DNA of 59,380 bases, filler included. It is 3 parts of 3 records of this genome, joined end to end, with 100 filler letters (N's around TTAATTAATTAA, not from the genome) between each part and the next. Parts side by side here need not be neighbours in the genome. Positions count along the whole stretch, not along the records: positions 33,259 to 59,380 come from DRR723986_18341; 2 more parts are not named here. One strand, written 5' to 3'. Shown in pieces: positions 1-59,380 of this stretch. The position numbers and the translations under genes were made by a program. Numbering within the stretch: position 1 is the stretch's first letter; every line of letters starts with the position of its first letter. A model generated the notes under the pieces. It was not told the DNA's origin and ran no database searches. It saw only the letters and a list, made by a program, of their open reading frames with translations.

Positions 1-536
1 CGATTTCGGACGGCACGAGCAACACGATCGCTTACTCCGAGCAGCTCTGCTCTCGCCCTCTAACTTCTGGTGGGCGTGATGGCGCACAGACTCCTCTGAA
101 TGGCGTTCGCTTCAATCAGGCGTACGTCAAAGACATCGGTGGCTTGCGAGCATCTCCTGCAGTTTGCCGTCAGCAGACTGAAGGGCAATTTTTCCGCCAA
201 GGCCTGACTTTCTACGGTCGTCGTGGTATCAGCTACACAGATGGCCAAGCGGCTTACGTCGCGTTCAACACAGTTCTTGGTCCTAACGGTCCTCAGTGTG
301 CTGAAGGCGGTAACTGGGGTGACCAGCAGCACATGCTGCTACCACCATCCAGTAACCACACTGGTGGCGTGAATGCAGCAATGTGTGATGGCAGTGTTCA
401 GTTCTTCGGCAATAGCATCGATACCGGAGATACCACAATCGGTGTTGCTGGACGTTTGCAAGGCCCAAGCCCTTACGGCGTTTGGGGTGCTCTTGGCACA
501 ATTTCTGCGGGCGAAGTTGCAAGCGTTCCCCAATAG
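1..536 (+). CDS. DUF1559 (SBP_bac_10) family protein, C-terminal part, 5'-truncated by window edge
   Basis: Frame open from position 3 reads ISDGTSNTIAYSE and later HTGGVNAAMCDGSVQF (H-X9-DG motif) and GVWGALGT, hallmark planctomycete DUF1559 motifs. Confidence 0.92.
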   Translation, partial: ISDGTSNTIAYSEQLCSRPLTSGGRDGAQTPLNGVRFNQAYVKDIGGLRASPAVCRQQTEGQFFRQGLTFYGRRGISYTDGQAAYVAFNTVLGPNGPQCAEGGNWGDQQHMLLPPSSNHTGGVNAAMCDGSVQFFGNSIDTGDTTIGVAGRLQGPSPYGVWGALGTISAGEVASVPQ

Positions 537-566
537 TGGAACTAATGCTTAAAGCTTAAACTCTAT

Positions 567-605
567 GGCTGGCCTGACACTCATTCGTTGGGCCAGCCTT
601 TTTTT
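567..605 (+). terminator. Rho-independent terminator after DUF1559 gene
   Basis: GGCTGGCC...GGCCAGCC stem followed by T-run. Confidence 0.75.
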
Positions 606-643
606 GTAGACCAAACCTACTTTATTGTGGTGGAGAACAAATT

Positions 644-1129
644 ATGACTCACAAAGTATGCGCCCTATTACTAGCCGCATCGCTCCTTTCTATCGTCGGC
701 TGTGGCGGCGAGAATCGCGAAACTACATACCCTGTCACGGGAAAGCTGACCTACAAAGGTAACGCGGTTGCGGGCGCGAATGTTATCCTTTCACCAAAGA
801 GTGGCGGTGCTCCCGCTACCGCGGTCACCGATGACAATGGTGAATTTAGCGTTGGAACGTACGAGTCTGGCGATGGTGCTGTTCCTGGTGAGTACACGGT
901 AACTGTCAACAAGTACGACACACCTGCGGAGCCTGCTGCTGAAGGAGGTAGTGCAGATAGTATCTACGCGGGTGATGATGAAGACGATGAGATGGATGAC
1001 TACGACGGAGCAGAAGACGTGGCAGAGGCAAAGAATGAGCTTCCTGCCAAGTACGCGCAAGCGGGCAACTCAGGGCTGTCCCATACAGTGACCGAAGGGC
1101 CAACAACGCTGACTCTAGAACTCGAGTAG
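644..1129 (+). CDS. Carboxypeptidase-regulatory-like domain lipoprotein (typical DUF1559 partner)
   Basis: Lipobox IVGC; motifs PVTGKLTYKG, ATAVTDDNGEF, GAVPGEYTVTV, LPAKY; GGAG RBS upstream. Confidence 0.88.
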   Translation: MTHKVCALLLAASLLSIVGCGGENRETTYPVTGKLTYKGNAVAGANVILSPKSGGAPATAVTDDNGEFSVGTYESGDGAVPGEYTVTVNKYDTPAEPAAEGGSADSIYAGDDEDDEMDDYDGAEDVAEAKNELPAKYAQAGNSGLSHTVTEGPTTLTLELE

Positions 1130-1166
1130 GCGTCGTCCTCTCACAACTTGAGAAGCTAAATAAACG

Positions 1167-1196
1167 ATGCGTCGTGGTGATCCGCGACGCATTTTT
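1167..1196 (+). terminator. Rho-independent terminator
   Basis: ATGCGTCGTGG-TGAT-CCGCGACGCAT followed by TTTT. Confidence 0.7.
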
Positions 1197-1373
1197 CATG
1201 CGCGGTACGCACCGCCAATAATGCGTAGAAACCGCTGGTAAGTTGCGGGGTTTACGCAGTATCTAGCAATCCCAGCACCTTGTCTTATTGTGATGCCTTG
1301 AGTCTACCGATGAATGCCCTGAAGCTTGGCAACCAGCCAGTGAATGAAACCACGGTCTCAGCAGGCAATTTGA

Positions 1374-1655
1374 ATGGCAATTTTCAACGATGTTGAGAAT
1401 GTTCGGCATTACATCTCGGCAGAACTAGCCCGCTTTGGTGCTGGTGAGCCTGGTGGGCTGAATGAATCATTGTTGATTCAGGGCGGGCTCTTTTGCGGAC
1501 GCAAGTTCGCAATCGCGGGCTACACCGCCGTGTGGTTCATCGAGGAAGACGAGATCAAGTTCTATGCACCGTGCGGAGATCTGCTTGCCACCGAAATCGC
1601 CAGCCAGGGCGTAGCTTCCTTCTTAAACGCGACCCAAACGCGACGTGCCGCCTAA
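1374..1655 (+). CDS. Small hypothetical protein (planctomycete-type)
   Basis: 93-aa ATG-initiated ORF, protein-like composition, ESLLIQGGLFCGRKF...AVWFIEEDEIKFY, ends RRAA. Confidence 0.7.
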   Translation: MAIFNDVENVRHYISAELARFGAGEPGGLNESLLIQGGLFCGRKFAIAGYTAVWFIEEDEIKFYAPCGDLLATEIASQGVASFLNATQTRRAA

Positions 1656-2078
1656 CCGCAGCTCAGTTATTAGCACGACGCACCACGGCTTCCCGCAGAA
1701 CTGGCGGTTTGCCGCAGAATCGCTCTAGCAATGGCCGATTTCGGGCTCAGTCTAGGAGTGGTTAGTCCACGTGCCGTTGACTCACGGCACACCGCCTAGC
1801 TGCAAAGATGCTAGCTGCCGACCAGGTTCAGCAGCCTCCAAGTTTGCTGCGCATCGGCGTTGCCAAACAGGCGTTGCACATCCCCGTGATGGCGGTGTTG
1901 CCCATTCCTGTGATGTCGGTGCAAGTTGTGCTATCAAATTCGCGGCGGCAGAGTAAGAATTCTTGCCGGTGATGGTCAAACAGCTTGTGGTGAGTGGTAA
2001 CGGGGCCAACTCGGACGACGGGTAGGCCTCGGAAGAGCAGAAAGCTCGCAAGAACAATTAGCGTTGAGGGAAAAGCAA

Positions 2079-3605
2079 GTGAACTATCGCCAGATGCTCG
2101 AGCCACTTGATGAATACAACAAAGTGCTCGAGTCGAACGTGCATCCCGGAGACTGGCAAAACCCAACTCCTACTGGACGATACAACTTGGTCGTCATTGG
2201 CGCGGGAACAGCAGGCTTGGTAGCTGCTGCCGGAGCCGCGGGGCTGGGGGCGAAGGTCGCCCTAATCGAGCGTTCTTTGATGGGAGGCGATTGTCTGAAT
2301 GTAGGTTGCGTCCCATCCAAGGCACTCCTCGCAAGTGCGCATGCAGTAGGGCATATCAGAGGGGCTTCCGACTTGGGCATTCAATCGCAAGGCGTGGATG
2401 TTGATTTTGCGGACGTCATGCAGCGGATGCGGCGACTGCGCAGTGACATTAGCCCTCATGATTCGGCAGAGCGGTTTCGTTCGCTGGGCATCGATGTGTA
2501 TCTGGGCGACGCGGCCTTTACTGGTCCAAAGTCCATTGCGGTAGACGGGCAGGAGCTGAGTTTCAGTAAGGCAGTCGTTGCAACAGGTGGACGTGCGGCG
2601 GCACCTGATATCGACGGCTATTCCGATATCAACGCGCTGACCAATGAAACTCTATTCTCTTTGACTGAGCTGCCCGAGAGCTTGGTCGTGGTGGGGGGAG
2701 GGCCAATTGGCGTTGAGATGGCCCAGTCGTTTAATCAGTTCGGATCAAAGGTCACGCTACTAGAAGCTTCTGGTCACATTCTTTCACGCGAGGATTCTGA
2801 CGCGGCAAAGATCGTACAGCAGCGGTTGATAGATGAGGGCGTGAACATCATTACCGGTGCTCGTGTTGAGGCGTTTCGTATGTCCGGTGAGCAACGGGAG
2901 ACGACCTTCCGGCCCTCAGGAGCTGAACGCGACGTGCAAACCGTTACATCGTCACAGGTGTTGATGGCGATAGGCAGAAAGCCGAACGTTGTCGGTCTTG
3001 GGTTGGAGGCTGCTGGCATTGAGTTTGACGAGCGGGCTGGCGTCCACGTTAACGATCGCCTCCAGTCGACGAATCCACGTGTGTATGCCGCTGGTGATGT
3101 TGCATCCAAGTACAAATTCACTCATGCAGCCGACTTCATGTCCAGGAGCGTGATACAGAACGCGCTGTTCGGCGGGCGGAAAAAGGTAAGTAGCCTAATT
3201 ATTCCGTGGGCTACATACACGTCGCCTGAGCTGGCGCAAGTCGGCCTGACCGCCAAAGGTGCAAAAGAAGCTGGTATCGACATCGACACCTACACGCAAA
3301 ATTTTTCTGGGGTCGACCGAGCGATCTTGGAAGGAGACACAGAGGGATTTGTGCGTGCTCACGTGCGACGGGGGACGGACAAAATCGTTGGAGCCACCGT
3401 TGTTGGGGCTGGTGCGGGCGACATGATTACCACTTTGACCCTGGCCATGACAAATGGTATCGGTCTGGGAAAGATTGGTGCAACCATCTCCCCTTATCCA
3501 ACGCGGGCCGAAGCGATCCGGAAGCTTGGGGATCAGTACAACAAGACGCGGCTAACCCCGACAGTGGCGAAAGCCTTTTCGGCCTGGCTGAAGTGGACGC
3601 GGTAA
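2079..3605 (+). CDS. Class I pyridine nucleotide-disulfide oxidoreductase (mercuric reductase/Lpd-like)
   Basis: GAGTAG FAD motif, redox-active GGDCLNVGCVPSK, GGGPIG NAD motif, VYAAGD; GTG start at 2079 after GAGG; no C-terminal Cys-Cys pair. Confidence 0.9.
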   Translation: MNYRQMLEPLDEYNKVLESNVHPGDWQNPTPTGRYNLVVIGAGTAGLVAAAGAAGLGAKVALIERSLMGGDCLNVGCVPSKALLASAHAVGHIRGASDLGIQSQGVDVDFADVMQRMRRLRSDISPHDSAERFRSLGIDVYLGDAAFTGPKSIAVDGQELSFSKAVVATGGRAAAPDIDGYSDINALTNETLFSLTELPESLVVVGGGPIGVEMAQSFNQFGSKVTLLEASGHILSREDSDAAKIVQQRLIDEGVNIITGARVEAFRMSGEQRETTFRPSGAERDVQTVTSSQVLMAIGRKPNVVGLGLEAAGIEFDERAGVHVNDRLQSTNPRVYAAGDVASKYKFTHAADFMSRSVIQNALFGGRKKVSSLIIPWATYTSPELAQVGLTAKGAKEAGIDIDTYTQNFSGVDRAILEGDTEGFVRAHVRRGTDKIVGATVVGAGAGDMITTLTLAMTNGIGLGKIGATISPYPTRAEAIRKLGDQYNKTRLTPTVAKAFSAWLKWTR

Positions 3606-3614
3606 CATGCCGCG

Positions 3615-4766
3615 CTACCAAATTTTCTTGACCGAACGGTTGCTGCGTTCGCGTTTAGCTGTCGGAATGGAGAACTGAATCCGCGTGCAAGTTGAATCGC
3701 AGGCGCGTGTTTCATCGACGATATCGATCGTTCCACCGACAGCTTTGGCAATGCCCAAGCACGAATGCCAAAGGGCGCTGATTAGCAAGTTCTGCCCAAC
3801 AGCCTCGAATAGCGGGCTAACATCAATGTTCATCGAGGTGTCAAATTGCAACAACGCGTTTGTTGAGTCTTCTTCCAGGGAAACGCGGACGATCCCGGCG
3901 CCGATGACGGTCAATAGTTCTGCGATGCAGTCGATCAGTGCGGTAAACTGCTCAGGCTGAATATAGGCGTGTACCGCGGCCGGTTTGCGGGCAAGTTCAA
4001 ACGAGACTCGGTCGTCGACGCTGATCAAGTGGCGATTGGCTAGCTCCCACAAATCAATGCGTGCAGGCTCGGAATCGAGCTCCGTGAACTGCCCCTTGAT
4101 CTTCGTGATCAGTTCTTTCGTTTTTGCCGTTGCGGCCCCAAGAGTGTCCTTGAGTGATTCGAGCGACTCCGCATCCAGTGTCTGTGATTTGAGTTTGATT
4201 AATATCACATCCACCAAGTTCTGGGTCACACCAATAGGCTGGCAGATGTCGTGGATGAATGTGGAGAGCCAGGTTGCGGTAGCCAGCGATCGCGCGTTGT
4301 CCCCCTGATTTGCGGCGCATTCCGTTACGACTTCTTCGGCGACTGGTGAGCCGGTTGTGATCGGCCCGCGTCGTAAGAAAGTATAACGTTGCCCTGCAAC
4401 GGAAAAACCAAAGGCTTCGACGATTGCCTCAGTTGGAGCATTGCCGTTACCACGCGGCACGCCAAATCGAACCCCAGCCGGCAAATGGCATTGCAGGTCA
4501 GAACCGTTCTCAACCAGGGCTGGAAACTCGAGTTGCTCAAGCTTGGGAACCAACGGTTTGGCCAACTCTTCTAGGCTTGCCGCGTCACTGCCAGCGTGAA
4601 GTACACAATTCCAGTGCTGGTCATACTTCAGCAAGGCTCCACTGCCATACCGAGTGCTGTTCAACAGAAGCTGTGCTGCTTGTGGATGAATCATGGGCGG
4701 CTGATCGGGCAATGTCGATTCCCTGCGGACGGTCGCCCCCGCGTCTGCGTACCTATGTTGAATCAC
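3615..4766 (-). CDS. Histidine-kinase-like protein with HisKA box and degenerate ATPase domain
   Basis: H-box-like FIHDICQPIG followed by helical hairpin and HATPase-like tail (GIAKAVGGTIDI...TRIQFSIP); no recognisable N/G boxes; start uncertain. Confidence 0.55.
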   Translation of the reverse strand: MIQHRYADAGATVRRESTLPDQPPMIHPQAAQLLLNSTRYGSGALLKYDQHWNCVLHAGSDAASLEELAKPLVPKLEQLEFPALVENGSDLQCHLPAGVRFGVPRGNGNAPTEAIVEAFGFSVAGQRYTFLRRGPITTGSPVAEEVVTECAANQGDNARSLATATWLSTFIHDICQPIGVTQNLVDVILIKLKSQTLDAESLESLKDTLGAATAKTKELITKIKGQFTELDSEPARIDLWELANRHLISVDDRVSFELARKPAAVHAYIQPEQFTALIDCIAELLTVIGAGIVRVSLEEDSTNALLQFDTSMNIDVSPLFEAVGQNLLISALWHSCLGIAKAVGGTIDIVDETRACDSTCTRIQFSIPTAKRERSNRSVKKIW

Positions 4767-5176
4767 GACACTGGTTGGGGCAACATAAGCTGAATCGTTC
4801 AGCTAGCCGTGTTTCGGATTATATCCAGTTCTGTCATCGCCCATTGAACGGCAACGAAGATTGGCGAACGTGCGCCATCCGGGAAAGCATTGTCTGAAAT
4901 CTTGCGATGGTCCGCAAAAACCGAAATGCCAGCAACATGAAACAGTTGAGAAGCTGCGTTGAATGGGATGAAGGCGGCAAGTGAAGAAAGGATGCGGAGT
5001 GGTGGAGCGTGTGTATCTGGCGAGGCTATGCTCGGGACAACTCCTCCACCCTGTTGCGGTCCGTCGGGTTGACTGCAGTGTCATCAAAAGCGACGCCGAT
5101 AGCTGTAATCTGGCAAGACAAGTTGCTGCCAATCTGCTTCGAATCCATCCGCGAAAAGCTAGCTGTAGAGTCTTAG

Positions 5177-6031
5177 ATGTCACAGGCCGCAAGTTCTCAA
5201 TCTGATTCATCACAGCACCTGCAATCGCAGCCGTCGCCGATTGTCGCCAGTGCGAGCAAGGCTACCAGCAATCAGGTCAGTTCGCGCGAAAAGGAACTGT
5301 TGGAAAGGATCGAGTTGCTCGAGCGGCAACTGCGTTCAACGTCGCGAATGGCCACAATTGGTGAGTTGGCAAGCACGACGACGCATGAGTTCAATAACTT
5401 GCTGATGACGGTTGTAAACTACGCGCGGCTTGGAATGCGTCACAAGGACGAAGCGTCGCGTGACAAGGCGTTCACTCGAATCAACGATGCGGCAAACAAA
5501 GCAACTCGAGTGGCAGGAAGTGTTCTGGCTCTATCGCGGAACAAACAGGCGCAGCACGGCCCCACCAGCTTGGCAAAGGTTGTCGAAAACGCACACTTGT
5601 TGCTCGAACGAGAATTTAAAAAGTATCGCGTCACCCTAGAGCTGAATTGCTCCGAGACGCCAGACATTCAAGGCGACGAGAACGAGCTTCAGCGTCTGTT
5701 GCTCAATTTACTGGTGAATGCCCGGCAGGCAACTGATGAAGGTGGCTGCGTTACGGTAGCTTTGCAGTTCGATGCATCGACTGCAGAAGCAGTGCTGTCG
5801 GTGCAGGATACTGGCAAGGGGATACCGTCAGATCAACTGCCAAAGATCTTTGATCCATTCTTCACCACCAAATCTGGTCCCGACGCCTCCGGCAAAGGCG
5901 GAACGGGAGTGGGGCTTTCAGCTTGCAAAGAGACAATCGACAATCACGCTGGCCGTGTTCGTGTCGAGAGCACTGTTGGTCGAGGAACGAAGTTCACGAT
6001 TCGGTTCCCAATCATCACAGAAACCAAGTAA
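5177..6031 (+). CDS. Cytoplasmic histidine kinase with no sensor domain
   Basis: H-box THEFNNLL, N-box NLLVNARQA, G1 DTGKGI, F-box IFDPFFTTK, G2 GTGVGLS. Confidence 0.93.
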   Translation: MSQAASSQSDSSQHLQSQPSPIVASASKATSNQVSSREKELLERIELLERQLRSTSRMATIGELASTTTHEFNNLLMTVVNYARLGMRHKDEASRDKAFTRINDAANKATRVAGSVLALSRNKQAQHGPTSLAKVVENAHLLLEREFKKYRVTLELNCSETPDIQGDENELQRLLLNLLVNARQATDEGGCVTVALQFDASTAEAVLSVQDTGKGIPSDQLPKIFDPFFTTKSGPDASGKGGTGVGLSACKETIDNHAGRVRVESTVGRGTKFTIRFPIITETK

Positions 6032-6073
6032 ACGCTTGTGCAGCGTTTTGTTCTGGGGGCGTACTCGAACGCA

Positions 6074-7504
6074 CTATCTCTTCTTGCCACGATACCACCG
6101 TGCCAGACGTGCGGGCGATACGCCGAAGCGGTAGCCCAGTATGATCGCCTGATTGATCATCGTCGTCCTCAGGTAGCCTTTCTTTCTCCAGCGACGGTCC
6201 GATGTCGCGACCTGACCGTCAAGCAACCGAACCTTGCCAAGACGACTAGCTCGACGCGACATTTCATAGTCTTCCATCAGCGGCATGTCGGGAAATCCAC
6301 CGAGTGCATCGAAATCATCCCGGCGGAACGTCATTGCTTGGTCACCGTAGGGCAGTCGTAGAATACGCGTTCGCCAGTCGACCAGTTTTTCTATTCCGCG
6401 AGCTAGGCGACGGCGCGAATCGATCTGCAAACGAAATGCGACAAGCGAAGTGCTCGGATCACTCAACGAATCGCGAATCATTTCACCTGCCCCCGTCGGC
6501 AACACGGTATCTGCGTGGAGAAAACAGATGCATTCGCCGGTCGCAAATTGCCTGCCCAGGTTCATTTGTTGGCCACGGCCAGGCTTCGACTCAATAAAGA
6601 CGGCACGCGACTCAATGGCCTGCCGACGCGTTTCTTTGGTTTCTCCTGCCGCGACGATAATGACCTCAGCATCGCCTGCAATCGCCGAGGCAATGGAGTC
6701 AGTGAGTTGTGGTTCGAAATTGAAGACAGGGATCACGACTGTTAGGTCAGTTTGCTTCTTCGCTGTAAACTCTGAAGCAGGAAGCCGCTCGATCGCTTCC
6801 CAAATCGCTACATCCTCTGGGCGGTCTACGTCGTCCATCGACGGCAGCAATGAATATCGAAGTTCGGCCGCTTCGATTCTGTCGAGTGTTTGATTAAGGA
6901 CACGCTCCGAACCCCAGTCGATCGAATCGAAGATGATGTTTTCGATTTTGACCTGCGAAGCGTGGGTTGCCTGAGGCGTGTCGCTGAGCGAATCAGGGGG
7001 GGAGGCAATTGGCGAACGTTGGGCGTCTTTTCCGAGCCGCATTCCCAAGAGCACGTATCCGCCGTCCGTTGCTGGGGCAATGCAAACGTCGCTGTGAAGT
7101 AGATGGGATTGAGACTGTGCCAGACAGTCAACGTCGATTGCAGGGCAGTCCGTTCCAACGAAGATAGCTGCTGCGTAGCCTAGCTGTCGCAATTCTTCTG
7201 ATGCGGCCACCAGACGATCCCCAAGATCGCCTTCTTCCTGAGCTCGATATTTCCACTCCGCGCCATAGAGCTGTGCCATCTTTTCGCAATCGGCACCCGC
7301 GACAAAAACAACGCAGTCCATGCCGAGAACCTGCCCCGCAGCTTGAGCTGTGCGGAGTAGGTGTCGAGTCATTGCTTCTTGGATGGCTGCAGCTTGCTCG
7401 GCAGATAGCTCTCCTATCAACCGAGTCTTACACTTCCCTGGTTCGGGATACTTTGCGAATACAGCAAGGCAAGCTCGCTCGCCGACGGACGGATCTTCAG
7501 ACAC
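6074..7504 (-). CDS. Fused TIGR04282 (DUF2064) + TIGR04283 (GT2-like) glycosyltransferase, arsenosugar-biosynthesis-associated families
   Basis: N-half: FAKYPEPGKCKTRL, GDLGDRL, GTDCP, DGGYVLLG, DVDRPED. C-half: VVIPVFN, GRGQQMN, FLHADT, LPYGDQ, GGFPDMPLMED, TSDRRW. Confidence 0.88.
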   Translation of the reverse strand: MSEDPSVGERACLAVFAKYPEPGKCKTRLIGELSAEQAAAIQEAMTRHLLRTAQAAGQVLGMDCVVFVAGADCEKMAQLYGAEWKYRAQEEGDLGDRLVAASEELRQLGYAAAIFVGTDCPAIDVDCLAQSQSHLLHSDVCIAPATDGGYVLLGMRLGKDAQRSPIASPPDSLSDTPQATHASQVKIENIIFDSIDWGSERVLNQTLDRIEAAELRYSLLPSMDDVDRPEDVAIWEAIERLPASEFTAKKQTDLTVVIPVFNFEPQLTDSIASAIAGDAEVIIVAAGETKETRRQAIESRAVFIESKPGRGQQMNLGRQFATGECICFLHADTVLPTGAGEMIRDSLSDPSTSLVAFRLQIDSRRRLARGIEKLVDWRTRILRLPYGDQAMTFRRDDFDALGGFPDMPLMEDYEMSRRASRLGKVRLLDGQVATSDRRWRKKGYLRTTMINQAIILGYRFGVSPARLARWYRGKKR

Positions 7505-7526
7505 AATGCTCGGCTAAACAGCGGTA

Positions 7527-10500
7527 CTAGCGGGATTTATAGTGAACGACGGGTTGTGGTGGCCGCGGCGCGTCGGTAGCCAGAAACTTGAAGTTTCGCG
7601 TGTCGATATCCACGCTAAAGGAGCCTTCTGCGGGCATGGACCTGCACACGATGGATGGAGCGGTTCGATTGGTCAAGTTCTTGAATGAAGCAGCAAAACC
7701 AAGTGTTCCGTCACGCATGTCGATAATGGCCAAGTTGATGAGGCGTGATTTTTCATTGTAGAAATAGGTTACCGCGTACGGTGTATTGCGAGGCTGGATG
7801 CGAGGGAACTCCATGTTGAAAAGCTCCGCGGGCTGTGACCAAGCCAATTCCTGGGTGTTGAGGTCAATTGCATACACAAAACCGTGAATCGGCTGCCTGT
7901 CATCAGGCTCGGCTGTCGGTCGGTAGAGAGCAACTTCACGATACGGCTTTTCCCGGTCGGAGGCGTTTGACATCACCAGCAGACTATCCCCTAGCCTTTC
8001 GACCGTGACGGAATCGATCTTCTCATTCGTCTCCACGTTAAACGATTTCAAAGCGTCGTCACCATGCTCGTCTATCGCATCTAGATCCAGCAGGTGCAGT
8101 TTGTTGTCTGGGCTGACGATCGTGGCATAACGACGCCCGTGAACATCTGCGCGGCTTCCTACAACCAGCGGAATTTGAAGATGTTGTTTTCCAGTAAACG
8201 GATTCCACGCCACCAGATCGATCGGTTCCTCAAGAAGACCTCCTGAGCCGTCGTAGCGCCTCTGGTAATCAAGTAAATACTTGCCTTTGACGAGCCATGG
8301 GGTGTTATCTGCAATTCCTTTGACTTTATCGATTAATGTCCCGTCACGCGCGTCTAGCACGGTGGTGTTACCCTCGTGTACCGACACTGCCAATCTCTCG
8401 CCATCAACCGCAAAACGAACATTGCCCTGGATGTCAGAACGGCTCCAAAGCGTTTTCCCTGTCCAGGGATCAAGCATCAGCGTCTTGTTGGCCAATTGCA
8501 GTGGCAGTCCATATTCGGTCAATTGCCCGACGACGGCAATTTGCTGTTGAGGCAAGCTGCGTTTCCCAGAAGCCTGGCCGAGCTTGTTCCGGCCCCAAGT
8601 AACAGTCGAAGGCTCAAAGCGGCCCGAGTTTCGAAGCGAAAGTCGCCAAAGCATTGAATCGGCACGGACCTCAAGCGCCCGCTGGATGTCAAAGGCAGCA
8701 ACTTCTGTCAGAGTCTCGACCAACAGCAGCCCTCCGTGGATGGTAGCACGGCTGAACGCCACATTGCTGTTGTCCAGATCGCGGACGAAGGGAGGTCGTG
8801 CAACCATTTCCCCATTCGCGTTGTAAAGAACCAACGACTGGCTATGAATGGCGACTGTCACTGGGCGGCGGCCGAATCGCTGTGACTCTTGTCGCACGAC
8901 TGAACCATATTGATAGTGCTGCGAGCCAATGCTGTCTTCCAGCCTGCCACTTGGCCACTGGATCTTCAAATCAGCGAGTTGCTCACGAATCAGGGCCTCT
9001 TCTTCGACGGGCTGCGTGGTTGCTTGCAGGCGGTTGTGAACCATTTCACCAATCGGAGTAAGTTTCCGAAACTCGCCATTGCAAGGAGTTGCCAACAGGG
9101 ATTTCACTTCTGTGGCAATCTGTTCATCAGGCGAGGAAAGCAATGGAATCAAGAACGACTCCGCACGCGTGAATTCTCCAAGCTTCTGCAGGTCGCGTGC
9201 AAGTCGCAGAATGGCTCCGTGAGCGGCAGGGATTGAGGTGAAGTAATTCAGCAACTTCTGACGTTTGTAAATACTTGCACCAGCAAGGCCCGGTAGCCTC
9301 TGGCTGATTAGTTCGTCGACGTCCTGGCGATCGGTGTCGTTGAGTTTCGAGTAGACACGCACTAGGTTGGTTCGAATCCATGTCTCGTGGTCTACACGAT
9401 GACTTTCGTCAAGCTGTGCGTATGTTTCAACCGCCGATCGTGGGGCTGGAGTGTCGGGAAGCTGGTCGTCGAGCATCTGGAGCAACCGTGAGATGCCCTC
9501 TCGGTACATTCCAGTTGCCATGTCGCCTTCGACGATGCGCCGCAGATACTTGAACCGCTGCTCCTCTGAAACAAGATGCTCGAACTCTTCTGCAATTGGA
9601 CGGAACGCAGAATAGTCATCGTCCAGGCCATCGAGAATGGCTTGGATAAGGTTGTAAGCTGACTCGCTGTTTCCAGGGGCAATGTCGAGAGCTTGACGCA
9701 AGAGCTGAATTGCCTGCGTCGGATCGTCGTTAGCAAGTGCGACCTGGGCACGCCGATTGAGCTGCTGGAAGGAAGGATTTTCAGCATCCAAGTCTTCCTC
9801 AAGAGCTTCGCGCGTGAAATAAGCATTGACGCTACTTTCGTTGACAACTAGCAACTGCCCCTTGTATGCAAAGAGGTTGCCAAGTCGACGATCAACTTGC
9901 ACTTCTTCGAGCGTCTCCCCCGTGGAGGTCTTCACTCTCGCAACGCGACGGTCGCTCAGAGGTAGCAGCATCTCGTCGCCCATCCAGATACCGCGACCGA
10001 CCAAGTGGCTGTCGTTTGGGAATTCGGCGCCGATTCGCGTACGACGGTTTTGCAGTGAGAAACCGACGGTCCGCTGCTCAGCAACAACGATCACTTCTCC
10101 GTCGTGAATACCACCAATGTAGCGAGCACGATTTCGAGAATTTCCAGGCAGCACGAGTCGGCCCGATATTAGGTCATAAGCGAATAGTTTCTCTGTCTCC
10201 GACGGAGTGAAAGCGACGTAACCCTCTCCAACCACGATCCGAGAGTCTTGCCACCCGACCTCATTCAGCCTTCTTGGTTGGCTAGCACTCTGTCTCCCTC
10301 GAAAAGTAGCCTGCTGCATTTCGTTGTAAACATTCGCCCACAAGAATTGCCGTGTCGTCAGGTCGACAGCAACAACAGCTCCGCGACCGGTCGGACAAAT
10401 TACTACGCCGTCGGAGATGGTTGGTGAAAGTGCTTGTTTTCCGACTGATGAATTGCCGAACCCTCTTGGCAGCGAGTTGCATAGTTGCTGCCGCCATAGC

Positions 10501-12038
10501 AAGTCGCCTGATTCGCGATCCAGCACGACTAGCTCGACCAAAGAACGCTGTTCAATGATACAGAACAGTTTGCCGTCATGGCTGATGGGCGGACCCATGA
10601 AAAAAGCGCCCGTTAGTGGCGAGTTCTTGATTGACGGTGCGTTCTCAAAACTGCCGCCACTGTTCCACGCTACGCCGCCCTCAGACTTAATGTGATAAGC
10701 AGCCAAGAAGTTGGTCGATATTGGTTGCCCACGAAACCCAACTCCCGAAGAGCGATTCGGCAGTTCACGAACTGCGTAGAGATACTCGTCGTCACAACTG
10801 AATCGACCGAAACCGGGAGAGCCCCACACTCGAGAACGCACCTCGGCAGACAGTTCGCCTTGAGCCTCGGCGGTCAACAATCCGGGCGAACCGGTAAGCT
10901 GAACGGCGGCTGCCCAACGGTACATTTCATACTTGCTCAGTCCGGATTCCAGATCAACGGCCAAGATGACATCGTCCGTCGTCTTTGTAAAAACGGTATT
11001 GTTCGCTACCCTCAACTCGAGCCGCGGCAACAAGAAACGCTTCGCCTGCTCATTGGCCTGCCGAAACGAATTCAATCCTGAAAGTTCAATTGAGTTGCTA
11101 TGGATCCGCTTCGACCATCGCACGGTTGGAATGGGAAGTCCGATCTTGGAAATGGCATTGCGATCCAGTGAGCCGCCTGCAGTCGACCAATTCTCTGCCG
11201 GGACAGAAATCTCAACCGGTCGATCCTTGACTGCCGACCGGAGGCGTTGAGCCCAGCCGTCTTCTGTCGAAAGTGGGATTTGCTGTCCGTCCAAGGTAAC
11301 GCTTTGTCCCGGAAACCAATCGCCAGACAGCGTCATGAGCTCGACTGCTCGGGTTTCGCGGCCATTGGCTTGGTGCAGCAGTGCGCAATTGAGTACCAGA
11401 TCGGATCCAAACAGCTTGCGCGCTCTAGGGTAAGCACATAAGCGATCGAGGTGCCGAGTGGCGAGAATTGATTCACCGTCGGCGATCGCGCGAGCTGCCA
11501 ATGCGCCGAAGGCTTTGTATGAAGCATTGGTATGGGGGAAGTTGCGTGCGACCGACGCGAGCGCAGACAAGTCGCGTGACTGCAGTGCTTTTTCCAGTTC
11601 TTGCTGGGCAATAACACCAAACTGCAGCTCAAGAGCCTCGGCTGCTTCTCCAGGCAGCAACGCGAGCAAGCTATCTGCCTCGCGCCGAATTGAGGCTTTC
11701 TTCGGGCTCTTGGAGTCTGGCGTTAGGAAGTAATCCTGCGGTGGGAGCGTGATGACTCCACTGGCAACGTCGCGAGGGACCTCGTCGCACAAAATTTCGT
11801 ACAGAGCTGAGAACGCATCGCTGTACCGGGCGTCGTTTAGCCCTGACTTTCCTTCCGCCAGCAGTCGACTAACGCTACGGGGCGGCTGCATAAAAATATC
11901 TTGGCGAACCGCCCGCTGGCTGAAGATGTTTTGTGCAAAAACTTGCGTCGGACATAGGCATGCAACGACGAGCACGAAAAAGATCGCTCGGTTGTAAACA
12001 CTGCGGGTGGCGTGGCGACTGACCAGTTGTGAATTCAT
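7527..12038 (-). CDS. Large exported PQQ-binding-like beta-propeller/TPR protein
   Basis: About 1500 aa; signal peptide ending VFA-Q; repeated propeller motifs (LDRESGDLLWRQQL, VDLTTRQFLW, LDPWTGKTLW); TPR-like AIQLLRQALDIAP; start 12038 or 12083. Confidence 0.8.
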   Translation of the reverse strand: MNSQLVSRHATRSVYNRAIFFVLVVACLCPTQVFAQNIFSQRAVRQDIFMQPPRSVSRLLAEGKSGLNDARYSDAFSALYEILCDEVPRDVASGVITLPPQDYFLTPDSKSPKKASIRREADSLLALLPGEAAEALELQFGVIAQQELEKALQSRDLSALASVARNFPHTNASYKAFGALAARAIADGESILATRHLDRLCAYPRARKLFGSDLVLNCALLHQANGRETRAVELMTLSGDWFPGQSVTLDGQQIPLSTEDGWAQRLRSAVKDRPVEISVPAENWSTAGGSLDRNAISKIGLPIPTVRWSKRIHSNSIELSGLNSFRQANEQAKRFLLPRLELRVANNTVFTKTTDDVILAVDLESGLSKYEMYRWAAAVQLTGSPGLLTAEAQGELSAEVRSRVWGSPGFGRFSCDDEYLYAVRELPNRSSGVGFRGQPISTNFLAAYHIKSEGGVAWNSGGSFENAPSIKNSPLTGAFFMGPPISHDGKLFCIIEQRSLVELVVLDRESGDLLWRQQLCNSLPRGFGNSSVGKQALSPTISDGVVICPTGRGAVVAVDLTTRQFLWANVYNEMQQATFRGRQSASQPRRLNEVGWQDSRIVVGEGYVAFTPSETEKLFAYDLISGRLVLPGNSRNRARYIGGIHDGEVIVVAEQRTVGFSLQNRRTRIGAEFPNDSHLVGRGIWMGDEMLLPLSDRRVARVKTSTGETLEEVQVDRRLGNLFAYKGQLLVVNESSVNAYFTREALEEDLDAENPSFQQLNRRAQVALANDDPTQAIQLLRQALDIAPGNSESAYNLIQAILDGLDDDYSAFRPIAEEFEHLVSEEQRFKYLRRIVEGDMATGMYREGISRLLQMLDDQLPDTPAPRSAVETYAQLDESHRVDHETWIRTNLVRVYSKLNDTDRQDVDELISQRLPGLAGASIYKRQKLLNYFTSIPAAHGAILRLARDLQKLGEFTRAESFLIPLLSSPDEQIATEVKSLLATPCNGEFRKLTPIGEMVHNRLQATTQPVEEEALIREQLADLKIQWPSGRLEDSIGSQHYQYGSVVRQESQRFGRRPVTVAIHSQSLVLYNANGEMVARPPFVRDLDNSNVAFSRATIHGGLLLVETLTEVAAFDIQRALEVRADSMLWRLSLRNSGRFEPSTVTWGRNKLGQASGKRSLPQQQIAVVGQLTEYGLPLQLANKTLMLDPWTGKTLWSRSDIQGNVRFAVDGERLAVSVHEGNTTVLDARDGTLIDKVKGIADNTPWLVKGKYLLDYQRRYDGSGGLLEEPIDLVAWNPFTGKQHLQIPLVVGSRADVHGRRYATIVSPDNKLHLLDLDAIDEHGDDALKSFNVETNEKIDSVTVERLGDSLLVMSNASDREKPYREVALYRPTAEPDDRQPIHGFVYAIDLNTQELAWSQPAELFNMEFPRIQPRNTPYAVTYFYNEKSRLINLAIIDMRDGTLGFAASFKNLTNRTAPSIVCRSMPAEGSFSVDIDTRNFKFLATDAPRPPQPVVHYKSR

Positions 12039-12045
12039 TGTCCGT

Positions 12046-12075
12046 ATTTTCTTAACTGCAATTTTCTTAACTGCA
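12046..12075. repeat. Perfect 15-bp tandem duplication
   Basis: ATTTTCTTAACTGCA x2. Confidence 0.9.
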
Positions 12076-12136
12076 TACATCATGTCGGGCAGGTTGCAAT
12101 TTCTGGCAGGCTGCGATTAACACGCCTTCCGGGAAG

Positions 12137-13495
12137 CTAATCCCGTTCGGTGAGCGTGATTGATAGTTGCTTTTCATCACCGCTGCGCAGGATCGTAATC
12201 GGAAGAGCTTCTTCGACGGGTGACTGTTGAATCAACTCGACAAATTCACTGGCCGAATCAATCGCTCGGCCACGAAATTCAAGCACGACATCGCCGCGTT
12301 TCAACCCACCTTTATCTGCCGCGTATCCCGGGACTACTTTCTGTACGTAAGCGCCTTTGTTTCCAGGCAATTCCAGTTGTCGGGCCACGGAAAAGGGGAC
12401 ATCGCTCGTGCCCACCCCAGCGTAACCGCGGCGGACGCGACCATGCTGCTCAAGCTCGCTCATGATCCACTTCGCTCGGCTGATTGGAATTGCAAAGCCG
12501 ATTCCTTGAAAGCCGCCGTTGCGAGAGCTTATGGCCGTGTTGATTCCGACGATGTTGCCTTCGAGATCAATTAAAGCTCCACCGGAGTTGCCTGGATTGA
12601 TCGAGGCATCTGTCTGCAAGAACTGACCTGAAACGGTTTTCGAAAGTCGATGCCAACGGTCTGCACCGCTGATGATGCCCGCGCTGACGGAGGATTCGAG
12701 TGCGAATGGGCTACCAATGGCCATCACCCAGTCACCAACAAACAGTTGATCTGAATCACCAAGAGAAGCAGTTGGCAAAGAACTGCCGGAGATTTTCAGG
12801 ATGGCAATGTCGCTTTTCGGATCCGACTGCAGCACTCGGGCCGTGTACGCTCGGCTGTCTGACAACCTTACTTGGATTCTGGCGGCGTCGGCAATAACAT
12901 GGTGGTTCGTCAAGACCGTGCCGTCTGCACGAACAATCACACCGGAGCCAACTCCGTCGAAGGTGCGATTGAGGACGTCGCGTATCGACTTTTCGTCATC
13001 CCCCTCTTTCTTCGAGGCGGTCTTGATCATCACGACACTCGGTAGCGCCTTCTCGGCCGCGAAGCGAAATGCCTTCGAAAGCGAACGAGCACTGGCGATG
13101 GCGGACTTCATTTCACTGGCTGACGTACCAGAATCGTCCGCACTGTTCAGCGCCGACGATGTGTCTCTCTCAGAGGTGTCGGGCGTGTCGTTCGGGGATT
13201 GCTCGGATTGCGTTTCTCCTGCAGCGGCAGAGTCGGTGGACTTCGATGCGTTGCTTGCTGGGACTGGAGCGTATGCGTCTGCGGACGTAACTCGCTTGAC
13301 CTTCACTTGAGAGGCCGCCTCGGCTGCACCTGCTTTCTCCTCCGCGGTTGATTTTTCAGCGCCAACTGGCTTCTCGGCCAACTCTGTGGACTGCCCAAAA
13401 GCAAGGCTGCCCGACAGGACAAATAGGCAGGTCGCCGGCGCGATTGATGCTCTTAATGCCGCGCTAAAAAGATTGGGATCCATTCTGTGCTCCAT
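12137..13495 (-). CDS. htrA: HtrA/DegP-family trypsin-like serine protease with one PDZ domain
   Basis: GSGVIV, TNHHV, SDIAILK, QTDASINPGNSGG; C-terminal PDZ; signal peptide and low-complexity linker. Confidence 0.93.
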   Translation of the reverse strand: MEHRMDPNLFSAALRASIAPATCLFVLSGSLAFGQSTELAEKPVGAEKSTAEEKAGAAEAASQVKVKRVTSADAYAPVPASNASKSTDSAAAGETQSEQSPNDTPDTSERDTSSALNSADDSGTSASEMKSAIASARSLSKAFRFAAEKALPSVVMIKTASKKEGDDEKSIRDVLNRTFDGVGSGVIVRADGTVLTNHHVIADAARIQVRLSDSRAYTARVLQSDPKSDIAILKISGSSLPTASLGDSDQLFVGDWVMAIGSPFALESSVSAGIISGADRWHRLSKTVSGQFLQTDASINPGNSGGALIDLEGNIVGINTAISSRNGGFQGIGFAIPISRAKWIMSELEQHGRVRRGYAGVGTSDVPFSVARQLELPGNKGAYVQKVVPGYAADKGGLKRGDVVLEFRGRAIDSASEFVELIQQSPVEEALPITILRSGDEKQLSITLTERD

Positions 13496-13770
13496 CGAAT
13501 ATCGTATCCACTCAACGCCATCGCATTCGAAGTAACTTCGCTGACCGTTGAGGGGGGAGGTAAGTCTACGTGAGTATTGTAGCGTGGTAACAGTGGGCGG
13601 GTCGAACGCTTAAATCCGTCGCGATCTATTCGCTCCGATTAGGAGCAATCCATCAAAGTGGCGAAGTGACGCCGCGGTATGCACTTCACGCATCTGCCCT
13701 TTGTCGAATCGCGGCAATGGTGCCTTGCGGTACTGGACAATCTCGAAACTGGTCAATCGCGCAGGGCGAA

Positions 13771-16530
13771 TCAAGCGTGCGGGTCTTCGGGCCAAGCGTG
13801 TTTTGGGTAGCGACCTCGCAGTTCCTTGCGGACGGACGGATAAGTATTCGCCCAGAAACTCTCCAAGCTGTCAGTGATTTGTTGGCAGCGGCCGTTGGGG
13901 GCAAGCAGATGAAAGAGCAAACCCGACTTTCCGCCCGCCAGCCGAGGTGTAGTCTTCCATCCGAACAATTCTTGTATACGAGCGGCGAGGATGGGAGGTT
14001 TGCCAGGTTCGTAGCTGAGTAGAACGTTGCGACCTGTTGGCAGCTTGATGCTCTTCGGTGCGTGGTTGTCCAATCCACGGACAGCCTCGACACCTAAGAT
14101 TCCTGAAATGACGTCTCTCCAGGGAAGATTTGCTACTTCGTCGAAGCTTCTCAACCCGATACACCACGGCACAAGCTCGTCCTGCAGTCGCTCCTCAGAA
14201 AGATCCAGCGCTGCAAACTCGCTTCCCTGGACACTTAGCCACCTGGCTCTCTGTAGCGTTTGGTGCAGCTCCTTGTCCTTGGGCGGCAGGACAGCGTCCA
14301 ACCGCCGAGCAACTTCCTTCGCAAGCGTTCGCGCAGTCTGCTCGTCTGCTGGTGTCTCAGTCGGGTGCTCGTCGATCAACAGATCAAACCAATATGTGCG
14401 TCGCCGAGAAGAGACAGCCTTAGCCGACGGATTGAAGAACCGTTCGACTACTTCCCGTCGCGGCGCACCATCCAACCAGTCTTCACGTATGGCAACCGCC
14501 TTGCGAACCCTAGCCTCACTACCGCGGCTGTCAGCATCCAGGCACAAGAAATACTCAGCTCGATCGACGCAGCTTTGCGGCTCCAACTTCACACCTCGGC
14601 CACCAACCATCACTCCGCGAGGATCTGCATGTTTTCTACGGCGAGCGACTCGGTCCGGGAATGCCCGGAACAGTGCATATTGCAAAGGCGATTCTGAAAC
14701 ACTCTGTTGCTTCGAATCCGCGTCAATCTCGAGTAGTGCCCTGATTGCGGCTTCATCGTCCGGCGCTGCACTTCGGACCTCTCGGGCAAGCTGCTCCGCC
14801 GCGCGGCGGACTTGATGCATCGCCGCTCGGTCCACGTCCGAGTCAGCCTCTGGGTGTGCATCGGATCTAAACAATCGGACGCGTCGATCGATATCGCACT
14901 CCAGCGCCGACTGCGACCTGTCGTTGCGGCCCGTATCGCGACGGCTCGGGCTGCCGCGTGAGGCGTTGCGAATGGTCCCAGGGTGCTTCCGCATTTGCTT
15001 GAGCACGTCACGTTCGGACAGTATCGCAGCCGCCGAAGCCGCTTCCTCCGTGATTCCCAATGCCTGGCCAACGAGCATGCACATCGCCAGGGCTGGATGG
15101 GTCGGCAATCGCGATAGCAACTGTCCCAAATTGGTGACTCGCGGCAACACTCCAGGTTCAGACTGCATGCTTTCCGGGGCCACCCCCTTGGCATCGCCGC
15201 CCACCGTCGGCGGAGCTAGAGCGCCCAAGCGGATCAGGCGCGTTATTGCCGAAGAGACGGAATCCTGGCGAGGAGCCGTTAGCCAGCCAAATTCGATCGC
15301 GTTGCTCTCGCCCCAGCAGGCCAGTTGGAGGCAGACCGAGGACAGTTCGACTCGCAATATCTCCGGGTCGAGCTGCTTCGGGCGACTGCGTCCGGTAATC
15401 TCATCCCACAGACGATAGCAACTGCCCGCCTTCGTCCGACCAGCTCGTCCAGCCCTCTGGTCAGCCGAAGCGATTGATATCGGCTCAAGTTCCAAGCGGT
15501 TCAATCCAGCTCGGTCATCAACGCGTTGAACGCGAGCGTAGCCTGAATCAACGACAGTCGTGACTCCGTCAATGGTAAGCGACGTTTCAGCGACGTTGGT
15601 CGCGAGGATTAGCCTGGCGGATCCGGTGTGATCAAGAACACTCGACTGCTCCTTGGGTGACTGCGATCCGTAGAGTTGGAATAGGGCGACACCGCTTTTT
15701 TCAGCAGCCGCACGAATCGCCTCAGCCACACGACGGATTTCACCAACGCCCGGCAAAAAAGCAAGGATGTCTCCGCGATGCTGATCGTCCTGCGCTGGAG
15801 AGCCGCCAGGCACTTCTCTGCAGAGCAATTCCTTCAGTTTTCCAGCCATGCTATCGACGATCTGGGTCGACAGATTGGGCCTTTTGCTACCACCTGCCGA
15901 AGCGTGGCGGCTCCGGTGTCGTTCGTAGTGTATCTTTACCGGATAAGTAATGCCGGAAGCTCGAACGACCTGGCAGTTGGGCAGATACTCCTCAAGTGCG
16001 TCAGTTTCGATCGTCGCGCTCATGATGACGATGCGCAGATCTTCGCGAAGGCCACACTGGATATTGCGGGCCATCCCCAGTAGTTGGTCGTACTCTAGTG
16101 ACCGTTCGTGGAATTCATCCAGGATGATGCAACTAACATCCTCCAACACCGGATCACTTTGCAATCGCCGCAGCAGGATTCCAGGCGTCATGCAAATCAA
16201 TTGTGTCGACTCGCCAATCCGATTGTCGAATCGGACTTGATAGCCAACTTCTCGGCCGAGCGCAACACCTTGTTCGGCGGCGATCCGCGCCGCTGCGGTG
16301 CGAGCGGCGATGCGTCGCGGCTGGACTAAGATCGTTTTGCTGGCTGAGGCATTGGGCTGGGCGGTTGCATTCGGCAAGCTTGCCGCGAATGGGGCAACTC
16401 GAGTTGTCTTTCCCGTCCCGGGCGGAGCATGCAGCAGGAGGTTTGGGGATGCTTCAAGGGCTCGTTTGATCTCAGGGAGCGCTTCGTCGATTGGAAGCTT
16501 GAGTGAAGGAGGTTGAAAAGAGAAATTCAC
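13771..16530 (-). CDS. hrpB: ATP-dependent RNA helicase HrpB
   Basis: APPGTGKTT, PRRIAAR, DEFHERS, MSAT, ATNVAETSLTI, QRAGRAGR; C-terminal ELRGRYPKHAWPEDP. Confidence 0.96.
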   Translation of the reverse strand: MNFSFQPPSLKLPIDEALPEIKRALEASPNLLLHAPPGTGKTTRVAPFAASLPNATAQPNASASKTILVQPRRIAARTAAARIAAEQGVALGREVGYQVRFDNRIGESTQLICMTPGILLRRLQSDPVLEDVSCIILDEFHERSLEYDQLLGMARNIQCGLREDLRIVIMSATIETDALEEYLPNCQVVRASGITYPVKIHYERHRSRHASAGGSKRPNLSTQIVDSMAGKLKELLCREVPGGSPAQDDQHRGDILAFLPGVGEIRRVAEAIRAAAEKSGVALFQLYGSQSPKEQSSVLDHTGSARLILATNVAETSLTIDGVTTVVDSGYARVQRVDDRAGLNRLELEPISIASADQRAGRAGRTKAGSCYRLWDEITGRSRPKQLDPEILRVELSSVCLQLACWGESNAIEFGWLTAPRQDSVSSAITRLIRLGALAPPTVGGDAKGVAPESMQSEPGVLPRVTNLGQLLSRLPTHPALAMCMLVGQALGITEEAASAAAILSERDVLKQMRKHPGTIRNASRGSPSRRDTGRNDRSQSALECDIDRRVRLFRSDAHPEADSDVDRAAMHQVRRAAEQLAREVRSAAPDDEAAIRALLEIDADSKQQSVSESPLQYALFRAFPDRVARRRKHADPRGVMVGGRGVKLEPQSCVDRAEYFLCLDADSRGSEARVRKAVAIREDWLDGAPRREVVERFFNPSAKAVSSRRRTYWFDLLIDEHPTETPADEQTARTLAKEVARRLDAVLPPKDKELHQTLQRARWLSVQGSEFAALDLSEERLQDELVPWCIGLRSFDEVANLPWRDVISGILGVEAVRGLDNHAPKSIKLPTGRNVLLSYEPGKPPILAARIQELFGWKTTPRLAGGKSGLLFHLLAPNGRCQQITDSLESFWANTYPSVRKELRGRYPKHAWPEDPHA

Positions 16531-16663
16531 GAGCGATTAACCAGACAAGACCAAGTGCGATTGAGCGTCCGAATTCGAGCGGCACGGACTTATTGCGTAT
16601 GAAATCCAATGCCATTGCGTGGGCAACGAAGCGGAAAGACGCTAAACGATACCGCGAACCGCA

Positions 16664-17167
16664 CTAGATGCGATCTTGGCTGGAATCTGCTCGCCCTAAA
16701 TTACCGCGCCCTGAATCACCGCGTCTCGAATCACTTGGGCCTGTGTCGACTCCGCTTGATTTGGATCGACGATCTGGCATCGTCCAACCGTACGAGTCGC
16801 TGAGCACGCGTTCGACCTTGTGAGTCAAATCACGCAGCTTAAACGGCTTTGAGAGAACTCCGGCCGTTTCGAGCGCACTTGCTCGCTGCACGATCTCTTC
16901 ATCCAAGAGTGCACTCATCAGAATACACGGTAGCGAAACTGCGGCCTGGCGAATCTGCCCCAAGGCCTCCAGACCGGTTAGCCGCGGCATGTGTACGTCG
17001 AGTAAAACGAGATGGAAGTCACCGCTACCAAGGACGAACTCGATCGCCTCCTGGCCATCGGCGGCCAGATAAGTCGAATAGCCGCGGCGGTTAAATACTT
17101 CAGCCAGGGACTCACGAAAATCGCGGTCGTCATCGGCAATTAGTAATCGAGGCAGAGTCATCGGCAT
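16664..17167 (-). CDS. Single-domain response regulator with low-complexity tail
   Basis: LLIADDD, LLDVHMPRLTG (phospho-Asp), MSA, SKPF. Confidence 0.92.
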   Translation of the reverse strand: MPMTLPRLLIADDDRDFRESLAEVFNRRGYSTYLAADGQEAIEFVLGSGDFHLVLLDVHMPRLTGLEALGQIRQAAVSLPCILMSALLDEEIVQRASALETAGVLSKPFKLRDLTHKVERVLSDSYGWTMPDRRSKSSGVDTGPSDSRRGDSGRGNLGRADSSQDRI

Positions 17168-17230
17168 GACTTCGCTCCACGTTCTGGCATAAATCCCTTT
17201 TGACAGTTATCCAACTGCCATAACCATCGC

Positions 17231-17246
17231 AGCACGTCGTGTGCCA
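17231..17246 (-). promoter_or_regulatory. Putative sigma-54 promoter for the response regulator
   Basis: Minus strand TGGCACACGACGTGCT, with GG and GC at the exact -24/-12 spacing, about 65 nt upstream of the start. Confidence 0.6.
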
Positions 17247-17477
17247 CTGAAAGACCAGCTCAACCACATTCGCTCAAAAGTGACGGATTCTGCGGTAACT
17301 TCGTCGGTCTCGGTGTGCTGACCCAATTATGGCCGTTTTCTGGACACATTAGAAGACCGACTTGGCATGTAAAACAACTGGCTCATTGCCTAAAAACTTG
17401 ACGTTCTGACAGGCCGGCGACTAGTCTATGACGGTAGATGTCTCGTCATTTCAAATGAATCGCACTGAGTCCGGCAC

Positions 17478-17726
17478 ATGCTCTTTCCGCTAATATTTTG
17501 GTTTTCAGTCATCGGTGGCCTGATCATCGCAACCATCGTTGTTGCCATGATGGAGAAGAAGGCTGCACAGAAGGCTCGTGCCAGCATGGCTCCTCAACCG
17601 CTTGGAGAAGATCCTGGTTTAGGCGGCGAAATGCCCGCTGAAGAGGGGTTCGGCGGCGATGACTTCGCAGCCGACGATGGCTTCGGTGAGGTTGATTCTT
17701 TCGGCGAAGTCGAAGAGCTCAAGTAG
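17478..17726 (+). CDS. Small single-pass membrane protein with acidic tail
   Basis: Hydrophobic residues 1-24, then D/E/G/F-rich repeats. Confidence 0.7.
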   Translation: MLFPLIFWFSVIGGLIIATIVVAMMEKKAAQKARASMAPQPLGEDPGLGGEMPAEEGFGGDDFAADDGFGEVDSFGEVEELK

Positions 17727-18042
17727 CTCTTGCGATCCAAGGTGATCGGTTCGGCTTGGCCGGATCTCGATAAAGCGGTCGCGCCGTCTTGAAAAACGTG
17801 CTACCCACCCAGTTGTAGGTGTGGCCTTACTCGCACAGCCAACCAACATCTTTCAAGAACATCTCTTTCAGCATCGTGACGATCTTGAGGGCCGATTCGG
17901 CGTCAGTGCGCCTTAGTGTCCAACCTCTCTGGTGATTTGCAAATTCGGAGAACGGGGATCAAAATAAGGGATTCCCACCAAACTAAACCTACGGGCCTTC
18001 CTGCGCCGATGCGCCGCGTCCTCCTCCATCCTGAGACACACC

Positions 18043-19287
18043 ATGAATACAAAACTCTTTACGGTTCTCGCGCTCGCCTGCTGTGCGGCGTTTGGGCTGT
18101 CCCAACAATCCTTTGCACAGTCTGCGAACCAATCCACGGACAACCAGCCCGGCAAAGCGATTCAGGAAACCAAGGCTGCCGGTGAAAGCAACGCCAAGCC
18201 AGTACAAGACGCCGCGTCTGTGTCCAACGATTCTGAGCCCAAAGACGCTGAGCCCAAGGACACTGCGGCGGACGGCGAGGGTGATCAAAAGGCTGGTGGC
18301 GAAGCGACCGGTAGTGAAGAAGCCGTGAAACAGGACTTTCCACCGGAGCCCAAAGCCACCAAAGTTCCCAAGAATAATGCTGACTACGATTTGCTTGGTG
18401 AGTTCGTTGGGTCGATCAAAGTTGGCGATGCCGAGCAAATGGCGGGATTGCAAGTTCGTCCGCTCGGAGGTGGTAAGTTCGAAGCACTAATGTTCAAAGG
18501 GGGCGTTCCCGGCGCAGGCGCTGAACAAAGTAGTGCATTGCAGATGGTTGGAGCGCGATTTGGCAAGTCGATCGTCCTTTCTGGGGCAGCCAACGCCGTA
18601 TTCTTGTCCTCTGACAAAGCAACGGTGGTTAGCCCTGCTGGCGAACAGCTTGGTACGCTCGAGCGACTAGAGCGCGTTAGCCCAACCATGGGAGCAAAAC
18701 CACCCGCGGGAGCAACGGTTCTATTCGATGGTTCGAGCATGGAACACTTTACGACCGGCTCCATGACTCAGGATGGCCTCTTGAAGGCTGGTGCAGACGT
18801 GAAGCCAATGTTCCAGGACTTCAACATGCATGTCGAGTTTCGATTGCCCTACATGCCAAACGCCCTTGATCAAGCTCGCGGCAACAGCGGTTGCTATCTG
18901 CAAAGTCGCTACGAAGTACAGGTGCTCGACTCCTTTGCTACCATGCCTGTATTCAACGGATGCAGCAGTTTGTATCGGTTCAAGCCTGCTGATGTGAACA
19001 TGTGCTTGCCACCATTGCGTTGGCAGACCTATGACATCGCCTTCACTGCCGCTCGTTGGGCTTCCGATGGCACCAAGATTCGAAACGCTCACATTACGGT
19101 ATGGCACAACGGTGTCAAAACGCAGGACAACGTTGAATTGCCCAATAAGACTGGTGCTGGCGCGAAAGAGGAACCGACTCTGCTGCCAATTCGCTTCCAG
19201 AATCACAAGGACCCAGTTCGGTTCCGCAATATCTGGATTGTCGACCGTGGTCTGGCCACTTCGAATGAATTTCCCGTGCTGCCATAA
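18043..19287 (+). CDS. DUF1080 (3-keto-disaccharide hydrolase fold) exported protein
   Basis: Signal peptide; VLFDG, HVEFR, RGNSG, YEVQVLDS, WQTYDI, FQNHKDPVRFRNIWI. Confidence 0.92.
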   Translation: MNTKLFTVLALACCAAFGLSQQSFAQSANQSTDNQPGKAIQETKAAGESNAKPVQDAASVSNDSEPKDAEPKDTAADGEGDQKAGGEATGSEEAVKQDFPPEPKATKVPKNNADYDLLGEFVGSIKVGDAEQMAGLQVRPLGGGKFEALMFKGGVPGAGAEQSSALQMVGARFGKSIVLSGAANAVFLSSDKATVVSPAGEQLGTLERLERVSPTMGAKPPAGATVLFDGSSMEHFTTGSMTQDGLLKAGADVKPMFQDFNMHVEFRLPYMPNALDQARGNSGCYLQSRYEVQVLDSFATMPVFNGCSSLYRFKPADVNMCLPPLRWQTYDIAFTAARWASDGTKIRNAHITVWHNGVKTQDNVELPNKTGAGAKEEPTLLPIRFQNHKDPVRFRNIWIVDRGLATSNEFPVLP

Positions 19288-19446
19288 CTGGCTCGCACGA
19301 ATTGCCTGATGCGAATCCGCACAATGGGTTATGATGCGTTGCAGTAGCGGGGATTGGGACGCCCAAATTCTTGCGTTCGATTGGTTGTCGCGCTTGATGT
19401 TAGCACGACAATGCGAAGCATCAGGCAGGCACGGAGTAAATCGGCA

Positions 19447-20187
19447 ATGCGAGCATTCAACAAAGTGTTTGTTGTCGCAATGCCTCGCTGTGCAACCGTA
19501 ACGATGTCCGATGCGCTCGGCATGCTGGGGATTCGCACTGCTCACCTGGGACGAATCTACGGCGAATTGTCCAGCGAACACAACGATCCTAAACGTCTCG
19601 CTCGTGTCTACGAACAGATGCAGGCAGACGATTATGACTTTGATCTTCTCAAGTTGTGTGATGGTCTGGCGGACTACCCCGTCTGTTGTTTGGACGTTGT
19701 TCGTCGGCTCGATCTGGCCTTTCCGGGCAGCCTTTTCATTAACGTCACTCGCGGCGAAAACCTACAGCGGTGGATTCAGTCTGTTGAGCGTCAATTTGTC
19801 GGTCTCCAGCTAATCAAATCTGGCCAAGAATCCTCTCCGCTCGACAGGCAATTCATGGAAGTGATGCTTGCCATGCGGGAGCAGACGTTTGGCGCCGCGA
19901 AGTTCTCTGCTCAGCCGTACTTGGATGCCTACAGGCGCTATCAATCGCAGTTGGCGGAGCACTTCGATGGCCGTGATGATTTTCTCACCTGCGAGCTGTC
20001 CGAATTGGCTCAACGCGGGTTTGAAATCCTCGAGTCCTTCCTGGATTGTCCAGCGGCATCTGGCGGACGAGATTTTCCGAACAGCAATCAACACAGCAAT
20101 CGTCCCTACCAAGCGTTTATGGCCGCCTTGGCAGATGGAAGCTTGGAATCACAGACCGGAATTACGCCGATTCTTGCCCCAAAATGA
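19447..20187 (+). CDS. Sulfotransferase-family protein
   Basis: KVFVVAMPRCATVTMSDALGMLG resembles KVxxxGxPRTGTxS..AL..LG; ADYP, FPGSLFINVTR...WIQS; GGAG upstream of ATG 19447. Confidence 0.65.
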   Translation: MRAFNKVFVVAMPRCATVTMSDALGMLGIRTAHLGRIYGELSSEHNDPKRLARVYEQMQADDYDFDLLKLCDGLADYPVCCLDVVRRLDLAFPGSLFINVTRGENLQRWIQSVERQFVGLQLIKSGQESSPLDRQFMEVMLAMREQTFGAAKFSAQPYLDAYRRYQSQLAEHFDGRDDFLTCELSELAQRGFEILESFLDCPAASGGRDFPNSNQHSNRPYQAFMAALADGSLESQTGITPILAPK

Positions 20188-20245
20188 GCCCTAGTGCGAG
20201 TCGCACGGACGTATCGCGTTTGATATCCAATGAATTACGGGGTCA

Positions 20246-20345
20246 NNNNNNNNNNNNNNNNNNNNNNNNNNNNNNNNNNNNNNNNNNNNTTAATTAATTA
20301 ANNNNNNNNNNNNNNNNNNNNNNNNNNNNNNNNNNNNNNNNNNNN
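20246..20345. other. Artificial contig-joining spacer
   Basis: 44 N + TTAATTAATTAA (20290-20301, stops in all six frames) + 44 N. Confidence 0.98.
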
Positions 20346-20696
20346 CCAACGAATAAACAGCTGGGGTTTACCGGCGTCATCTGCCGCTATAAATGCTATA
20401 CGGGTTCCATCAGGCGACCAGCGAATATTACCACCCTTCGCCATGAGTTGACGGTTTTTGCTGCCGTCTGAATTCATAATCCACACAGATGCAGACCGGC
20501 GATCTTTCATTTTATCAATGTGCGACCGCACATAGATAATTTGCGATCCGTCAGGCGATATTTGAGGGTCCCTTACTGTCTCAATATCAAGATAAGCTTC
20601 TAACTTCAGTGGCTCCGCGTGCACAAAGGCACCCGGCACTATTGCAAGAGGCGTAAACGCCAAACTAACAAATATAGCAAAAAATCGTTTCATCAT
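20346..20696 (-). CDS. S9-family peptidase (prolyl oligopeptidase/acylaminoacyl peptidase), N-terminal propeller only, truncated at contig end
   Basis: Signal peptide MMKRFFAIF..VHA; PQISPDGSQIIY and RWSPDGTRIAF (PD40-like repeats); catalytic domain not visible. Confidence 0.75.
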
Positions 20697-20967
20697 AAGA
20701 CCCCCTATTTTGATCAACATTCGCTCACGCGCGGCGTTATTAAGGACTTCCCACCTTAAGAGCATTACGTGATTATTGATAAAATTCCCCGAAAAGGCAA
20801 TCATACCAGCGTCGATGCTTTGCAAAAATGCCACATTTCTGAATTAGACCGTAAATTCTACATAGAAATCAGGCGTTTTGACTTGTCAAATCTGGCAATC
20901 ACGCATAATCGGTGCAGATATTGACTTAGTATATTTTGCTAACCTGCGGCTTAAGGAGCTTTCTCAC

Positions 20968-22074
20968 ATGCGCGCACTTGTATTATCCCTCTGTCTCGCT
21001 GGCGTTGCTGCCCCCGCAATCGCTGAAGACGAAGACTATTATTATGCTGGCTTCCAGCTCGGTTTATCCGATGCTTTGAATGAAAGTCTTGAAGGCTTGG
21101 CACCTAACCCCCTCGACATTGAAACCCAGAAAGACTTGGGCTTTGTTGGTGGCTTGTATATAGGCCGCAACATCAACAAGTGGCGGTATGAGCTTGAATA
21201 TGCCCTTCGCTCTAATAACCTTAAAACTGTTGAAGTAACCGACCCGGGTCGGCTTGCGCTTGCAACGGGCTCACGTTCAGCTGACGGCAACCAGCAATCA
21301 GACAGCCTGATGGCTAACGCACACTATAACTTTGCAGACCTGGACGGCTGGAAAGCCTATGCAGGCCTTGGTATCGGTATGAGCCTTGTGCAGCTTGATT
21401 CGATCAGTGCAGATAATGTCCTGATTGCAGACAGCAGAAACTGGGAACCCGCTGGCCAAGCCATGCTGCACCTTACGAAAGCATTGGGCGGCGTTGAACT
21501 TGGTCTTGGTGTTCGTCATTTCAGAACACTGCGCGGCAAATTCGGCACTGAAGCGCTGGGTGCACGCCACCGTTTTACTCATAACGAAGTATTTGCTCGC
21601 ATCACATGGAAATTCGGTGAGAAGTCAGCACCTGCAGCGAAAGCGGCCCCTGCTCCAGCACCGGCTCCGGCACCTGTTGTTGCTCAGCCAGCACCTGCGC
21701 CAAAGCCTGAGCCGCAGCCAGAACCAAAGCCGGTCGCTATTCCTGGCCCGTTCATGGTATTCTTTGACTTCGACCAAACTGTATTGACCTCAGATGCACG
21801 CTCTATCATTGAGCGCGCAGCAAAAGCATTCAAACAAGTTGGTGCAGCGCGCATTGCTGCTGCCGGTCACGCTGACCGTTCTGGTTCAGACCAGTATAAC
21901 CAGGCATTGGCCCTGAAGCGGGCACAGGTTGTTCGTGATGCATTGATCGCTGAAGGTGTTCCAGCGAACCAAATTGGCATCCGCAGCCTTGGCGAAACAT
22001 CTCCGCTGGTTAAAACCAACGACGGTGTTCGCGAATGGCAAAACCGCCGCGTGGAAATTGTTCTTTCCCGCTAA
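20968..22074 (+). CDS. OmpA-family protein (N-terminal beta-barrel, Pro/Ala linker, OmpA_C domain)
   Basis: AAGGAG RBS; signal peptide; APAP linker; VFFDFD, GHADRSG, YNQALALKRA, NRRVEI. Confidence 0.93.
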   Translation: MRALVLSLCLAGVAAPAIAEDEDYYYAGFQLGLSDALNESLEGLAPNPLDIETQKDLGFVGGLYIGRNINKWRYELEYALRSNNLKTVEVTDPGRLALATGSRSADGNQQSDSLMANAHYNFADLDGWKAYAGLGIGMSLVQLDSISADNVLIADSRNWEPAGQAMLHLTKALGGVELGLGVRHFRTLRGKFGTEALGARHRFTHNEVFARITWKFGEKSAPAAKAAPAPAPAPAPVVAQPAPAPKPEPQPEPKPVAIPGPFMVFFDFDQTVLTSDARSIIERAAKAFKQVGAARIAAAGHADRSGSDQYNQALALKRAQVVRDALIAEGVPANQIGIRSLGETSPLVKTNDGVREWQNRRVEIVLSR

Positions 22075-22097
22075 GCGTATTACTAAGACCCTATAAT

Positions 22098-22135
22098 AAA
22101 CTGGCCCTGGAATAACTTCCGGGGCCAGTTTTTTT
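22098..22135 (+). terminator. Rho-independent terminator
   Basis: AAACTGGCCCTGGAA-TAAC-TTCCGGGGCCAGTTT plus T-run. Confidence 0.85.
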
Positions 22136-22197
22136 ATGTCTTCATTCTCGGGTAAGTTTTCCGCTATCGCCTTGAAAGGTTTACTGACTATCGAAGG

Positions 22198-22680
22198 TTA
22201 TTGGACGATTCCAGAATTGTCCGCGACGGTACAGCTGCGCTCCGGTTGTCTATAGCGCACTGGCATAAGCGTGATAAGCCCAGCGGGATCAGGCATCTTC
22301 ACGGCCATTTGCAGGGCCATTTGTGCCCGGTCACAAAACTGCGCAACAGATGTACTACCCAGCGATACTTTATTAGCTAAAGAAACAACATAGCCGTCCA
22401 AGCCACCTTTTTTGAACCGCTTAAGATACCGGCGCAGCGGCCCTTCAGCTTCAATGAAATAAGGCCGCTTAGACCGAACAAAGTCATTGTAAAGGCTGAT
22501 AATACTTCGGTGAGATCCTCCACGGCACTGCAAGGTAGCAACGCGCATTTGCGTTTCAACAAACCTGATCTGATCAGCTTTAATTTCTCGAACCTGCATA
22601 CAAGCGTCAGCGGCGGAGACAGTATGCGTACCCACGCTCATGAGCATCGTTGCTGCTACCAATGATTTCATTATCTTCAT
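22198..22680 (-). CDS. Secreted hypothetical protein with 4 Cys
   Basis: Signal peptide ending VSA-A; 160 aa; motif RVATLQCR..YNDFV. Confidence 0.75.
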   Translation of the reverse strand: MKIMKSLVAATMLMSVGTHTVSAADACMQVREIKADQIRFVETQMRVATLQCRGGSHRSIISLYNDFVRSKRPYFIEAEGPLRRYLKRFKKGGLDGYVVSLANKVSLGSTSVAQFCDRAQMALQMAVKMPDPAGLITLMPVRYRQPERSCTVADNSGIVQ

Positions 22681-22949
22681 TCTACTCTTATGCCTTACAC
22701 CATTCTTTTAGCAGCATGGCATCTTATTCCCTAATCAAAAGTTAAATCAAAAATGTGTCATAAATTTAGCTAACATTTTAATCTAATTACTATTTTTAGC
22801 TTTTTAACGTCAAAACCATACCCTAAGGGTATAGGCCTATAAAATGATAGCTATTGCACGACTTGGTTGCACTTGTGTAGCCTGCCGTCAAGTGGGAGGG
22901 TCTGCCGCTCATAGTCAGCAGCAGCGCCTAAGTATTTAGGGGAAAAATC

Positions 22950-24191
22950 GTGAAGTTTTGGTTTGGTATTACGCTTTGGAAACGCATACTAGGCATGCTT
23001 GTTCTGGGCATTATTTTTGGTGCGCTCTTGGAAGAAACAGCCACCAGTATTGCGTGGATGGGTGATGTCTTCATCAACCTTATCCGCATGATCGTAGTAC
23101 CGCTCGTGTTTGTAACCCTCGTTTCCGGTGTTATTGCCATGGGCGACCCCAAAAGGCTCGGCTCTCTCGGAGCTAAAACAATGGCGCTCTATATGGGGAC
23201 CACGCTGGTTGCCATCACCATTGGGTTGGTTATGGCCATTATCATACAGCCGGGAATCGGCGTTGATATTTCCGGTGCAGAAGCAAAAATACTGCCCCCT
23301 GCCAAATCCTTGGAAGATCGATTACTGGGTATTATTCCCCGCAACCCAATCAATGCGCTAGCTGAAGGAGACATGCTGGCTATCATCTTCTTTGCGCTCA
23401 TTCTTGGCGCTGGCATTATGATGGCGGGTGAAAAAGGCAAACCCCTTGCAAAGTTGTTTGATGCTGGCTCAGAAGCCATGTTGAAAGTTACCCACGTGGT
23501 TATGGAAGTTGCGCCCTTTGGTGTTTTCGCCTTAATCGCTAAAGTGGTTGGCACCGGCGGTGTACAGCAACTTCTCACGGTTGTACCGCTAGCGGCTGCG
23601 GTTGTTATTGCATGTGTTATTCACGTTGTTATTACGCACGGTGCCATCATGAAATTTCTGCTTAAACTACCGCCTGGCAGGTTTTTCAGGGACATAACTG
23701 GCGCGCAACTGGTTGCTTTTTCCACGTCGTCCAGTTCTGGCACCCTACCTGTAACCATGGCTGTCGCTGAGGAAAACCTTGGTATTAAACCTGCTGTAGC
23801 ATCTAGCGTTTTACCCCTTGGGGCTACTATCAACATGGACGGCTCAGGTATCTATGTGGGCATTCTGGCAGTGTTTGCAGCGCAGGTTTTAAGCGTGCCG
23901 CTGGGGCTTGAACAATATTTGTTGATCGCTTTTGCTGCTACGCTTGTTTCAATAGGTACAGCGGCGGTGCCGTCTGCATCGCTGTTCCTGCTTGCAACTG
24001 TGTTGAGTGTTATTGGCATTGAAGACGCGCAAACATTTCTGATTGTCGGTTTTGTCTTCCCGTTTGACCGCCCGCTGGACATGTTACGTACTGTGGTCAA
24101 TGTAACCGGTGACCTGTCGGTTAGTACCGCTGTTGCCAAATGGGAAGGTGAATTAGACGAAGATGTGTTCCGCGCAGAACCGGTTGAATAA
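22950..24191 (+). CDS. Dicarboxylate/amino acid:cation symporter (DAACS/GltP family)
   Basis: LIRMIVVPLV, AFSTSSSSGTLP, PLGATINMDG, DMLRTVVNVTGD. Confidence 0.95.
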   Translation: MKFWFGITLWKRILGMLVLGIIFGALLEETATSIAWMGDVFINLIRMIVVPLVFVTLVSGVIAMGDPKRLGSLGAKTMALYMGTTLVAITIGLVMAIIIQPGIGVDISGAEAKILPPAKSLEDRLLGIIPRNPINALAEGDMLAIIFFALILGAGIMMAGEKGKPLAKLFDAGSEAMLKVTHVVMEVAPFGVFALIAKVVGTGGVQQLLTVVPLAAAVVIACVIHVVITHGAIMKFLLKLPPGRFFRDITGAQLVAFSTSSSSGTLPVTMAVAEENLGIKPAVASSVLPLGATINMDGSGIYVGILAVFAAQVLSVPLGLEQYLLIAFAATLVSIGTAAVPSASLFLLATVLSVIGIEDAQTFLIVGFVFPFDRPLDMLRTVVNVTGDLSVSTAVAKWEGELDEDVFRAEPVE

Positions 24192-24219
24192 ACCAAATTC
24201 GGTTTTTTCTTATCAAATC

Positions 24220-24255
24220 AAACGCTGGGTGCTATAGGGCGCCCGGCGTTTTTTT
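24220..24255 (+). terminator. Rho-independent terminator
   Basis: AAACGCTGGGTGC...GCGCCCGGCGTTT plus T-run. Confidence 0.75.
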
Positions 24256-24285
24256 ATATAACGCGACAGAGAAATAAGGTTTTTC

Positions 24286-24981
24286 ATGGTGACTAATAAA
24301 AAAGCAGTGGTTCTTTTGTCTGGCGGCCTAGACAGCGCTACCTGTGTTGCCATGGCGCGCGATGCAGGGTTTGCGGTATATGCCTTGTCGTTCGCCTACG
24401 GCCAGCGGCACAGCGTTGAACTGGAAGCCGCAGACCGCGTGGCCAAACATTTAGGTGTGGCTGAACATAAAACCGCTGTATTGGACCTGCGCCTGTTTGG
24501 CGGCAGCGCCCTAACCGCTGACATTGACGTGCCGAAAGACCGCAATGAAGAAACCATGGAATCCGACATTCCTGTTACCTATGTCCCTGCCCGTAATACC
24601 ATCTTCCTGTCTTTCGCCATGGCCTACGCCGAAGTGGTTGGCGCTAAAGATATTTTCATTGGTGTCAACGCACTTGATTACAGTGGTTATCCTGATTGCC
24701 GGCCTGAATTCATTAAGTCGTTTGAAGAAACCGCCAATCTGGGTACCAAGGCTGGCGTGACCGAAGACGAACGCCTACGCATTCAAACCCCGCTTATTGA
24801 TATGACCAAAGCAGAGATTGCCGCCACCGGTACACAGCTAGGTGTGGATTACGCCATGACCATCAGCTGCTATGACCCGGACACTTCTGGCGCAGCGTGC
24901 GGCCACTGCGACAGCTGCCTACTGCGCCAAAAAGGCTTCCGTGAAGCGGGCCTTGCGGACCCAACCCGCTATCAGGCATAA
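24286..24981 (+). CDS. queC: 7-cyano-7-deazaguanine synthase
   Basis: [32 protein letters not shown]...CGHCDSC. Confidence 0.97.
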
Positions 24982-24988
24982 GCACCAT

Positions 24989-25624
24989 ATGGTCTATTCG
25001 GTTAAGGAAATTTTTTACACGCTGCAAGGCGAAGGCAAACAGGCTGGGCGGCCTGCCGTTTTTTGCCGATTTGCCGGCTGTAACCTTTGGAGCGGGCTGG
25101 AGCGCGACCGTGCCACGGCAATTTGCCAGTTCTGTGACACAGATTTTGTCGGCACTGACGGTGAAGGCGGTGGCAAGTTTAAAACAGCGGAAGACTTAGC
25201 GACGGCTGTTGCAGCCGCATGGCCAGAAGGCATGACCGATGACCGGTTTGTTGTCTGCACCGGCGGCGAGCCCCTGCTTCAAATGGACACTGCCGTCATT
25301 GACGCTTTTCACGCGCAAGGCTTTGAGATTGCTGTTGAAAGCAACGGCACGATCGAGCCACCAGCGGGCATAGACTGGCTTTGCATCAGCCCTAAAATCG
25401 GTTCTGAGATGCTTGTAAACAAAGGCCAGGAGTTAAAGCTGGTTTACCCCCAAACTGGCGGTGACCCAGCTCAGTTTGAGCATCTGGCCTTTGAGAATTT
25501 CTACCTGCAGCCCATGGACAGCCCTGCGCTGGCCCAAAATACCGAACAAGCTGTGGATTACTGCAAAGCCCACCCCAAATGGCGATTGAGCCTGCAAACC
25601 CACAAGCTGATCGGTATTCCTTAA
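24989..25624 (+). CDS. queE: 7-carboxy-7-deazaguanine synthase (Cx14CxxC radical SAM type)
   Basis: EIFYTLQGEG, C-NLWSGLERDRATAI-CQFCD, TGGEP, LQTHKLIGIP. Confidence 0.96.
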   Translation: MVYSVKEIFYTLQGEGKQAGRPAVFCRFAGCNLWSGLERDRATAICQFCDTDFVGTDGEGGGKFKTAEDLATAVAAAWPEGMTDDRFVVCTGGEPLLQMDTAVIDAFHAQGFEIAVESNGTIEPPAGIDWLCISPKIGSEMLVNKGQELKLVYPQTGGDPAQFEHLAFENFYLQPMDSPALAQNTEQAVDYCKAHPKWRLSLQTHKLIGIP

Positions 25625-25641
25625 CCCATTATAACCGAGTG

Positions 25642-26379
25642 CTAGGTTACATATTCCGCAGGCGGCTCAAACAGGCTTGGATCAGGTTTTTTGTTGCTGC
25701 CCACTAATGAAATCATTTGGTAGCGTACAACACCGCCGCTGGTTGTTGCCCAGTCTGGCACCCGAAGGTTGCCAAATCGCTTCAACGGACCAAAAACATA
25801 TTCATATTGCGTGGTTGCCCAAATGATGGGTTCTTTGCGCGCATTCAAAAGTATCCAGCCCTGTGCCTCACCGTTTGGCCCAACGAATTCAAGCGCCTTA
25901 GCTTGCGGGATTGACGGCAACTGCCCGTAGCGAATGGTGATCTCACTCTGGCCGCGCGCAATGGCCCTTGCTAGGCGGTATATGCTGTAAGGCGCGCGTT
26001 CCTCTGCGCGTTTGAGTGACTCGTCGCTGGCATAGGAAAACTCACCGTTCACAATATTCCAATAACGGCTCTCGGGGCTATAAGCACGAATACGGCTGTA
26101 TATTTCGCTGTCCATTGTCACGTATGACCGCGGGCCGGTTAGGTCGAGAATCTCTGTTTCAAGATAAGTATCTGGCCGATTAACAATGTCCCATTCGTGC
26201 ACAAAATGAACACTGTCCAATGTTTTCCAGATAACGGCACCACCCATGGTTTCAACCATGGCTTTAGCGTCAGCGATGGCTTCTGGGTCACCGCGCAGGC
26301 CGTGTTCCTGTGCGTGGGCAGGCGCTGCAAACAATAGTATTACAGCGACTAATAATGAATGAAGTTTCTGAATGTTCAT
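25642..26379 (-). CDS. Secreted hypothetical protein
   Basis: GGAGG RBS, signal peptide ending AHA-Q, 245 aa, no motif recognised. Confidence 0.75.
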   Translation of the reverse strand: MNIQKLHSLLVAVILLFAAPAHAQEHGLRGDPEAIADAKAMVETMGGAVIWKTLDSVHFVHEWDIVNRPDTYLETEILDLTGPRSYVTMDSEIYSRIRAYSPESRYWNIVNGEFSYASDESLKRAEERAPYSIYRLARAIARGQSEITIRYGQLPSIPQAKALEFVGPNGEAQGWILLNARKEPIIWATTQYEYVFGPLKRFGNLRVPDWATTSGGVVRYQMISLVGSNKKPDPSLFEPPAEYVT

Positions 26380-26477
26380 ATATCCCTCCCGATTTCATGA
26401 CATCAAGGCCAAATCGTAGAGAGAGCGCGGTGTGCTGAAAAACCGAATGCGGCAAACAGCATCAATTTTGCGATGAA

Positions 26478-26942
26478 TTAGCCCCTGCCACGATAAGTCG
26501 GCACATCCTGCTCGGGTATCCAAACACCCTTGGGCGCGTCGCCAGTTTGGAAAAATACATCGATGGGAATGCCGCCGCGCGGGTACCAATAGCCACCGAA
26601 ACGCAGCCATTTTGGTTTCATTTCGGCAAGCAGCCGTTCTGCAATGCCCACAGTACAATCTTCATGAAACGCGGCATGGTTACGGAAAGATTGCAGGAAC
26701 AATTTCAATGACTTACTTTCAACCAACTGTTCTCCAGGCACGTAATCCAGCACCAAATGGGCAAAATCAGGCTGCCCGGTTACCGGGCAGAGGCTTGTAA
26801 ATTCAGGGCATGTGAAACGCACACAGTAATCGCTACTCGGCCGAGGGTTTGGCACATATTCCAGCACGGCTTCTTCTGGTGTGGCCGCCGCGCCGCCACT
26901 GCCGCCTAATTGTTCCAAACCCTCATAAATCGATTTCGCCAT
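26478..26942 (-). CDS. queF: NADPH-dependent preQ0 reductase, type I
   Basis: [34 protein letters not shown]. Confidence 0.97.
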
Positions 26943-27135
26943 GATGTGTTCCTTATGTGCCTCCTGGGGATGCTATGACCGAAATCACGCGGTTTTGTCA
27001 AAAAAATACGGCAATACGTGCAAAAAAACGCGAATAAATCAGCATTTTGCAGATTCAATCTTTGTTAATTCCTTCTTGTTAAAGTCCCCGTCATCGCAAT
27101 TCAGCCCACATGCTACTGACTCACTTGGGGATAAA

Positions 27136-27465
27136 ATGACACACATATGCACACCAGCTTTCGCCCCCGGCCAAATTGTGCGTCACAAAGTGAACGGCTA
27201 CCGCGGTTTGATATACGATGTAGACGCTTGCTTTAGCGAAGAGCCATCTTGGCTTGAAAGGTTAAACGCCGATGAGCGCAGCGTCAGAAAACCTTGGTAT
27301 CATGTGTTGGTAGACGGCCAAACCCATACAACCTATGTGGCTGAAGATAGCCTTGAACTGGCAACTGGCGCAGACTGCGCCGTTGATTTCGACCATCCTC
27401 TGCTAGGTGATTTCTTCCGCAAGGAGGGTGCTGGCGCGCTTTCAGCCCGCCATAGCCTTAATTAA
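27136..27465 (+). CDS. hspQ: HspQ/YccV-like protein
   Basis: FAPGQIVRHK..GYRGLIYDVD, PWYHVLV, TYVAE, HPLL; GGGG RBS before ATG 27136. Confidence 0.88.
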   Translation: MTHICTPAFAPGQIVRHKVNGYRGLIYDVDACFSEEPSWLERLNADERSVRKPWYHVLVDGQTHTTYVAEDSLELATGADCAVDFDHPLLGDFFRKEGAGALSARHSLN

Positions 27466-27608
27466 GCCCAAATACCCAGCCTATTTTTACAAGTCCTAAT
27501 CCAATAGGATAGATATGCCTCGTTGAAACTTGCTGCTTGCGGCCCTAAAGTGCTGCCAGCAAACGAAACGACACCCAAGAAACCAGCACAAAATACAGCA
27601 GGAAAATA

Positions 27609-28487
27609 ATGGCAAACTCTCCCCTTAAAACCGTGGAATGGCTAACCAAAAACTTGGCCAAGAAACAAGAGCCCGGCAAGTTGGTTATTCTGGATGCCAC
27701 CTGGCACATGCCTGACAGTGGCCGCAATGCACTAGAGGAATACAGGGAAGCCCACATTCCAGGCGCCTTGTTTTTCGATATAGATGCAGTGGTTGACCCG
27801 TTATCTGACCAACCGCACGCCCTGCCAAAAGCACGCGATTTTGCTACTGCGGTTAAGCTTCTAGGCATAAACAACGGCAGTAAAATTGTAATTTATGACA
27901 ATAGCGATTTCCGAACCGCCGCCCGGGCGTGGTGGATGTTCCGGGCCATGGGGCATAAGAATGTTTATGTGCTCGACGGCGGCATGCAACTATGGACCGC
28001 AAAGGGCCTTAAAACACAGCGTGGCGGTTTTAAGGTCGATAAATCAATATATTATGCAGAATATAACGAAGACCTTTATCTGTCCAAAGATGACATTTTG
28101 GAAAACCTGGACAAGGGTACCTATCAGATTATCGATGCCCGTGCTGAAGCCCGGTATTTGGGGACGGCCCCAGAGCCACGTGAAGGCTTGCGGTCTGGCC
28201 ATATACCAAAAGCGCTTAACCTGCCCTTCAGCCAGCTTTACAACGGCGATGGCACCCTATTGGATAACGACGCACTCTATGACCGTTTTATAGCTGCAGG
28301 CGTTGACCCTGATATGCCAATTGGCACAAGCTGCGGCTCTGGTGTCACTGCCTGCTGTCTCGCACTTGCTTGCGCCAAACTTGGCAAGTGGGATGTGCCA
28401 ATTTATGATGGGTCATGGAGCGAATGGGGTGCTGACGCATCTTTTCCCATTGAAACCACCCCTAACCCGACCGAGGCAACAATATGA
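27609..28487 (+). CDS. sseA: 3-mercaptopyruvate sulfurtransferase (tandem rhodanese)
   Basis: HIPGALFFD, AARAWW, SGHIP, active loop CGSGVTA, YDGSWSEW. Confidence 0.95.
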   Translation: MANSPLKTVEWLTKNLAKKQEPGKLVILDATWHMPDSGRNALEEYREAHIPGALFFDIDAVVDPLSDQPHALPKARDFATAVKLLGINNGSKIVIYDNSDFRTAARAWWMFRAMGHKNVYVLDGGMQLWTAKGLKTQRGGFKVDKSIYYAEYNEDLYLSKDDILENLDKGTYQIIDARAEARYLGTAPEPREGLRSGHIPKALNLPFSQLYNGDGTLLDNDALYDRFIAAGVDPDMPIGTSCGSGVTACCLALACAKLGKWDVPIYDGSWSEWGADASFPIETTPNPTEATI

Positions 28488-29683
28488 GCGATAGCGTCGA
28501 TAAGAACGACAATGAAAACACTAAACTGGTAACAAGTGGCAGGCGCAAGGCATGGACCCACGGGGTAGTAAACCCACCGGTTTACCGTGCGTCCACTTGC
28601 CTGTTTGACAGCTATGCACACTTGCGAGAGCGCACCGCAAACCCATCGGCAAAACAGCTATTTTATGGCCGCAAAGGCACGCCGACCCAGTGGGCACTTG
28701 AAGAAGCGCTTACCGAGCTGGAAAATGCCGACGGCACCATGCTTTTCCCTAGCGGTATTGCGGCAGTTACAACATCTATTCTCGCACTGGTTAAAGCAGG
28801 CGACCATATTTTGATAACTGACAGCGCCTATGAGCCTACGCGGTCCTTCGCTAATGGCATGCTAAAGGCAATGAATATTGAAGCCGATTACTACGACCCA
28901 ACAATAGGCGCGGGAATTTCTGCCCTGCTCAAACACAATACCAGCGTGATTGTTACCGAAAGCCCAGGCTCACTTACTTTTGAAGTGCAGGACATACCGG
29001 CAATTGTTGCAGCCGCAAAAGAAAATGGCACTTATGTTGTTACCGACAACACATGGGCAACACCCTTATTTTTCAAACCATTAGATCATGGTGCTGATAT
29101 TTCAATTGAAGCATGCACAAAATATGTTAATGGCCATTCAGATGCTATGATTGGAAGCGCGAGCGCCAGAGGTGTAGCATGGAAAAAGCTTGGTAGAACC
29201 GCCTACCAAATGGGCCATACAGTTTCCCCTGACGATGCATTCTTAACATCGCGCGGGCTTAGAAGTTTGGGTGTTAGGCTTAAAGCACATGAAGAAAATG
29301 CCCTGAAAGTTGCGGCATGGTTAAGAGAACGCCCCGAAGTGGCGACAGTGTTACACCCAGCGTTTGAAGAGTGCCCCGGCCATGAGATATGGGCGCGAGA
29401 TTATGCTGGTTCAACCGGATTGTTTTCCATTGTTTTACAAGGCGGTGACTACCCTGACACCGCCGCAATGGTTGACCATATGCGCTTGTTTAAAATGGGC
29501 TTCAGCTGGGGCGGTTATGAAAGCCTTATCCTGCCTTCTGATCCTACCCAGTATCGAACGGCCAATAAATGGACAGCACCCGGCCCTCTTCTGAGAATAC
29601 ACATCGGGCTTGAGGATACAGACGATCTGATCGCTGACCTAGAGGCTGGCCTTATTCGTTACAGCAAGCATATCGGCGCATAA
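28484..29683 (+). CDS. metC: Cystathionine beta-lyase
   Basis: VNPPVYRAST, YGRKGTPT, ESPGS, DNTWA, TKY PLP lysine, GFSWGGYESL, RIHIGLED. Confidence 0.94.
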   Translation: MSDSVDKNDNENTKLVTSGRRKAWTHGVVNPPVYRASTCLFDSYAHLRERTANPSAKQLFYGRKGTPTQWALEEALTELENADGTMLFPSGIAAVTTSILALVKAGDHILITDSAYEPTRSFANGMLKAMNIEADYYDPTIGAGISALLKHNTSVIVTESPGSLTFEVQDIPAIVAAAKENGTYVVTDNTWATPLFFKPLDHGADISIEACTKYVNGHSDAMIGSASARGVAWKKLGRTAYQMGHTVSPDDAFLTSRGLRSLGVRLKAHEENALKVAAWLRERPEVATVLHPAFEECPGHEIWARDYAGSTGLFSIVLQGGDYPDTAAMVDHMRLFKMGFSWGGYESLILPSDPTQYRTANKWTAPGPLLRIHIGLEDTDDLIADLEAGLIRYSKHIGA

Positions 29684-30370
29684 ATGCTGGAACCCTTTGA
29701 AATTGAAGCCTTACTGCTTAGTTTCAAAGTTGCAATTACGGCTACCCTGATTGGATTGCCGGTGGCTATTTGGGTTGCCTATCATTTGTCACGCAGCAAG
29801 TTTCGCGGCAAATTTATTGTTGAAACACTGGTGCATATCCCCCTTGTGGTACCGCCTGTAGTGGTTGGCTTTGCGCTTTTGGTGCTATTCACGCCCATAA
29901 GCGGCTTCGGTGGGTGGCTTAGCGGCTTGGGACTTAATCCTGCCTTTACATGGGGTGCAGCAGCCATTGCCAGCGGCGTTATGGCCTTTCCGCTTATGGT
30001 CCGCAGTATTCGTCAGGCCTTTGACGCAGAACCGCATCAATACAGTGAAGTTGCCCAAACACTTGGCGTAGACGGCTTGAAACGCTTCTTAAAAGTTAGC
30101 CTCCCGCTTGCGACACCCGGCCTTGTATCAGCCGCGGTGCTAGGCTTTGCCCGCGCCATTGGCGAATTTGGCGCAACCATTACTTTTGCCGCCAATATAC
30201 CAGGCCTAACCCAAACTTTGCCTTTAGCGCTCTATTCTGCCGCGCAGACCCCAGGCGGGGAAATAGCTGCTTACCGTTTGGCCCTCATCAGCCTTATACC
30301 CGCCTTAGGCAGTCTCTTCATTGCAGAATGGCTTCAGCGCAAACGTTCCGGGGGGTCCGCTAATGGATGA
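29684..30370 (+). CDS. modB: Molybdate ABC transporter permease
   Basis: PLVVPPVVVG, FPLMVR, FARAIGEFGAT, TQTLPLA. Confidence 0.93.
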   Translation: MLEPFEIEALLLSFKVAITATLIGLPVAIWVAYHLSRSKFRGKFIVETLVHIPLVVPPVVVGFALLVLFTPISGFGGWLSGLGLNPAFTWGAAAIASGVMAFPLMVRSIRQAFDAEPHQYSEVAQTLGVDGLKRFLKVSLPLATPGLVSAAVLGFARAIGEFGATITFAANIPGLTQTLPLALYSAAQTPGGEIAAYRLALISLIPALGSLFIAEWLQRKRSGGSANG

Positions 30371-31436
30371 CCCCCTTGCCAACATTGATATTTCATGGGT
30401 TCAACAAGGCTTGAAATGCCGCGCAGTCTTTAGCCTACCAAACGGTGTCACGGCCCTTATAGGACCATCAGGGGCTGGTAAAACAACGCTTGCACGCATG
30501 ATTGCTGGTTTAGAAACACCGACAGCCGGAACCATACGGTTTAAAGATACTGTTTTATTCAACAGCAAAAAAAACAGAAACATTGAAACGGCAAACCGAA
30601 ATGTTGGGCTTGTTATGCAACAATCTGCGCTTTTCCCACATTTGTCTGTAGAGCAAAATCTTCACTTTTCCCCCTTATCAACAAACGAGACTGTAGCAGA
30701 AGCCGTTCAACTTCTGGACCTATCTAGCTTATTACACAGAAACACAACCACACTTTCTGGCGGCGAAACAAAACGCGTGGCAATTGCCCGCGCCCTAGCT
30801 GCCAAGCCTGCCCTGCTGATTTTAGACGAGCCCATGAACGGCCTCGACCCCAAAGCCCGCGCAACAATATTGCCCATGATCAAAGAATTGGGCAGGTCTG
30901 CGGATGTGCCTACGCTGATGATTACGCACCAAATAGAAGATATGCTGCGAGTTGCAGACCACGCAGTGTTAATGCGTCCACGAGAGGTGGTCGCCTATGG
31001 AACTTTAGAGAACATTCTGGCAGCACCGGAATGCACGAGCCTGATGGGAATTGCAGACGCAGGCCAGTTGCTAACAACAACCATTACAGGGCGGGAAAAT
31101 ACCCTTTTGGTCGCTGATTTGGGCGGCGATACAATCTACCTGCCAGATAGCGGTGAAAATATAGGAGCAAGCGCCACGTTACGGGTGTTTGAATCTGATA
31201 TCTCAATCGCCAAAACGCATATTGATGACATCAGTATTTTGAACCAGCTGGAAGCCCAGATTACCCAGATTGATGTGTCCGGCACCCAAGCGAAGTTATC
31301 ATTAAAATTGGTGAAATCTGGTGTGACCGTGACCAGTCGGCTAACGGCGCAGTCAGTGACGCGGCTGGACTTAAAGCTGGAAGACCGGATATTTGCTTTG
31401 ATTAAGGCCGTCTCGGTGAAAGAAATTAGCCGTTAA
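30363..31436 (+). CDS. modC: Molybdate ABC transporter ATPase with TOBE/Mop domain
   Basis: GPSGAGKTT, LSGGE, LDEP, C-terminal LIKAV. Confidence 0.92.
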   Translation: MDDPLANIDISWVQQGLKCRAVFSLPNGVTALIGPSGAGKTTLARMIAGLETPTAGTIRFKDTVLFNSKKNRNIETANRNVGLVMQQSALFPHLSVEQNLHFSPLSTNETVAEAVQLLDLSSLLHRNTTTLSGGETKRVAIARALAAKPALLILDEPMNGLDPKARATILPMIKELGRSADVPTLMITHQIEDMLRVADHAVLMRPREVVAYGTLENILAAPECTSLMGIADAGQLLTTTITGRENTLLVADLGGDTIYLPDSGENIGASATLRVFESDISIAKTHIDDISILNQLEAQITQIDVSGTQAKLSLKLVKSGVTVTSRLTAQSVTRLDLKLEDRIFALIKAVSVKEISR

Positions 31437-33158
31437 TTGTTATTTTCAGCATATTGCTGGAGAAAGTTTGGCATATCTTTCGCCGCAATGGGCCGAGAAA
31501 TATAAAACCCCTGCGCCCGGTCACAGCCAAAACCTTTCAAAAGCGCGAGTGATTCTGCATTTTCCACGCCTTCCGCTGTTACTTGTAGACCTAGATTATG
31601 AGCCAGCTCAATCGTTGATCTTACCAGCGTTTTATCATCATCATCGCTGGCAAGCTGCAAGATAAAAGATTTGTCAATTTTGATCTCACCAACTGGCAAG
31701 TCTTTTATGTAACTTAATGAACTATATCCTGTGCCATAGTCATCAATTGACAGTGCTAGTCCTATGTCACTCAATTTATGCAATACCTCGCGGGCGATCG
31801 CCACGTCATCCATAACAGCACTTTCTGTAATCTCCAGCTTCAAATGCGCTGGCGAAACAGCGTGTTGGTTCAATATCGTCAATATCCGCTGTGGCAGCGT
31901 GGTATTCATTAAATCTTCAGTAGACAGATTAACGGCAACCACAAGATGAATACCGATTTTCTGCCATTCAGCAATTTGCAGCACTGCCGCCTCCAGCGCC
32001 CATTGGGTTATACGCTTAATATCGCCAGTTTTTTCCGCCAAAGGAATAAAGTCTTCCAGCGGCACACGCCCCCGTGTGGGGCTAATCCACTGCATAAGGG
32101 CTTCAACACTCTTTATACTATTGCTCGCTAGCTCAAGCTTTGGCTGGAAGTAAAACTGAACCTCTCCCGCATCAAGGCCGTTACGCAGGTCAACCATCAT
32201 CGACAATCGGTCTTTCTGCTTTCGGGCATGATCCGCATGAAACCAGCTAAAGCCCTGGCCGGACATTCGGGCATGGTCAAGGGCAGCGTATGCGTTTTGC
32301 AGTAATGCGGTAAATGTTTCACCGTCCGCAGGAAACTTGGTCAAGCCAACGCATATACGCAAATCAACCGCGGCTGTTGCTTCCGACTGAGCACCAATAT
32401 TTAAAGCAGGTACAGATGCCGCTTCCACTGGTTGTTCGAAACTTTCGATAATTGTTTCTGCGCAATGGTCAGCATCAAAATTCTCAAAGGCTGTAAACAC
32501 GAATGTATCTGTAGAAAGCTGTGACAAATAACTGATATTTACGTCATTAAGCCGGTGTGCAGCCGCCCGAACAACTTCTGAAACATGATCATGGGTTAGA
32601 ACAGCCCTTAGGTCTGGCAGGTTTTGAATTTCCACCACACCGATAGAAAATGGCACTTTGCCCGATATTTTTGGCGCGATTTTTTCTTCAAAAAATATGC
32701 GGTTTGGCAGAGCCGTTTCATCGTCATGACACGCTTGGTATGTGATGCGCTCTTCCCGGTCTCGCACCGTCGTTACCATCTGATTAAAACTATCAGCAAG
32801 GCGTTGAATTTCCGCGTCTTTCGCTGGCGCTGATACCAGTTGGTAATCTCCTGCCGACACTCTCTGTACCGCACGGGCCAAGGTTTGCATTGGTCCTGTG
32901 ATCCGCCTGGTTACTATCAAGCTGCCCCAAAACAATAGTATCAATCCAACCGTAATAATAGCGACCAAAGCAACAGCAAGCGGGTGATACGGCGCCCAGG
33001 CTGCCTCAATTGAAGAGTATATCAATAGCTGACTGGGTGAGGCACCGGCATTATCGCTGTTGAGCGTAAGGAAACGAAACATATAATCGTCGCCCGAAAA
33101 CACAGCTGTAAAATCAACATTGTCTTCAGCAAAACTTTGATCATGCAGCAAAGCGGAT
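31433..33158 (-). CDS. Membrane HAMP-GGDEF(degenerate)-EAL protein, 5'-truncated at contig end
   Basis: TM helix and HAMP, HDDETALPNR, GGDEF site reads STDTF, VEAL, LEITES, DDYGTGYSS, EIKIDKSF, AEGVE, QGFYISRP. Confidence 0.9.
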
Positions 33159-33258
33159 NNNNNNNNNNNNNNNNNNNNNNNNNNNNNNNNNNNNNNNNNN
33201 NNTTAATTAATTAANNNNNNNNNNNNNNNNNNNNNNNNNNNNNNNNNNNNNNNNNNNN
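33159..33258. other. Artificial contig-joining spacer
   Basis: 44 N + TTAATTAATTAA (33203-33214) + 44 N. Confidence 0.98.
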
Positions 33259-33361
33259 GGGGAATTTCCTATCCTTTATGGTGAAGGAGAACAAGATTTC
33301 TGATAAGGAGATTGAAGACTTGCAGCGTATGATTGATGACATGGACAAGCCTTCTGAATAA
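33259..33361 (+). CDS. BlaI/MecI/CopY repressor, C-terminal fragment (not in ORF track)
   Basis: Reads GNFLSFMVKENKISDKEIEDLQRMIDDMDKPSE*; stop overlaps the M56 start (TAATG). Confidence 0.8.
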
Positions 33362-34704
33362 TGAATTCAATTATAATCTACTTAGCAGAAGCCAGTATTT
33401 GCGTAGGGATTACGGTCTTGTTTTATCATAGTGTATTGAGAGAACTCACCTTCTTTGCGCTGAATCGGGTTCTTTTGATTGGCATGCTGACGCTCTCTAT
33501 AATAATTCCACTCCTGTCATTTCAAGTGGGCATTTCATCATTAGCATCGGGCGAAATAACGCTTCCTGAATTTACAGTGGGAGATGTTGTACAGGGTGAT
33601 TCTTTGAGTTTTTCCTGGCGGGAGATGGTCTTTTTGACTTACCTAACAGGCGTGGTATTCATGTCAGTTTATCTGAGTTTAGGCTATTTTACTTCTAAAC
33701 AGATGATACGTAAATCCAAACTGTTTCGCTATCAAAATTATTGGGTAGCAGTACATCCTGAGTTTATGCCTGCCTCATTTTTTGATTACATTCTCCTTCC
33801 TGATTTTGATCCAAATAGAGCTGACCAACGTCAGATCATATTGCATGAATCAGTACATGTTCGCTTAAAACACAGTTGGGATTTGCTATTCATCCAGTGT
33901 GCCAAAATTATCTTTTGGTTCAATCCGTTGATTTATCAATTTGAAAAAATACTTCGTGAAGTGCATGAATACCAAGCAGATCAAGGTGTGACTTCATCCT
34001 TTTCTAGAAGGGAATATTCAGGTCTTTTGCTTCAGCTCATCACCAAAGGAGATGGCTGGCACTTCATGAATAACTTCAACCAATTTCAAACCAAAAAACG
34101 AATAATTATGATGAGTAAACCACAATCTCAGAAAAAGGAACTGCGCAGGTTTCTACTCGCAATTCCAGTTTTGGCAGCATTGGTTATCGTGTTTTCCTGT
34201 GAAATAACTCCTGAAGAGGAAATGGAAGGGCCAATGATGGCTGGAGAATTAAAATCAGCACAAATAGGTCCTGCTGACCTCTCAGCTAGAAAACTAAGTG
34301 ATCATGTAGATCAAGTTTTTGATGTAGTTGAAGTTCCCCCACAGCCAATAGGAGGGATATCGGCTTGGCATAAATATCTTTCAAAAACACTTAAATATCC
34401 TGCTCAAGCTAGACGCTCCGGGATTCAAGGGACCGTAATTGTTGGATTTATTGTAGAGGAGGATGGTAACCTTGCTAACGTAGAAATTTTAAAAGGATTA
34501 GGAGGAGCAGTTGATGAAGAAGCGATCAGGGTTGTAGAAAATGCTGATAATTGGGAGCCAGGAAAGCAGAGGGATCGAGTTGTAAGTACTAGAATGAGAT
34601 TACCTATACGATTCAAACTTGCCAATAGCGATGCTAAGATTGAATCAACTTCAGTGTCATCTACTGACAATCTGCCGGAAATCGTTGTTGTTGGGTATAA
34701 TTAG
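33361..34704 (+). CDS. BlaR1-like M56 metallopeptidase fused to TonB C-terminal domain
   Basis: TM helices, ASFFDYI, HESVH (HExxH), HSWD, WFNP, HEYQAD, KKRI; TonB_C LKYPAQARRSGIQGTV...WEPGKQ...RLPIRF. Confidence 0.93.
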   Translation: MNSIIIYLAEASICVGITVLFYHSVLRELTFFALNRVLLIGMLTLSIIIPLLSFQVGISSLASGEITLPEFTVGDVVQGDSLSFSWREMVFLTYLTGVVFMSVYLSLGYFTSKQMIRKSKLFRYQNYWVAVHPEFMPASFFDYILLPDFDPNRADQRQIILHESVHVRLKHSWDLLFIQCAKIIFWFNPLIYQFEKILREVHEYQADQGVTSSFSRREYSGLLLQLITKGDGWHFMNNFNQFQTKKRIIMMSKPQSQKKELRRFLLAIPVLAALVIVFSCEITPEEEMEGPMMAGELKSAQIGPADLSARKLSDHVDQVFDVVEVPPQPIGGISAWHKYLSKTLKYPAQARRSGIQGTVIVGFIVEEDGNLANVEILKGLGGAVDEEAIRVVENADNWEPGKQRDRVVSTRMRLPIRFKLANSDAKIESTSVSSTDNLPEIVVVGYN

Positions 34705-34776
34705 TTGATAATAAATTGATTAACAATTCTCATCAGCTTTCAAACTATTAAGATACACTTAACTAAATCAAAAATT

Positions 34777-35202
34777 ATGAAACGGAAAGTCTATAATTTC
34801 TCGTCTAAAACAATTTTACTTCTGGCGACGGCTCTACTTTTCTTCGCTTTTCTTCCAAATCAAACGGCTCAAGCACAAACTGAAGCTGGGGAAGTATTGA
34901 TGGAGACTGATGAAATGCCTCAACCTAAAGGTGGACTTGATGGCTGGATGGCATACTTGACTGAAAATATGAAGTATCCGGTATTAGCAAAGGAAAAGAA
35001 TATAGAAGGAACGGTGATCGTCACATTTGTGGTGTTAGAAACTGGAGAAATTGATACTGTGGAAATTCTAAGAGGAATAGGCGGAGGTTGCGATGAGGAA
35101 GCAATGCGCTTGGTAAAAGAGTCGCCTAAATGGACACCTGGCAAAAAGGATGGTGAACTGGTCAAGGTAAGAATGAGACTTCCTGTAAGGTTCAAGTTAT
35201 AA
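34777..35202 (+). CDS. Stand-alone TonB C-terminal-domain protein
   Basis: Signal peptide ending AQA-Q; MKYP..AKEKNIEGTV..GIGGGCDEEA..WTPGK..LPVRF. Confidence 0.9.
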   Translation: MKRKVYNFSSKTILLLATALLFFAFLPNQTAQAQTEAGEVLMETDEMPQPKGGLDGWMAYLTENMKYPVLAKEKNIEGTVIVTFVVLETGEIDTVEILRGIGGGCDEEAMRLVKESPKWTPGKKDGELVKVRMRLPVRFKL

Positions 35203-35269
35203 ATGCCTGATAAATTTCTGAAAAAGAATAACTACAATCCCTTTGTGAAATATACCTAACCTAAAAAGC

Positions 35270-35686
35270 ATGAAACGAACAATCCATAATTTCCCGCAAA
35301 AAGTAATTTCAATTCTTTCAATTTTCCTGCTGCTATTGGTTTTTCTACCTATTCAATTAGCTCAAGCTCAAACTGAAGAAGAGAAGAATGATATTATGCC
35401 AATTCCACCAGGAGGCATACAAGGTTGGTATTCTTATCTGGGTGAAAACCTCAAGTATCCAGAAAGTGCTAAAGAAAAAGGAGTAGAAGGAGTAGTCATT
35501 GTAGAACTTCTGGTAAAAACTGATGGGTCAATTGATAATGTTTCAGTTGTTCGCGGCATTGGTGGAGGTTGTGATGAAGAAGCAATGCGGGTTATCCAAA
35601 AGTCGTCCAATTGGACACCAGGCGAAAAAGATGGAAAGCCAGTTAATACGGTGATGAAGATCCCGATAAAATTTGCATTAAGTTAA
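35270..35686 (+). CDS. Stand-alone TonB C-terminal-domain protein (paralog)
   Basis: Signal peptide ending AQA-Q; LKYPESAKEKGVEG..GIGGGCDEEA..WTPG..IPIKF. Confidence 0.9.
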   Translation: MKRTIHNFPQKVISILSIFLLLLVFLPIQLAQAQTEEEKNDIMPIPPGGIQGWYSYLGENLKYPESAKEKGVEGVVIVELLVKTDGSIDNVSVVRGIGGGCDEEAMRVIQKSSNWTPGEKDGKPVNTVMKIPIKFALS

Positions 35687-35702
35687 GTTTTAATTAAAGG
35701 TG

Positions 35703-35735
35703 AAAAACATCCGAAGCTTCTTCGGATGTTTTTTT
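35703..35735 (+). terminator. Rho-independent terminator
   Basis: AAAAACATCCGAAG-CTT-CTTCGGATGTTTTTTT. Confidence 0.88.
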
Positions 35736-35785
35736 GTTTATGGGCAAATAAGCTAGTTTAGCATACTTATTTAGCAAATTGACCC

Positions 35786-36223
35786 ATGAATAAAACCAAG
35801 CTAGCTGGTAATTTTTTATTGCCTATTTCTTTACTGATTTTTTCACTCACTGCTTTTTCATGCAGTGCTGATTTAGAAGATAAAGTTGTTGGAAACTGGC
35901 AGGGGTATGATTTTATGTTCCAGAAAACTGAAGGTCCTGATATCGTGGTGACAATCAATGGAGGCTTAGAACAGCATTTGAGAAGTAAGTTGATTTTATC
36001 AGATAATGGTACATTTCAAAAGTTGGTTGGAGAATATGATAATGGGAAAGGAACTTGGGTGGTAGAAGAGGACAAGTTGATTGCCACTAATGAAAATGGC
36101 GAAAAGCTGATTTATACCTTACTTAAGGTCACAGATAAGGAGTTAATGACATTGCATGAAGTGGATTTAAAAACTCCAGACGGAACATTGAAAGGGAAAA
36201 TTATACTATCATACACTCGATAA
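35786..36223 (+). CDS. Lipocalin-like lipoprotein
   Basis: Lipobox AFSC; VVGNW and GTW motifs; beta-rich pattern. Confidence 0.7.
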   Translation: MNKTKLAGNFLLPISLLIFSLTAFSCSADLEDKVVGNWQGYDFMFQKTEGPDIVVTINGGLEQHLRSKLILSDNGTFQKLVGEYDNGKGTWVVEEDKLIATNENGEKLIYTLLKVTDKELMTLHEVDLKTPDGTLKGKIILSYTR

Positions 36224-36475
36224 GCCTGTTTGATGAGGAATAAAATCTATTTTTGGTTGGTCTCATCTGATTCAATGAATTTCTCAAAGTTTAGGTTTGA
36301 GCTCCATAATATTCATGAATGGTTTTTTGATTGAGGGCAAATTGAAGTAATTTATCGACTTAAGTTCTTACCCTAAATAATCTAACCTAAGAAATCATGC
36401 AATTATGCAAACTTTATACTGAGGCTTTTCAAAAAGTATGAATTCTTTCTGCCATCAAAATTAAATTAAAACCTT

Positions 36476-37240
36476 ATGAAAAAGAGAATTTTCTCACTAG
36501 CTATTACTGCTAGTGCATTGACTTTGAGTTCAATAGCAGTTGCCCAAGATAAAACACCTCCACCTATGAGACCGGAGGCTACTGAATTTTACACTCCTGT
36601 GCCACCTAAAGTTACCCCAGGAGCAAATAACACAGCTCCTCCCTCTGATGCCATCGTGCTTTTCGATGGAACCAGTTTAAATGGGTTTGTAAGTGCAAAT
36701 GACGGTTCCCCTGCTGGATGGACGATTGAAAATGGAGAATTAGTGGTTACCAAAGGTAAAGGAGATATCAAATCTAAAATACCTTTTGGCGATGCACAAT
36801 ACCACGTAGAATGGTCAGCCCCAACAGAAATTGTGGGCGAAGGACAGGGCAGAGGAAACTCTGGTTTTTTCTTGATGGGAATGTATGAAGTACAGGTTCT
36901 GGATAGCTACGAAAGTAAGACTTATACTAATGGACAAGCTGGAAGTATTTATAAGCAGCATCCTCCTCTTGCAATGGCATTGAGACCAGCCGGTGAATGG
37001 AATTATTACGATATTATTTTCAAAGCACCACGTTTCAACAAGGATGGTATTGTTACTTCTCCAGCTACTGTTACAGTTATTATGAATGGTGTGGTAGTTC
37101 AAAATAATGTGACCTTGAAAGGTCCTACCGAATACATCGGTATTCCAAACTATAAAGCACATCCTGAGAAGCTTCCAATTAAGCTTCAAGATCACGGCAA
37201 CCCAGTTAGATTTAGAAATATCTGGGTTCGAGAACTTTAA
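36476..37240 (+). CDS. DUF1080 (3-keto-glycoside hydrolase/hydratase fold) protein
   Basis: PPSDAIVLFDG, HVEW, RGNSG, YEVQVLDS, LQDHGNPVRFRNIWVREL. Confidence 0.94.
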   Translation: MKKRIFSLAITASALTLSSIAVAQDKTPPPMRPEATEFYTPVPPKVTPGANNTAPPSDAIVLFDGTSLNGFVSANDGSPAGWTIENGELVVTKGKGDIKSKIPFGDAQYHVEWSAPTEIVGEGQGRGNSGFFLMGMYEVQVLDSYESKTYTNGQAGSIYKQHPPLAMALRPAGEWNYYDIIFKAPRFNKDGIVTSPATVTVIMNGVVVQNNVTLKGPTEYIGIPNYKAHPEKLPIKLQDHGNPVRFRNIWVREL

Positions 37241-37253
37241 TCAATCGGTATAT

Positions 37254-37288
37254 AAATAGCAGTTAATTTAATTAACTGCTATTTTTTT
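37254..37288 (+). terminator. AT-rich hairpin/terminator between DUF1080 and oxidoreductase genes
   Basis: AAATAGCAGTTAAT...ATTAACTGCTATTT plus T-run. Confidence 0.7.
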
Positions 37289-37314
37289 GTCTATACTCAA
37301 TAACCCAAAATACT

Positions 37315-38655
37315 ATGTCATCAAGAAGAAAATTTATTCAAAACACCATGTTGTTGGGTGCAGGTTTGGGAATGCCTCAAATTCTAACTGCATCCGATTT
37401 TGGCCGATTTACTAGAAAAATCAAGGCTTCTGATCAACTTAACTATGGCCTGATTGGCTGCAAAGGCATGGGTTGGTCTAATATGAATGCTCACCTTAAA
37501 ATGCCTCAAGTGAATTGCGTTGCCTTGGCAGATGTGGATCAAAGCGTACTAGATCAGCGGACAGAGGATGTTTTCAAACTGCGGGGCACCCGCCCAAAGC
37601 AGTACAAAGATTACAGAAAGCTGCTCGAGGATCCGGATATAGATATCGTGATCATTGGGACTCCAGATCACTGGCATTGCCTAATTATGTGCGACGCGGT
37701 TTCTGCTGGTAAAAATGTTTACGTAGAAAAGCCAATTGCAAATACCATTGAAGAATGTCAGTTGATGGTAAAAGCTCAGGAGCGTTACGGTAAAGTGGTG
37801 CAGGTAGGGCAGTGGCAGCGTTCCGGTTCTCAGTACGCAGAAGCAATTGATTATGTTAAATCCGGGAAACTAGGCCAGATTCGATTGGTGAAATGCTGGG
37901 CATACCAAGGCTGGATGAAACCGGTTCCTGTATTGCCAAATGGTCCGGCACCAGATGGAGTAGATTATAAAATGTGGCTAGGACCCGCTCCAGAGCGACC
38001 GTTCAATCCAAATCGTTTTCACTTCAATTTCCGCTGGTTTTGGGATTATGCTGGAGGGTTGATGACCGACTGGGGAGTACATGAGATAGATATTGCGTTA
38101 TATGCGATGGGAGTTTCTGCGCCGAAATCTGTAATGGCCTCAGGAGGTAAATTTGCTTATCCAAATGATGCATCTGAGACGCCTGATACCTTGCAAACAG
38201 TTTATGAATACGACGGCTTTAATATGCTCTGGGAACATGCTACAGGTATAGATGGAGGGAATTATGGAACGACCGAAGGTATTGCATTCATAGGGAATAA
38301 TGCCACACTGGTGGTGAATAGAGGAGGGTGGAAGGTGATTCCTGAAACTGAAACAGTGGATGGAAATAGAGTTCCAAAAGTAGAAGAAGTTCCTCATACC
38401 AAAGGTGTAGGAAATGCTTTGGATTTACATGCTGTCAACTTCGTGGAAGCTGTTAAGGCCAATGATCCAAGCCTTCTCAATTGTGCAATTCAGACGGGTA
38501 GTGTAGCGGCTATCAATGCCCAAATGGGAAACATTGCCTACAAAACCGGAGAGAAAGTATATTGGAATGCAGCTAAAAATCAATTTACCTCGTCCGCTGC
38601 GAATGACTTGATGAAAGCCCATTATCATAATGGCTGGGAACTTCCGAAAGTTTAG
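37315..38655 (+). CDS. Tat-exported Gfo/Idh/MocA oxidoreductase
   Basis: SRRKF Tat motif, GLIGCKGMG, TPDHWH, YVEKP, QVGQWQRS, DWGVH. Confidence 0.94.
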   Translation: MSSRRKFIQNTMLLGAGLGMPQILTASDFGRFTRKIKASDQLNYGLIGCKGMGWSNMNAHLKMPQVNCVALADVDQSVLDQRTEDVFKLRGTRPKQYKDYRKLLEDPDIDIVIIGTPDHWHCLIMCDAVSAGKNVYVEKPIANTIEECQLMVKAQERYGKVVQVGQWQRSGSQYAEAIDYVKSGKLGQIRLVKCWAYQGWMKPVPVLPNGPAPDGVDYKMWLGPAPERPFNPNRFHFNFRWFWDYAGGLMTDWGVHEIDIALYAMGVSAPKSVMASGGKFAYPNDASETPDTLQTVYEYDGFNMLWEHATGIDGGNYGTTEGIAFIGNNATLVVNRGGWKVIPETETVDGNRVPKVEEVPHTKGVGNALDLHAVNFVEAVKANDPSLLNCAIQTGSVAAINAQMGNIAYKTGEKVYWNAAKNQFTSSAANDLMKAHYHNGWELPKV

Positions 38656-38695
38656 TTGAAAATCTGATAGTCCGCAATTTCTTCTACTTTGAACC

Positions 38696-38730
38696 AAAAA
38701 AAGCCATGGAATCAAAATTCCATGGCTTTT
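38696..38730. terminator. Bidirectional terminator between convergent genes
   Basis: AAAAAAAGCCATGGAAT-CAAA-ATTCCATGGCTTTT. Confidence 0.85.
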
Positions 38731-38752
38731 ACTTTTTTCAGTAGCAAACCCT

Positions 38753-39142
38753 TTAAAAGGCTAGGGCAGCAAGCCCAAGTTTACTTTTAAGTGGATTAAT
38801 AGATTTTAGAATCTGTCCAGAATACTTCTTGAATAAATCATTTCCTAAAATGTCCGTGAGGATTTTAGCATGCTTGCTTTTCAAACCTAGAAATGCAGCT
38901 TTCTTATCATCATCAGATTTTCCGCTTTTATCTATATCCATCAGTTCATCTACAAAACTGGAGTTTTCTTTAGTCAGCTTTGATTTCTGATCCGATGATA
39001 GATCAAGCCCATCCGTATTATTCAATATTCCCAATACCTGAGAAGTTAGATCCATTTTTGGCACTTTCAATCCTTGGGCGTTAACATTTCCAGCTAGGAT
39101 AAAGAGCAATGCAAACCCTAGGATAAATTTCAATTTGTGCAT
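38753..39142 (-). CDS. Secreted small helical hypothetical protein (paralog A)
   Basis: Signal peptide ending VNA-Q; 129 aa; similar to neighbour. Confidence 0.8.
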   Translation of the reverse strand: MHKLKFILGFALLFILAGNVNAQGLKVPKMDLTSQVLGILNNTDGLDLSSDQKSKLTKENSSFVDELMDIDKSGKSDDDKKAAFLGLKSKHAKILTDILGNDLFKKYSGQILKSINPLKSKLGLAALAF

Positions 39143-39168
39143 AATAGTATAGTTTAGTTAAAATGTTT

Positions 39169-39558
39169 TTACAGGACAAACTTAGCCAATTTGTATTTTG
39201 TCGTAAACGGACGTATTTGTTTTTTTATCTTTTTGCGGTATTCTTTAACGGTTTTTTCTCCAAGGATACTTTCAAACATGGAATTTTGCTCTTTAGCAAG
39301 ACCAGAGATTTTGGCTATTTTCTTATCGTCTGATTCATCACTTCCTGCTATGCCTATTACCTTATCGAAAAAGGAAGAGTTGCTTTTGCTCAACTTATCT
39401 TTTTGATCTTTAGTTATTCCTAAATCGTCACCTGGAGCGAAAGCACCCAGCATATCCTTTTTGAAATCAGGGGTAGGTAACTTGATAGTTTGCGACGAGG
39501 CTTGAAAGCTGATAGCCGCTAGAAGAAAGATAAAGGCTGTAATTAGGTTAGTTTTCAT
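39169..39558 (-). CDS. Secreted small helical hypothetical protein (paralog B)
   Basis: Signal peptide ending ASS-Q; 129 aa; shares DQKxKLxKxNSSF..SDD.K..ILG with neighbour. Confidence 0.8.
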   Translation of the reverse strand: MKTNLITAFIFLLAAISFQASSQTIKLPTPDFKKDMLGAFAPGDDLGITKDQKDKLSKSNSSFFDKVIGIAGSDESDDKKIAKISGLAKEQNSMFESILGEKTVKEYRKKIKKQIRPFTTKYKLAKFVL

Positions 39559-39571
39559 AAGAATTAATTTT

Positions 39572-39747
39572 ATGTATATCCGCTTTTGTGCCCGTATGAA
39601 GTCAAGAGCGAAAAAGGATATGTTAAACTTAAGGATTGAGGCCGCTTCTGCCTGTCCCGCCAGTGCAGGGAGTCTTCGGTCATCGATTTTCAGGCCAGAT
39701 TAGCAAAGAATTTAAAGTGACTGGCATCATAGCGGATAATCATTTTT
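39572..39747. repeat. Dispersed structured intergenic element, copy 1
   Basis: Shares CCGCTTTT, TTAAACTTAAG(G)ATTGAGGCC, TTCGGTC, AGCAAAGAA, GTGACTGGC.TCAT, CGGATA.TCAT with copy 2. Confidence 0.85.
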
Positions 39748-39750
39748 ATT

Positions 39751-40245
39751 TTACTTAAATAATCCCTTCCCCATATCCATCAGTCCGCCTAGATCCATTC
39801 CTCCTTTGCCACCGCCGCCTAGAAGTGAGCCTAGTAAATCCGATGTCCCTACTTTACCTTGACCTCCCTGAAGTGAGGAAACAATAGACGACATGATGTC
39901 ATTATTGTCCTGTGGGGCGTCATTTACACGCTTGTTGAAGAAATTCATTATCATAGGCAGTGCAGCTGCAGCAATTCCCATAGCTTGCTCCTTAGAGATG
40001 CCCAATTTGTCCATCAGGTTTTGAGATACATCGCCTTGAAGACTATTGATGACTGGGGCACCTGGAGAGGTTTCTTTTCCAGAAAACATTTCCATAATGG
40101 CATCTGTATCACCTGATGATACTCGTTTCTGAAGGCTATTCGTGAGAGAATCTTTGATGGCTGAGGCGCTTGCCTTGTCCTGATTCATTCCTTCAAGCAT
40201 TTCTTGAAGCGGACCTTCCGCTAATTTTAACAATTGATCTAACAT
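39751..40245 (-). CDS. Gly-rich DUF937/YidB-like helical protein
   Basis: MLDQLLK, KLGISKEQA..IAAAALP, GG-rich C-terminus. Confidence 0.7.
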   Translation of the reverse strand: MLDQLLKLAEGPLQEMLEGMNQDKASASAIKDSLTNSLQKRVSSGDTDAIMEMFSGKETSPGAPVINSLQGDVSQNLMDKLGISKEQAMGIAAAALPMIMNFFNKRVNDAPQDNNDIMSSIVSSLQGGQGKVGTSDLLGSLLGGGGKGGMDLGGLMDMGKGLFK

Positions 40246-40392
40246 GATTTCAAAAATTTGTTTGATGTAATTTCTTTAAAATGGACTTAGATTCCAATTT
40301 AATTCCTTTTTAAAACATCTAAATTCTAGGAATGCTTACATGAAAAAGTAATAGTCAAGCTTAATGTCTATAAACTGTAGAATTGGTATTGT

Positions 40393-41061
40393 TTATTTCC
40401 CACCAAAATTTTGAACCCCAATAAGGTAAGGAACATTGAAAAATTCCTTATTTCCATAAACACTAGCCCCACATCCTAACTTGGTGAAACGAGGATTTAG
40501 AATGCTCTTTCTGTGGCTGGGAGAATTCATCCACATCCTTACTGCTTCCTTAGCATAGCTAAGATAAGTATGCGGCAAAATCACCTCACGCTTTGAACTG
40601 GCATAAGTATACATTCCCCCAGATTTGGGAATATTGATTTTTCTACCGTCTTGATATTGCAGACCAATACTTGAGCTAATATTTTCACCTACTAACACTG
40701 AGGGTAATCCTTCAAGTGCAAATCGATCATTGACTGTCTTTTTGCCTTTTACCTGACTTACATGGGAATAGAATTGGAAAGTAACCATATCGGCAGCGTG
40801 ACCTGAAGCAACTCTTTCAATAGCGTCCGAATGCTCAAAGGGAGGTAAACCATATTTGACTCGTTCCAAATTGGTCACATGAAACATCGCCGCTTGAAGT
40901 AGTCCTCTGTCCATCTTCTTATAATTGATGGTTTGATGAACCGCAGCAAGCTGCAGAAACTCTTCTTGGGTAAAGCGTTTATAATCCGAAGGGATCCAGG
41001 TCTGAGCTGCCAAGGAATGGGCAAATAGAACAAAAACTAAGAGCAGGAATCGGGTACGCAA
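40393..41061 (-). CDS. CAP (SCP) domain exported protein
   Basis: TNLERVKYGLPP, HAADM, YSH, GENI, WMNSPSHRKSIL, LGCG, QNF. Confidence 0.9.
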   Translation of the reverse strand: MRTRFLLLVFVLFAHSLAAQTWIPSDYKRFTQEEFLQLAAVHQTINYKKMDRGLLQAAMFHVTNLERVKYGLPPFEHSDAIERVASGHAADMVTFQFYSHVSQVKGKKTVNDRFALEGLPSVLVGENISSSIGLQYQDGRKINIPKSGGMYTYASSKREVILPHTYLSYAKEAVRMWMNSPSHRKSILNPRFTKLGCGASVYGNKEFFNVPYLIGVQNFGGK

Positions 41062-41350
41062 GGAATACTAGTTTGGCAATTGTTACGGGTATATTCTGAA
41101 GAATAGACGATCCCTAAGCCAAAATATTTTATAGGAATAGGTGGATTTGTTTGATATCGAACAAAATCTCTGTTCAGAATCGTAACACGATGTTTTACTG
41201 GGTTCTCCCTAGTGTGCTATTATTCAATTATTTATAATTCCAGTTGATGCTATTTTCGCCAATTTGAGAAGGATGTTTTGCACAAAAATGCAGGTGGACT
41301 TTTATGTCAGGCGCGTATACCTTGTTTTATTTACGATTGGAGATTTTTTA

Positions 41351-41498
41351 ATAGGTACCCGCTTTTCTACCAGAAAGGTGGCAAAAGCAATGCAAGACAT
41401 TTTAAACTTAAGATTGAGGCCACTTCGGGTTTCGGTCCTCCAACCTGATAAGCAAAGAACCTAAGGTGACTGGCCTCATTACGGATAGTCATATTTTT
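41351..41498. repeat. Dispersed structured intergenic element, copy 2
   Basis: Homologous to 39572-39747 in the same orientation; TGAGGCC/GGCCTCA stem. Confidence 0.85.
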
Positions 41499-41782
41499 TA
41501 TAATCCGGTTTACTAGGATTTCTCCTTTGTATTATTCTAAGTGATTTGCTTTAACTGCCAGATTATTTGGCATTAATGACATTTTTTAAGCAATAAATTT
41601 TAATTTGTAGGGAGTTTTCAGATTGGACTATCTGACGAAAATGTCCTGATTTTTCCATAGGTTTTTGAAAACTCCCAGATGATTTTTTTTTCATCTCCAG
41701 CATAATACAAGGGCAATGCACGATGAATATCTGCTTACCTAATTGAAATGTTTCAGTTCTCTTAACCAAACAATTTTTACCT

Positions 41783-44700
41783 ATGGCTATTTTGAAAATT
41801 AAGCTGAAAGGACAAGATCATTCTTCATTTCACAAAGGCGATGATAGCGGCTTTGAACTCTACCAATTTGCACAAGCTTTTACGATAGAAAGCCCAACGA
41901 GAGGCGACGTACCTGAGCAGGTCCTCGAACTAGATGAAAATCACATTGTTGAATTTGATTTTGAGGATGAGACTGTCTGGATGGGGGATAATGAGACTAT
42001 TAAAACGCTATTCCCGTTGGAGGTAAAGCGCTCTGCAGATGGAGATGAGCTCTACCTTCCAGATGAGCTGGAGTCTGATGAGCAGGATAGGGGCGTATTC
42101 AAAAAGATAGGGATTAAGCTCTTGAAAGTCTTCGTAAAAAAGAAGATTATTCAACCCAAAATTAAAGAACTGGCGAGAAACCTTGAGGATAAGCAATTGG
42201 CATTTACTGGGGAGGATTTCAAAAAGGTGAGGCATGGACTGTTAATAGCTTGTTCTCCCAAAATCGAACTTACTCCACTTAAATTTAGCAAGAATAATGT
42301 GGCTGAGCTAGATGTGAAAAGTCGGCATTTGCTCTTGCTTCACGGTACGGGTTCATCTACTGAAGGTTCCTTTGGGGAGCTAAAGGAATCCGATGAGTGG
42401 CTGAATTTGATTCAGAAATATGGTAAAGAGCATTTGATTGCTTTTCAGCACAGAACATTGACTACCAGTCCTCTTGAGAATATTCTTGAACTGGTTTTGA
42501 GTCTTCCGTCAGGTATTCAATTGGATCTTTTGAGTCATTCCCGTGGTGGATTATTGGCGGATTTATTGGCAAGATTTTCTACAAGTCCTGAGGGGTTTGA
42601 TGAAATAGAAAAGGCCCTTTTAGATAAACATGAGAGGTCTTCAGATCTCAAAACAATTGCGGAAATCAGAGATATTCTTCAAGCGAAAAAAATAACCATT
42701 CGCTCGATGGTCCGTGTAGCCAGCCCGGCCAATGGTACCACACTAGCCTCAAGTCGTTTAAATATTTTCTTGAATGTGACATTCAACTTACTAGGCCTAG
42801 CGGTAGGTCATGTGGGCAACCCAATCTACGTTGCATTCAAGGAGTTTATCATGGAAGCTGTCGCCTGCAAAGATGACGTGGATATTTTGCCAGGTTTGGA
42901 AGCAATGAATCCCAAATCCCCTTTCATCAAAGCGATGAATTATCAGGCCTCCGACATTGAAATTAAGTTTCCACTTTTCGTGGTAGGCGGCAGTAGCGAA
43001 TTGAGTTTGAGTTTTAAGACGCTGGTAGTGATTTTGGGTAAGTTTTTCTTTATGAAGAAAAATGACCTGGTAGTCGATACAGAAAGTATGAAATGGGGGG
43101 CAAGACGCTCCTCAGGAAATGTTGCTGTTTATATTCAGAAAAGCGGAGTTATCAATCACTTCAAATACTTTTCAAACCCAGATACTGTCAAAGCTTTGGT
43201 CACTGGCTTAGCTGCGGAAGTAGGGGATATTCCGGATAGTTTTGAATTGAAATTAGTTGATAAGGATAGAGGTGCAATAGAAATTGGAGCTTATAAAAAG
43301 GATAAGGTCTCTGGATCCCGGCCGATTGCTATTGTGATTCCAGGCATCATGGGGTCAAACATCGGCGAAAAGGATGAACTACTGTGGATTAATTATTGGC
43401 GATTCCTGAAGGGTGAATTAACAGGCTTGGCATATAATTCGGATTCAAAGTCTGGTTTATCTGCTCATTCATTGATCAAAACCTCCTACGGTAATTTGGG
43501 AGATAAACTTTCCGAGACCTATGATGTGGTTACCTTCCAATTTGATTGGAGAATTCCTTTGAAGAAAAGTGCTGAAGACTTCAAGACTAAAATTGAGGAA
43601 CTATTGGGTTTTAATCAACCCATTAAAATCGTAGCTCATAGCATGGGTGGAGTTTTGGTCAGGGATTTTATTGTTTATCATAAAGAAACCTGGCAAAAGC
43701 TCAATTCCTCTATTGGCTTCAGAGCTGTATTCCTAGGCTCACCACTGGGAGGTTCGTACCGAATTCCATATGTGCTTTTTGGCAAGGATAGCTTGATTCA
43801 ACTTTTGGGTAAAATAGATATTAGACACTCTACAAAGGAGCTTTTGGAAGTGTTCTGCAATTTCCCTGGAATACTTAATCTCTTGCCAATGAGCAATAAT
43901 ACTCGACATGATTTCTCCGATAGAAACTTATGGGAGCGCATGCGAGCTGCTTCGGGTGATGAATCCTGGCCAATTCCTTCTGCAACAGTTTTGGAGGAAT
44001 TTGGAAAGCATCAAAAAGTCGTGTTAGACAACATGGACAGCATTGATTATTCGAATATTACTTACATCGCAGGGCAAAGTGGAAAGAAAAGCTTCACAAT
44101 TTCCAACCTAGATATTGAGGATGGTGAGCTAGTGTTCTCTGCCACAAATGCAGGAGATGAGAGTGTAACATGGATGTCAGGGATTCCAAAGGCTTTTCAT
44201 GATAAAAACCAAGTTTACTATGCAAATGTGACGCATGGGGGACTTTCTAAGGAAAGGAGTCTTTTCGCTGCCATAGAAGATTTGTTGATTTTTGGAAGCA
44301 CTAAAAGGTTACAAAATAGCCTTCCTAAAACGCGTGGAGACGAAAAGGATTTTGCTCCTTCCGAAACTGAGGTATTTGATATCAGTGAAGAGAATGTGTT
44401 GAATACCATTTTGGGAATAGAAGAAGTAGCTGAAAAATGGCAGGAAGAAAAACCTATACTGGTATCCGTAAGCCATGGAGACTTGAAATATGCTAAGTAC
44501 CCGGTGTTGGCAGGTCATTTTGAGTTTGATGCCATTCTTACCACAGAACATGCGATAGACCGTCAACTTGATGGTGAGCTTGCCAGATTACATGGATTAG
44601 GACTTTATCCGGGGCCTATCGGTACGAATCAGATTGTATTAAATGAAAACTTTACCAAATCCACCTTCAAAGGAGGTCTGATTATCGGCTTGGGCGTGCC

Positions 44701-47125
44701 TGGAGAATTATCAGGATTTGCGTTGATGAATTCGGTGGAGAAAGGCGTTGCTCGATACTTGACAATAAAAAAGGAAAATACTGATGTTCAAAATGATGGA
44801 GCTATTTCTGCAACTACTGGCATTTCAGTGATTGCTATCGCGAATGCCTATGGAGGTTTATCCACCGAGAGTTCTATTCGAGCTATTATTCTTGGTATTC
44901 AGCGTGCTAATAGAAATATTAAGTCCGTCTATAATGGAAAAATTAGAGGCATAGAGGAAATAGAAATTATCGAAATATTTAACGATAAAGCCTTGTCTAT
45001 TTTGAAAACCATTCAGCGTTTAGAAGTGGATGATAGCAAAGAGTTTAATGTGGCTTTCAAAGAGAAGGGGTTAAACTACAAACTAGGCAGACGCTGGAGA
45101 ATTCCTTATGAGAATACAAAGGACTGGTGGACTAGGGTGAGTGTATCCCATGAGTTGAAAATCAAAGAGCAGGGTGAGGTGGAAGAAGCTATTAAAATGT
45201 CCATTGCTTCTAACGGTGCAAGCGAAAAGGTGGAGTTTATGCCTACTAGCGACAAGACCCTGGATGTACTGCTCAAGAGAATGACTTTGGAAAACCAATA
45301 TTCCCCGGAAATAGCTAAAACAATGTTTGAGTTATTGATTCCATTTGAGTTTAAGGAAGAAGTAAAGCGTCTAAATAATGTCTCTTGGATATTGGATTTG
45401 CCTTCTGCAGAATATCCTTGGGAAATGATACAGGAAGATGTGGATGCAGTTCCGCTTTGTGTGCACACGGGTATGATTCGACAGTTGACCACCATGCAAT
45501 TCCGTAAAAAAATAGCGCGAGTTATAGAGAAATCGGCTCTGGTTGTCGGTGATCCTGTTCTTGATAAGTTTATGCCACAGTTACCTGGAGCTAAACGTGA
45601 AGCAGAAGCTGTTGTCAATATTCTCAAAAAAAATGATTACCAAATTCAGAGTTTGATAAGTAGTACTGCCTCTGATATTATCCTTAAGCTTTTTTCCAGG
45701 AATCATAAGATCATACATCTTGCTGGTCACGGAGTATTCAAACACGGTCCAAATCATTCTACCGGAATGGTGATTGGCAATGATACATTCTTGACGCCTG
45801 CTCAAATAGCAGGAATGAGCTCTTCGGCAGAATTAGTATTTGTGAATTGCTGCTACCTAGGGTTGATGGATAGGGGATCGGAGGAAAGAAGTCAGTACAG
45901 GAATAAGTTTGCAGCAAATATTGGTACTCAGCTAATCAACAATGGTGCTCGGGCGGTAATAGTGGCTGGCTGGGCAGTGGATGATGCAGCTGCCTTGGAA
46001 TTTTCTAAGCAATTCTATGAAAATATGTTTGATGGCCTTGGCTTTGGCGAAGCAGTAAAACGGGCTAGAAAAGTGATTTATAAGGATTACGGTCGAAGAA
46101 CGAATACCTGGGGTGCTTTTCAATGTTATGGAGATCCATTCTACAAGCTGTCAGAAGATGGAGTTTGGAGAAATAACGATGATGAACTGCTCGTCTGTGA
46201 AGAGGTTGAAATTGAGCTTCAAAATACATTGGAGTCAATGGATGCTAATGAATATTATCATGATGGAGTGCTCAGTCGACTTGATTCAGTAGTTGATATA
46301 ATGCAAAGCAGGAATATGCTTAATGATAGAATTCATGAGCTTTCTGCAAATATCTATGCGGGGCTTCAAGAATATGAGAAGTCTTGTAAGTGCTATGAGC
46401 AGCTCTTGAAATCCAAGAAATCAGCATTCACCATCAAGAGTTTTGAGCGGTATTGTAATACAAGTGTTAAGCTAGCACTTCAGCAATTTTCTTTGAAAAA
46501 GACAGGGCAAAAAGAGGCTGTGAAAATGATTGATAAAGTCATTGATGACCTAAGAGGATTGGCCAAGCATTTTGGGGAAAGTGCAGAGCGCTGGAGTTTG
46601 ATTGGAAGTGCTTACAAACGGAAAATGCACATTCTACAGGATGCCCCAATTAATGAATTATTGGAAGCAATGTCAGAGTCTATTAATGCCTATAAGCAAG
46701 CGAGTAAATTGTCTGATTATAAAGATGCCTATCCACTTACCAATTGGTTGACAATTACTAGGCTTCAACTTTTGTTGCAAGAGAAAGGTGGCCTGAAGAA
46801 AATTGATTTGGAGGCTAGAAAGGCGATTCAAAGAATCTATGATGACTTAAAAAGCAGTGATCAGAAGTCTGATGATTTTTGGAAAATGGCTCATTATGTA
46901 AACATCATGTTAACTCAATTCCTGATGGGCATTTCCGAGGCGAAGAAAGAAGATATTGTTAATGAATACCTGAAGCTTTGGAAGCTTGCAGGCAATAAAG
47001 GTCAAAAAATTGCAGAGTTAGAGCATTTTGAAATAGTTTCCTCGATGTTGGCAATAGTTAAATCTGAAGATAAATTGAAGTCGGACGTTAATGAAATTAT
47101 GAAAAAGCTTGAAGAATGTCTTTAA
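41783..47125 (+). CDS. 1780-aa multidomain protein: two alpha/beta-hydrolase (lipase/LCAT-like) domains, Macro/M17N-like domain, CHAT caspase-like protease, TPR-like C-terminus
   Basis: LLHGTGSS and SHSRGG (S253); IPGIMGS, FDWR, AHSMGG (S620), LGSPLGGS; CHAT PWEM, GDP, LPGAKREA, IHLAGHG (H1316), VNCC (C1356/1357), WAVDD, WGAFQCYGDP; helical tail SLIGSAYKR, YPLTN. Confidence 0.9.
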   Translation: MAILKIKLKGQDHSSFHKGDDSGFELYQFAQAFTIESPTRGDVPEQVLELDENHIVEFDFEDETVWMGDNETIKTLFPLEVKRSADGDELYLPDELESDEQDRGVFKKIGIKLLKVFVKKKIIQPKIKELARNLEDKQLAFTGEDFKKVRHGLLIACSPKIELTPLKFSKNNVAELDVKSRHLLLLHGTGSSTEGSFGELKESDEWLNLIQKYGKEHLIAFQHRTLTTSPLENILELVLSLPSGIQLDLLSHSRGGLLADLLARFSTSPEGFDEIEKALLDKHERSSDLKTIAEIRDILQAKKITIRSMVRVASPANGTTLASSRLNIFLNVTFNLLGLAVGHVGNPIYVAFKEFIMEAVACKDDVDILPGLEAMNPKSPFIKAMNYQASDIEIKFPLFVVGGSSELSLSFKTLVVILGKFFFMKKNDLVVDTESMKWGARRSSGNVAVYIQKSGVINHFKYFSNPDTVKALVTGLAAEVGDIPDSFELKLVDKDRGAIEIGAYKKDKVSGSRPIAIVIPGIMGSNIGEKDELLWINYWRFLKGELTGLAYNSDSKSGLSAHSLIKTSYGNLGDKLSETYDVVTFQFDWRIPLKKSAEDFKTKIEELLGFNQPIKIVAHSMGGVLVRDFIVYHKETWQKLNSSIGFRAVFLGSPLGGSYRIPYVLFGKDSLIQLLGKIDIRHSTKELLEVFCNFPGILNLLPMSNNTRHDFSDRNLWERMRAASGDESWPIPSATVLEEFGKHQKVVLDNMDSIDYSNITYIAGQSGKKSFTISNLDIEDGELVFSATNAGDESVTWMSGIPKAFHDKNQVYYANVTHGGLSKERSLFAAIEDLLIFGSTKRLQNSLPKTRGDEKDFAPSETEVFDISEENVLNTILGIEEVAEKWQEEKPILVSVSHGDLKYAKYPVLAGHFEFDAILTTEHAIDRQLDGELARLHGLGLYPGPIGTNQIVLNENFTKSTFKGGLIIGLGVPGELSGFALMNSVEKGVARYLTIKKENTDVQNDGAISATTGISVIAIANAYGGLSTESSIRAIILGIQRANRNIKSVYNGKIRGIEEIEIIEIFNDKALSILKTIQRLEVDDSKEFNVAFKEKGLNYKLGRRWRIPYENTKDWWTRVSVSHELKIKEQGEVEEAIKMSIASNGASEKVEFMPTSDKTLDVLLKRMTLENQYSPEIAKTMFELLIPFEFKEEVKRLNNVSWILDLPSAEYPWEMIQEDVDAVPLCVHTGMIRQLTTMQFRKKIARVIEKSALVVGDPVLDKFMPQLPGAKREAEAVVNILKKNDYQIQSLISSTASDIILKLFSRNHKIIHLAGHGVFKHGPNHSTGMVIGNDTFLTPAQIAGMSSSAELVFVNCCYLGLMDRGSEERSQYRNKFAANIGTQLINNGARAVIVAGWAVDDAAALEFSKQFYENMFDGLGFGEAVKRARKVIYKDYGRRTNTWGAFQCYGDPFYKLSEDGVWRNNDDELLVCEEVEIELQNTLESMDANEYYHDGVLSRLDSVVDIMQSRNMLNDRIHELSANIYAGLQEYEKSCKCYEQLLKSKKSAFTIKSFERYCNTSVKLALQQFSLKKTGQKEAVKMIDKVIDDLRGLAKHFGESAERWSLIGSAYKRKMHILQDAPINELLEAMSESINAYKQASKLSDYKDAYPLTNWLTITRLQLLLQEKGGLKKIDLEARKAIQRIYDDLKSSDQKSDDFWKMAHYVNIMLTQFLMGISEAKKEDIVNEYLKLWKLAGNKGQKIAELEHFEIVSSMLAIVKSEDKLKSDVNEIMKKLEECL

Positions 47126-47129
47126 GAAT

Positions 47130-48689
47130 TTAATTTCCAAAAACGGATTGAATAGCTTCTAGGTAATCAAATCCATGACCTTCAGTGGGTTCTATATAAT
47201 TACCTTCCAAATATTCGTTCCAGCAACAAACCATCACCGTGTTACCATTGCTGGAACGATATTTTTTTGAAGTCTGCTGCGCTTCTTTGAGCATGGCGGT
47301 GAATGAGTTCTTATCGCTGTGAACTCGATCTTTTTGAGGTTCACTGGGAACGCCTGAAGGTTGTGGCCAAGTGCCACCAGCAGGTCGCATATCCCAACCC
47401 ATGGCGGTAGGAACTTGGTATTCGAAACCCGGATCGTTTTTAAATTTCTCACTCCACATATTCCAATGACTTCTGTAAGTCTCTCGCATATCTGAATAAG
47501 ACTTATTGTCTTTATTCATAAAGTTGTGATACACATAAGCAGTCATTCCTTCAAAACCCATACTCTTTAACCTTGGGACATATTCCTGAAGCAGTTGCTT
47601 TTTCTGATAAGTTCCACCTTCCCAAGGTTTCTGAGAATTGTTAGCTTTCCACTGAGTAGGAAGCCCGTAAGCTCGTTCATTTTCAAGCATAGGACCAGCT
47701 GTGACTGCTATAAACTTAATGCCTGGTAAACCTGCTTTTTTGGCTGTTGCCTGCGAGAGGTCCAATAAATCCTTCAATTTCAGCCCATAATAAGCCGCTC
47801 GAGCCTCAGCATCTTGTGGAAAATAGAAGTAAACGATAGGTCGGCCATCTTTGCTTCTTAGATAATCCTCTCTACTAAAGTATTGATCTATCCAGAGTTG
47901 AGTGATTTTCTCATGTACTTTTAGGTATAGTTCTTTGTCTGGCTTCTCTCCCTCGTAATTTGCTTTTCTAGCCAGCTCTTCAGGAGCTCCGATTTTTAGC
48001 CAGGTCATCCAGCGCTCATCACTGTCATCACACCAGTTTATCGCCCATTTCATTTGCTTTGTTTTCGGAAGGCTAGCATTAACTTTTAGCATGACTTCCA
48101 GTTGATCGCCCCATTCTACCAGGCCCGGAACTTCCACTCTTCCATCTCGCTTGCTGTCACTTTTCCATCCTTTTGGATAGTATATTTTTGATTGTGGCCC
48201 AAAGTTCAGATGGTAATAGTAGTTCCTGCCAAAAAACCAATCGTATGCAAAAAAGTCAATTCCATAACTCTTCATGTATTCCAGCTGTTTTTTGATGACT
48301 TCCGGATCATCTCTTTTATAAAAGCCCTTCAATTCCTTAATTGGTTTTCTATCCAAATAGGGGCCTTCGTAGGGGTATTTGGCATTATAAATCCTTCCTT
48401 TTGGCCCCCAAATACCGCGGTTTTGTAAGCTTGAACAATCCTCTCTGCCAGTAAGACAGGACCAGAAACTATCGCGATCCACAGCTGGATCAGGGGAGGT
48501 GTTCCAAGAAGGCATGAAAAAAACACCTACTTGCTCATCACCTTCAGTAAGTATAGCGTTGTTTGAGTTTGTAAAACTGGCAAAACTTGCTTGTTGACTA
48601 GAAGCAACTTCCGTATTTTCTTTAGCTAAAAAAAGTACTATGGAAACAGTAATGATCGCTAAAAGAGAAAAAAGGGCAGATTTTAGCAT
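47130..48689 (-). CDS. Glycoside hydrolase family 99-like / WbsX domain protein
   Basis: N-terminal anchor; YGIDFFAYDWF, DGRPIV, GWDMRP, WNEYLEGNYIEP..GFDYLEAI. Confidence 0.8.
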   Translation of the reverse strand: MLKSALFSLLAIITVSIVLFLAKENTEVASSQQASFASFTNSNNAILTEGDEQVGVFFMPSWNTSPDPAVDRDSFWSCLTGREDCSSLQNRGIWGPKGRIYNAKYPYEGPYLDRKPIKELKGFYKRDDPEVIKKQLEYMKSYGIDFFAYDWFFGRNYYYHLNFGPQSKIYYPKGWKSDSKRDGRVEVPGLVEWGDQLEVMLKVNASLPKTKQMKWAINWCDDSDERWMTWLKIGAPEELARKANYEGEKPDKELYLKVHEKITQLWIDQYFSREDYLRSKDGRPIVYFYFPQDAEARAAYYGLKLKDLLDLSQATAKKAGLPGIKFIAVTAGPMLENERAYGLPTQWKANNSQKPWEGGTYQKKQLLQEYVPRLKSMGFEGMTAYVYHNFMNKDNKSYSDMRETYRSHWNMWSEKFKNDPGFEYQVPTAMGWDMRPAGGTWPQPSGVPSEPQKDRVHSDKNSFTAMLKEAQQTSKKYRSSNGNTVMVCCWNEYLEGNYIEPTEGHGFDYLEAIQSVFGN

Positions 48690-48759
48690 AATGGCTTTTT
48701 TTAAAAATAATTGATTCTCCTTAGAATTTAAAACTGTACGTTCGGTGGCTATCCCAGAT

Positions 48760-49299
48760 TTAAGTTAAGGTTTTTCTTAAAATCTGAATTCCACGATACT
48801 TGGGAAGAAGATTTTCGTACTCAAGGTGATAGGTGAAAAGCCATTCAAACCCCATTTTTCTATAGAATTTCTGCGCTTGCAATTGGGTGTCCATCACCTC
48901 CAGCCACATGTACTTCATACCACGTTCTCGTGCAGTAGCTTCCACCATTTTCATAAGCCTGGCTGCTATTCCTTTCCCTTGGAACTCCTTGCTAATATAA
49001 ATCCTGTGGAGGTGCAGGGAGTTTGGGAATTCAAATAAAGCCGGAGATTCTGGGTAATTATATTTCAAAATACCAATTTTCCAACCTTCAAAAAGCACGA
49101 AAAAATAATGGCTAGCTGGATTTTCCAAGTCTTTCTGATAAACTTCCGGTTTATACATCTGCTCTAGATACCAGTCACCAGAGTCTGACCAAATATGTTT
49201 ATACGAAGGAATATAAATATCCCGCATCAACTCAATAAGTTCAGGCTGGTCCTCTGCGGTGAGTTTTTGAATACTGATATCTTGGGTAAGCTTAATCAT
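48760..49299 (-). CDS. GNAT N-acetyltransferase
   Basis: LHRIYI..FQGKGIA..MWLEVM..AQKFYRKMGF. Confidence 0.92.
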   Translation of the reverse strand: MIKLTQDISIQKLTAEDQPELIELMRDIYIPSYKHIWSDSGDWYLEQMYKPEVYQKDLENPASHYFFVLFEGWKIGILKYNYPESPALFEFPNSLHLHRIYISKEFQGKGIAARLMKMVEATARERGMKYMWLEVMDTQLQAQKFYRKMGFEWLFTYHLEYENLLPKYRGIQILRKTLT

Positions 49300-49439
49300 T
49301 CAGAAAGTCGAGAGTAGGTTGAGTAGGAATGAACGGCAAATTTGGGTGTTGAAAAGCTGTTAATTCTTATTCAAAGAAATGTAATTAGGCGGTATTGCCA
49401 AAATAATTTGGGAGAGAATTTATTCGGATTTTGAAACAA

Positions 49440-49484
49440 AAAAAATAAAACAAAAACCACAGCCTCTTTCGATGCCGTGGTTTC
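49440..49484 (-). terminator. Terminator downstream of transketolase genes
   Basis: Minus strand AAACCACGGC...GCTGTGGTTT followed by T-rich tract. Confidence 0.75.
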
Positions 49485-49529
49485 ATGTATTGTTAAGCTG
49501 CTTCTCCAGAAGCAGCTTGGATACTATTC

Positions 49530-50498
49530 TTACTTTCTAGCTAATACTTTCTTAGCAGCCGCTACGATATTTGCAGCATCAAGTCCATATTTGTCCAATA
49601 ACTGGGTAGGAGTGCCAGACTCTCCGAAGCTGTCATTAACTCCTACATATTCCATAGGAGCAGGGTTGTTTCTAGCTAAGGTTTGTGCTACACTATCACC
49701 CAAGCCACCATTGTATTGGTGTTCTTCGGCAGTTACTGCACAGCCAGTTTTAGCTACAGAATCAAGAATTGCTTCCTCGTCCAATGGCTTGATGGTATGA
49801 ATATTAATCACTTCAGCTGAGATACCTTCTGATCTTAAAATTGCTTCGGCTACTACAGCTTCCCAAACCAAATGTCCAGTAGCGAAAATGGTCACATCAG
49901 TACCTTCGATCATTTTCCAAGCCTTCCCAATTTCAAACTTTTGAGCTGGATCCGTGAAAATAGGCCAGGATGGACGCCCGAATCTCAGGTAAACAGGACC
50001 CTCGTAATCAGCAATCGCAATCGTAGCAGCTTTCGTCTGGTTATAATCGCAAGGATTAATCACCGTCATGTGAGGAAGCATTTTCATCATACCCACATCT
50101 TCCAGAATCTGGTGAGTTGCTCCGTCTTCACCTAGCGTCAAGCCAGCGTGAGAAGCACAGATTTTTACGTTTTTACTTGAGTAGGCAATAGACTGACGAA
50201 TCTGATCGTACACACGACCAGTAGAGAAGTTGGCGAAGGTACCTGTGAAAGGAATTTTGCCATTGATAGTCATACCTGCGGCGATGCCCATCATATTTGC
50301 TTCTGCGATACCGGTTTGGAAGAATCTTTCCGGGAATTCCTTCTGGAATGCACCCATCTTTAATGATCCGATCAAATCAGCACAAAGGCCCACCACATTA
50401 GGGTTTCTACGACCAGCTTCCAGGAAGCCATCGCCGAATCCGGAACGTGTATCTTTTTTTTCTGTATAGTTGAATTTTAAATCCAATGTCTTTTCCAT
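49530..50498 (-). CDS. Transketolase, C-terminal subunit
   Basis: GIAEANM, GEDGATHQ, PVYLRFGR, TIKPLD, AEEH. Confidence 0.95.
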   Translation of the reverse strand: MEKTLDLKFNYTEKKDTRSGFGDGFLEAGRRNPNVVGLCADLIGSLKMGAFQKEFPERFFQTGIAEANMMGIAAGMTINGKIPFTGTFANFSTGRVYDQIRQSIAYSSKNVKICASHAGLTLGEDGATHQILEDVGMMKMLPHMTVINPCDYNQTKAATIAIADYEGPVYLRFGRPSWPIFTDPAQKFEIGKAWKMIEGTDVTIFATGHLVWEAVVAEAILRSEGISAEVINIHTIKPLDEEAILDSVAKTGCAVTAEEHQYNGGLGDSVAQTLARNNPAPMEYVGVNDSFGESGTPTQLLDKYGLDAANIVAAAKKVLARK

Positions 50499-50535
50499 GT
50501 TTTCTTTTCGTTGAATGGTCTAAAAATCGCCTTAA

Positions 50536-51387
50536 TTAAAAATCACCAATTGTTTCTGGCAACTGTCCTAAAGCGTTTGCTAATTGCTCATCACTAGGAG
50601 CAATTCCATGCCATTTGTGTGTACCTACCATAAAATCAACTCCAAAGCCCATTTCGGTGTGAAGCAAATTCATAACTGGCTTTCCTTTTCCACTTAGGCT
50701 TTTTGCTTTTTCCAGTCCTTCTACTACAGACTTCATGTCATTTCCCTGCAGGGTGTCGATAACTTCCCATCCGAAAGATTCATATTTAGCTCTTAAATCG
50801 ATTAAGTCCATGATCTCAGCTGTAGGTCCATCGATCTGCTGCCTATTAAGGTCAATAGTAGCGATAAGATTGTCTACTTTCCAGTGAGCAGCATACATAG
50901 CCGCTTCCCAAACTTGGCCTTCTTCCTGCTCTCCATCACCCATCAATACAAAGACAGTGCTGTCATCACCATCAATTTTTTTAGCCTGAGCTGCTCCGAT
51001 TGCTACTGACAATCCTTGTCCCAAAGACCCAGATGCAATTCTGATTCCCGGTAGACCTTCTTCAGTCGCTGGGTGACCTTGAAGTCTTGAATTCAGTTTT
51101 CTGAACGTGTCCATTTCCTCAGGAGAAAAATAGCCTGATCGGGAAAGTACAGAATACCATACTGGTGAGATATGTCCATTGGAAAGGAAAAATAGGTCTT
51201 CACCTTTGCCTTCCATTTTGAAATTAGGATCGTGATTGAGTTGGTTGAAATAAAGAGCTACAAAGAACTCAGTGCAACCAAGAGATGCTCCTGGGTGCCC
51301 GGATTGGACCGCATGAACCATGCGGAGAATGTCTCTACGTACCTGAGATGCGGTACTTTCGAGCTGCTCGATTGTTTGTTTTTCCAT
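50536..51387 (-). CDS. Transketolase, N-terminal subunit
   Basis: SGHPGASL, LSNGH, LQGHP, GSLGQG, GDGEQEEG TPP motif. Confidence 0.95.
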   Translation of the reverse strand: MEKQTIEQLESTASQVRRDILRMVHAVQSGHPGASLGCTEFFVALYFNQLNHDPNFKMEGKGEDLFFLSNGHISPVWYSVLSRSGYFSPEEMDTFRKLNSRLQGHPATEEGLPGIRIASGSLGQGLSVAIGAAQAKKIDGDDSTVFVLMGDGEQEEGQVWEAAMYAAHWKVDNLIATIDLNRQQIDGPTAEIMDLIDLRAKYESFGWEVIDTLQGNDMKSVVEGLEKAKSLSGKGKPVMNLLHTEMGFGVDFMVGTHKWHGIAPSDEQLANALGQLPETIGDF

Positions 51388-51400
51388 TAGGGATATAGGT

Positions 51401-51850
51401 TTAATTTAGGATTTGTGCTGTGTGATCTTTTGTGTTTACTTTTTCTATGATTTCGGATATTTTTCCTTCCTCATCTATTACAAAAGTGGTTCGGACAGTA
51501 CCCATGTAGGTTTTGCCAAAAGTATTTTTTTCTTTCCATGTGCCATAAGCTTCGTGTACTTTCAAATCAGTATCGGCGATTAAAGAAAATGGAAGTTCTT
51601 GTTTTTCTTTGAATTTAACGTGTGACTTTTCAGCATCTGAGCTTACCCCGAAAACCACATAGCCGGCTTTTTGCAAGGCTTCGTAATTATCTCTTAGGTT
51701 ACATGCCTGAGCTGTACATCCTGGAGTAGCATCTTTAGGATAAAAATAGAGTACCACTTTTTTTCCTCTATAGTCAGAAAGCTTGATCGTTTCTCCTGTT
51801 TCAATTTTAGCTTCAAAATCTGGGGCCATTTGGCCTTTTTCTAAGTTCAT
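51401..51850 (-). CDS. bcp: Thioredoxin-dependent thiol peroxidase (BCP)
   Basis: YFYPKDATPGCTAQAC, RTTFVID. Confidence 0.95.
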   Translation of the reverse strand: MNLEKGQMAPDFEAKIETGETIKLSDYRGKKVVLYFYPKDATPGCTAQACNLRDNYEALQKAGYVVFGVSSDAEKSHVKFKEKQELPFSLIADTDLKVHEAYGTWKEKNTFGKTYMGTVRTTFVIDEEGKISEIIEKVNTKDHTAQILN

Positions 51851-51874
51851 ATGCTAGTGTTTAGGGGGCCTAAT

Positions 51875-53749
51875 TTAACCAATCGTTCCTTTCCATTCAG
51901 CAGTATTGCCAGCTTTATCGGTAACTTTTAATAAAACTTCCCCCTTGAAGGGTAGATTTTCAAGTTTTTCTGACCAAATGACCGCTTGTTTGTATTCATA
52001 CCTCATTAGTACCCATTTGCCATTCACATAGGCTTCATAGGTGTCGATTCCTGATAAATCATCCCGAATGATATATCGAAGTTCGGTGGAATTCACTCTT
52101 ACCACCTTAATTGTTGGTTTGGTGTTGTCCTGTAAAACGGAGATCTCCCCTAGAGATCTGGAGTTGAAACTCAAAGTATCCCCAGTCCAAGTTCCTCCCA
52201 AAAATGACTTAGCACCGCCTGAAGTATAGTAGGCATGGGAGCGGACCTTATTTCCGGAATACCCAGGAAGATTCCAGTTTATATTCATAGAATTCCAAAG
52301 ATATTCCCGGCTGTCATTGATTACCAAACGTGGCGAATTGGAAGATCCACTTTGAGAAATTCTCAAAAAGAAATCGTCCAAAACTGTTTCGGGACTGAAG
52401 TTCACCTGTAAGTTTTGCTCTGAATAGGAGGTCTGCTTTCCGGCAGGAATTATTGCTTTGATCCCCGGTGTAAGAACTTCTGTGCAAATATCAATTTCTT
52501 CAGGAATACCAAAATTCATATCCCAGAGATAGGTTCTACTGTTTTCATCTTGGTATGCTGGAAGCATTTCAAATGAATGTGCACCCACCTGAAATTTAGC
52601 CAAACCGCCTTTTGGAGAGATTGGAGCTTTGATTTTCAAGATATTATTAATGTAATCTAAGGATGCTTTGGAAGGCGCAACTCCATCATTGATGTTTGAT
52701 TCCCTATCTTGACCGAGCAGGGTGAAATTAATCTGACGCTCATTGCCATAGGCATCCCGAAGCTTGAGTTGATAAGCTTTTTTTACTCTAGGGTCAAGCT
52801 CGAGGTGACCTGTAGAGGAGGATTCAGGTGTAATAAATTTAAATTTTAAATTCTCCTGAAAATATAGCTTGGTATAGCGATTCTGATAAGTATGTTGAAG
52901 AAATTGTCTGGTATAGTTGAAATCAACCTTATCTACAGTCAAATTTAAAACGGTTCCTGTGCCATCGGTCAACTCAAAAGTTGGAAAACCATTTCTATTA
53001 CTTGCACCATCAAGCTGATCATAACTTCGTATTTCTATACCTACTTTACCCGTGATCTGTATATCATTTGGTAAACGATAATTAGAACCGCTGGCTACTG
53101 GCGTCACTTCCAGCCTGGCAAATTTCCCATTCACTCTAGAGTCTATAGCTAAGGGAACAATGGCAATACTTTGCGGTACTGGTGCCGTTTTATCGACGAT
53201 TTCAGGAAAGCCAAATAGGAGTGGGTCCATCGCCCTGTCCAGGCTATCCCGAATCTCAAAGTGCAGATGTGGACCCCCAGAACCACCTGTGTTTCCGCTA
53301 TCCGCTATCTTTTGACCCTGTTTTACAGGAAGTTCTCCCGGCTCAGGATATACTTCTAAGTCAATTGCTTTTGCTTCATACATCTTCTTACGCATGTAAT
53401 CGCTAAGCTCCTTGTTGAAATTTCGTAAGTGACCGTAAAGTGTGATTTTACCATTGGGGTGCTTGAGGTAAATCACATTACCATACCCAAATGAAGAGAT
53501 TTTAATGCGGTGAACCCACCCATCAGCAGCTGCCAAAATAGGAAGACCTTCCTGTCCTCCTGTTTTGAAATCCAAGCCGGTATGGAAGTGATTAGGTCTT
53601 AGTTCAGCAAAATTCCCTGATAAGTAGTTTCTTGTACCAGGCTTAATGGGGTTTTTGAAATAGCCCTTATCAACTTCCTGAGCATCAAGCTTGAAAGAGG
53701 CGGTTAATCCAAGAAATATAAGTGCGTAGCCTAGTTTACTTAACTTCAA
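51875..53749 (-). CDS. M23 family metallopeptidase
   Basis: HFHTGLD, YGHL, GNTGGSGGPHLHFEIR; signal peptide. Confidence 0.92.
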   Translation of the reverse strand: MKLSKLGYALIFLGLTASFKLDAQEVDKGYFKNPIKPGTRNYLSGNFAELRPNHFHTGLDFKTGGQEGLPILAAADGWVHRIKISSFGYGNVIYLKHPNGKITLYGHLRNFNKELSDYMRKKMYEAKAIDLEVYPEPGELPVKQGQKIADSGNTGGSGGPHLHFEIRDSLDRAMDPLLFGFPEIVDKTAPVPQSIAIVPLAIDSRVNGKFARLEVTPVASGSNYRLPNDIQITGKVGIEIRSYDQLDGASNRNGFPTFELTDGTGTVLNLTVDKVDFNYTRQFLQHTYQNRYTKLYFQENLKFKFITPESSSTGHLELDPRVKKAYQLKLRDAYGNERQINFTLLGQDRESNINDGVAPSKASLDYINNILKIKAPISPKGGLAKFQVGAHSFEMLPAYQDENSRTYLWDMNFGIPEEIDICTEVLTPGIKAIIPAGKQTSYSEQNLQVNFSPETVLDDFFLRISQSGSSNSPRLVINDSREYLWNSMNINWNLPGYSGNKVRSHAYYTSGGAKSFLGGTWTGDTLSFNSRSLGEISVLQDNTKPTIKVVRVNSTELRYIIRDDLSGIDTYEAYVNGKWVLMRYEYKQAVIWSEKLENLPFKGEVLLKVTDKAGNTAEWKGTIG

Positions 53750-54347
53750 AATCCAGCAGCTTTTCTGTCCCTATAAATCCTTCCAATTTGTCTCCAATAT
53801 GAACAGGCCCGACACCTGCCGGAGTTCCTGTATAGATCAGGTCTCCTGTCTTAAGCATAAAGAATTGAGACACGTATTCTATGATTGTTCCAAAGTCAAA
53901 CAGCATCAAAGAAGTGTTGCCTTTTTGACGTGTTTCTCCATTGATATTCAGATGAAAATCTATGTTTTTCAAATCTGTAAAATCATCCACTGATTTGAAT
54001 CCGCCTATAGGTGCCGCGCCATTAAATCCTTTAGCAATTTCCCAAGGCAAACCTTTGGCTTTACATTGATCCTGCAAGTCTCGTGCTGTGAAGTCAATTC
54101 CAAAACCAATCTCATTGAAATAACGATGAGCAAATTTCTTCTGGATGAATTTTCCCTGCTTGGAAATCTTCAGAACCAGTTCAGCTTCATGATGGATGTT
54201 TTTGGAGAAATCAGGGTAGAAAAAAGGTGCCCCATCCTTTAATAGGGCAGTGTCTGGTTTTAGAAAAACAACTGGATCGCCAGGGGTTTCATTTTTCAAT
54301 TCCTCTATATGGGCCGCATAATTTCGGCCTATGCAAATGATCTTCAT
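53736..54347 (-). CDS. Fumarylacetoacetate hydrolase family protein
   Basis: KIICIGRNY, HHEAEL, DFTARDLQ, GDLIYTGTPAGVG. Confidence 0.95.
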   Translation of the reverse strand: MKIICIGRNYAAHIEELKNETPGDPVVFLKPDTALLKDGAPFFYPDFSKNIHHEAELVLKISKQGKFIQKKFAHRYFNEIGFGIDFTARDLQDQCKAKGLPWEIAKGFNGAAPIGGFKSVDDFTDLKNIDFHLNINGETRQKGNTSLMLFDFGTIIEYVSQFFMLKTGDLIYTGTPAGVGPVHIGDKLEGFIGTEKLLDFEVK

Positions 54348-54353
54348 ATATAA

Positions 54354-55037
54354 TTAATCTATAGCTTGGAAAGTCATCAAGGTTAGACCTGATTCATTCA
54401 ACAAGTAAAGTTGGTTGTTTTCCAGTTTATATCCGCGAGTATCTGTCAATGCCTTGGAAATTGCATGTTCAACACTCATATCGGGGCAAGCCATTCTCGT
54501 AGCCGCGCCGGGACCAAGTAGAAGTTTCTCTCCATCATTTTCCTTGATCTCACCACGTACAGAATTGCAGCCCATGTTTCCTACATAGGTTTTCTTCGAA
54601 GCATTAAACTCAAAGGTTAAAGCTTCTTTGTTTTTGAAACCTGTTGGGTTTTCTATTTCGCCTACTTGAATGATTTTCCAGATGTTAGTCAGGCGCAAAG
54701 CGGGGTCAGGATTTTTACTTAATATCTCCACAAGCTGATAAATTTTAGATGAAGCATCCGCGGGAACTGGTGGCTCTCTGTCTGTGATTTTTACTTTGAT
54801 CTGGTAAATATTGCCTGGCTCATAGTCAAACCCTTGAATAGAACTGTAGAAAAACTCCCAGGATCCCGGGTTAATCTCAGCTCCTTTTTGAATTTGAAGA
54901 CAAGACATAGGACCAACTCCAACGCAATCCATTTTAGAAGAATTTATCCACCAAGTTTCTGTGTTTTCTTCCGCCTGACGCTCACATGCAACTGCTGCCA
55001 GAATAGTGCTGATGAATAGAAATAGGATAGTTTTCAT
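54354..55037 (-). CDS. DUF4377 + META domain lipoprotein
   Basis: Lipobox AVAC; CVGVGPMSCLQ, IQGFDYEPG, PADASS; GCN and TRMAC. Confidence 0.88.
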   Translation of the reverse strand: MKTILFLFISTILAAVACERQAEENTETWWINSSKMDCVGVGPMSCLQIQKGAEINPGSWEFFYSSIQGFDYEPGNIYQIKVKITDREPPVPADASSKIYQLVEILSKNPDPALRLTNIWKIIQVGEIENPTGFKNKEALTFEFNASKKTYVGNMGCNSVRGEIKENDGEKLLLGPGAATRMACPDMSVEHAISKALTDTRGYKLENNQLYLLNESGLTLMTFQAID

Positions 55038-55102
55038 GGCTTAAAAGTTTAAATGTATTAGTCTTTGTTTGCAGTCAAAGTTTTTCATGCGACAGATTAT
55101 GG

Positions 55103-55179
55103 TCTTTATTCTTGCTTCTAGCATCTTGCTTCTTGACTCTAAAATCTTGATTCTTATGTCTAGATACTTATCTCTAATC
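55103..55179. repeat. Degenerate heptamer tandem repeat, 11 units
   Basis: TCTTTAT TCTTGCT TCTAGCA TCTTGCT TCTTGAC TCTAAAA TCTTGAT TCTTATG TCTAGAT ACTTATC TCTAATC. Confidence 0.85.
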
Positions 55180-55195
55180 AACCATACATAATTCT

Positions 55196-55924
55196 CTAGT
55201 AAATTGAAACTAGCTGTTCAAATAGTTTTTCTGTCCAAAGGCTATACATTTTAGCGCTGGGATGAAGACCATCTGCAGCAAGCATTTCTTCCTGGCTGCC
55301 CAAAGCGCGATATTGCTCGGTAATGTCAATATAGGTAACCCCGTTTTTTTCGCAGATTTTAGCTTTAATGCTATTGTAGGAGTCAATTTCCTGTGCGATC
55401 TTACTTTGATCTCTACCACTTTTATTTGCAAATGGGGTAATTCCCCAATCTGGTATAGACAAAACCACCACATGCTTGGTATTCACAGCCGCAAAACTTA
55501 TTGCCTTTAAAAGCATGGTTTCAAACTCCTCTTCAAATTTACTTATAGGAAGACCTCGATATTGATTATTTACTCCTATAGAAAGCGTTACCAAATCGTA
55601 GGTATTTCCTTCAATATTCTCTGCCTTGATGCCTTTTTCAAGTTCGTCAACTGTCCAGCCTGTGCGGGCGATGACCTTTGGTGAAGCCCACTTTTTGTCA
55701 GTTTCGGTATTTAGTTTGGCGATCAATTGGCTTGGATATCGCCCTGTATCGCTTACACCTTCACCTATCGTATAGCTATCGCCCAGCGCCAAATAAGTGA
55801 GTTGATCAGAGTTGTCTGTGGGATTTTCAGTCATAGGTTTTTCAGAATCTTCTGGAAGCATATTATTGGAGCTTTTGCAGGAAAATATCCCCAGAATGAT
55901 AATTGTAAGTAATGTAAACTTCAT
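55196..55924 (-). CDS. SGNH/GDSL hydrolase lipoprotein
   Basis: Lipobox IFSC; LGDSYT, TGWT, GVNN, DGLHP. Confidence 0.94.
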   Translation of the reverse strand: MKFTLLTIIILGIFSCKSSNNMLPEDSEKPMTENPTDNSDQLTYLALGDSYTIGEGVSDTGRYPSQLIAKLNTETDKKWASPKVIARTGWTVDELEKGIKAENIEGNTYDLVTLSIGVNNQYRGLPISKFEEEFETMLLKAISFAAVNTKHVVVLSIPDWGITPFANKSGRDQSKIAQEIDSYNSIKAKICEKNGVTYIDITEQYRALGSQEEMLAADGLHPSAKMYSLWTEKLFEQLVSIY

Positions 55925-55941
55925 AGTAAGTCTTCTAATTC

Positions 55942-56982
55942 TTACTCAAATACGGATTCAAGCAGCGAAATGGTTCCCTTATCTGCATCCATGGCAACTT
56001 TTCCGCCTACTGGAATAATGAACTGCTTAGATATATGACCAATCATCGCGCCAGTGTAAGCGGGAATGTTCAAAGGTAAGATGTAATCATCCATGACCTG
56101 ATCTAAGGTAAGAGATCCATAACCACCGCCAGGTTCGCAGTCTGAACATTGCCCAAACACAAAACCTTTGAGTTGGTCCAGGGTACCGTTGAGTTTTAAT
56201 GTACTCATCATGCGGTCCATTTTGTATGGGTCTTCTCCTATATCTTCGATGAAAAGAATTGCGTCTTTGAAATCAGGATAATAAGGAGAGCCCGAGATTG
56301 CTGTCAAAACAGTAAGATTTCCACCCAGGATTTTTCCTTCTGCAATCCCACCTTTAAGTGTTTGAATTCTATTTGATTTGACCACCAGATCATCACTTTC
56401 CCCATGGATATTTTTGAATATTACTTTTTCTTTTTCTATAAATACTTTCTCAAACTGCTCCACGTTGAAGCTATTCCAGGTACTCGATCCCATGGGGCCA
56501 TGGAAGGTGATTAAGCCGGTTTGTGCATGAATCGCACAGTGCAAAGCTGTGATATCTGAATATCCAAGAAGTGGTTTTGGGTTCTTGGCAATTGCCTTAT
56601 AATCAATCAAAGGCAAAATCCGCGCAGCACCAGAGCCACCACGTATGCAGATAATTGCTTTTACCTCTTTGTCGGCAAACATTTCATTCAAATCTGAAGC
56701 TCGTTCTTCATCAGTTCCTGCCAAATGTCCGTATCGGTTTTTGAGGTTTGCTCCGAGTTTTACCTGGAATCCTAGCGCTTCCAATGCTTCTTCTGCGAAG
56801 GTAAACTGCATTCTATCTGCCATAGCAGCAGATGGAGCTATCAAGCCTACTGTATCTCCTTTTTTGATTGCCTTCGGCAAAACCGTTTTGGGGTCATATG
56901 CCGAATGGGCTGAATCCCATGAAACTAATGGGAGTGAGGCTGAAAGTAGTCCTAGGGATTTTAAGAAAGCGCGTTTTTGCAT
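55942..56982 (-). CDS. S66 family LD-carboxypeptidase
   Basis: RGGSGA, GYSDIT, HGP, GGNL, FIEDIGE, IGH; Tat-like KRAFLK leader. Confidence 0.93.
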   Translation of the reverse strand: MQKRAFLKSLGLLSASLPLVSWDSAHSAYDPKTVLPKAIKKGDTVGLIAPSAAMADRMQFTFAEEALEALGFQVKLGANLKNRYGHLAGTDEERASDLNEMFADKEVKAIICIRGGSGAARILPLIDYKAIAKNPKPLLGYSDITALHCAIHAQTGLITFHGPMGSSTWNSFNVEQFEKVFIEKEKVIFKNIHGESDDLVVKSNRIQTLKGGIAEGKILGGNLTVLTAISGSPYYPDFKDAILFIEDIGEDPYKMDRMMSTLKLNGTLDQLKGFVFGQCSDCEPGGGYGSLTLDQVMDDYILPLNIPAYTGAMIGHISKQFIIPVGGKVAMDADKGTISLLESVFE

Positions 56983-57323
56983 CTGTAAAGGGAGTGTAAT
57001 TCTGAAACGTGAAAATAAGGCTTTTTTATTTTTAAGTTAAAGTCTCCCGCCTGGGCACAGAAGCCCAATGAAAATTTAGCAAGTAAAATGGTTGCTGAAA
57101 TTAATCATTGAGGTTTTTCTAACCTCGAAGTTTTATTTCTGAGGTAAAATGGATTTAAACCACAGAGTTCACAGAGATTTTCGCAGAGAACGTAATAGGT
57201 GCAAAAAATCTTTCGCCCATCCTTCGTCTATTATTTAAGATCAAGTCTAGAAGCTTTATACTAATTTACGCAAGACAGGTAATTGCTGCCTTTTTCTTGA
57301 GTTTGATAATTGTCCATTGTTAC

Positions 57324-57911
57324 TTAATCCCCTTTCCTTACCAGCATTCCTTTCATCTGCTCAATCATTGGCTTGAGTTCTTTATCGTACTTTTTCACTT
57401 TTCTTTTTATTTGCCAATGCATAAAGCCAAGAATGGCTAAAGTTAATGCGAGATGGATTCCAACTCGTGTGATGGCATTTAAGGGTTCCAATAAGATGTA
57501 GTAAGAAATATTCAGCGCTAGTATGAGTAGAAAAGTATAGGCATACATGTGCTTTCTTGCTATCTCATAGCGGAAGTTCAGCTTTTTGATCTGGGCCTTC
57601 AAATAGTCAGAATTGCTGAATCGTTCGCTGGAGTCATTTTTGCGGACTTTTGACCGGAGAGTCAAGCCCAAAACCCATATCATGGCGAAAGCGATTATAT
57701 ACAAGCTGATTGCTATGCCAATGCTTTCCCTCCATGGCATAGACCAAAAGAGAAACCCAATTGTGAGAGGTGTGATTAGCATCATGAAAATCATCTCTCT
57801 TCTTTGTTTTACTTCAGTTTTTCTCAGCCCTTCCATCAATGAATTGATGTCAAAATCAATAGGCTTCTGAGCCTGCCAAAGCTTTTGTATGTCTTCGAAA
57901 TTATTTTCCAT
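57324..57911 (-). CDS. Four-TM membrane protein, probable anti-sigma factor
   Basis: FEDIQKLWQ N-terminus, four hydrophobic segments, overlaps ECF sigma stop. Confidence 0.7.
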   Translation of the reverse strand: MENNFEDIQKLWQAQKPIDFDINSLMEGLRKTEVKQRREMIFMMLITPLTIGFLFWSMPWRESIGIAISLYIIAFAMIWVLGLTLRSKVRKNDSSERFSNSDYLKAQIKKLNFRYEIARKHMYAYTFLLILALNISYYILLEPLNAITRVGIHLALTLAILGFMHWQIKRKVKKYDKELKPMIEQMKGMLVRKGD

Positions 57912-58404
57912 GGGGATTGAGAAGTTGAGTGAGTGAGGCTTTGATACGGTTTACTTTTACAGCTACATAATTCTCAGTAATTCCTGTGATCTCAGCGATT
58001 GTTTTATACGGTGTGTTCTCCAGTAGCAGCGTTGCAATAACCCGATCAGTTTCGGCCAATGAAGAAATGGCTTCATAGAGTTTTTTGATTTGTAATTCCT
58101 GCTCTAGACTGTTGTTTTCTGGTTCGGCAAGATCCATCCCATTTGGTAGCTCAGCTTGTTCGGGCTTCTTTTTTTCTTTTGCAGAGAAGGTAATGGCAGT
58201 ATTATAAGCGATTCTATAAATCCAGGTGCTTACTTCACTTTCCCTTCGAAAGCTATCCAGATGTCTCCAGATCTTGATTAGAATCTCTTGAAACAGGTCG
58301 TGAGCCAGTTCTCTATCCTTCACAAAACCCAGGCAAAGACGGAAAATTTTGTCTTTGTGGGTTTTGTAGAGGTTTTCAAATTCCAGATCTTTCCTGTGCT
58401 TCAT
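57901..58404 (-). CDS. ECF sigma factor
   Basis: DLFQE, STWIYRIAYN, YKTIAEITGI..YVAVKVNRIK. Confidence 0.95.
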   Translation of the reverse strand: MKHRKDLEFENLYKTHKDKIFRLCLGFVKDRELAHDLFQEILIKIWRHLDSFRRESEVSTWIYRIAYNTAITFSAKEKKKPEQAELPNGMDLAEPENNSLEQELQIKKLYEAISSLAETDRVIATLLLENTPYKTIAEITGITENYVAVKVNRIKASLTQLLNPHGK

Positions 58405-59258
58405 TTGAGAAAATTCTGGATTTCAGCCAAAAACCAATCTGGGTTATCCCACATTATAAAGTGATGAGCAGTGGGAGCCATTTCTATTTGAACATTTTCA
58501 GCCAGTTGATATTGCTGCTCCAAATTTGACTTTACTGATTCTGCAGTCATCCCATAATCTTTTCCAGCGTGCCATGCTCCCAAAACAAGAATTGGCGTTT
58601 TGAGTGTATTGAGATTCTGTCGGTAATCAGTAATCATCAATTCGTAGATTGCTTGTCCTACAGTAGCCCGGTCACTTTTCATGGACCAATCCACTAGCTG
58701 GGGTATTTTAGTTGTAGAGGTAGTCATCATTGGCATACTTGCAGTTTGCTGACTTTCAAAGTCCTCAGGATTGGAGTTCACGATCATAGACTTGGTTTGC
58801 TTAGCCATAGGAACCATCATTTCTACTGTCGCTGCAGGATTCATCGCAGCGGAATAAAAAGGGTAGGAGTCTACTATAATTACTTTTGAAATCAGGTCTG
58901 GATGCTCATTTGCAAGTTGAAGGGATAAAAAACCACCCAAACTATGACCTATTAGTTCTACAGGCTGGTCAAGTTGCTGAATGTATTCTGCAATTTCAGA
59001 TTTTACATTAGGTAAAAAACCATTAGTTAGATTTTCTGCGGGCTGACCAGCGAAACCAGGCAAAGTCAGTACATGACAAGTATTTGTTTTGCTGAGTTCG
59101 GTAACTGTTTCCTTCCAAACCTCCCCTGAAGAAGCTAGTCCTGGAATTAAAATAATTACTGGTCCGGATCCGGATACTTTGCTATCAAAGGAGTTTTGGG
59201 AATAGGAGAGGGTTACAAATCCGAAAAAGAGGATGTAAAGAATAAGTGATTTTTTCAT
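58401..59258 (-). CDS. Exported alpha/beta hydrolase
   Basis: Signal peptide MKKSLIL..SYS-Q; IPGLAS, GHSLGG, HHFIMWD. Confidence 0.93.
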   Translation of the reverse strand: MKKSLILYILFFGFVTLSYSQNSFDSKVSGSGPVIILIPGLASSGEVWKETVTELSKTNTCHVLTLPGFAGQPAENLTNGFLPNVKSEIAEYIQQLDQPVELIGHSLGGFLSLQLANEHPDLISKVIIVDSYPFYSAAMNPAATVEMMVPMAKQTKSMIVNSNPEDFESQQTASMPMMTTSTTKIPQLVDWSMKSDRATVGQAIYELMITDYRQNLNTLKTPILVLGAWHAGKDYGMTAESVKSNLEQQYQLAENVQIEMAPTAHHFIMWDNPDWFLAEIQNFLK

Positions 59259-59280
59259 GGTGCGAGTTGTTTTATCCTTT

Positions 59281-59307
59281 AGACCATGGCTTGACTGATT
59301 CCTTACA
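59281..59307 (-). promoter_or_regulatory. Putative ECF-sigma promoter for hydrolase-ECF-anti-sigma operon
   Basis: Minus strand TGTAAG-N16-GGTCT, about 22 nt upstream of the ATG. Confidence 0.55.
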
Positions 59308-59320
59308 GATTTTGTAAAAA

Positions 59321-59380
59321 AAAATATGAGCATCCGCAATGATGCCAGTAGCCTTAGATTCTTTGCTTATCTGGTCGGAA
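59321..59380. repeat. Dispersed element, copy 3, inverted and cut by window end
   Basis: ATGAGCATCCGCAATGATGCCAGTAGCCTTAGATTCTTTGCTTATCTGGT matches the reverse complement of the 3' end of copies 1 and 2. Confidence 0.85.

What the first reader, a model, noticed from the sequence alone, without database searches (positions are those of the whole stretch)
39572..41498. Multi-copy structured intergenic element (150-180 nt; third inverted copy at 59321-59380)
Seen: three copies in 26 kb. Copies 1 and 2 keep pairing despite sequence change. Hairpin A is GCTTTTG/CAAGAGC versus GCTTTT/AAAAGC with unrelated loops. Stem B is TGAGGCC/GGC(A/C)TCA, extended in copy 2 by CACTTCGGGTT/AACCTAAGGTG. Copy 1 has an extra CCTG..CAGG hairpin and imperfect terminal inverted repeats (ATGTATATCCGCT ... 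AGCGGATAATCAT). G-U pairs favour the + strand fold. It matches no RNA family I recognise. Inference: an undescribed ncRNA family or a MITE/REP-like mobile element; no cognate transposase is in the window.
Basis: partly seen in the sequence, partly recalled or inferred. Interest (0 to 1): 0.75.

Follow-up and report, generated by a model that had tools for sequence, protein, structure and literature searches.

The report
New MITE family in Algoriphagus genomes
The three repeats are copies of a small non-coding "jumping DNA" element (a MITE) that is scattered through the genomes of Algoriphagus bacteria; it is an ordinary kind of element, although this family does not seem to have been described.

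Summary
The three copies are real. Refined coordinates are 39571-39744 (+), 41350-41493 (+) and 59325 to the window end (-, cut off), with nhmmer E-values of 3e-37, 1.8e-31 and 1.2e-13.

They belong to a repeat family found almost only in the genus Algoriphagus. About 110 of these are family members, with up to 19 stretches in one genome.

The family has the features of a MITE:
- Size of 133-195 bp, with a mode of 152 bp.
- 13-bp terminal inverted repeats.
- An A/T-rich 8-bp target-site duplication: 8/8 in 38 and 7/8 in 21 of 88 copies, far above permuted pairings.
- A precise filled versus empty orthologous site that holds a single copy of the 8-mer.
- No conserved ORF, strictly intergenic positions and no orientation bias (12 co-oriented vs 13 anti-oriented).

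A conserved strand-specific RNA fold is not supported. RNAalifold finds almost nothing, the paired terminal columns do not covary, and both strands fold equally well. There is no Rfam match. No cognate transposase was found.

This is a new member of a known kind and of modest interest. As a side finding, an IS110-family element sits at the same nucleotide inside two different copies in A. algorifonticola.

The parts
39571..39744 (+). MITE copy 1, full length (174 nt). 5' TIR at 39571-39583 and 3' TIR at 39732-39744. Lies 12 nt upstream of the start of the 129-aa ORF 39169-39558(-) and 6 nt beyond the stop of the DUF937 gene 39751-40245(-).
   Evidence: nhmmer E 3e-37, model positions 1-151; alignment A2; distances to neighbours; Pfam on the flanking genes.
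39563..39570 (.). Left copy of the 8-bp target-site duplication of copy 1 (ATTAATTT).
   Evidence: Read. It matches 6 of 8 positions of the right copy.
39745..39752 (.). Right copy of the target-site duplication of copy 1 (TTTATTTT).
   Evidence: Read; register.
39649..39673 (+).
   Evidence: Columns 81-105 of A2 are filled in 15 of 86 copies.
39674..39696 (+). Degenerate remnant of the internal CTTCGGT/CATCGGT heptamer array in copy 1.
   Evidence: Alignment A2. Heptamer-like count per copy is 0-4, most often 3 (36 of 86).
41350..41493 (+). MITE copy 2 (144 nt), older and more degenerate: 5' TIR is AATAGGTACCCGC and identity to copy 1 is 71.5%. Lies in the divergent region between the CAP-domain gene 40393-41061(-) and the CHAT-domain gene 41783-47125(+), 289 nt upstream of the latter.
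   Evidence: nhmmer E 1.8e-31; identity; flanking genes; distance.
59325..59380 (-). MITE copy 3, 3' part only because the window end cuts it. Its 3' TIR reads TATGAGCATCCGC on the + strand at 59325-59337. It ends 66 nt upstream of the start (59258) of the alpha/beta-hydrolase gene, in the same orientation.
   Evidence: Inverted-repeat pairs I4 and I5; nhmmer E 1.2e-13, model positions 97-151. The orthologous intergenic region of A. aquimarinus (L006 11763-11975) has no copy.

Best explanation

Its structure is as follows. Each copy is bounded by 13-bp terminal inverted repeats, 5' TATGTATATCCGC and 3' GCGGATAATCA(T/C/G)A. A second inverted block lies about 20 nt in from each end (CCAGT near the 5' end, ACTGG near the 3' end). 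The core holds a short CTTCGGT/CATCGGT heptamer array of variable copy number and optional GC-rich hairpin modules.

How it most likely works: a transposase supplied in trans recognises the two ends, makes a cut staggered by 8 bp in A/T-rich intergenic DNA and inserts the element, which duplicates the 8-bp target.

Shown here: the ends, the 8-bp duplication, one exact filled/empty site, the copy number, the intergenic position, the lack of an ORF and lineage-specific bursts of amplification.

Inferred: that a DDE-type transposase acts in trans, which enzyme it is (not found), and any effect on neighbouring genes.
For: (1) Family and host range. 111 are from Algoriphagus or closely related MAG records, with 19 stretches in A. 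aestuarii, 15 in A. winogradskyi, 11 in A. yeomjeoni DSM 23446 and 10 in A. algorifonticola. 108 of 120 non-redundant matches are similar to window copies 1 and 2 by blastn.

(2) Ends. In an alignment of 111 copies with flanks, conservation starts at TATG and stops at CA(N)A. The 11 scored TIR pairs (2 of the 13 positions are mismatches in the consensus and were left out) are complementary in 89% of cells, and the CCAGT/ACTGG block in 95%.

(3) Target-site duplication. In the 88 of 111 copies with both ends recognisable, upstream positions -1 to -8 equal downstream positions +3 to +10 in 68-76 of 88 copies. Position -9 matches in only 38 of 88. A 9-nt window matches at a mean of 7.07 positions, against 3.99 +/- 0.15 in 2000 permuted pairings (maximum 4.57). 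The duplication is 8/8 in 38 and 7/8 in 21 of 88 copies. The target is 90.5% A/T.

(4) Empty site. The L080 copy is flanked by TAATAAAA on both sides. The orthologous site in A. yeomjeoni DEN5 (L011) has one TAATAAAA and no element, with flanks that align over 4.6 and 3.4 kb. There are also presence/absence differences at copy 3 (absent in A. aquimarinus) and between the orthologues of window genes 36476-37240 and 37315-38655 (present in L046, absent in the window).

(5) No coding capacity. The ORF that starts at the ATG in the TIR runs 1-54 codons with no preferred length.

(6) Position. 57 of 57 copies with long flanks are intergenic. Of the 42 with both neighbours within 400 nt, 12 are co-oriented, 13 anti-oriented, 11 convergent and 6 divergent.

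(7) Amplification within lineages. Mean identity is 85.4% within genomes and 75.3% between genomes. Copies are up to 99.3% identical, in A. aquimarinus, A. ratkowskyi and MAG Ww129.

(8) These features match the definition of prokaryotic MITEs in PMC10969869, section 2.1 (passages read).
Against: No autonomous partner was found.
- No transposase domain appears in 50 window ORFs.
- There is no TIR pair 0.25-6 kb apart with a good duplication, other than MITE dimers and neighbouring copies.
- No repeated 0.5-4 kb DNA occurs among the fetched loci away from locus ends.
- There is no transposase next to 7 truncated copies.

The heptamer region (GGTCTTCC and its neighbours) is at least 90% conserved even in subfamilies whose 5' halves differ strongly. 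This is more internal conservation than a purely selfish element needs.

A few internal pairs do show double changes: 74-154 is CG in 31 copies and UA in 10; 75-153 is CG in 26 and UA in 14; 14-37 is UA in 69 and AU in 6. Some selected hairpin, in DNA or RNA, is therefore not excluded.

The set of copies was gathered with a fixed 24-nt pattern, so the invariance of alignment columns 163-185 is by construction.
Confidence: 0.92

Rival explanations
1. A multi-copy structured non-coding RNA (an sRNA or cis-regulatory RNA family) whose function depends on a conserved fold of the + strand transcript.
For: Single copies fold more stably than dinucleotide shuffles (mean z -2.16 on the + strand, 43 copies). 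Some pairs keep pairing through G-U on the + strand (147-154 is UA in 45 copies and UG in 30; 75-183 is CG in 53 and UG in 21). A few pairs show double changes. Copies 2 and 3 lie upstream of, and co-oriented with, a gene.
Against: RNAalifold finds 3 pairs at -0.89 kcal/mol on 86 copies. On the 43 copies of 148-154 nt it gives -1.6 kcal/mol for the + strand and -5.0 for the - strand. The - strand folds at least as well (mean z -2.55). The best-paired helices never covary, and the double changes trace to single subfamilies. There is no orientation bias (12 vs 13). The flanking genes are unrelated. The TSD and the empty site show that it is mobile DNA. There is no Rfam match and no terminator- or promoter-like excess.
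Confidence: 0.04
2. A REP/BIME-type extragenic palindrome spread by a RAYT (IS200/IS605-like) transposase rather than by a TIR-recognising transposase.
For: It is intergenic, multi-copy and hairpin-rich, and it occurs in tandem arrays with a shared spacer (L018, L119).
Against: It has 13-bp terminal inverted repeats and an 8-bp target duplication, with an exact empty site. As I recall, REP/RAYT spread does not produce these. No RAYT-like gene was seen, though none was specifically searched for.
Confidence: 0.02
3. A MITE that has been exapted. On top of being mobile DNA, its conserved core does something for the host or for other elements. It could be a slippage-prone heptamer array that tunes neighbouring genes, an outward promoter, or a landing pad for a site-specific IS110-family recombinase. 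This reading adds to the best explanation and does not exclude it.
For: The heptamer region is conserved at 90% or more across divergent subfamilies while its copy number varies from 0 to 4. Orthologous copies in two species differ by internal modules (L009 195 nt vs L022 146 nt). Two different copies in A. algorifonticola carry an identical IS110-family element at the same nucleotide. Copy 1 sits 12 nt before a start codon, so that gene must be transcribed through or out of the element. The Bacteroidota MITE BrickBuilt has promoter activity in both directions (abstract of PMC4596501).
Against: No expression data are available. There is no promoter- or terminator-like excess in the window copies, although the scan uses sigma-70 consensus, which is not the Bacteroidota type. 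There is no orientation bias. IS110 targeting was seen in only one genome.
Confidence: 0.15

Closest known systems
BrickBuilt MITE of Porphyromonas gingivalis (PMC4596501; abstract read)
   Same: It is from the same phylum (my knowledge of the taxonomy). It is a small non-coding element with inverted-repeat ends and an internal tandem repeat of variable copy number. It is always intergenic, has about 19 copies per genome and is limited to one host group.
   Different: BrickBuilt's internal repeat is a 23-nt minisatellite, whereas here it is a 7-nt unit with 0-4 copies. I detected no sequence relationship. Here the 8-bp duplication and an exact empty site are shown. BrickBuilt's promoter activity was tested, and nothing of that kind was tested here.
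QMITE2 of Coxiella burnetii, as pictured in the review PMC10969869 (figure legend read)
   Same: The architecture is the same: direct repeats of 7-9 bp, terminal inverted repeats and a core of about 113-145 bp.
   Different: QMITE2's TIRs are longer (23-29 bp against 13 bp plus a separate 5-bp block). The host and the sequence are unrelated.
Correia elements of Neisseria (named in PMC10969869; their TA target duplication is recalled from memory)
   Same: A multi-copy intergenic MITE with TIRs that can place regulatory signals next to genes.
   Different: Correia duplicates TA (recalled), whereas here the duplication is 8 bp. There is no sequence similarity, and the IHF and promoter features of Correia were not tested here.
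REP sequences as targets of IS110-family elements (IS621 and ISPpu10; search listing and abstract starts only)
   Same: A conserved multi-copy intergenic repeat serves as the insertion target of an IS110-family element. Here two MITE copies are hit at the same nucleotide.
   Different: The repeat here is a TIR/TSD transposon, not a REP. A bridge RNA was not demonstrated: there is no Rfam match, only a near-copy of the target inside the IS's non-coding end.

Membership tests
Prokaryotic MITE (definition in PMC10969869, section 2.1) | Total length under about 500 bp | tested here: met
   133-195 bp, with a mode of 152 bp (38 of 88 copies).
Prokaryotic MITE | Terminal inverted repeats of about 4-30 bp | tested here: met
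   13-bp TIRs, 11 of 13 positions complementary in the consensus, and 89% of cells paired over 86 copies.
Prokaryotic MITE | Flanking direct repeats produced by target-site duplication | tested here: met
   8-bp duplication, 8/8 in 38 and 7/8 in 21 of 88 copies. The observed mean match is 7.07 against 3.99 +/- 0.15 in permuted pairings.
Prokaryotic MITE | Mobility: an empty orthologous site with one copy of the target | tested here: met
   L080 is filled and L011 is empty, with a single TAATAAAA. This is one exact case; three further presence/absence cases are less exact.
Prokaryotic MITE | No transposase or other conserved ORF inside | tested here: met
   The element is too short for a transposase, and the ORF from the TIR's ATG varies from 1 to 54 codons.
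Prokaryotic MITE | Multi-copy and located in A/T-rich intergenic DNA | tested here: met
   Up to 19 stretches per genome in a scan that was cut short. 57 of 57 copies are intergenic. The target is 90.5% A/T.
Prokaryotic MITE | A related autonomous IS with the same ends that supplies the transposase | tested here: inconclusive
   None was found in the window or in about 1.4 Mb of fetched loci.
Any Rfam RNA family | A match at the family's gathering score | tested here: not met
   0 matches in the window. The best sub-threshold hits are chance-level.
Structured ncRNA in general | A consensus fold supported by covariation on one strand | tested here: not met
   RNAalifold gives -0.89 kcal/mol and 3 pairs. 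The terminal helices do not covary. Both strands fold equally well.
Cis-regulatory RNA (riboswitch or leader) | A fixed orientation upstream of functionally related genes | tested here: not met
   12 co-oriented, 13 anti-oriented, 11 convergent and 6 divergent. The neighbouring genes are unrelated.
REP/BIME elements | A short palindromic unit without TIR or TSD, associated with a RAYT gene (recalled definition) | tested here: not met
   The unit is 133-195 bp and has TIRs and an 8-bp TSD. RAYT association was not tested.

The most novel reading that the evidence does not exclude
The MITE may be more than selfish DNA. Its heptamer-repeat core is as conserved as its ends, yet it varies in copy number and in inserted GC-rich modules even between orthologous copies. 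This core could be a selected module. It might act as a contingency (slippage) switch on adjacent genes, or as subterminal binding sites of a kind not yet described for bacterial 8-bp-TSD transposons. The family also serves as the programmed landing pad of an RNA-guided IS110-family recombinase in at least one species. On this reading a bridge-RNA element and a MITE would form a nested, mutually dependent pair.
Probability: 0.12. Interest if true: 0.55.

Novelty: new member of a known kind. Interest (0 to 1): 0.3.

Why it matters
For annotation, these roughly 150-bp repeats should be masked as a MITE family in Algoriphagus and related Cyclobacteriaceae, not called as sRNA genes. They also probably break draft assemblies.

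For biology, the family gives insertion-polymorphism markers for the genus. It also records recent bursts of an unidentified transposase that makes 8-bp duplications. In this window it places foreign DNA 12 nt before one start codon, 66 nt before a second and 289 nt before a third.

The nested IS110-family element offers a natural case of a bridge-type recombinase aimed at a mobile repeat. None of this changes what is known about MITEs in general.

Tried and rejected
- Rfam, whole window at gathering score and the locus at E up to 10: nothing usable.
- tRNA/tmRNA scan: none found.
- Single-sequence folds of the two full window copies on both strands: z -0.6 to -1.3, not significant.
- RNAalifold on all 86 copies, and on the 43 copies of 148-154 nt on both strands: essentially no consensus fold.
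- Search for an autonomous partner, all negative:
  - TIR pairs up to 6 kb apart with a TSD check. The 5992-bp candidate in L050 is just two separate copies.
  - Repeated DNA among the loci.
  - Pfam on 50 window ORFs.
  - Pfam on 15 ORFs beside 7 truncated copies.
- The only transposase seen next to a copy is of the IS110 family. I reject it as the partner for two reasons. The two IS copies are identical over 1323 nt, while the adjoining MITE halves differ by 9 changes in 76 nt, so these are independent insertions into two copies. Also, as I recall, IS110-family elements make neither TIRs nor 8-bp duplications.
- blastn of copy 1 against the plasmid and phage collections: no match.
- Sigma-70 promoter and terminator scan of 39400-41700: no excess over shuffles.
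- Exact empty-site comparison of window 37241-37314 with L046: the intergenic DNA has diverged too far to place the target.
- Literature: no paper holds Algoriphagus with 'miniature inverted-repeat', or with 'repetitive element' and 'intergenic'. 'MITE' with Cyclobacteriaceae gives only two hits, neither of whose titles concerns bacterial MITEs, and nothing holds MITE, Bacteroidetes and 8-bp together.
Full report
**What is in the window**

The window is a scaffold of three contigs joined by N-linkers (20246-20345 and 33159-33258). The finding lies in the last contig (33259-59380).

Reading the region, aligning the copies and searching with a family profile gives exactly three copies:
- 39571-39744 (+), 174 nt, E 3e-37.
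- 41350-41493 (+), 144 nt, E 1.8e-31.
- 59325-59380 (-), model positions 97-151, cut by the window end, E 1.2e-13.

Copies 1 and 2 are 71.5% identical. Rfam has no match at gathering score over the whole window, and only chance-level hits in the locus. There are no tRNA or tmRNA genes.

**Relatives**

I scanned one genome per bacterial and archaeal species for a 24-position pattern from the conserved 3' part.

By record title, 111 stretches are from Algoriphagus species or closely related MAG records:
- A. aestuarii 19
- A. winogradskyi 15
- A. yeomjeoni DSM 23446 11
- A. algorifonticola 10
- A. chordae 9
- A. aquimarinus 7
- MAG Ww129 6
- A. ornithinivorans 5
- A. ratkowskyi 5
- a Cytophagales MAG 4
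- five records with 3 each
- five singles

This total includes one copy on a contig binned as Owenweeksia and one binned as Planctomycetota. One of the 111 (L032, A. ratkowskyi) holds only a 3' fragment of the element. The other 10 stretches are in unrelated taxa and look like chance or coding matches. My own estimate for this pattern is about 4 chance matches.

Of 120 non-redundant matches with enough flank, 108 are similar to window copies 1 and 2 by blastn. The window's own genome is not among the returned loci. Its genes are 74-82% identical to orthologous stretches of A. yeomjeoni DEN5, A. aquimarinus and A. algorifonticola.

All counts per genome are lower bounds. The conservation of the 24 pattern positions is by construction.

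**Anatomy**

In an alignment of 111 copies with flanks, conservation begins abruptly at TATG and ends at CA(N)A. The ends are 13-bp inverted repeats, 5' TATGTATATCCGC and 3' GCGGATAATCA(T/C/G)A. Over 86 distinct copies, 89% of the cells at the 11 scored TIR pairs are complementary; the other 2 of the 13 positions mismatch in the consensus and were left out. A second inverted block, CCAGT at positions 21-25 against ACTGG near the 3' end, pairs in 95% of cells.

Lengths run from 133 to 195 bp, with a mode of 152 bp (38 of 88) and a second cluster at 172-174 bp.

The core holds an array of CTTCGGT/CATCGGT heptamers, 0-4 per copy and most often 3 (36 of 86). There are two optional GC-rich modules, present in 15 and 14 of 86 copies. 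Copy 1's 'extra hairpin' is the first of these modules.

The ORF that starts at the ATG inside the left end has no preferred length (1-54 codons), so nothing is encoded.

**Mobility**

In the 88 of 111 copies with both ends recognisable, the eight bases before the element repeat directly after it. Each of the eight positions matches in 68-76 of 88 copies. The next position out matches in 38 of 88.

A 9-nt window matches at a mean of 7.07 positions, against 3.99 +/- 0.15 in 2000 permuted pairings (maximum 4.57). The duplication is perfect in 38 copies and 7/8 in 21 of 88. The target is 90.5% A/T.

One orthologous pair gives an exact filled/empty comparison. In L080 the element is flanked by TAATAAAA on both sides. 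In A. yeomjeoni DEN5 (L011) the same neighbourhood aligns over 4.6 kb and 3.4 kb on the two sides, and holds one TAATAAAA and no element.

Less exact presence/absence cases:
- Copy 3 is absent from the orthologous intergenic region of A. aquimarinus.
- A. algorifonticola has a copy between the orthologues of window genes 36476-37240 and 37315-38655, where the window has none.

An orthologous copy shared by A. algorifonticola and A. ornithinivorans (flanks 92% identical) differs in length, 195 against 146 nt. The internal modules therefore change after insertion.

Tandem arrays repeat the unit 'element plus 8-mer' (L018, L119).

Copies within a genome are more alike than copies between genomes (85.4% against 75.3%). 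They reach 99.3% identity in A. aquimarinus, A. ratkowskyi and MAG Ww129, which indicates lineage-specific and partly recent amplification.

**Is it an RNA?**

RNAalifold on the 86 copies predicts three pairs at -0.89 kcal/mol. On the 43 copies of 148-154 nt it gives -1.6 kcal/mol for the + strand and -5.0 for the - strand.

Single copies fold better than shuffles on both strands, with mean z of -2.16 (+) and -2.55 (-) over 43 copies. This is what an inverted-repeat DNA element gives, and it shows no strand preference.

For the six candidate helices:
- The two terminal helices are well paired but do not covary.
- Hairpin A is 81% paired. Its one double change (UA in 69 copies, AU in 6) belongs to a single subfamily.
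It has a G-A mismatch in 77 of 86 copies and competes with the better CCAGT/ACTGG pairing.
- An inner helix shows mixed CG/UA pairs, but about half of its cells are unpaired.

All 57 copies with long flanks are intergenic. Of the 42 with both neighbours within 400 nt, 12 are co-oriented, 13 anti-oriented, 11 convergent and 6 divergent. The neighbouring genes are unrelated. There is no excess of promoter- or terminator-like sites in the locus.

The structured-RNA reading therefore fails the tests available here. Expression was not, and could not be, tested.

**How it most likely works**

A transposase made elsewhere binds the two ends, probably the 13-bp repeat together with the CCAGT/ACTGG block. 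It cuts A/T-rich intergenic DNA with an 8-bp stagger and inserts the element. Repair then duplicates the 8-mer. The ends, the duplication and the empty site are shown. The enzyme is inferred, and I did not find it:
- No transposase domain in 50 window ORFs.
- No long TIR-bounded unit in the fetched loci.
- No repeated kilobase-scale DNA among the loci away from locus ends.
- No transposase next to truncated copies.
- No match in the plasmid or phage collections.

An 8-bp duplication is made by several IS families (recalled from memory), and the ends resemble none that I can name, so I leave the family open.

**Consequences in the window**

All of the following effects are inferred.
- Copy 1 fills almost the whole gap between two co-directional minus-strand genes. 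It ends 6 nt after the stop of the DUF937 gene and 12 nt before the start of a 129-aa ORF. That ORF must therefore be transcribed through or out of the element.
- Copy 2 lies in a divergent region, 289 nt upstream of a 1780-aa CHAT-domain gene.
- Copy 3 ends 66 nt upstream of an alpha/beta-hydrolase gene.

**Comparison with known elements, and novelty**

The features match the definition of prokaryotic MITEs in the review PMC10969869 (passages of sections 2.1, 3.1, 3.3 and 4.1 read). That definition includes a length under 500 bp, TIRs of 4-30 bp, flanking direct repeats, A/T-rich intergenic targets and transcripts predicted to form stable stem-loops.

The nearest analogue in the same phylum is BrickBuilt of Porphyromonas gingivalis. 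It is an intergenic MITE with an internal tandem repeat of variable number (abstract of PMC4596501). There is no sequence relationship, and the repeat unit differs.

The searches listed under Tried and rejected found no description of this family, and the review does not mention Algoriphagus or Bacteroid-. ISfinder and Dfam could not be consulted.

I rate it a new member of a known kind, of modest interest.

**Side finding**

In A. algorifonticola two contig ends (L036, L076) carry the same 1.3-kb sequence, which encodes a 332-aa IS110-family transposase (DEDD_Tnp_IS110 at 1.9e-19 and Transposase_20 at 5.2e-21). It abuts the 3' half of a MITE at the same nucleotide, inside the GC-rich module.

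The two IS copies are identical over 1323 nt. The adjoining 76 nt of MITE differ at 9 positions and the outer flanks differ, so these are independent insertions into two copies.

The IS's non-coding end contains a near-copy of the target across the insertion point (read from the output). Rfam has no match there.

This resembles IS110-family elements that target conserved intergenic repeats by a bridge RNA (search listing and abstract starts only). It does not make the IS110 element the MITE's partner.

Noticed in passing
L076:1-1323 and L036:10052-11374 (A. algorifonticola); MITE junction near L076:1310: An IS110-family element (332-aa DEDD transposase) is inserted at the same nucleotide of the GC-rich module in two different MITE copies. 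The IS copies are identical over 1323 nt, while the MITE halves differ at 9 of 76 positions. The IS's non-coding end holds a near-copy of the target site. Both copies sit at contig ends, so the other junction is unseen.
   Followed up: partly
window 20246-20345 and 33159-33258: 100-nt linkers of N runs around TTAATTAATTAA (stops in all six frames). The window is therefore a concatenation of three contigs, so distances across these points mean nothing.
   Followed up: no
window 41783-47125 (+): A 1780-aa protein combining DUF7379, an LCAT-like lipase region, a CHAT (caspase-like) domain and a TPR-S sensor domain. Copy 2 of the MITE lies 289 nt upstream.
   Followed up: no
window 41607-41677: A perfect inverted repeat of about 11 bp (GGGAGTTTTCA / TGAAAACTCCC) with a loop of about 45 nt, between MITE copy 2 and the CHAT-domain gene. 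It gave a chance-level miRNA hit in Rfam (E 0.74).
   Followed up: no
window 33361-35686: Three adjacent genes end in TonB_C domains (a BlaR1/M56-TonB_C gene followed by two proteins of about 140 aa), with a 105-nt direct repeat family (34470, 35049, 35530). This looks like a local gene triplication.
   Followed up: no
L058:5899-6071 and L117 (624-nt locus): Family copies lie on contigs binned as Owenweeksia (a full 173-nt copy with TSD ATTCTTTT) and as Planctomycetota (a divergent copy). This is either mis-binning of Algoriphagus-like contigs or transfer outside the genus.
   Followed up: no
L009:9849-10043 versus L022:9898-10043: An orthologous MITE copy shared by two species (flanks 92% identical) differs by two internal modules (195 vs 146 nt). 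The core therefore gains or loses blocks after insertion.
   Followed up: partly
L018:9982-10293, L119, L109: Tandem arrays in which each element is followed by the same 8-mer (element-TSD-element-TSD). This suggests either repeated insertion into the duplicated target or unequal exchange between the 8-mers.
   Followed up: partly

Follow-up and report, generated by a model that had tools for sequence, protein, structure and literature searches.

The locus

We analysed a stretch of DNA of 59,380 nucleotides (the window), in which positions 33,259 to 59,380 come from DRR723986_18341. This part carries a long gene with the following immediate surroundings:

40393-41061, minus strand: CAP-family gene, divergent, upstream of the intergenic gap
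41062..41782: intergenic region of 721 nt between the CAP-family gene and the long gene
41783..47125, plus strand: open reading frame of 1780 open codons, encoding 1780 aa plus stop
47130-48689, minus strand: downstream gene, convergent

The nearest genome (G001) contains an ortholog that is 99% identical. The original prediction, made from the sequence before this analysis, described a solo gene behind an intergenic region of about 720 nt, and this proved correct: the gap measures 721 nt, its small ORFs have neither a family match nor other support, and all Rfam matches in it are below the gathering score. In relatives, a gene for a 1080-aa Tricorn-like S41 protease sits between the CAP gene and the giant hydrolase-CHAT gene.

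It had also been proposed that no gasdermin or other substrate gene lies nearby. Among the 24 neighbouring ORFs scanned in the window we found no member of the gasdermin, TIR, caspase, STAND or CRISPR families, nor any MoxR ATPase, vWA, VMAP or GTPase partner; the neighbours are of the housekeeping type. Four of them have no Pfam match, gasdermin families are absent among the Pfam-matched ones, and bacterial gasdermins are able to escape Pfam. Two neighbouring proteins of 129 aa and of unassigned family are also retained in genomes without the hydrolase-CHAT gene.

Domain architecture

The protein combines two hydrolases, a predicted Macro-fold domain, a CHAT protease and a TPR-S tail on one chain:

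41783..42322, plus strand: beta-rich N-terminal domain, residues 1-180 (AF2 model, strands over residues 4-119)
42323..43222, plus strand: alpha/beta-hydrolase 1 (DUF7379), residues ~181-480, triad S253, D428, H459 (Pfam, conservation, fold)
43316..44302, plus strand: alpha/beta-hydrolase 2, LCAT/LPLA2-like, residues ~512-840, triad S620, D792, H818 (Pfam, PDB profile, conservation)
44444..45049, plus strand: predicted Macro-fold (Peptidase_M17_N-like) domain, residues ~888-1089 (Foldseek, VIA-align, homolog Pfam matches, Atlas lead)
45311..46135, plus strand: CHAT caspase-like protease, residues 1177-1451, with H1316 and C1357 (Pfam, conservation)
46148..47122, plus strand: helical tail, residues 1456-1780, with TPR-S at 1531-1658; the fastest-diverging part (Pfam, divergence, dN/dS)

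All motifs that had been read from the sequence were found at the predicted places: S253 in SHSRGG, PGIMGS at 520-525, DWR at 588-590, S620 in AHSMGG, H1316-G1317 and C1356-C1357. The predicted absence of a signal peptide agrees with a simple hydropathy scan, which gave neither a signal peptide nor a membrane helix (highest 19-residue Kyte-Doolittle mean 1.49). On the whole protein, PADLOC (PADLOC-DB 2.0) reported 0 families at E<=1 and NCBIfam 0 families. For the N-terminal 178 residues the Atlas search yielded weak leads only (best score 0.80), and the Foldseek list for the model of residues 1-505 was dominated by the hydrolase; neither search assigned the N-terminal domain to a family.

The two hydrolases had been described as a pair of lipases, a description that holds only for the second. 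Hydrolase 1 matches DUF7379 (PF24096) with 110.3 bits (cut-off 33) and has a generic alpha/beta-hydrolase fold. Hydrolase 2, the only lipase-like one of the two, is a putative phospholipase/acyltransferase-like enzyme. It matches LCAT (PF02450) with 35.6 bits (cut-off 21), and its profile finds LPLA2 (4x90, E 1.2e-4) and LCAT (E 1.7e-4) in the PDB, where matches span E 1.2e-4 to 5e-4. The resemblance to LPLA2/LCAT (PDB 4x90, 4xx1) covers the nucleophile region (AHSMGG) with about 110 surrounding residues; however, it is confined to profile positions 87-217 of 392. The Asp and His of this triad were assigned from conservation, not from structure.

The region at residues ~888-1089 had been called Macro-like, and structural comparison upholds this at the fold level, with a model of modest confidence (mean pLDDT 60). 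Foldseek matched it to M17 aminopeptidase N-domains and macrodomains with E-values of 9e-7 to 1e-5, and VIA-align gave Z 14.2 against the M17 N-domain 7y1s (rmsd 3.3, 166 aligned) and Z 10-12 against the PARP14, Af1521 and DarG macrodomains. Peptidase_M17_N was matched in two of 34 homologs scanned with Pfam, P0227 (31.9 bits, cut-off 23.4) and P0149. Pfam Macro does not match the 1780-aa protein, and a sequence search of this region against the PDB returned nothing significant.

The CHAT domain (PF12770) is matched over profile positions 3-289 of 289 with 110.1 bits (cut-off 24), and the predicted catalytic dyad is intact. Against the PDB, the single sequence of the CHAT-tail part gave nothing significant and the CHAT profile reached the CHAT entry 8tl0 with a non-significant E of 0.079. 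Pfam found no SAVED domain on the protein. The tail had been predicted to be helical and TPR-like, in agreement with a match to TPR-S (PF20308) at residues 1531-1658 (47.0 bits, cut-off 27.6).

Conservation and selection

S253/D428/H459, S620/D792/H818, H1316 and C1357 are invariant across 52 relatives with 28-62% identity, and C1356 is kept in 90% or more of these 52 sequences. As had been proposed, all parts lie on a single chain, with their catalytic residues intact. Purifying selection is strong, with an overall dN/dS of 0.046 for the window against the related locus L014, the only pair for which the ratio is reliable, since dS is saturated for every other pair. In the same comparison the tail evolves three to four times faster than the other domains (0.108 against 0.022-0.035). 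The tail is both a Pfam 'sensor' TPR and the fastest-evolving part of the protein, which fits the earlier idea of the TPR as sensor.

Long vertical persistence at one locus together with a low dN/dS would likewise suit a housekeeping role.

Distribution in Algoriphagus and Bacteroidota

The gene is present in 25 of 38 good Algoriphagus genomes and in 3 of 301 good Bacteroidota genomes. It was not found in the other 13 Algoriphagus genomes, and in at least four of those the site is empty. Among the 30 genus matches listed it is intact in 28; a stop interrupts one match, and contig ends truncate some. One conserved housekeeping site is shared by 9 of the 20 Algoriphagus loci fetched, and some genomes hold the gene in other contexts. 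The site between a WbsX-like and a Tricorn-like gene is occupied in some Algoriphagus genomes and empty in others. Sliding identity over 500 nt and the identities of the flanks outline a recombination tract here:

41900..48500, no strand: approximate recombination tract comprising the hydrolase-CHAT gene and the WbsX-like gene

The tract is nearer to genome G025 than to G058, whereas the flanks are nearer to G058. In Algoriphagus the gene is thus a solo accessory gene at a housekeeping locus, present or absent at one site and located in a recombination tract. Conserved synteny had been named beforehand as a finding that would speak against a defence function. The same housekeeping site does recur in 9 of 20 loci, but what it holds is a recombining insert that is present in some genomes and absent from others.

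No TIR or C14 gene was found in the fetched flanks of the 20 Algoriphagus loci, and no C14 caspase in G001, G025, G014 and G049. TIR genes are encoded in 33 of the 38 good Algoriphagus genomes, namely 24 of the 25 that have the hydrolase-CHAT gene and 9 of the 13 that lack it; these genomes are kin and not independent. With TIR so widespread among them, the co-occurrence discriminates little.

A large family with recurrent partners

With the Macro-CHAT-TPR-S half as query we obtained 9248, 2703 and 1433 clusters at 50% identity for E<=1e-3, 1e-10 and 1e-30, respectively. The family is represented in Bacteroidota, Nitrospirota, Proteobacteria, Acidobacteriota, Actinomycetota and Bacillota. The family includes stand-alone Macro-CHAT-TPR-S proteins, forms with a single hydrolase, an nSTAND1-fused protein (P0168) and a TIR-fused one (P0209). 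The guess that similar architectures already sit in databases was right; our gene adds one ortholog to an architecture that has been catalogued before. The literature searches returned two general reviews, but no functional study of the family and no paper on DUF7379 or on TPR-S with CHAT conflict systems or caspase.

In 16 of 80 loci the family member has a Peptidase_C14 gene nearby, which the coordinates often place directly upstream on the same strand. A local TIR HMM built from seven seeds, which divergent TIRs may escape, located a TIR_2 gene no farther than about 5.5 kb away in 9 of 80 loci, confirmed by Pfam in each case. In three loci an extra TPR-S protein adjoins the family member, and in one (L054) a C14-DUF7379 fusion does. 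No universal neighbour was found among 29 diverse loci.

At 22 diverse loci, at least 11 of 128 neighbour proteins had PADLOC matches, mostly generic ones. This count is a lower bound because, at loci of high GC content, the greedy ORF caller preferred longer ORFs on the opposite strand and passed over several C14 genes. One PADLOC match to a 'TIR effector' (L053) was rejected, the protein being a cNMP-binding/GNAT protein. The expected enrichment in defence islands did not appear, neither among the window neighbours nor at the 22 diverse loci. Taken together, the rare and patchy occurrence across phyla, the recurrent C14 and TIR neighbours and the nSTAND1 and TIR fusions support an immune-type signature of the family.

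Comparison with known systems

The CHAT domain and its N-terminal neighbour resemble the SAVED-CHAT/PCaspase system of type III-B CRISPR. According to one report, SAVED-CHAT activates the C14 'PCaspase' (10.1101/2024.10.24.620036). A ligand-sensor-type domain directly N-terminal to CHAT is common to both, and here too a separate C14 caspase gene adjoins related loci (16 of 80). In contrast, the sensor position is taken by a predicted Macro fold, not by SAVED, CRISPR genes are absent, the protease shares its chain with two hydrolases and a TPR-S tail, and the window and close relatives have no C14 gene.

Several features recall Thoeris. A caspase-superfamily protease occurs in type IV (TIR plus the caspase-like ThsE), and a Macro fold in type II, where, according to the same report, the Macro domains of the effector sense His-ADPR (10.1101/2024.10.24.620036). 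The TPR 'sensor' tail can be compared with the type VIII effector ThsI (hydrolase plus TPR), whose TPR domain is presumed to perceive cADPR (10.64898/2025.12.03.692087). TIR genes within about 5.5 kb of 9 of 80 related loci and the TIR-fused variant P0209 add to the likeness. However, there is no TIR gene near the window gene or at the 20 Algoriphagus loci, and no PADLOC Thoeris model matches.

According to Kaur et al. 2020, the caspase domains of NTP-dependent conflict systems always come with an alpha/beta-hydrolase gene, and such systems are tied to multicellular or social prokaryotes (PMC7159879). Our protein is similar, with caspase-superfamily peptidase and alpha/beta-hydrolase fused, but the MoxR, vWA, VMAP and GTPase partners are missing from the window.

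The presence of CHAT and TPR on one chain is shared with a further immune protease. Csx29 (type III-E CRISPR, Craspase) consists of CHAT with an N-terminal TPR. In the window protein the TPR is C-terminal, hydrolases and a predicted Macro domain are added, and neither Cas7-11 nor Csx30 is found.

Proposed function

With moderate confidence, we place this solo gene in a very large family, so far catalogued by computation, whose product is a signal-activated protease-hydrolase, acting as a cytoplasmic immune or conflict effector. We infer what triggers the protein, how it is activated, what its substrates are and that the outcome is lethal. A trigger might be received by a sensing module consisting of the C-terminal TPR-S tail, the Macro-fold domain preceding the protease, or both. 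It could be an NAD-derived nucleotide made by TIR proteins whose genes lie at other places in the genome, or else a component of the invader. Sensing would activate the CHAT protease, and the outputs would be proteolysis and the activity of the fused pair of serine hydrolases, of which one is phospholipase A/acyltransferase-like; the infected cell would arrest growth or die. The C14 gene ahead of the family member in many other phyla suggests that the CHAT protein acts there on a separate caspase, in a CHAT-to-caspase cascade. Algoriphagus lacks the C14 caspase in the genomes searched, which would leave the effector role there to CHAT and the hydrolases fused to it.

If this is true, caspase-like proteases, NAD-derived/sensor-TPR signalling and lipid-attacking effectors are joined on one polypeptide, and a second CHAT-to-caspase cascade exists that is independent of CRISPR. 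Because the family is huge (1433 clusters at the strictest threshold) and no functional study of it was found, one experiment would annotate thousands of genes.

Alternative explanations

The protein might be a zymogen, in which activated CHAT, acting in cis or in trans, severs the linkers between the domains and the freed hydrolases destroy the membrane, as a caspase-activated lipase. Two conserved arginines in variable, probably disordered linkers are candidate cleavage sites:

43268..43270, plus strand: codon of R496, within the variable stretch that links the two hydrolases (47 of 52 sequences have R here), candidate cleavage site
44333..44335, plus strand: codon of R851 in the linker ahead of the Macro-fold domain (R in 35 of 52 sequences, K in 3), candidate cleavage site

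The flanks of R496 are variable, the next residue being G, N, A or S, and the pLDDT of the model stays under 50 from residue 492 to 505. In favour, arginine specificity is described for the caspases of type IV Thoeris and for bacterial C14 caspases (10.1101/2024.10.24.620036), and no separate C14 substrate was found in the four Algoriphagus genomes searched. Cleavage is purely a proposal, though, and a conserved arginine could serve a structural or interface role. In addition, stand-alone Macro-CHAT-TPR-S forms exist, so that CHAT must have other substrates there, and hydrolase 1 has only a generic alpha/beta-hydrolase fold. We consider the zymogen unlikely. Equally doubtful is a fuller scenario of a self-contained caspase-activated phospholipase triggered in trans, in which an NAD-derived signal from unlinked TIR proteins would be read by the Macro-fold domain or the TPR-S tail, CHAT would cut at R496 and R851 and the two released hydrolases would break down the membrane; the CHAT of family members in other phyla would instead, or also, fire a neighbouring C14 pro-caspase.

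Quite unlikely is a non-immune role, in which a regulated protease and lipid-remodelling enzyme serves stress, development or social cell death and descends vertically in Algoriphagus. The housekeeping-type neighbours, the locus common to 9 of the 20 Algoriphagus loci fetched, the strong purifying selection and the absence of defence-island enrichment at the loci scanned would fit such a role, as would the link to multicellular and social prokaryotes drawn by Kaur et al. (PMC7159879). Against it, the gene was not found in 13 of 38 good genus genomes, with an empty site in at least four, turned up in just 3 of 301 good Bacteroidota genomes, lies inside a recombination tract, and is repeatedly linked elsewhere to TIR, C14, STAND and extra TPR-S. 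An immune or conflict effector remains our preferred reading.

That the gene is an orphan remnant, an effector deprived of its former partners (TIR, C14 caspase) and defunct as a system, is very improbable: it is solo in 20 of 20 Algoriphagus loci, partners stand beside relatives elsewhere and a copy in Niabella hibiscisoli is broken into five ORF pieces, but the gene is intact in 28 of the 30 genus matches listed, every catalytic residue is retained and dN/dS is 0.046.

Architecture and predicted folds

The CHAT gene occupies the open reading frame at 41783-47125 (+), which runs for 1,780 codons without interruption in the window, and four parts of its product matched Pfam families above the curated cut-offs:

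Pfam families in the CHAT gene product
from residue 183: DUF7379 (hydrolase 1), 110.3 bits
residues 582-724: LCAT (hydrolase 2), 35.6 bits
residues 1177-1451: CHAT, 110.1 bits
residues 1531-1658: TPR-S, in the C-terminal tail, 47.0 bits

No match to PADLOC or NCBIfam models was obtained. The motifs named in the original prediction were all found at the residues claimed, and a simple hydropathy scan agreed with it that the protein has no signal peptide or membrane helix. S253/D428/H459, S620/D792/H818, H1316 and C1357 are invariant in 52 of 52 relatives (28-62% identity), the triad Asp and His of both hydrolases being assigned by conservation alone. The tail is the least conserved portion of the protein.

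The model of residues 1-505 (pLDDT 73) contains a beta-rich N-terminal domain, to which no family was assigned, followed by a generic alpha/beta-hydrolase, for which Foldseek returned esterases, monoglyceride lipase, dehalogenases and PREPL (best E about 1e-4). In profile searches against the PDB the sole match of hydrolase 1 was a "putative lipase" (E 0.007), and hydrolase 2 matched LPLA2 (4x90, 1.2e-4) and LCAT. Residues 870-1175, folded with a 20-sequence alignment, gave a model of modest confidence (mean pLDDT 60, pTM 0.61). Its residues 20-220 approximately were matched by Foldseek to the N-terminal domain of M17 leucyl aminopeptidases (6ome, 8.9e-7; 1gyt, 3.2e-6) and also to macrodomains, e.g. 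macroH2A, YmdB, PARP14 and MacroD1/2. The independent VIA-align search of 48,161 chains agreed, with Z 14.2 to 7y1s and Z 10-12 to the macrodomains of PARP14, Af1521 and DarG for model residues 19-220. Pfam Peptidase_M17_N was matched directly at this position in two homologs, and the Atlas lead for the region points in the same direction. The region was therefore rightly called Macro-like at the level of the predicted fold.

A known family with several variants

A search with the full-length protein returned 702 matches at E<=0.001 out of 7,479 candidates. Among the 120 matches listed, all are about 1,770-1,840 aa long except one of 1,702 aa, and, as we read the table, all four Pfam families occur together in about 112; the listed proteins come mostly from Algoriphagus, followed by Cyclobacterium and Chitinophagaceae, and bear the public label "CHAT domain-containing protein". 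The expectation that similar architectures might already be in databases was thus borne out, since the architecture is publicly annotated and its component parts have Pfam families. A functional study of the family was not found in our literature search, and the CHAT gene is a further member of a known family for which that search yielded no such study. The Macro-CHAT-TPR-S half is represented by 9,248, 2,703 and 1,433 clusters at 50% identity (E<=1e-3, 1e-10 and 1e-30, respectively). Among 34 representatives of odd length, some of which may be truncated metagenomic ORFs, we found stand-alone Macro-CHAT-TPR-S proteins of about 920-970 aa, single-hydrolase forms, an nSTAND1-fused protein of 2,387 aa (P0168) and one with a C-terminal TIR replacing the tail (P0209).

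A scan of a genome collection gave 91 relatives, and 80 loci were retained, the final 30 or so matching the LCAT-like domain only; they belong to Bacteroidota, Nitrospirota, Alpha-, Beta- and Gammaproteobacteria, Acidobacteriota, Mycolicibacterium and Heliomicrobium. The gene was present in 3 of 301 good Bacteroidota genomes sampled. In Algoriphagus it was found in 29 of 61 genomes and in 25 of the 38 good ones, counts that are not independent since these genomes are kin, with one copy per genome except for a draft in which it is split across two contigs. The family member of Niabella hibiscisoli (L065:9971-15299) lies in five ORF pieces and is probably a pseudogene.

A recombining accessory gene in Algoriphagus

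Nine of the 20 Algoriphagus loci fetched share one site, bounded by CAP/DUF937 and by WbsX-like/GNAT/transketolase, and the remaining 11 have the gene in different contexts. Directly upstream in relatives lies a gene for a 1,080-aa Tricorn-like S41 protease (PD40, PDZ_Tricorn, Peptidase_S41; L014:3428-6667), which stands between the CAP gene and the CHAT gene in G025, G014, G058, G060 and others. It is absent from the window and from the nearest genome, G001, which have instead a 721-nt gap; in the window (41062-41782) no supported ORF or RNA family was found in it. Of ten genomes examined that are negative for the CHAT gene, at least four (G028, G045, G051 and G038) retain TK-GNAT-WbsX-Tricorn-DUF937 with the insert position empty.

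Sliding nucleotide identity over about 41.9-48.5 kb, comprising the CHAT gene and the WbsX-like gene, is 81-89% to G025 against 71-79% to G058. In the left flank identity is 93.2% to G058 against 69.5-83.8% to G025, and in the right flank 84-91% against 55-76%. The mosaic tract at 41900-48500 points to recombination between species. dN/dS was 0.046 overall against the G025 ortholog, the other pairs being saturated, with 0.022-0.035 in the catalytic domains and 0.108 in the tail. On this evidence it is a functional, recombining accessory gene that some genomes have and others lack. Its 24 neighbours in the window are of housekeeping type, and the gene belongs neither to the core genome nor to a defence island.

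Neighbours elsewhere and a predicted mechanism

No neighbour was common to all of 29 diverse loci. Three kinds of partner turn up repeatedly: C14 caspases, TIR proteins and additional TPR-S proteins. Of the 80 loci, 16 have a Peptidase_C14 gene near the family member and 9 have a TIR_2 gene no more than about 5.5 kb away, counts that depend on ORF calls of our own and on small local HMMs. C14 ORFs were confirmed in two rounds (6 in one, 11 in another after a local HMM screen), with L057 as an additional weak case, and all ten TIR candidates were confirmed by Pfam. From the coordinates, the C14 gene is the immediate upstream same-strand neighbour in at least L053, L059, L067, L051, L066, L079 and L050. 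In L044 and L062 TIR_2 starts within 4 nt of the end of the family gene, and additional TPR-S proteins adjoin it in L055, L056 and L082. Neither TIR nor C14 was found near the CHAT gene in the 20 Algoriphagus loci, nor a C14 caspase anywhere in G001, G025, G014 and G049. TIR genes occur in 33 of 38 good Algoriphagus genomes and are too common there for co-occurrence to be informative. At 22 loci, PADLOC models matched 11 of the 128 neighbouring proteins, mostly generically, which is a lower bound because genes in high-GC loci escaped the ORF caller.

Different second domains are found in TIR genes close to family members:

L079:12488-13903: FGE-sulfatase
L036:3872-4684: CD225 (interferon-induced transmembrane-like)
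L071:3797-5359: DUF4062
L086:15270-18407: AAA_16 ATPase

In Saprospiraceae a Peptidase_C14-DUF7379 fusion (L054:18810-22130) adjoins a family member, with another C14 protein alongside, which connects the DUF7379 hydrolase with caspases without involving CHAT. A 1,166-aa protein with a C14 caspase and a calcineurin-like phosphoesterase (L069:2642-6139) is encoded directly upstream of a stand-alone Macro-CHAT-TPR-S gene.

The layout of the family, in which a sensor-type domain is followed by CHAT and, at some loci, a separate C14 caspase is encoded alongside, parallels the SAVED-CHAT/PCaspase cascade (10.1101/2024.10.24.620036). Published work describes Macro domains as sensors of His-ADPR in type II Thoeris (10.1101/2024.10.24.620036; 10.64898/2025.12.03.692087) and a TPR domain of ThsI as the presumed sensor of cADPR (10.64898/2025.12.03.692087), and Kaur et al. 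observe that caspase domains of conflict systems are always accompanied by an alpha/beta-hydrolase (PMC7159879). These three precedents are consistent with a predicted signal-activated immune effector. The fused hydrolases, one of them phospholipase-like, would act as co-effectors. Among untested putative effectors, the main text of 10.64898/2025.12.03.692087 mentions only "phospholipases, and hydrolases". It had also been proposed that proteolysis releases the lipases. Two residues are conserved inside otherwise variable linkers, R496 in 47 of 52 sequences and R851 in 35 of 52 (K in 3 more), and would support such a step only indirectly.

Other features of the window

The GC content is about 54% at positions 1-33250 and about 40% in the remainder; the first of these parts carries ordinary housekeeping genes, an HrpB helicase, a DegP-like protease, QueC/QueF and an ABC transporter. 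This part is absent from G001, whose identity to the window begins at about 33259, and its HrpB shares only about 40% identity with those of G001, G025 and G058. A chimeric join in the assembly or a large block of foreign DNA is the probable explanation for the left 33 kb. The 142-nt piece at 33259-33400 has a second copy in G001, 85% identical and 1.7 kb away. The segment 33361-35686 encodes a BlaR1/M56-TonB_C protein and, after it, two short tandem paralogs with TonB_C only. Two tandem 129-aa ORFs at 38753-39558 (-), which match no Pfam family, are conserved genus-wide, even where the CHAT gene is absent.
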